In this document: piece after piece, positions 1 through 6,794 of the stretch
Layout: every line of letters starts with the position of its first letter
Numbering within the stretch: position 1 is the first letter of the stretch
Virus record (IMG/VR): IMGVR_UViG_2657245124_000002
Span: 1 to 6,794 of that record
Origin: a virus
Taxonomy: Duplodnaviria; Heunggongvirae; Uroviricota; Caudoviricetes
Strand: one strand, 5' to 3'
DNA length: 6,794 nt
Notes under the pieces: generated by a model
Told to the model about the DNA's origin: nothing
The model's database searches: none
What the model saw: only the letters and a program-made list of their open reading frames with translations
Position numbers and translations under genes: made by a program

Positions 1-2907
1 CAGCTGCAGAACAAAACGCTCTGGTCGTCATACACCGAAATCATCGATGTGAAACAGTGCTACCCGAACACGGCACTGGTCGGCGTACAGGTGGATTCGG
101 AGCAGTTCGGCAGCCAGCAGGTGAGCCGTAATTATCATCTGCGCGGGCGCATTCTGCAGGTGCCGTCGAACTATAACCCGCAGACGCGGCAATACAGCGG
201 TATCTGGGACGGAACGTTAAAACCGGCATACAGCAACAACATGGCCTGGTGTCTGTGGGATATGCTGACCCACCCGCGCTACGGCATGGGGAAACGTCTT
301 GGTGCGGCAGATGTGGATAAATGGGCGCTGTATGTCATCGGCCAGTACTGCGACCAGTCGGTGCCGGACGGTTTTGGCGGTACGGAGCCGCGCATCACCT
401 GTAATGCCTGGCTGGCCACACAACGTAAGGCGTGGGATGTGCTCAGTGATTTCTGCTCGGCGATGCGCTGTATGCCGGTATGGAACGGGCAGACGCTGAC
501 GTTCGTGCAGGACCGGCCGTCGGATAAGGTGTGGACCTATAACCGCAGTAATGTGGTGATGCCGGATGATGGCGCGCCGTTCCGCTACAGTTTCAGCGCC
601 CTGAAGGACCGCCATAATGCCGTTGAGGTGAACTGGATTGACCCGGATAACGGCTGGGAAACGGCAACAGAGCTTGTGGAGGACACGCAGGCCATTGCCC
701 GTTACGGTCGTAACGTCACGAAGATGGATGCCTTTGGCTGTACCAGTCGGGGGCAGGCACACCGCGCCGGGCTGTGGCTGATTAAAACAGAACTGCTGGA
801 AACGCAGACCGTGGATTTCAGCGTCGGCGCAGAAGGGCTTCGCCATGTACCGGGCGATGTTATTGAAATCTGTGATGATGACTATGCCGGTATCAGCACC
901 GGTGGTCGTGTGCTGGCGGTGAACAGCCAGACCCGGACGCTGACGCTCGACCGTGAAATCACGCTGCCATCCTCCGGTACCACGCTGATAAGCCTGGTTG
1001 ACGGAAGTGGCAATCCGGTCAGCGTGGAGGTTCAGTCCGTCACCGACGGCGTGAAGGTAAAAGTGAGCCGTGTTCCTGACGGCGTTGCTGAATACAGCGT
1101 ATGGGGGCTGAAGCTGCCGACGTTGCGCCAGCGCCTGTTCCGCTGCGTGAGTATCCGTGAGAACGATGACGGCACGTATGCCATCACCGCCGTGCAGCAT
1201 GTACCGGAAAAAGAGGCCATCGTGGATAACGGGGCGCACTTTGACGGCGAACAGAGTGGCACGGTGAATGGTGTCACGCCGCCAGCGGTGCAGCACCTGA
1301 CCGCCGAAGTCACCGCAGACAGCGGGGAATATCAGGTGCTGGCCCGCTGGGACACGCCGAAGGTGGTGAAGGGGGTGAGTTTCATGCTTCGCCTGACCGT
1401 GGCAGCGGATGACGGCAGTGAGCGGCTGGTCAGCACGGCCCGGACGACAGAAACCACATACCGCTTCAGGCAGCTGGCGCTGGGGAACTACAGGCTGACA
1501 GTCCGGGCGGTAAATGCGTGGGGGCAGCAGGGCGATCCGGCATCGGTATCGTTCCGGATTGCCGCACCTGCAGTGCCGTCGCGGATTGAGCTGACGCCGG
1601 GCTATTTTCAGATAACCGCCACGCCGTATCTTGCCGTTTATGATCCGACGGTACAGTTTGAGTTCTGGTTCTCGGAAAAACGGATTGCGGATATCAGGCA
1701 GGTTGAAACCACAGCCCGCTATCTTGGTACGGCGCTGTACTGGATAGCCGCCAGTATCAATATTAAGCCGGGCCATGATTATTATTTTTACGTTCGCAGT
1801 GTGAACACAGTCGGCAAATCGGCATTCGTGGAGGCTGTCGGTCGGGCGAGCGATGATGCGGAAGGTTACCTGGATTTTTTCAAAGGAGAAATCGGGAAAA
1901 CACATCTGGCCCAGGAGCTGTGGACGCAGATTGATAACGGTCAGCTTGCGCCGGACCTGGCTGAAATCAGGACGTCCATTACGAATGTCAGCAATGAAAT
2001 CACGCAGACCGTCAATAAAAAACTGGAAGACCAGAGTGCGGCAATCCAGCAGATACAGAAAGTTCAGGTTGATACAAATAATAACCTGAACAGCATGTGG
2101 GCCGTGAAACTGCAGCAGATGAAGGACGGACGCCTTTATATTGCGGGTATCGGAGCCGGTATTGGGAATACGCCAGCAGGTATGCAGAGTCAGGTGCTTC
2201 TGGCTGCTGACCGGATTGCGATGATTAATCCTGCGAATGGCAACACAAAGCCGATGTTTGTTGGTCAGGGCGATCAGATATTCATGAACGACGTGTTCCT
2301 GAAACGCCTGACAGCTCCGACCATTACCAGCGGCGGTAATCCTCCGGCATTTTCCCTGACACCGGACGGGCGGCTGACGGCGAAAAATGCCGATATCAGC
2401 GGTAACGTGAATGCGAACTCCGGGACGCTCAACAACGTCACGATTAACGAGAACTGTCGGGTTCTGGGAAAATTGTCCGCCAACCAGATTGAAGGCGATC
2501 TCGTTAAAACAGTGGGCAAAGCTTTCCCCCGGGACTCCCGTGCACCGGAGCGGTGGCCATCAGGGACCATTACCGTCAGGGTTTATGACGATCAGCCGTT
2601 TGACCGGCAGATTGTTATTCCGGCGGTGGCATTCAGCGGCGCTAAACATGAGAAAGAGCATACTGATATTTACTCCTCATGCCGTCTGATAGTGCGGAAA
2701 AACGGTGCTGAAATTTATAACCGTACCGCGCTGGATAATACGCTGATTTACAGTGGTGTTATTGATATGCCTGCCGGTCACGGTCACATGACGCTGGAGT
2801 TTTCGGTGTCAGCATGGCTGGTGAATAACTGGTATCCCACAGCAAGTATCAGCGATTTGCTGGTTGTGGTGATGAAGAAAGCCACCGCAGGCATCAGTAT
2901 CAGCTGA
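1..2907 (+). CDS. J: Phage tail-tip host-specificity protein J (lambda gpJ-like central fibre), 5'-partial; the gene begins upstream of the window
   Basis: Frame 1 is open from nt 1 to the TGA at 2905-2907. The translation matches lambda gpJ as recalled, e.g. [59 protein letters not shown]. Two fibronectin-III-like repeats lie at about aa 420-600 of the in-window product. The GTG at 49 used by the ORF track is internal, not the true start. Confidence 0.95.
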
Positions 2908-2925
2908 ATTTTATAACCCATATAC

Positions 2926-2952
2926 GGGCGCCAGAAATGGCGCCTTTTTTAT
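2926..2952 (+). terminator. Rho-independent terminator downstream of J (tJ-like)
   Basis: GGCGCC (2927-2932), loop AGAAAT, GGCGCC (2939-2944), then a T6 tract (2945-2950), 19 nt after the J stop. Confidence 0.7.
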
Positions 2953-2974
2953 TGCAGAAAAGCGAGAGGTAATT

Positions 2975-3406
2975 ATGCGTAAAGTTTGTGCAGCCATTTT
3001 GTCCGCAGTCATCTGTCAGTCCGTATCCGGTGCGCCTGCATGGGCGTCTGAATATCAGTCCACACTGAGCGCGGGGTATCTTCATGCCCGTACGAACGCT
3101 CCCGGCAGCGATAATCTGAACGGGATTAACGTGAAATACCGTTATGAGTTTACGGACGCGCTGGGGCTGATTACGTCCTTCAGTTATGCCAATGCTGAGG
3201 ATGAGCAAAAAACGCACTACAGCGATACCCGCTGGCATGAAGATTCCGTGCGTAACCGCTGGTTCAGCGTGATGGCGGGGCCGTCTGTACGCGTGAATGA
3301 ATGGTTCAGCGCGTATGCGATGGTGGGTGTGGCTTACAGCCGTGTGTCGACTTTCTCCGGGGATTATCTCCGCGTAACTATACAGCAAATAAACCAACAG
3401 GCCTGA
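2975..3406 (+). CDS. lom: Lom-family outer membrane beta-barrel protein (Ail/OmpX/PagC family), C-terminally truncated; probable pseudogene
   Basis: GAGAGG Shine-Dalgarno 6-11 nt upstream of the ATG at 2975. N-terminal signal peptide MRKVCAAILSAVICQSVSGAPAWA. Lom-like sequence runs to about ...[11 protein letters not shown] (near nt 3379), then 8 unrelated codons and a stop. The product is 143 aa against roughly 206 aa for lambda Lom (from memory). Confidence 0.8.
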   Translation: MRKVCAAILSAVICQSVSGAPAWASEYQSTLSAGYLHARTNAPGSDNLNGINVKYRYEFTDALGLITSFSYANAEDEQKTHYSDTRWHEDSVRNRWFSVMAGPSVRVNEWFSAYAMVGVAYSRVSTFSGDYLRVTIQQINQQA

Positions 3407-3927
3407 CAGATGGAACTGTATATGTAATTTACAGTTCGCACATTAAACCGACTGCTGCTGATGTTGGGGCGTTGTCATTATCTGGAGGTCAACTGAATGG
3501 TGCACTGGGTATCGGAACATCCAGTGCTCTTGGCGGTAATTCGATTGTATTGGGTGATAATGACACGGGCTTTAAACAAAATGGCGATGGTAATCTGGAT
3601 GTTTATGCTAATAACGTCCATGTTATGCGCTTTGTTTCCGGCGGCATTCAAAGTAATAAAACCATAAATATTACAGGGCGTGTTAACCCCTCGGATTACG
3701 GTAACTTTGATTCCCGTTATGTGAAAGATGTTCGACTTGGTTCACAGCAATATTATGGAGTGAACAACTGGCAAACATGGAATTTCCAGTGCCCTTCAGG
3801 TCATGTATTATCTGGTATTAATGTTCAGGATACAGGGTCTAACTCTGCCGATAATATAGCGGGCGTTTATTACAGACCCGTTCAAAAGTATATAAATGGC
3901 ACCTGGTATAATGTAGCGAGCGTTTAA
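3301..3927 (+). CDS. Side tail fibre C-terminal (receptor-binding) segment, copy 1; 5'-truncated fragment with fibre homology only from about nt 3380
   Basis: The translation from about 3380 ([63 protein letters not shown]...[11 protein letters not shown]) is paralogous to the minus-strand fibre segment at 5021-5950. The first 25 codons of the track ORF are lom DNA read out of frame, there is no Shine-Dalgarno at the ATG at 3301, and the TAA stop (3925-3927) sits 1 nt before the tfa ATG. Confidence 0.7.
3478..3740 (+). repeat. Left arm of a 263-bp inverted repeat inside the two tail-fibre variable segments
   Basis: Compared by eye with the reverse complement of 5187-5449: about 10 mismatches in 263 bp (about 96%), with a perfect run of roughly 110 bp at 3478-3586. 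Confidence 0.85.
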
Positions 3928-3928
3928 T

Positions 3929-4456
3929 ATGATGCACTTAAAGAACATAAAAGCGGGTAATGCTAAAACACTGGAACAGTATGAGTTAACAAAGAAACAC
4001 GGAGTTATCTGGCTTTACTCTGAGGACGGAAAAAACTGGTATGAGGAAGTGAAAAACTTTCAGCCAGACACCATAAAGATTGTTTACGATGAAAATAATA
4101 TTATTGTCGCCATCACCAGAGATGCCTCCACGCTTAATCCCGAAGGTTTTAGCGTCGTCGAGGTTCCCGATATAACGGCCAATCGTCGGACCGATGATTC
4201 CGGTAAGTGGATGTTTAAGGACGGAGCTGTGGTTAAACGGATTTATACGGCTGACGAACAGCAACAACAGGCCGAATCACAAAAGGCCGCATTGCTTTCC
4301 GAAGCTGAATCAGTCATCCAGCCGCTGGAACGCGCTGTCAGGCTGAATATGGCAACAGACGAGGAACGCACACGACTGGAAGCATGGGAACGCTACAGTG
4401 TTCTGGTCAGCCGTGTGGATACGGCAAATCCTGAATGGCCACAAAAGCCTGAATAA
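3929..4456 (+). CDS. tfa: Tail fibre assembly protein (Tfa / Mu U-like chaperone), cognate to fibre copy 1
   Basis: 175-aa ORF starting 1 nt after the fibre stop. The N-terminus [40 protein letters not shown] is typical of Tfa chaperones, and the protein is a paralogue of the 4485-5018 product. Confidence 0.85.
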
Positions 4457-4461
4457 AAATT

Positions 4462-4481
4462 AAGGCCCGATAGCGGGCCTT
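4462..4481. terminator. Hairpin between the convergent tfa genes; candidate bidirectional terminator
   Basis: Perfect 8-bp stem AAGGCCCG (4462-4469) / CGGGCCTT (4474-4481) with loop ATAG. An A-rich tract to its left gives a U-tract for minus-strand transcripts; the plus-strand T tract is weak. Confidence 0.5.
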
Positions 4482-4484
4482 CTC

Positions 4485-5018
4485 TCATTCTGGTTGTTCT
4501 GGAAACGTTACTGGCAGGCTGGAGGTGTCTGTGGATTCAACCTTCTGCGCATAGAGCATCCACTCGGTTAATTTTTGTTTATTCTCATCGGAAATGATGC
4601 CCAGCCGTAGCTGAGAGTCCCACAGCTGGGTTTTATCCCTGACGAGCTGCAGCAGGCTCTGCTTTTCATTTTCCGCTTGTTGCCTTTGCTCTTCCTCGGT
4701 ATAAGTTCGCTTTATCACCGCACCATCTTTGAACATCCAGTTGCCCGAAATATCAGCCCGGCGATTTGCTGTAATATCAGGCAACTCAACGACACTTAAA
4801 CCTTCTGGATTAATTGCTGATACATCCTTGTCTATAGCAATAATTATTCCCTCAACTGTGTAAGCCAGTTTTATTGTATCCTCCTGAAAGTTTTTTAATT
4901 CCTCATACCAATTTTTTCCATCTTCGGACCATAACCAGATAACATCAAAATTCTTTGTTAGCTGGTATTGTTCAACGGTTTTTGGATTACCTGCGACAAT
5001 GTTTTTTAAATGCTGCAT
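4485..5018 (-). CDS. tfa: Tail fibre assembly protein (Tfa / Mu U'-like chaperone), cognate to fibre copy 2
   Basis: 177-aa ORF with ATG at 5018-5016, 2 nt after the stop of the minus-strand fibre segment and preceded by an AGGT Shine-Dalgarno. N-terminus [40 protein letters not shown]. Confidence 0.85.
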
Positions 5019-5020
5019 GA

Positions 5021-5950
5021 TTATACCTGCGATACGTTATACCATGTTCCGTTAATTAACTTTTGTATTGGTCTGAATACTGCCGGATCATCACCATCGA
5101 CTTCACCGATAATACCAAGCCCCGTGATTACATGGCCTGATTTTTCATACATCACGCCTTTCTTCATGGTCTGAACAACTCGTGTGCCAAGTCTGACATC
5201 TCTCACATAGCGGGAATCAAAGTTACCGTAATCCGAGGGATTAACACGTCCCGTAATATTTATGGTTTTATTACTTTGAATGCTTCCGGAGACAAAGCGC
5301 ATAACATGGACGTTATTAGCATAAACATCCAGATTACCATCGCCATTTTGTTTAAAGCCCGTGTCATTATCACCCAATACAATCGAATTACCGCCAAGAG
5401 CACTGGATGTTCCGATACCCAGTGCACCATTCAGTTGACCTCCAGATAACGGCAGTGCACCAACATCTCCTGCTGAAGGTTTTCTGGTGGTGGTGTAAAA
5501 TTCGGACCAGTCGGCTTCAAAACCATAACCATCACGGGCTGAACGATAAAAAATACCGCCATTTTTATAATTAATCCGAAACTGAGCTGCAGGACAACTT
5601 CCTTCTCCCATATAAAAATGAATAATTAACGTTGATGCACCACTAATAGTTGCGTTATAGGCTCCGCTACTCCAGTTCCATCCAACTGCTTTATCATTCT
5701 CAACGGTGCTTCCTGTTTTCCCTAAGGCAAACGCACCAACATGACTTGCTTTTAATGTGATATCGGAGGAACCATCAAAAGCCACATTGCTTATTTTCCT
5801 GGCAGTTTTTAATTTTGCAGCTGTAGAAGCATTGCCGGATAGTTCACCAGAAAGGCCACCGCTGAATGTTTGTCGATTAGTCCAGGTATTCGCTGTACTG
5901 AGTAACGGTATTTTCTCCCCGCTTGTGCCGAGTTCTCGTAAACCGAGGTT
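5021..5950 (-). CDS. Side tail fibre variable C-terminal segment, copy 2 (silent-orientation copy with no start codon of its own; the track calls 5021-5785 from an internal GTG)
   Basis: The minus-strand frame is open from 5950 to the TAA at 5023-5021 (translated by hand: [66 protein letters not shown]...). An in-frame TAA lies immediately outside the crossover site (5953-5951), as expected for a segment that is expressed only after inversion fuses it to a constant fibre N-terminus. Confidence 0.8.
5187..5449 (-). repeat. Right arm of the 263-bp inverted repeat (partner of 3478-3740)
   Basis: The reverse complement of 5187-5449 aligns base for base with 3478-3740. Both arms encode [81 protein letters not shown]. 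Confidence 0.85.
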
Positions 5951-5958
5951 TTAGATAA
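5933..5958. other. Site-specific inversion crossover site (hix/gix/pix-like, 26 bp)
   Basis: TTCTCGTAAACC-GA-GGTTTTAGATAA: two imperfect inverted 12-bp half-sites around a 2-bp core. The right half reads TTATCTAAAACC on the other strand, close to the recalled TTATCAAAAACC half-site consensus. It sits 55 bp upstream of the invertase start and inside the fibre copy 2 reading frame. Confidence 0.65.
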
Positions 5959-6012
5959 TGGCGGTTTCTGGCCTGCATGGAATGATTTGTGCTTTTGGAC
6001 GGGAGATTCAGC

Positions 6013-6279
6013 GTGCTGATTGGCTATGTAAGGGTATCAACAAATGACCAGAATACAGATCTGCAACGAAACGCTCTTGTTTGTGCAGGATATGAACAAA
6101 TATTTGAAGATAAATTAAGCGGAACAAGGACAGGCCGACCTGGATTAAAATGTGCTTTAAAGCGCCTTCAAAAAGGTGACGCACTGGTTGTCTGAAAACT
6201 GGACTGACTGGGTCACTGTATGCGGCATCTTGTCGTGCTGGTGGTGGAAGCCTAGAAAAAGTATCGGGTGTTGCTGAAC
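6013..6279 (+). pseudogene. pin: Serine DNA invertase of the Pin/Gin/Cin/Hin family, inactivated by in-frame stops and truncated by an IS insertion
   Basis: GGGAGA Shine-Dalgarno, then GTG at 6013. The product VLIGYVRVSTNDQNTDLQRNALVCAGYEQIFEDKLSGTRTGRPGLKCALKRLQKGDALVV carries the resolvase-type catalytic N-terminus. The frame hits TGA at 6193-6195, TGA at 6205-6207 and TAG at 6253-6255, while homology continues between them (KLD*LGHCMRHLVVLVVEA*). Homology ends at the IS boundary at 6280. Confidence 0.85.

Positions 6280-6794
<515 letters not shown>

Follow-up and report, generated by a model that had tools for sequence, protein, structure and literature searches.

The question raised by this locus is how the middle of a lom gene came to abut an internal part of the variable segment of a side tail fibre gene (stf). 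The window analysed here, 6,794 bp in length, is the whole of contig LIVH01000067.1 from the draft assembly GCA_001420045.1 of Escherichia coli; its first base lies within gene J and its last within an insertion sequence. A literature search on the assembly accession LIVH00000000 found no paper. From the comparisons given below, the junction is most probably the product of a single illegitimate, i.e. homology-independent, deletion of about 2.5-2.7 kb in the lambdoid prophage of one E. coli strain. Such a deletion would have brought nucleotide 405 of lom, in codon 135, next to an internal position of the expressed stf variable segment.

Three prophages served as the main references: the intact lambdoid prophage regions of E. 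coli strain 504239 (NZ_CP025859.1, hereafter L005) and of E. coli strain ZH142 (NZ_CM125651.1, L006), and a P2-like prophage of E. coli HCP5S3_I4 (L002), which has an intact invertase and the H-tfa cassette of which was used as a fibre reference. The features of the window are listed in Table 1. For the called J gene the record lists the Pfam families Phage-tail_3, Ig_J, Phage_Tail_Tip and Ig_GpJ_C, and J of the window shares 94-96% nucleotide identity with gpJ of intact E. coli prophages.

Table 1. Features of the window, with positions counted from its first nucleotide.
Feature	Position	Strand	Basis or remark
J, tail-tip host-specificity gene, last 968 codons, open to contig start	1-2907	+	ORF list
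Terminator-like hairpin, then T run, between J and lom	2926-2951	+	Consensus scan only
lom remnant, codons 1-135 of 199	2975-3379	+	PF06316 and alignment to intact Lom
Probable deletion junction	3379-3380	+	T3379 common to both parents; no filler bases
Out-of-frame tail of the lom' ORF, IQQINQQA and TGA, from fibre DNA	3380-3406	+	ORF 2975-3406, alignment
stf variable segment copy 1 remnant, last 182 codons and stop	3379-3927	+	Corresponds to residues 827-1057 of L005 Stf
Left arm of 318-nt inverted repeat, 90% complementary	3428-3745		Partner at 5182-5499
tfa, copy 1 tail-fibre assembly gene, intact	3929-4456	+	PF02413 Caudo_TAP, E 8e-38
G+C-rich hairpin between convergent tfa genes	4462-4481		Consensus scan
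tfa', copy 2 tail-fibre assembly gene, intact	4485-5018	-	PF02413, E 4e-34
stf variable segment copy 2, complete from crossover site to stop, 303 codons, silent, inverted	5021-5932	-	gp37_C, gp37_trimer
Sole remaining 26-bp invertase crossover site, TTCTCGTAAACCGAGGTTTTAGATAA	5933-5958	-	Pattern search
pin (serine invertase) remnant, about 79-80 of 196 codons	6013-6249	+	PF00239 Resolvase N-terminal, E 4e-14
IS3-family element end, terminal repeat starting TGAACCGCCCCGGG at 6280, contig ends inside	6280-6794	-	rve domains

Position and structure of the junction

The breakpoint was mapped base by base against three lom references and two fibre references, together with pairwise BLAST. Positions 1-3379 of the window aligned without gaps to the J-lom region of L006 with 95.9% nucleotide identity. 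All three lom references matched the window through T3379 and diverged completely from 3380, where identity fell to noise level. Both fibre references matched from T3379 onwards and were unrelated upstream. On the fibre side, positions 3379-5218 aligned to the tail-fibre/tfa cassette of L002 (5005-6844) with 93.6% identity over 1,840 gapless nt, and positions 3379-3613 aligned to 7616-7850 of L005, which is the interior of a lambdoid stf, also with 93.6% identity. The original prediction had put a deletion junction at 3370-3390 and had proposed an alignment to an intact lambdoid lom-stf region; this alignment placed the breakpoint to the base, at 3379/3380, within that range. Similarly, the ungapped lom match ended where the Lom homology had been said to stop, at about nt 3379 (...GDYLRVT). 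The predicted start of the fibre homology needed a correction: the homology does begin at this point, with the TAT at 3379-3381, but the N of the proposed fibre motif 'NYTANK' is lom sequence and not fibre.

The junction reads ...GTAACT of lom, followed by ATACAGC. Microhomology, which it had also been suggested to look for, amounted to 1 nt, as T3379 is the only base common to both parents in register. Both parents also contain the tetranucleotide AACT, but shifted by one position relative to each other. Base-by-base comparison with the parents revealed no mobile-element sequence at the junction. On both sides, collinear homology to an intact reference is lost abruptly at one point, and the 1-nt microhomology, the zero inserted bases and the lack of a mobile-element end are together typical of an illegitimate deletion, which would likely have come about by replication slippage or end joining.

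When positions 2900-4000 were searched by megablast against 5,426 complete E. coli genomes and GenBank phages, two separate sets of matches were obtained. Lom-bearing records spanned positions 1-480 of the query and fibre-bearing records spanned positions 477-1101, and 0 records in these collections covered 80% of the query. The junction is known from one 6,794-bp draft contig, LIVH01000067.1, which is a caveat on the deletion. An assembly or library artefact, in the form of a chimeric read or a misjoin with the junction absent from the living strain, would accord with this single contig of a single draft assembly, with the protein product of the junction ORF (KQJ25656.1) being recorded only from NCBI on one contig, and with the contig being bounded by repeats (J and the IS). 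However, graph assemblers need tens of shared bases for a join, and here the two sides share 1 nt in register. A graph misjoin is unlikely since no k-mer longer than 8 nt is common to both sides nearby. Moreover, had the same genome contained an intact copy of the lom allele, which would instead be joined to GTAACTGACAAC, the contig should have broken off here. We consider an artefact to be quite unlikely.

Missing DNA and origin of the junction

Comparison with L005 and L006 revealed what the window has lost. The gene order in both is J, lom, stf, tfa, inverted tfa', inverted stf' and pin remnant, as had been assumed for intact relatives. Their lom gene is 600 bp long and encodes a 199-aa protein of the Ail/Lom family, stf is 2958-3174 bp long (985-1057 aa) and is annotated as 'prophage tail fiber N-terminal domain-containing protein', and the pin remnant appears in their annotation as a 'recombinase family protein' of 64 aa. 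When the whole window was used as query, many E. coli chromosomes were found to carry all of its parts at one locus, which is about 2.1-2.9 kb longer than window positions 1-6279. The window resembles L005 and L006 in gene order, in J-lom (94-96% identity) and in the type of its 26-bp crossover site, but differs in lacking the full 199-aa Lom, the 985-1057-aa Stf and one of the two crossover sites. The prophage of E. coli 504239 is decaying by another route, as its gene J (L005 928-4406) is annotated as frameshifted.

The missing stretch measures 2,737 nt against L005 (4879 to 7615) and 2,521 nt against L006. These values are only an estimate of the deletion size because the true parent is absent from the collections, the best J-lom match being the 95.9% one. 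The DNA absent from the window comprises lom codons 136-199 (the last 64), the lom-stf spacer, the whole constant part of stf, the left 26-bp crossover site and, from the variable segment, its first 151 codons. This last number was measured on L005, where the left crossover site ends at 7162 and the breakpoint lies at 7616; the earlier figure of about 130 lost codons was therefore too low. The proposal that one deletion had removed the lom 3' end, the whole constant part of stf and the left site was supported, since a single gap of about 2.5-2.7 kb accounts for all of these losses.

The longest continuous match of the fibre side, the 1,840 nt from 3379 to 5218, is to the H-tfa cassette of the P2-like prophage L002, and it could suggest recombination between two prophages, a lambdoid one giving J-lom and a P2-like one giving the fibre cassette. 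The right flank tells against it. Positions 5938-6279, which hold crossover-site sequence, the pin remnant and a tfa fragment, are 97-98% identical to L005 and L006, whereas the P2-like match ends at 6203 with 94% identity. The same fibre tip was also found, with 98% identity, inside lambdoid J-lom-stf loci, e.g. that of NCTC86. Recombination with a P2-like prophage was rejected, the right flank being specific to lambdoid relatives, and we regard it as highly improbable. Since the right flank matches the lambdoid relatives, including the same truncation of pin, the DNA on either side of the gap is of one prophage type.

One feature near the breakpoints hints against a simple one-step join. The heptamer GCGTAAC recurs near both of them, above chance: it lies at 3372-3378 in the window, 1 nt short of the lom breakpoint, and both fibre references carry it again 20-27 nt upstream of their own breakpoint (4979-4985 in L002). 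It is read in the same codon phase on both sides, as R-V-T in lom and as S-V-T in the fibre, and GGGATTAT is likewise common to both, further upstream. A shared 7-mer was reached in 170 of 20,000 shuffles (0.85%). These observations would accord with an origin in two steps, in which a crossover at the shared GCGTAAC gave an in-frame fusion of Lom(1-135) to the fibre tip, and a 19-nt deletion (GATTCATACATCACCAACT) then broke the frame. The hypothetical in-frame intermediate would contain CCGCGTAACGATTCATACATC. However, two events are needed here where one is sufficient, the ends of the proposed 19-nt deletion have no microhomology, and the hypothetical 120-nt intermediate junction had 0 covering records in the 5,426 complete E. 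coli genomes. Such an origin is very unlikely in our judgement. The shared GCGTAAC may be due to chance or may be a trace of a two-step event.

State of the fibre-switching segment

The window carries two variable fibre C-termini, each with its own tfa, in opposite orientation, at 3379-4456 (+) and 4485-5932 (-). Mu G/Gin and P1 C/Cin are comparable invertible fibre segments. For P/Pin of e14, an invertible tail-fibre system has been described (PMC12529663). The locus shares with Din-family invertible segments the two alternative fibre C-termini with tfa, inverted to each other, and a 26-bp site beside a gene of the resolvase family. It differs from them in the deletion of one site and of the constant part of the fibre, and in an invertase that is both truncated and interrupted by stops. 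It is a degraded representative of these well-known invertible fibre cassettes, which occur in lambdoid and P2-like phages. Pattern search revealed one crossover site in the window, whereas L002, L005 and L006 each have a pair in inverted orientation; in L005 one of the pair is inside stf (7137-7162) and the other beside the recombinase remnant (10352-10377). The window thus contained neither two inverted sites nor an intact invertase, nor a constant fibre part across the site.

The pin remnant lost homology to the intact invertase after about codon 79, and comparison with the intact homologue revealed two in-frame stops, one replacing a tryptophan codon (6193-6195) and the other an arginine codon (6205-6207). 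The same truncation is present in the lambdoid relatives of many E. coli genomes, in which a 64-aa remnant is followed by a tfa fragment; pin of the window has one more stop codon than is found in this lineage. As pin is already truncated in the relatives, the invertase must have been lost before the deletion described here. Homology to L005 ends at 6279, and the IS, with its boundary at 6279/6280, sits in the tfa fragment downstream of the pin remnant. Copies of this IS3-family element in other E. coli genomes, which carry the annotation IS3 family transposase, share 99.8% identity with it.

The occurrence of crossover sites and a pin remnant in the same locus raises another explanation for the junction, namely that a Pin/Cin-type invertase made the deletion at secondary crossover sites (quasi-sites), one within lom and one within the fibre segment. 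Low-frequency use of quasi-sites has been reported for Cin. We scored the 26-mers at the junction and at both parental breakpoints against ten real crossover sites. They gave 11-14 matches out of 26, against a background of 8-16 in the window with a mode of 11-12, and deletion at quasi-sites was rejected. Besides, pin of this lineage is a dead remnant. Hence we give this explanation almost no probability, and an illegitimate deletion is the reading followed here.

Loss of an invertase need not by itself stop inversion. In the case of e14, an invertase from another prophage can invert the segment, and deletion of one inverted repeat gave no inversion (PMC12529663). In the window, inversion by the invertase of another prophage should be ruled out because one crossover site is lost. 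The fibre-switching segment would thus be locked, and no Pin-type invertase, even one supplied by another prophage, should be able to invert it. The 318-nt inverted repeat is the conserved middle block of both variable segments. Without the left crossover site, it is the sole substrate left that could allow inversion of the tfa-tfa' core, by homologous recombination.

The remaining site itself differs from those of the lambdoid relatives, its outer half being TTCTCG as against TTCCTG. Homology to these relatives begins at 5938, inside the crossover site, which fits the segment to its left being a different allele of the cassette.

Remnants of lom and stf, and distribution of the junction

The lom remnant matched the Ail_Lom family (PF06316) with an E value of 2.4e-86 and 289 bits (cutoff 23) over profile positions 1-140 of 199. 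It keeps Lom residues 1-135 of 199, and 125 of these 135 (93%) are identical to the intact Lom of L006. After GDYLRVT, lom' ends with 8 out-of-frame codons (IQQINQQA). Members of the Ail/Lom family are eight-stranded barrels; intact Lom ends in ...VGVGYKF, and a full-length barrel of about 199 aa with a C-terminal aromatic end is absent from lom'. Judged by its sequence, lom' is a gene remnant and not a functional member of the Ail/Lom family, and the Lom fragment should not fold into the outer membrane.

The 143-aa product of ORF 2975-3406 carries the NCBI label 'hypothetical protein' and would be better annotated as a Lom truncated after residue 135 and extended out of frame. The 90%-identity cluster to which it belongs numbers 6,993 members. 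Of the 14 others that were listed, 8 have a length of 199 aa and the remaining ones are shorter, several of them being labelled partial. A 143-aa Lom ending in IQQINQQA in related phages would have argued against a deletion; the protein proved to be a singleton in its cluster. The same would hold for a fibre family starting at the breakpoint, and the matching fibres were found to run far upstream of it: identity starts at the tyrosine codon 3379-3381, equivalent to residue 827 in L005, where Stf has 1057 aa.

The fibre remnant lacks Stf codons 1-826, including the prophage tail fiber N-terminal domain as annotated by RefSeq in the relatives, and gave a weak match to gp37_trimer, below the Pfam cutoff. 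The gene caller placed here a gene of 151 aa (3472-3927) with a TTG start at 3472; what was called here is the C-terminal tip of a side tail fibre, cut off from the rest of its gene. Both lom' and the fibre tip are likely to be dead remnants, i.e. pseudogenes.

In phage lambda, lom is expressed from the resting prophage. After the deletion, lom would be followed immediately by a receptor-binding fibre tip and by tfa, the gene for its chaperone, and the tip fragment, if translated (e.g. from TTG 3472), might conceivably bind a surface receptor and so block adsorption of other phages. A precedent of this kind is StfE2, the chimeric fibre protein of the cryptic prophage e14, which is reported to block phage adsorption (PMC12529663). 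In the window, however, nothing that precedes residue 827 is left on the tip fragment, and the event is confined to a single strain. A consensus scan revealed no convincing start signal or promoter-like site suitably placed for the fibre tip. A role as receptor blocker is extremely improbable, and the sequence offers no positive evidence for it.

The junction was absent from the 5,426 complete E. coli genomes. Its exact 29-mer was absent from GTDB species representatives, and a 25-mer with one degenerate position was absent from JGI metagenome contigs. The junction is a private, strain-specific event, and presumably a recent one. The cryptic prophages of E. coli K-12 (Rac with lomR/stfR/tfaR/pinR, Qin and e14) likewise carry fibre and lom remnants, and laboratory lambda PaPa has a frameshift in stf. 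In these, as in the window, lom or stf has been inactivated by deletion, IS or frameshift while the neighbouring genes persist, but the breakpoint and the strain are different. Thus, the junction itself is new and the kind of event, prophage decay by deletion, is routine. The region may well be undergoing neutral prophage decay. The locus gives a base-resolved view of such decay, with a deletion, truncation of the invertase, nonsense mutations and insertion of an IS within 3 kb, and its significance goes little beyond correct annotation.

Lambdoid and P2-like phages, although unrelated phage types, have fibre cassettes in common, and the same fibre tip was also present on the 48-kb plasmid records of ATCC 25922.

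What the first reader, a model, noticed from the sequence alone, without database searches (positions are those of the whole stretch)
3478..5449. Near-identical 263-bp inverted repeat inside the two fibre segments brackets the tip-plus-tfa cassettes
The arms at 3478-3740 and 5187-5449 are about 96% identical in inverted orientation, with a perfect run of about 110 bp, while the coding sequence on either side of them is much more diverged. The roughly 1.45 kb between the arms holds exactly the two variable fibre tips and their two tfa genes. RecA-dependent recombination between the arms would invert that core and swap tip plus chaperone as a unit, independently of the dead site-specific system. 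Such identity inside otherwise diverged paralogues also implies recent gene conversion or selection on the DNA itself.
Basis: seen in the sequence. Interest (0 to 1): 0.6.

Follow-up and report, generated by a model that had tools for sequence, protein, structure and literature searches.

The report
Shared shaft module of two alternative tail-fibre genes
The inverted repeat is real, but it is simply the same conserved 87-codon fibre "shaft" module carried by both alternative tail-fibre ends of a decayed, P1-like invertible prophage cassette, so it is an ordinary feature rather than a new switch.

Summary
Arms 3478-3740 and 5187-5449 match at 253/263 (96.2%), with a 158-bp perfect run, and they bracket exactly two fibre tips and two tfa genes.

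The arms are two copies of an optional 87-codon fibre module, sitting between a proximal domain and the receptor-binding tip. They lie inside the remnant of a Pin/Cin-type invertible tail-fibre cassette. That cassette has one crossover site left (5933-5958), an invertase cut to 68 aa, an adjacent IS3-family element, and a fibre N-terminus replaced by a lom|fibre junction at 3379/3380.

In the closest intact relatives the repeat runs from the crossover site inward: 739 bp perfect in one genome. I re-measured phage P1's C segment, which has the same layout (636 bp, 98.3%).

The module is a widely shared DNA block. Forty-six full-length copies gave a median between-locus identity of 93.9%, and upstream and downstream flank types are shuffled across it. 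The window's 96.2% is therefore unexceptional.

Relatives show gene conversion between paired arms, for example a plasmid pair at 98.5% against at most 97.7% to any other arm. RecA-mediated inversion of the core is plausible but not shown, and it could not restore a working fibre here. Low interest; a new member of a known kind.

The parts
3478..3740 (+). Left arm: an 87-codon conserved fibre module ([11 protein letters not shown]...[13 protein letters not shown]...RYVKDVRL) in fibre fragment X
   Evidence: 253/263 identical to the right arm, with a 158-bp perfect run. Weak match to Pfam gp37_trimer. Its twin in Y aligns to phage S16 gp37 (6f45).
5187..5449 (-). Right arm: the same module in fibre segment Y
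   Evidence: Absent from Mu S' (8ju3), which joins the proximal domain directly to the tip.
3380..3477 (+). Remnant of a different proximal fibre module ('Xp2') just upstream of the left arm
   Evidence: 3379-3741 is 97.0% identical and collinear with the S gene of a P1-like plasmid (L123 6005-6367). It is only about 57% identical to the Y copy (26 differences in the last 60 nt).
2975..3379 (+). lom gene truncated after about 135 codons; the junction to the fibre fragment is at 3379/3380
   Evidence: Pfam Ail_Lom covers profile positions 1-140 of 199. Homology to intact lom stops at 3379 and fibre homology starts at 3380, with no microhomology.
3741..3927 (+). Receptor-binding tip X (62 aa)
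   Evidence: ORF list. 49% identical to tip Y over the last 43 aa only.
3929..4456 (+). tfaX, tail fibre assembly chaperone
   Evidence: Pfam Caudo_TAP, E = 8e-38.
4462..4481 (.). GC-rich hairpin between the two convergent tfa genes (terminator-like)
4485..5018 (-). tfaY, tail fibre assembly chaperone
   Evidence: Pfam Caudo_TAP, E = 4e-34. 56% identical to TfaX.
5021..5186 (-). Receptor-binding tip Y (55 aa)
   Evidence: Aligns to the tips of Mu S and S' (5yvq, 8ju3).
5450..5932 (-). Proximal domain of variable fibre segment Y ('Yp'), running from the crossover site to the arm
   Evidence: Pfam gp37_C. Strong match to Mu S' residues 323-417. In L001 this block is duplicated on both sides and forms part of the 739-bp perfect repeat.
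5933..5958 (.). The single remaining Din-type crossover site (pix/gix/cix-like): TTCTCGTAAACCGAGGTTTTAGATAA
   Evidence: The only match in the window to TTMTCNNAAACCNNGGTTTNNGAKAA at up to 3 mismatches; 0.01 expected by chance.
5989..6203 (+). Serine invertase (Pin-like) N-terminal fragment; the ORF is 68 aa and homology to intact invertases ends at 6203
   Evidence: Pfam Resolvase, E = 6e-14. 97% identical to an intact gene up to 6203; the truncation and the next 76 bp are shared with L001.
6275..6794 (-). IS3-family insertion sequence (transposase orfB at 6322-6768), running off the contig end
   Evidence: rve domains. 99% matches annotated as 'IS3 family transposase', with thousands of copies in E. 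coli.

Best explanation
The two arms are the two copies of one conserved 87-codon fibre module. It sits between a proximal domain and the receptor-binding tip in both alternative fibre C-termini of a Pin/Cin-type invertible tail-fibre cassette (fibre end plus tfa, twice, head to head).

In intact relatives the two alternative fibre ends share everything from the recombinase crossover site up to the tip. The invertible segment then ends in long, near-perfect inverted repeats, as in the P1 C segment. In this window the left copy has a different proximal module and is cut off by a lom|fibre junction, so only the inner 263 bp remain repeated.

Two things account for the DNA-level identity:
- The module circulates as a highly conserved DNA block among E. 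coli phages and acts as a joint across which proximal parts and tips are reassorted by homologous recombination.
- Paired copies within one locus are homogenised by gene conversion.

Shown here: the anatomy, the longer repeat in relatives, the pool-wide conservation, the reassortment of flanks, and within-locus homogenisation in relatives.

Inferred: the exchanges are RecA-type or phage-recombinase homologous recombination, and a crossover between the window's arms could still flip the 1.45-kb core. In this decayed remnant such a flip would have no effect on fibre function.
For: Anatomy:
- Two fibre ends, two Caudo_TAP genes, a Resolvase fragment and a truncated Lom.
- One crossover site, at 5933-5958.

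Longer repeat in relatives:
- L001 (99.1% identical to window 3460-5964) has X and Y copies perfectly identical from -500 to +238 relative to the arm start, which is 739 bp beginning inside the crossover site.
- L130 has a single mismatch over the same span.
- The P1 C segment, re-measured, has 636 bp at 98.3% abutting cixL and cixR.
- L002 has a 521-bp repeat at 99.2% from the crossover site that ends 8 bp into the arm.

The arm is an optional module:
- Mu S' (8ju3) aligns to Y residues 17-111 and 189-252 and skips the arm. The arm aligns to S16 gp37.
- The second fibres of L002 and L020 lack it.

Pool-wide conservation:
- A degenerate scan for [13 protein letters not shown] found at least 119 viral loci.
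- 46 full-length arms are 91-99% identical to the window arm. The median between-locus identity is 93.9%.

Reassortment:
- 3 upstream and 4 downstream flank types occur in 8 of 12 possible combinations, and all four 'gametes' are present for two pairs of types.
- Several plasmid hits to an independent locus begin exactly at the arm start.

Conversion:
- The two arms of plasmid pOkiPb01714_2 are 98.5% identical to each other but at most 97.7% to any other arm, and 91-94% to the window, L001 and L130 arms.
- At arm positions 165/166, L001 has AA in both arms and L130 has CG in both.
Against: - In the window itself, each arm is closer to an orthologue in another genome (99.2% and 98.9%) than to its partner (96.2%). 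Intralocus conversion is therefore not demonstrated for this locus.
- Three of the four double-arm loci (window, L001, L130) belong to one lineage. Independent support for concerted evolution rests mainly on one plasmid.
- Long repeats are not universal in such cassettes. The proximal repeat is only 83.5% in L003 and about 77% in L055 and L128. The e14 P segment has no long repeat at all.
- No crossover product was observed directly.
- The contig comes from a draft assembly.
Confidence: 0.8

Rival explanations
1. One reading: the arms act as a working RecA-dependent back-up switch. It flips the 1.45-kb core and swaps tip plus chaperone as a unit, replacing the dead invertase system.
For: - 263 bp at 96% with a 158-bp perfect block is well above the minimal length that RecA-dependent recombination needs in E. 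coli (general knowledge).
- The arms are now the only inverted homology that brackets the core, apart from the 73% tfa N-terminal repeat inside it.
- The window and L001/L130 share the same invertase truncation yet carry the segment in opposite orientation relative to it. At least one inversion therefore seems to have followed the loss of the cis invertase.
- The two linkages that a crossover between the window's arms would produce, Xp2-arm-Ytip and Yp-arm-Xtip, both exist in other genomes.
Against: - No flipped version of this locus was found. The lom|fibre junction gave no hit in the genome, metagenome or viral collections.
- Fragment X has no fibre N-terminus or crossover site upstream, and it is out of frame with lom. 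No orientation yields a functional fibre.
- Pin-family invertases from other prophages act in trans on such segments (PMC12529663). That can explain the orientation difference, because the ancestor still had two sites.
- All six complete-genome copies of the L001-type locus, with its 739-bp perfect repeat, share one orientation.
Confidence: 0.12
2. The identity of the window's two arms reflects a recent gene conversion, or a patch repair, between them in this very locus.
For: - There is a sharp step from about 60% identity to a 158-bp perfect block exactly at 3478.
- Both window arms carry A at arm position 9, while both arms of L001 and of L130, and the single arm of L002, carry T.
- Conversion is evident in the related loci L001, L130 and the plasmid.
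Against: - The first 158 bp form a haplotype shared by nearly the whole clade of loci, whatever the tip type.
- 8-9% of between-locus pairs also show perfect runs of 158 bp or more.
- The sharp left edge coincides with a module boundary that recurs in unrelated loci.
- The 10 differences are mostly tip-type-specific alleles kept from the respective orthologues.
Confidence: 0.3
3. The DNA itself is under selection. For example, the arms might hold a secondary recombinase crossover site, as in the multi-site Min and shufflon systems, or a structured RNA or regulatory element.
For: Third-codon positions are unusually conserved across the pool: 82-98% identical to the window arm.
Against: - No pix-like site in the arms at up to 3 mismatches.
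- No Rfam family in the window.
- No Chi site in the arms; the only one is at 6237.
- More distant fibres encode the same [13 protein letters not shown] peptide with only 70-80% DNA identity, so the protein does not require this DNA sequence. The tight cluster is most simply explained by recent horizontal spread.
Confidence: 0.03
4. Assembly artefact: a short-read assembler joined unrelated fibre genes through the repeated block.
For: The window is a whole 6.8-kb contig of a draft assembly that ends in repeated elements (J and an IS). The perfect repeat of 158 bp is long compared with short-read k-mers.
Against: - The stretch 3460-5964, including both arms and the core, is collinear at 99.1% with complete chromosomes.
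- 3379-3741 is collinear with a P1-like S gene.
- The lom|fibre junction shows no shared sequence that a graph mis-join would need.
Confidence: 0.05

Closest known systems
Invertible C segment of phage P1 (Cin/cix), with its ~0.6-kb inverted repeats
   Same: - Two head-to-head sets of fibre variable end plus tfa-type chaperone next to a serine invertase.
- Long, near-identical inverted repeats inside the segment encode the part common to both alternative fibre ends.
- Re-measured here: P1 has 636 bp at 98.3% starting at cixL and cixR. The window's closest relative has 739 bp perfect starting at its crossover site.
- The left arm with its upstream 100 bp is 97% identical to the S gene of a P1-like plasmid.
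   Different: - In the window the repeat no longer reaches a crossover site. The right arm starts 483 bp inside the single site, and the left site is gone.
- The invertase is truncated.
- The cassette sits in a lambdoid J-lom context rather than in P1.
- P1's own repeat is made of a different sequence block. The arm module gave no hit in P1.
P segment of the cryptic prophage e14 (PinE) in E. coli K-12, and the G segment of Mu
   Same: - The same kind of cassette: stf end plus tfa in both orientations, beside a Pin-family invertase.
- A defective prophage remnant lacking the fibre N-terminus.
- The window's invertase fragment is 78% identical in DNA to pinE.
- Pin-family enzymes act in trans on such segments (PMC12529663).
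   Different: - The e14 segment has only the short crossover sites. It has no long inverted repeat and no copy of the arm module.
- The Mu S' fibre joins the proximal domain directly to the tip without the arm.
Mosaic tail-fibre genes with conserved blocks that serve as exchange points (Haggard-Ljungquist 1992; Sandmeier 1992, 1994, as cited in PMC3945230)
   Same: The arm behaves as such a block. It is 91-99% identical across P2-like, lambdoid, P1-like and phage-plasmid fibres, its flanking modules are reassorted, and breakpoints recur at its first base.
   Different: Those papers were not readable here, so I did not check whether this exact block is one of their named boxes.
Multi-site inversion systems (Min of p15B, shufflons, the three-repeat P2-like prophage locus of EPEC; PMC4272514)
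   Same: With both crossover sites and arms present, as in plasmid pOkiPb01714_2, four fibre isoforms are conceivable. This parallels a four-state shufflon.
   Different: Those systems use three or more recombinase sites. Here the inner repeat contains no recombinase site, so it would have to rely on general homologous recombination.

Membership tests
Din-family (Gin/Cin/Pin/Hin) invertible tail-fibre segment | Serine invertase gene adjacent to the segment | tested here: met
   Resolvase N-terminal domain, E = 6e-14, and 97% identity to an intact gene up to 6203. Only a 68-aa fragment remains, so it is a remnant and not a working gene.
Din-family (Gin/Cin/Pin/Hin) invertible tail-fibre segment | Two inverted 26-bp crossover sites bounding the segment | tested here: not met
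   Only one site, at 5933-5958. The left one is absent from the window. Both are present in the relatives L001 and plasmid pOkiPb01714_2.
Din-family (Gin/Cin/Pin/Hin) invertible tail-fibre segment | Two oppositely oriented sets of fibre variable end plus tfa chaperone | tested here: met
   ORFs 3301/3472-3927 and 3929-4456 on the + strand; 4485-5018 and 5021-5785 on the - strand. Two Caudo_TAP matches.
Din-family (Gin/Cin/Pin/Hin) invertible tail-fibre segment | Constant fibre N-terminal part outside the segment that reads across a crossover site | tested here: not met
   lom is joined directly to the middle of fibre fragment X at 3379/3380. The N-terminal fibre gene is present in L001 and L130.
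Din-family (Gin/Cin/Pin/Hin) invertible tail-fibre segment | Fis-dependent enhancer in the 5' part of the invertase gene | not tested
   Annotated in P1 cin. Not examined in the window.
P1 C-segment-type long terminal inverted repeats | The repeat starts at the crossover sites | tested here: not met
   In the window the right arm begins 483 bp inside the site, and there is no left site. The feature is met in L001 and L130 (739 bp), L002 (521 bp) and P1 (636 bp).
P1 C-segment-type long terminal inverted repeats | The repeat encodes the part shared by both alternative fibre ends, at near-identical DNA level | tested here: met
   96.2% DNA identity and 85/87 aa identical between the arms, both in frame in the two fibre ORFs.
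Multi-site inversion system (Min / shufflon type) | Three or more recombinase crossover sites, including sites inside the coding repeats | tested here: not met
   A single consensus match in the window, and none in the arms at up to 3 mismatches.
T4 gp37-like fibre module (Pfam PF20744 gp37_trimer) | Score above Pfam's gathering cut-off | tested here: inconclusive
   20.1 and 19.3 bits against a cut-off of 21.7. Supporting match to S16 gp37 distal subunit 6f45 residues 21-93, E = 3.6e-6.

The most novel reading that the evidence does not exclude
In intact elements that have both the recombinase sites and an internal arm repeat with different proximal modules on either side (for example the phage-plasmid pOkiPb01714_2), homologous recombination at the arms works as a second, recombinase-independent layer of fibre shuffling. 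It would turn a two-state switch into four fibre isoforms (two proximal domains times two tips) within one clone. In remnants such as this window it would keep flipping the tip-plus-chaperone core after the invertase is lost.
Probability: 0.2. Interest if true: 0.5.

Novelty: new member of a known kind. Interest (0 to 1): 0.22.

Why it matters
The finding shows where host-range modules of temperate E. coli phages are cut and pasted. One 263-bp block serves as a common joint between proximal fibre domains and receptor-binding tips in P2-like, lambdoid, P1-like and phage-plasmid backgrounds. Copies paired within one locus become homogenised.

That is useful for annotating and engineering fibres, since the arm edges are natural splice points. 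It also matters for interpreting short-read assemblies of prophage fibre regions. It does not reveal a new mechanism. In this window the cassette is a decayed remnant, so even a real inversion would have no obvious phenotype.

Tried and rejected
1. Secondary recombinase site in the arms. A consensus scan at up to 3 mismatches finds only the site at 5933-5958. The AAAACCATAAATATTAC stretch in the arm matches only one half-site by eye. Rejected.

2. RNA element. Rfam at gathering thresholds finds nothing in the window.

3. Chi-driven hotspot. The only Chi is at 6237, outside the arms.

4. The decisive test: other sequences that share the unique lom|fibre junction but carry a flipped core. A 40-nt pattern was scanned in genome contigs and metagenome contigs, and a 21-nt pattern in genome contigs, metagenome contigs and viral contigs. 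All gave 0 hits. No complete E. coli genome covers 80% or more of window 2900-6300.

5. Close relatives of plasmid pOkiPb01714_2, to look for arm-mediated isomers. None in PLSDB covers 80% or more.

6. SNPs to tell invertase-mediated from homologous inversion between the window and L001. The two repeat copies in L001 are identical over 739 bp, so no site is informative.

7. e14 as the direct homologue. It has no long repeat and no arm.

8. Original P1, e14 and p15B papers (PMC555351, PMC554175, PMC206102, PMC553230). Not held. The P1 repeat was therefore re-measured from AF234172 instead.

9. Source strain identity. No paper mentions the accession. J-lom is 97% identical to E. coli O111:H2-type prophages, but that locus is organised differently.
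Full report
**Observation.** An ungapped comparison of 3478-3740 with the reverse complement of 5187-5449 gives 253/263 identical bases (96.2%). The repeat finder extends the pair to 318 nt at 90%. Apart from the 159-nt, 73% repeat formed by the two tfa N-termini (I2), no other inverted repeat in the window exceeds 24 nt. Identity drops to 57-63% just upstream and to 13-37% downstream. Third codon positions are identical at 80/88 in the arms and 8/20 in the 60 nt upstream. The 1446 bp between the arms hold tip X (3741-3927), tfaX (3929-4456), a hairpin (4462-4481), tfaY (4485-5018, -) and tip Y (5021-5186, -).

**Context in the window.**
- A lambda-J-like gene at 49-2907.
- lom from 2975, matching the Ail_Lom profile only to position 140 of 199.
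- Homology to intact J-lom stops at 3379. Homology to a fibre gene starts at 3380, with no shared bases at the joint.
- To the right of segment Y lies one perfect Din-type crossover site, TTCTCGTAAACCGAGGTTTTAGATAA, at 5933-5958. It is the only match in the window at up to 3 mismatches.
- Next comes a Resolvase-family ORF of 68 aa. Its similarity to intact invertases ends at 6203.
- An IS3-family element runs from about 6275 to the contig end.

The window is an entire contig of a draft assembly (LIVH01000067.1, GCA_001420045.1).

**What the arms are.** They encode 87 residues: [55 protein letters not shown](G/S)[26 protein letters not shown](K/R)DVRL.
- In a search of solved structures, the Mu S' fibre (8ju3) aligns strongly to Y residues 17-111 (the proximal domain) and then to 189-252 (the tip). 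It skips the arm entirely.
- The arm itself aligns to the distal long-tail-fibre subunit of phage S16 (6f45, E = 3.6e-6). It scores just below threshold against Pfam gp37_trimer.
- The arm is therefore a discrete, optional structural module inserted between the proximal domain and the tip. In agreement, the second fibre of several related cassettes lacks it (L002, L020).

**Relatives show the full architecture.**
- The best complete-genome match, L001 (NZ_OZ040035), is 99.1% identical to window 3460-5964. It lies in a J-lom-stf lambdoid prophage.
- In L001 the X and Y fibre ends are perfectly identical from position -500 to +238 relative to the arm start. That is 739 bp beginning inside the crossover site and ending where the tips diverge. 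L130 (NCTC 86) has one mismatch over the same span.
- This is the architecture of the P1 C segment. I re-measured it from AF234172: 636 bp at 98.3%, abutting the annotated cixL and cixR.
- A P2-like prophage with an intact invertase (L002) has a 521-bp, 99.2% repeat from the crossover site that stops 8 bp into the arm.
- The e14 P segment of K-12 has no long repeat and no arm.

The window's arms are the inner portion of a P1-type long inverted repeat. The outer portion is missing on the left because 3379-3741 follows a different fibre variant (97.0% to the S gene of a P1-like plasmid, L123). That variant is in turn cut off at the lom junction.

**Is the identity special?**
- A degenerate scan for DNA encoding [13 protein letters not shown] found at least 119 viral loci. 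Their DNA identity to the arm ranges from about 70% to 99%, so the protein does not demand this DNA sequence.
- Within E. coli-type phages, however, the block is tightly conserved. Forty-six full-length copies are 91-99% identical to the window arm, and 82-98% identical at third codon positions.
- The median between-locus identity is 93.9%. Some 22-24% of between-locus pairs reach 96.2%, and 8-9% have perfect runs of 158 bp or more.
- Each window arm has a closer orthologue elsewhere than its own partner. X is 99.2% identical to L130_X and Y is 98.9% identical to L019.

The window's 96.2% therefore does not by itself call for a recent event in this locus.

**Evidence for recombination at the arms.**
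- Reassortment. With 150-nt flanks, the 46 arms have 3 upstream and 4 downstream flank types, in 8 of 12 possible combinations. All four combinations are present for two pairs of types. Both linkages that a crossover between the window's arms would produce, Xp2-arm-Ytip and Yp-arm-Xtip, exist in other genomes. The first base of the arm is a recurrent breakpoint: the L002 repeat ends there, the window repeat starts there, and several plasmid hits to an independent locus start there.
- Homogenisation within loci. Only 7 records among 5426 complete E. coli genomes carry both arms with X and Y tips. One of them, plasmid pOkiPb01714_2, is an independent locus with an intact invertase. Its proximal modules differ on the two sides, so it has an internal-only repeat like the window. 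Its arms are 98.5% identical to each other, with a run of 241. They are at most 97.7% identical to any other arm, and 91-94% to the window, L001 and L130 arms.
- A second sign of homogenisation. L001 has AA at arm positions 165/166 in both arms, L130 has CG in both, and the window has CG in X and AA in Y.

These patterns are what gene conversion between paired arms produces. Three of the four double-arm loci are one lineage, so independent support rests mainly on the plasmid.

**Crossover (inversion).**
- The arms are long enough for RecA-dependent exchange. This rests on general knowledge of minimal homology in E. coli and was not tested here.
- A crossover would flip 3741-5186. I found no flipped copy. 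The unique lom|fibre junction has no other occurrence in the genome, metagenome or viral collections.
- One suggestive fact remains. The window and L001/L130 share the same invertase truncation plus 76 bp beyond it, yet they carry the segment in opposite orientation relative to it. An inversion therefore seems to have followed the loss of the cis invertase.
- It could have gone through the long repeats by homologous recombination. It could equally have gone through the two crossover sites, using a Pin-family enzyme from another prophage, which is known to act in trans (PMC12529663). The repeat copies are identical, so no SNP discriminates between the routes.
- All six complete-genome copies of the L001-type locus share one orientation, which argues against frequent flipping.
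- In the window, fragment X lacks a fibre N-terminus and is out of frame with lom. No orientation gives a working fibre.

**Rejected alternatives.**
- No recombinase-like site in the arms.
- No Rfam family in the window.
- No Chi site in the arms.
- An assembly artefact is unlikely, because both arm contexts are collinear with complete genomes and the lom junction has no shared k-mer.

**Verdict.** This is a real repeat correctly described, with an ordinary explanation. It is the shared module of the two alternative fibre ends of a P1-C-type invertible cassette, seen here in a decayed lambdoid remnant. It is a new member of a known kind and of low interest. The residual novel possibility is that, in intact elements, internal arms add a recombinase-independent layer of tip shuffling that gives four fibre states. 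That is testable by long-read population sequencing but is unsupported so far.

Noticed in passing
window 1-6794: The window is the whole of a 6794-bp contig (LIVH01000067.1, assembly GCA_001420045.1). It is bounded by a multi-copy J gene on the left and an IS3-family element on the right. These are typical short-read contig breaks, and the same contig is recorded in 2 samples.
   Followed up: partly
window 3379/3380: lom is joined to the middle of a fibre gene with no microhomology. The join removed the lom 3' end, the whole fibre N-terminal part, the left crossover site and most of the proximal fibre domain. The 208-aa ORF 3301-3927 starts inside lom in another frame and is probably not a real gene.
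   Followed up: yes
window 5989-6279; L001 5189-5479: The invertase truncation at 6203 and the following 76 bp are shared with complete genomes (L001, L130). In L001 that following stretch is annotated as a partial tail fibre assembly gene. The fibre segment has the opposite orientation relative to this dead invertase in those genomes, so an inversion seems to have happened after the cis invertase was lost.
   Followed up: partly
L001 5519-6257 and 7752-8490 (NZ_OZ040035.1): A 739-bp perfectly identical inverted repeat runs from inside the crossover site to the start of the fibre tips. It is longer and cleaner than the classical 0.6-kb repeats of P1 (636 bp at 98.3% in AF234172).
   Followed up: yes
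L127/L131 (plasmid pOkiPb01714_2, NZ_AP042689.1): A 50-kb phage-plasmid with an intact invertase has an internal-only arm repeat: 98.5% identity, a run of 241 bp, and different proximal modules on the two sides. It is a good experimental system for testing four-state fibre shuffling.
   Followed up: partly
L037 (IMGVR_UViG_2541047879_000004) 5581-12060: The invertase fragment lies about 4 kb beyond the second tfa gene. The region between may hold additional fibre cassettes, as in a multi-segment arrangement like p15B Min.
   Followed up: no
L083 (IMGVR_UViG_2690316161_000025) 2403-2806 and 10523-10926: Two direct copies of a diverged arm-like block lie about 8 kb apart on one viral contig. This is either a duplicated fibre region or an assembly repeat.
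   Followed up: no
L003 and L128 (P2-like prophages): The proximal inverted repeat next to the crossover sites is only 83.5% (L003) or about 77% (L128, L055) identical, against 99.2% in L002, although all carry intact invertase genes. Long identical repeats are therefore not required by the invertase.
   Followed up: partly
window 6237-6244: A single Chi site (GCTGGTGG) lies in the short stretch between the invertase fragment and the IS element. There are none elsewhere in the window.
   Followed up: no
window 3929-4087 / 4860-5018: A second, weaker inverted repeat (159 nt, 73%) is formed by the conserved N-terminal parts of the two tfa genes. The proteins are 56% identical overall.
   Followed up: yes

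Follow-up and report, generated by a model that had tools for sequence, protein, structure and literature searches.

The window analysed here, a 6,794-nt stretch of Caudoviricetes DNA (positions 1 to 6,794 of IMG/VR virus record IMGVR_UViG_2657245124_000002), carries two tail fibre ends that face each other, each followed by its own tail fibre assembly (tfa) gene, which raises the question of what element they belong to and whether each fibre tip is tied to the chaperone gene beside it. A preliminary description of positions 3741-5186 had read them as hypervariable tips, each paired with a cognate chaperone and framed by conserved joints. The open reading frames (ORFs) place the two alternative fibre C-terminal parts and their tfa genes at 3301-3927/3929-4456 on the plus strand and, convergently, at 5950-5021/5018-4485 on the minus strand. 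The arrangement is thus present where it had been described, but the Gin/Pin-type invertible segment that explains it had been missed, the crossover site (5933-5958) lying outside the range covered. Based on the matches of TfaA to Mu U, TfaB to Mu U′, and the tips to Mu S, together with a gix-like site and a Resolvase ORF, we consider it highly probable (roughly 0.88) that 3741-5186 is the core of an invertible host-range cassette of the phage Mu G-segment type, located in a lambdoid prophage.

The Mu G segment (S/U, S′/U′, Gin), to which the P1/P7 C segment (Cin) and the e14 P segment (Pin) are related, has the same two convergent units of fibre end and tfa, and the same class of 26-bp site next to a serine invertase gene. 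Window positions 3865-5056 share approximately 85% DNA identity with Mu 32910-34102, and the fibre ends are homologous to the C-terminal domains of S and S′. TfaA (3929..4456, plus strand; PF02413, E=8e-38) is 91% identical to U and matches chain 5YVQ_B (E=4e-103), while TfaB (4485..5018, minus strand; PF02413, E=4e-34) is 86% identical to U′, with a C-terminal third of the U′ type. PDB entry 5YVQ is the Mu tail fibre/Tfa complex (North et al. 2019) and 8JU3 is the Mu(-) fibre structure (Mori et al. 2024); both partners of the Mu fibre/Tfa complex represented by these entries are homologous in sequence to the window proteins. In contrast to the Mu G segment, the cassette of the window sits in a lambdoid prophage, with J and lom upstream, rather than in a Mu-like phage, and its tip core classes differ from those of Mu S and S′, tip A belonging to a class found in P2-like phages and tip B to the L-413C gpH/P1 S class. 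Furthermore, both arms share an extra conserved block of ~95 residues, and the switch is inactive, with one site, a dead invertase, and no constant fibre part. The cassette is common to lambdoid, P2-like, Mu-like, and P1-like genomes; a near-copy (~94% identity) resides in a P2-like prophage whose recombinase is intact, and thousands of E. coli genomes carry annotated near-identical copies. The biology of the cassette is ordinary and the system was known before; with the textbook Mu G segment as a close relative, its value as a discovery is slight.

In an intact element of this kind, a serine invertase of the Gin/Pin family acts on a pair of inverted 26-bp sites: the first marks the point within the fibre gene where the constant part gives way to the variable part, and the second adjoins the invertase gene. 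Inversion joins the constant N-terminal fibre part to either alternative C-terminal part and also brings the matching downstream tfa into the same transcript, both units converging on a common terminator hairpin. In Mu, G inversion alternates the S/U and S′/U′ pairs (PMC10434027, PMC11915804). A G+C-rich hairpin that is likely a terminator lies between the convergent tfa genes of the window at 4462..4481 (terminator scan; fold of -20.1 kcal/mol, z=-3.8), with a T-run on the minus strand. A pattern search located the gix/pix-like 26-bp crossover site TTCTCGTAAACCGAGGTTTTAGATAA at 5933..5958 on the plus strand, where it forms the right-hand boundary of the invertible segment. This site differs by 3 nt from Mu gix, and the same pattern recovers both annotated boundaries of the Mu G segment as well as two inverted copies in each of two intact relatives, L001 and L002. 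In the window, no second gix-like site was found with up to 3 mismatches allowed, the only copy being the one at 5933-5958. The segment is adjoined by a pin/gin-like serine invertase pseudogene (6013..6255, plus strand), whose ORF matches the Resolvase N-terminal domain (PF00239, E=3.9e-14), contains TGA at codons 61 and 65, and is then interrupted. The truncation is due to an IS3-family transposase fragment (6322..6768, minus strand; NCBIfam NF033516, E=1.3e-48). No constant N-terminal fibre part reading across a site was found in the window; instead, a truncated lom-like gene of 143 aa (2975..3406, plus strand; Pfam PF06316, E=2.4e-86, covering Ail_Lom profile positions 1-140 of 199) runs directly into mid-fibre A at ~3373, a position obtained by alignment with Yersinia phage vB_YpM_5 and L001. 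Deletion would have removed both the left crossover site and the constant part of the fibre, with lom fused to stf; since the sequence comes from a short draft contig, an assembly artefact may underlie the lom::stf junction. With one site left, nonsense codons and an IS3-family insertion in pin, and the constant part of the fibre deleted, the switch is dead and the cassette is a frozen relic rather than a working member of the family. Both orientations were nevertheless seen across genomes. Arm A lies beside J-lom in the window, whereas in the E. coli prophage L001 arm B is joined to the fibre gene beside lom-J, so that a 934-aa fibre gene crosses the site and runs into tip B and tfaB; this comparison, at 99% identity over 2.5 kb, is one between genomes and not within one population.

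The two fibres follow the same plan. Fibre A (plus strand) consists of a shaft remnant at 3376..3741, with a weak gp37_trimer Pfam match, that ends in a 12-residue joint 1 (3706-3741), followed by the 44-residue variable core of tip A (3742..3873) and by joint 2, made of 17 residues and the stop codon (3874..3927). On the minus strand, the variable C-terminal region of fibre B upstream of the tip core (5186..5950; gp37_C Pfam match) is followed by the 37-residue core of tip B (5075..5185) and by its own 17-residue joint 2 and stop codon (5021..5074), identified by alignment with the A copy. Translation indicated that the fibre B reading frame is open as far as the crossover site, and residues 71-166 align with 8JU3_A in its Mu S′ part (E=1.3e-56). 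The conserved block, which is part of the shaft remnant in fibre A, is 85% identical in amino acid sequence between the two fibres. Beyond it, the fibres had been said to diverge completely, and the tip peptides quoted in support match the sequence exactly. When nt 3742-3873 were compared with nt 5185-5075, the tip cores did diverge, with identity at 8 of 44 aligned columns (18%), but not completely (z=3.9, equalled by 1 of 1,000 shuffles), because they have the motif SGHV(L/I)(S/T)G in common. Tips A and B are thus distant homologues. As described, the fibres reconverge at the C terminus in joint 2, RP(V/I)QK(Y/L)INGTWYNV(AS/SQ)V, where 13 of 17 residues are identical (z=11.5). The close abutment of fibre stop and tfa start also held on both strands, with a 1-nt gap between the end of the stfA frame (3927) and tfaA (3929) and a 2-nt gap between the end of stfB (5021) and tfaB (5018).

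Both tips match the C-terminal domain of Mu S (5YVQ_A residues 424-503, phmmer), the tip A region over Mu S 425-503 (E=1e-15, with a further match to 9CUY_c) and fibre B residues 232-307 over Mu S 424-502 (E=1.1e-15). As in the Mu S-type domain, FDSRYV...RLG, SGHVxTG, and a 14-residue C-terminal motif are present in both. Each fibre ends in a domain of ~80 residues homologous to the receptor-binding domain of Mu S, in which the conserved scaffold motifs FDSRYVxDVRLG and SGHVxxG and the 14-residue C-terminal motif frame variable stretches with discrete allelic classes. By homology, these variable stretches presumably set the receptor specificity of tips A and B, that is, which lipopolysaccharide is bound. 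The core of tip A is 100% identical in a P2-type phage record, and tip B shares 93% identity with the tip of gpH from Yersinia phage L-413C and 72-78% with P1 S/P7 Sv′. Window positions 4699-5873 share approximately 85% DNA identity with the P2-family H/G genes of L-413C; unlike the window, L-413C carries a single non-invertible unit in which tip B is followed by a U-type Tfa, while tip B of the window is followed by a U′-type Tfa. The same tips are also found on different upstream sequence in relatives, each of them on at least four classes of 100-residue shaft. Shaft exchange, discrete tip classes, and the occurrence of the cassette in several phage families all bear out the modular architecture proposed in the preliminary description, and modules are likewise common to unrelated phage families in the mosaic tail-fibre genes of P2, Mu, P1, lambda, and T-even phages.

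Both Tfa proteins score well above the curated cut-off of PF02413 (Caudo_TAP; 129.9 and 117.9 bits versus 22.1) and are 56% identical to each other overall. Their N-terminal regions are more similar than the 55-60% first estimated, at 71% identity over residues 1-119, and the C-terminal thirds differ as stated, with 28% identity from residue 120 to the end. North et al. are said to find, across all Tfa proteins, a variable N-domain and a conserved C-domain; this general pattern is reversed here and in Mu U/U′. An AlphaFold single-sequence model of TfaB predicted helices at 108-138 and 144-162; the model is poor (mean pLDDT of 53) and was used for these two C-terminal helices only. According to PMC9608196 and PMC8174754 (citing North 2019, 2021), production of the Mu fibre needs Tfa, which stays bound to the tip, the fibre being bound by the N-domain and trimerisation being mediated by the C-terminal helical domain. 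Mu Tfa, as described in PMC9608196, has the same modular plan as the window proteins, in which a fibre-binding domain at the N terminus is followed by a helical one at the C terminus. A paper on P2 pseudotyping contains nothing on chaperones. If the window proteins behave like Mu U, the N-terminal domain of each Tfa would bind the fibre tip, and Tfa would drive trimer assembly from the fibre C terminus through its C-terminal two-helix domain.

If each tip travelled with a matching chaperone, Tfa divergence should follow tip divergence in related phages. We surveyed 197 unique tip/Tfa combinations from ~320 related loci, a sample skewed to enterobacterial prophages and sorted into classes by arbitrary thresholds; a profile search of contigs with the Tfa alignment gave only 6 distant loci and contributed little. 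Tfa classes were taken from average-linkage clustering, as greedy clustering left the N-class of the window TfaB ambiguous. That R, P, Q, G, W, and Y never vary in joint 2 of this collection was partly forced by the search pattern; it is an unforced data set that supports the joint. Seven tip, 10 Tfa N-domain, and 4 Tfa C-terminal classes were found, with many off-diagonal combinations, and the tip classes are discrete (79-96% identity inside a class, 16-50% between classes). Among the unique combinations that contain tip B, 70 have a U-type Tfa, that of the isolated phage L-413C being one of them, and 8, including that of the window, have a U′-type Tfa. Exact tip A occurred with a U-type Tfa C-terminal third in 46 combinations, with U′-like thirds (6 of a variant class and 1 of the U′ class), and with one unrelated Tfa. 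A natural chimera, in which the TfaA N-domain is joined to a U′-like C-terminal third, is carried by locus L173. The N-domain class of the window TfaA and Mu U serves tips A and B as well as Mu S, and that of the window TfaB serves tips B and S′. Moreover, the Tfas found with tip A and with tip B can be as much as 97% identical, those paired with tip B are as little as 56% identical, and vB_YpM_5 carries tip B on both arms, each with a different Tfa type. Such co-occurrence in prophage contigs is no proof that a pair works, whereas L-413C, Mu, and vB_YpM_5 have been isolated as phages. The expected tracking was thus largely contradicted, and the proposal of a cognate chaperone survived only in part: modularity and a statistical association stand, and strict tip-specific pairing is not supported. 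The survey shows, at the level of sequence, that tips and Tfas are mixed and matched among relatives. The association is substantial (AMI of 0.63 between tip and Tfa N-domain and 0.48 between tip and Tfa C-terminal third), so it leaves room for some specificity, and it would also be expected from simple physical linkage. Since the same tip occurs naturally with different Tfa types, the neighbouring Tfa is an unreliable signature of the tip, a correction that matters for annotation and phage engineering.

Published work suggests that Mu Tfa, which stays on the fibre tip, helps to bind lipopolysaccharide. Reassortment could for that reason amount to a combinatorial host-range code rather than neutral shuffling, with tip class and Tfa class as independent specificity determinants that are freely combined in a space of 7 tip, 4 Tfa C-terminal, and ~10 N-domain classes. 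We regard this as possible but rather unlikely. Strictly co-evolved pairs, in which each tip needs its own Tfa and the divergent Tfa C-terminal third is matched to the tip and exchanged with it, seem improbable. Tip and Tfa C-terminal third do both differ between the arms of the window, tip S′ occurs in the survey only with the U′ C-terminal type, most tip A copies have the U type, and Mantel tests give positive correlations (r=0.66 and 0.49). However, both C-terminal types and several N-domain classes of Tfa are found with tip A and likewise with tip B, and tips with only 18-33% identity are served by Tfas up to 97-98% identical. The L-413C pairing and the two arms of vB_YpM_5 point the same way, as does the fact that the fibre-binding part of Mu Tfa, according to the account of the Mu work in PMC9608196, is the N-domain, which is the better conserved part here.

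Of the two inverted repeats in this region, the larger one, I1, has 318-nt arms at 3428-3745 (in the fibre A shaft remnant) and 5182-5499 (in fibre B) that are 90% complementary according to the repeat finder, and 3486-3635 is 100% identical to 5441-5292. As a recombination site, I1 was rejected, the gix-like site lying ~430 nt further out and the frame of fibre B being open up to there. The second, weaker inverted repeat noted at the stf/tfa junctions exists as well, with 159-nt arms at 3929-4087 and 4860-5018 that are 73% complementary, and a sliding-identity profile shows that it also takes in the final ~55 nt of stf, at 70-77%. Its use as an internal DNA-level recombination site, inverting the tfa pair or swapping tips in situ, has very little to recommend it: the repeat is present and module breakpoints in related phages map near joint 2 and within tfa, but the codons of identical residues differ close to saturation (54% in joint 2, 37-64% in the 5′ half of tfa), as do 4 of 5 four-fold sites in joint 2. 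In addition, the repeat lacks a gix-like core, the pattern AAACCNNGGTTT occurring only once in the window, and homologous recombination works poorly at 73% identity. Identical residues are encoded by different codons in only 13% of cases in the conserved block versus 54-58% in joint 2 (7 of 13) and the tfa core; with synonymous sites saturated in the joints, similarity there is kept at the protein level. The two inverted repeats are not recombination sites, and the second is a by-product of protein-level conservation. The joints are conserved because they are required in the protein, and they also provide points for the exchange that has reshuffled four modules (shaft, tip, and the N-domain and C-terminal third of Tfa) among phages of the Mu, P1, P2, and lambda types; tip and Tfa types are consequently associated without a one-to-one match.

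Strict hypervariability through continuous targeted mutagenesis, for instance by a diversity-generating retroelement, was rejected as having next to no probability, for although the two fibres resemble each other least in their tip cores, these fall into the discrete classes given above, the tip A core of the window is identical in dozens of contigs, and neither a reverse transcriptase ORF nor a template repeat was found among the ORFs and repeats of the window. The joints, FDSRYVxDVRLG and the 14-residue C-terminal motif, are instead natural splice points for chimeric fibres. As a separate observation, inversion in vB_YpM_5 would change only the shaft and the Tfa while keeping the tip class, an outcome that would fit a combinatorial code.

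The window corresponds to the entire draft contig LIVH01000067.1 (6,794 bp; assembly GCA_001420045.1) and opens with 2.9 kb from the 3′ end of a tail tip gene of the lambda J type (NCBIfam lambda_TipJ), followed by a lom-like gene that ends early, at 143 residues (Pfam Ail_Lom positions 1 to 140 of 199). On the plus strand, a fiber A fragment whose frame ends at 3927 precedes tfaA (3929 to 4456). On the opposite strand, tfaB (5018 to 4485) is preceded by an open frame running from about 5950 to 5021 that encodes the C-terminal part of fiber B. A resolvase-family open reading frame (ORF) resembling pin/gin invertases starts at 6013 and contains TGA at codons 61 and 65, and an IS3-family transposase fragment occupies 6768 to 6322 on the minus strand. 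The 28-nt gap between the convergent tfa stop codons holds a G+C-rich 8-bp hairpin (4462 to 4481) with a T-run on the minus strand, which probably acts as a shared terminator at the center of the segment, ending both transcripts.

TfaA matched the phage Mu Tfa protein U (PDB 5YVQ chain B) over its full length (E=4e-103) and is 91% identical to it, and TfaB is 86% identical to Mu U′, with the same C-terminal third. Both fiber ends matched the C-terminal domain of the Mu fiber protein S (5YVQ_A residues 424 to 503; E=1e-15), the upstream part of fiber B matched the S′ part of 8JU3 (E=1e-56), and tip A also matched 9CUY_c, a “short tail fiber” chain of known structure. The sequence TTCTCGTAAACCGAGGTTTTAGATAA at 5933 to 5958, lying shortly before the invertase ORF, constitutes a crossover site: when searched with three mismatches allowed, this pattern recovered exactly the two annotated boundaries of the Mu G segment, as well as one inverted pair of copies in each of two related E. 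coli prophages. These matches to U, U′, S, and S′, along with the crossover site, identify positions 3741 to 5186 as the middle of an invertible cassette of the Mu G-segment type. All of its parts are homologous to the Mu system, and its modules have a mosaic distribution. The long inverted repeat (3428 to 3745/5182 to 5499) was rejected as a crossover site, the gix-like site being the one at 5933 to 5958.

The region from 3460 to 5962 matches a lambdoid prophage of E. coli (L001) at 99% identity but in the opposite orientation; there, a 934-residue fiber gene beside lom and J continues into tip B and tfaB, and arm A is the silent copy. The cassette also occurs at about 94% identity in a P2-like prophage (L002) whose recombinase is intact (199 residues). 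Among isolated phages, Mu, D108, P1, and P7 share about 85% DNA identity with the cassette center, and P2-like phages, Yersinia phage L-413C among them, have H/G genes about 85% identical to arm B. Tip A was found at 100% identity in a P2-type record and at 72 to 74% in fiAA91-ss, 11W, and an Actinobacillus phage, and tip B at 93% in L-413C gpH and at 72 to 78% in P1 S and P7 Sv′. The system is of a known kind, with a sequence near textbook members. Programmed inversion of Mu-like fiber genes in prophages has already been cataloged (PMC9881135), and Pin systems of cryptic prophages are under study (PMC12529663).

Comparison of the two arms confirmed the preliminary description of the fiber/tfa units, with two corrections. 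The tip peptides and the spacing between genes were right (1 nt for stfA-tfaA and 2 nt for stfB-tfaB), and translation of tfa may be coupled to the fiber stop. The conserved block is 85% identical between arms, and the C-terminal joint matches at 13 of 17 residues. The tip cores (3742 to 3873 and 5185 to 5075), said to diverge completely, are indeed very dissimilar (8 of 44 columns, or 18%), but they score above shuffles (z=3.9) because both contain SGHV(L/I)(S/T)G, making them very distant homologs rather than unrelated sequences. The Tfa proteins are 56% identical overall; their C-terminal thirds differ as described (28% from residue 120 to the end), but residues 1 to 119 are 71% identical, higher than the 55 to 60% first estimated. 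The second, weaker inverted repeat is also present (3929 to 4087/4860 to 5018; 159 nt, 73% complementary) and runs on at 70 to 77% to cover the final ~55 nt of the fiber genes.

Each tip had been proposed to be paired with a cognate chaperone. Loci were gathered from the Tfa side and the tip side and supplemented with annotated loci (about 320 in total), and every fiber end was extracted together with the ORF starting beside its stop, yielding 197 distinct tip core/joint/Tfa combinations. Under average linkage, the tips sorted into 7 classes, the Tfa N domains into 10 (80% identity), and the Tfa C-terminal thirds into 4 (70% identity). Tip identity is 79 to 96% inside classes and 16 to 50% across them; the tips are discrete allelic cassettes rather than hypervariable sequence. 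Pairing was not one to one, as both tips occur with several Tfa types. Tip B combinations carry a U-type C-terminal third (70) or the U′ type (8), and tip A combinations the U type (46), a U′-like variant (6), the U′ class (1), or an unrelated Tfa (1). The N-domain class of TfaA and Mu U accompanied tip A (42), tip B (70), and Mu S (1), and that of TfaB accompanied tip B (8) and tip S′ (6). Full-length Tfas accompanying tip A and those accompanying tip B reach 97% identity to each other, those of tips B and Mu S reach 98%, and Tfas beside tip B go as low as 56%. Such discordant pairings are not limited to prophage contigs, since isolated phage L-413C combines tip B with a U-type Tfa, and the Mu-like Yersinia phage vB_YpM_5 (L005, 2132 to 4750) carries tip class B on both G-segment arms, one followed by a U-type and the other by a U′-type Tfa. 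Inversion in vB_YpM_5 would alter the shaft and Tfa but hardly the tip core. At least 10 viral contigs combine the window's exact tip A and joint with a downstream chimeric Tfa, in which the first 60 residues are those of TfaA and the C-terminal third is U′-like; this implies a recombination breakpoint inside tfa. Chimeric Tfas are carried by loci L173, L175-L179, L207, L220, and L232, and the U′-like variant third ends in QQLMNWMRYVQQVETTDTSVLPVTFPEPPE. In another viral contig (L242), a tip A core one residue off that of the window precedes a Tfa whose N terminus is unrelated (MNNFKNFTSYTPGEDKRELIDAG) and whose C-terminal third belongs to a fourth class; the fiber joint in this contig reads RPVQYCINGTWYTAASV. 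A residual tip/Tfa association was measured (AMI, 0.63 and 0.48; Mantel r, 0.66 and 0.49), which physical linkage alone would produce. The sole mildly new point is the measured failure of tip and Tfa classes to pair one to one. Modular exchange on the upstream side was well supported: the 100 residues preceding tip A fall into at least four classes, as do those preceding tip B, with the junction at FDSRYVxDVRLG.

Codons for identical residues differ between arms at only 13% of such positions in the conserved block, and identity is perfect over 150 nt (3486 to 3635 versus 5292 to 5441) inside a 318-nt, 90% inverted repeat, which suggests recent gene conversion. This contrasts with the old divergence of the adjoining joint and tfa, where 54% (joint 2) and 58% (tfa codons 69 to 119) of such codons differ and four-fold sites are nearly saturated (4 of 5 and 13 of 17 differing, respectively). 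The joints and weak inverted repeat are therefore old sequence kept by protein-level selection, neither a DNA element nor a recent exchange, and the weak repeat was likewise rejected as a crossover site.

Such conservation fits Mu work, in which Tfa is reported to be required to make the fiber and to remain on its tip, binding it through the N-terminal domain, and a C-terminal helical domain that the crystal structure does not resolve is proposed to drive trimerization from the fiber C terminus (PMC9608196, PMC8174754, PMC10579305). A single-sequence model of TfaB contains two helices (108 to 138 and 144 to 162), so the divergent third is predicted to form most of the helical domain, not the fiber-binding one, a further reason not to take it as the tip-matching part. 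Tfa would dock largely on conserved tip features, and the variable tip cores would set receptor (lipopolysaccharide) specificity.

The switch has decayed in the window. Only one crossover site is present, the segment lacks the fiber constant part and some 400 nt of arm A, with lom joined to stf-like DNA at about 3373, and the IS3-family element interrupts the invertase pseudogene at about 6255. With a single site, no constant part, and a dead invertase, the cassette is frozen, and neither fiber can be made full-length. The left crossover site is gone along with the constant part. Since the contig is short (6.8 kb) and the assembly draft, the lom::stf junction may be an artifact. At this junction (about 3370 to 3380), 143 of about 200 Lom residues are followed directly by stf-like DNA of the kind present in phage vB_YpM_5, and the exact truncated Lom is carried by this contig only. 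Directly upstream of the intact tfaA, an ORF of 208 residues (3301 to 3927), with an ATG inside lom in another frame, would encode a free fiber-tip fragment; the public record calls a TTG start for the same frame (3472 to 3927, 151 residues). Receptor blocking, as reported for e14 StfE2 (PMC12529663), is a possible kind of role for such a fragment.
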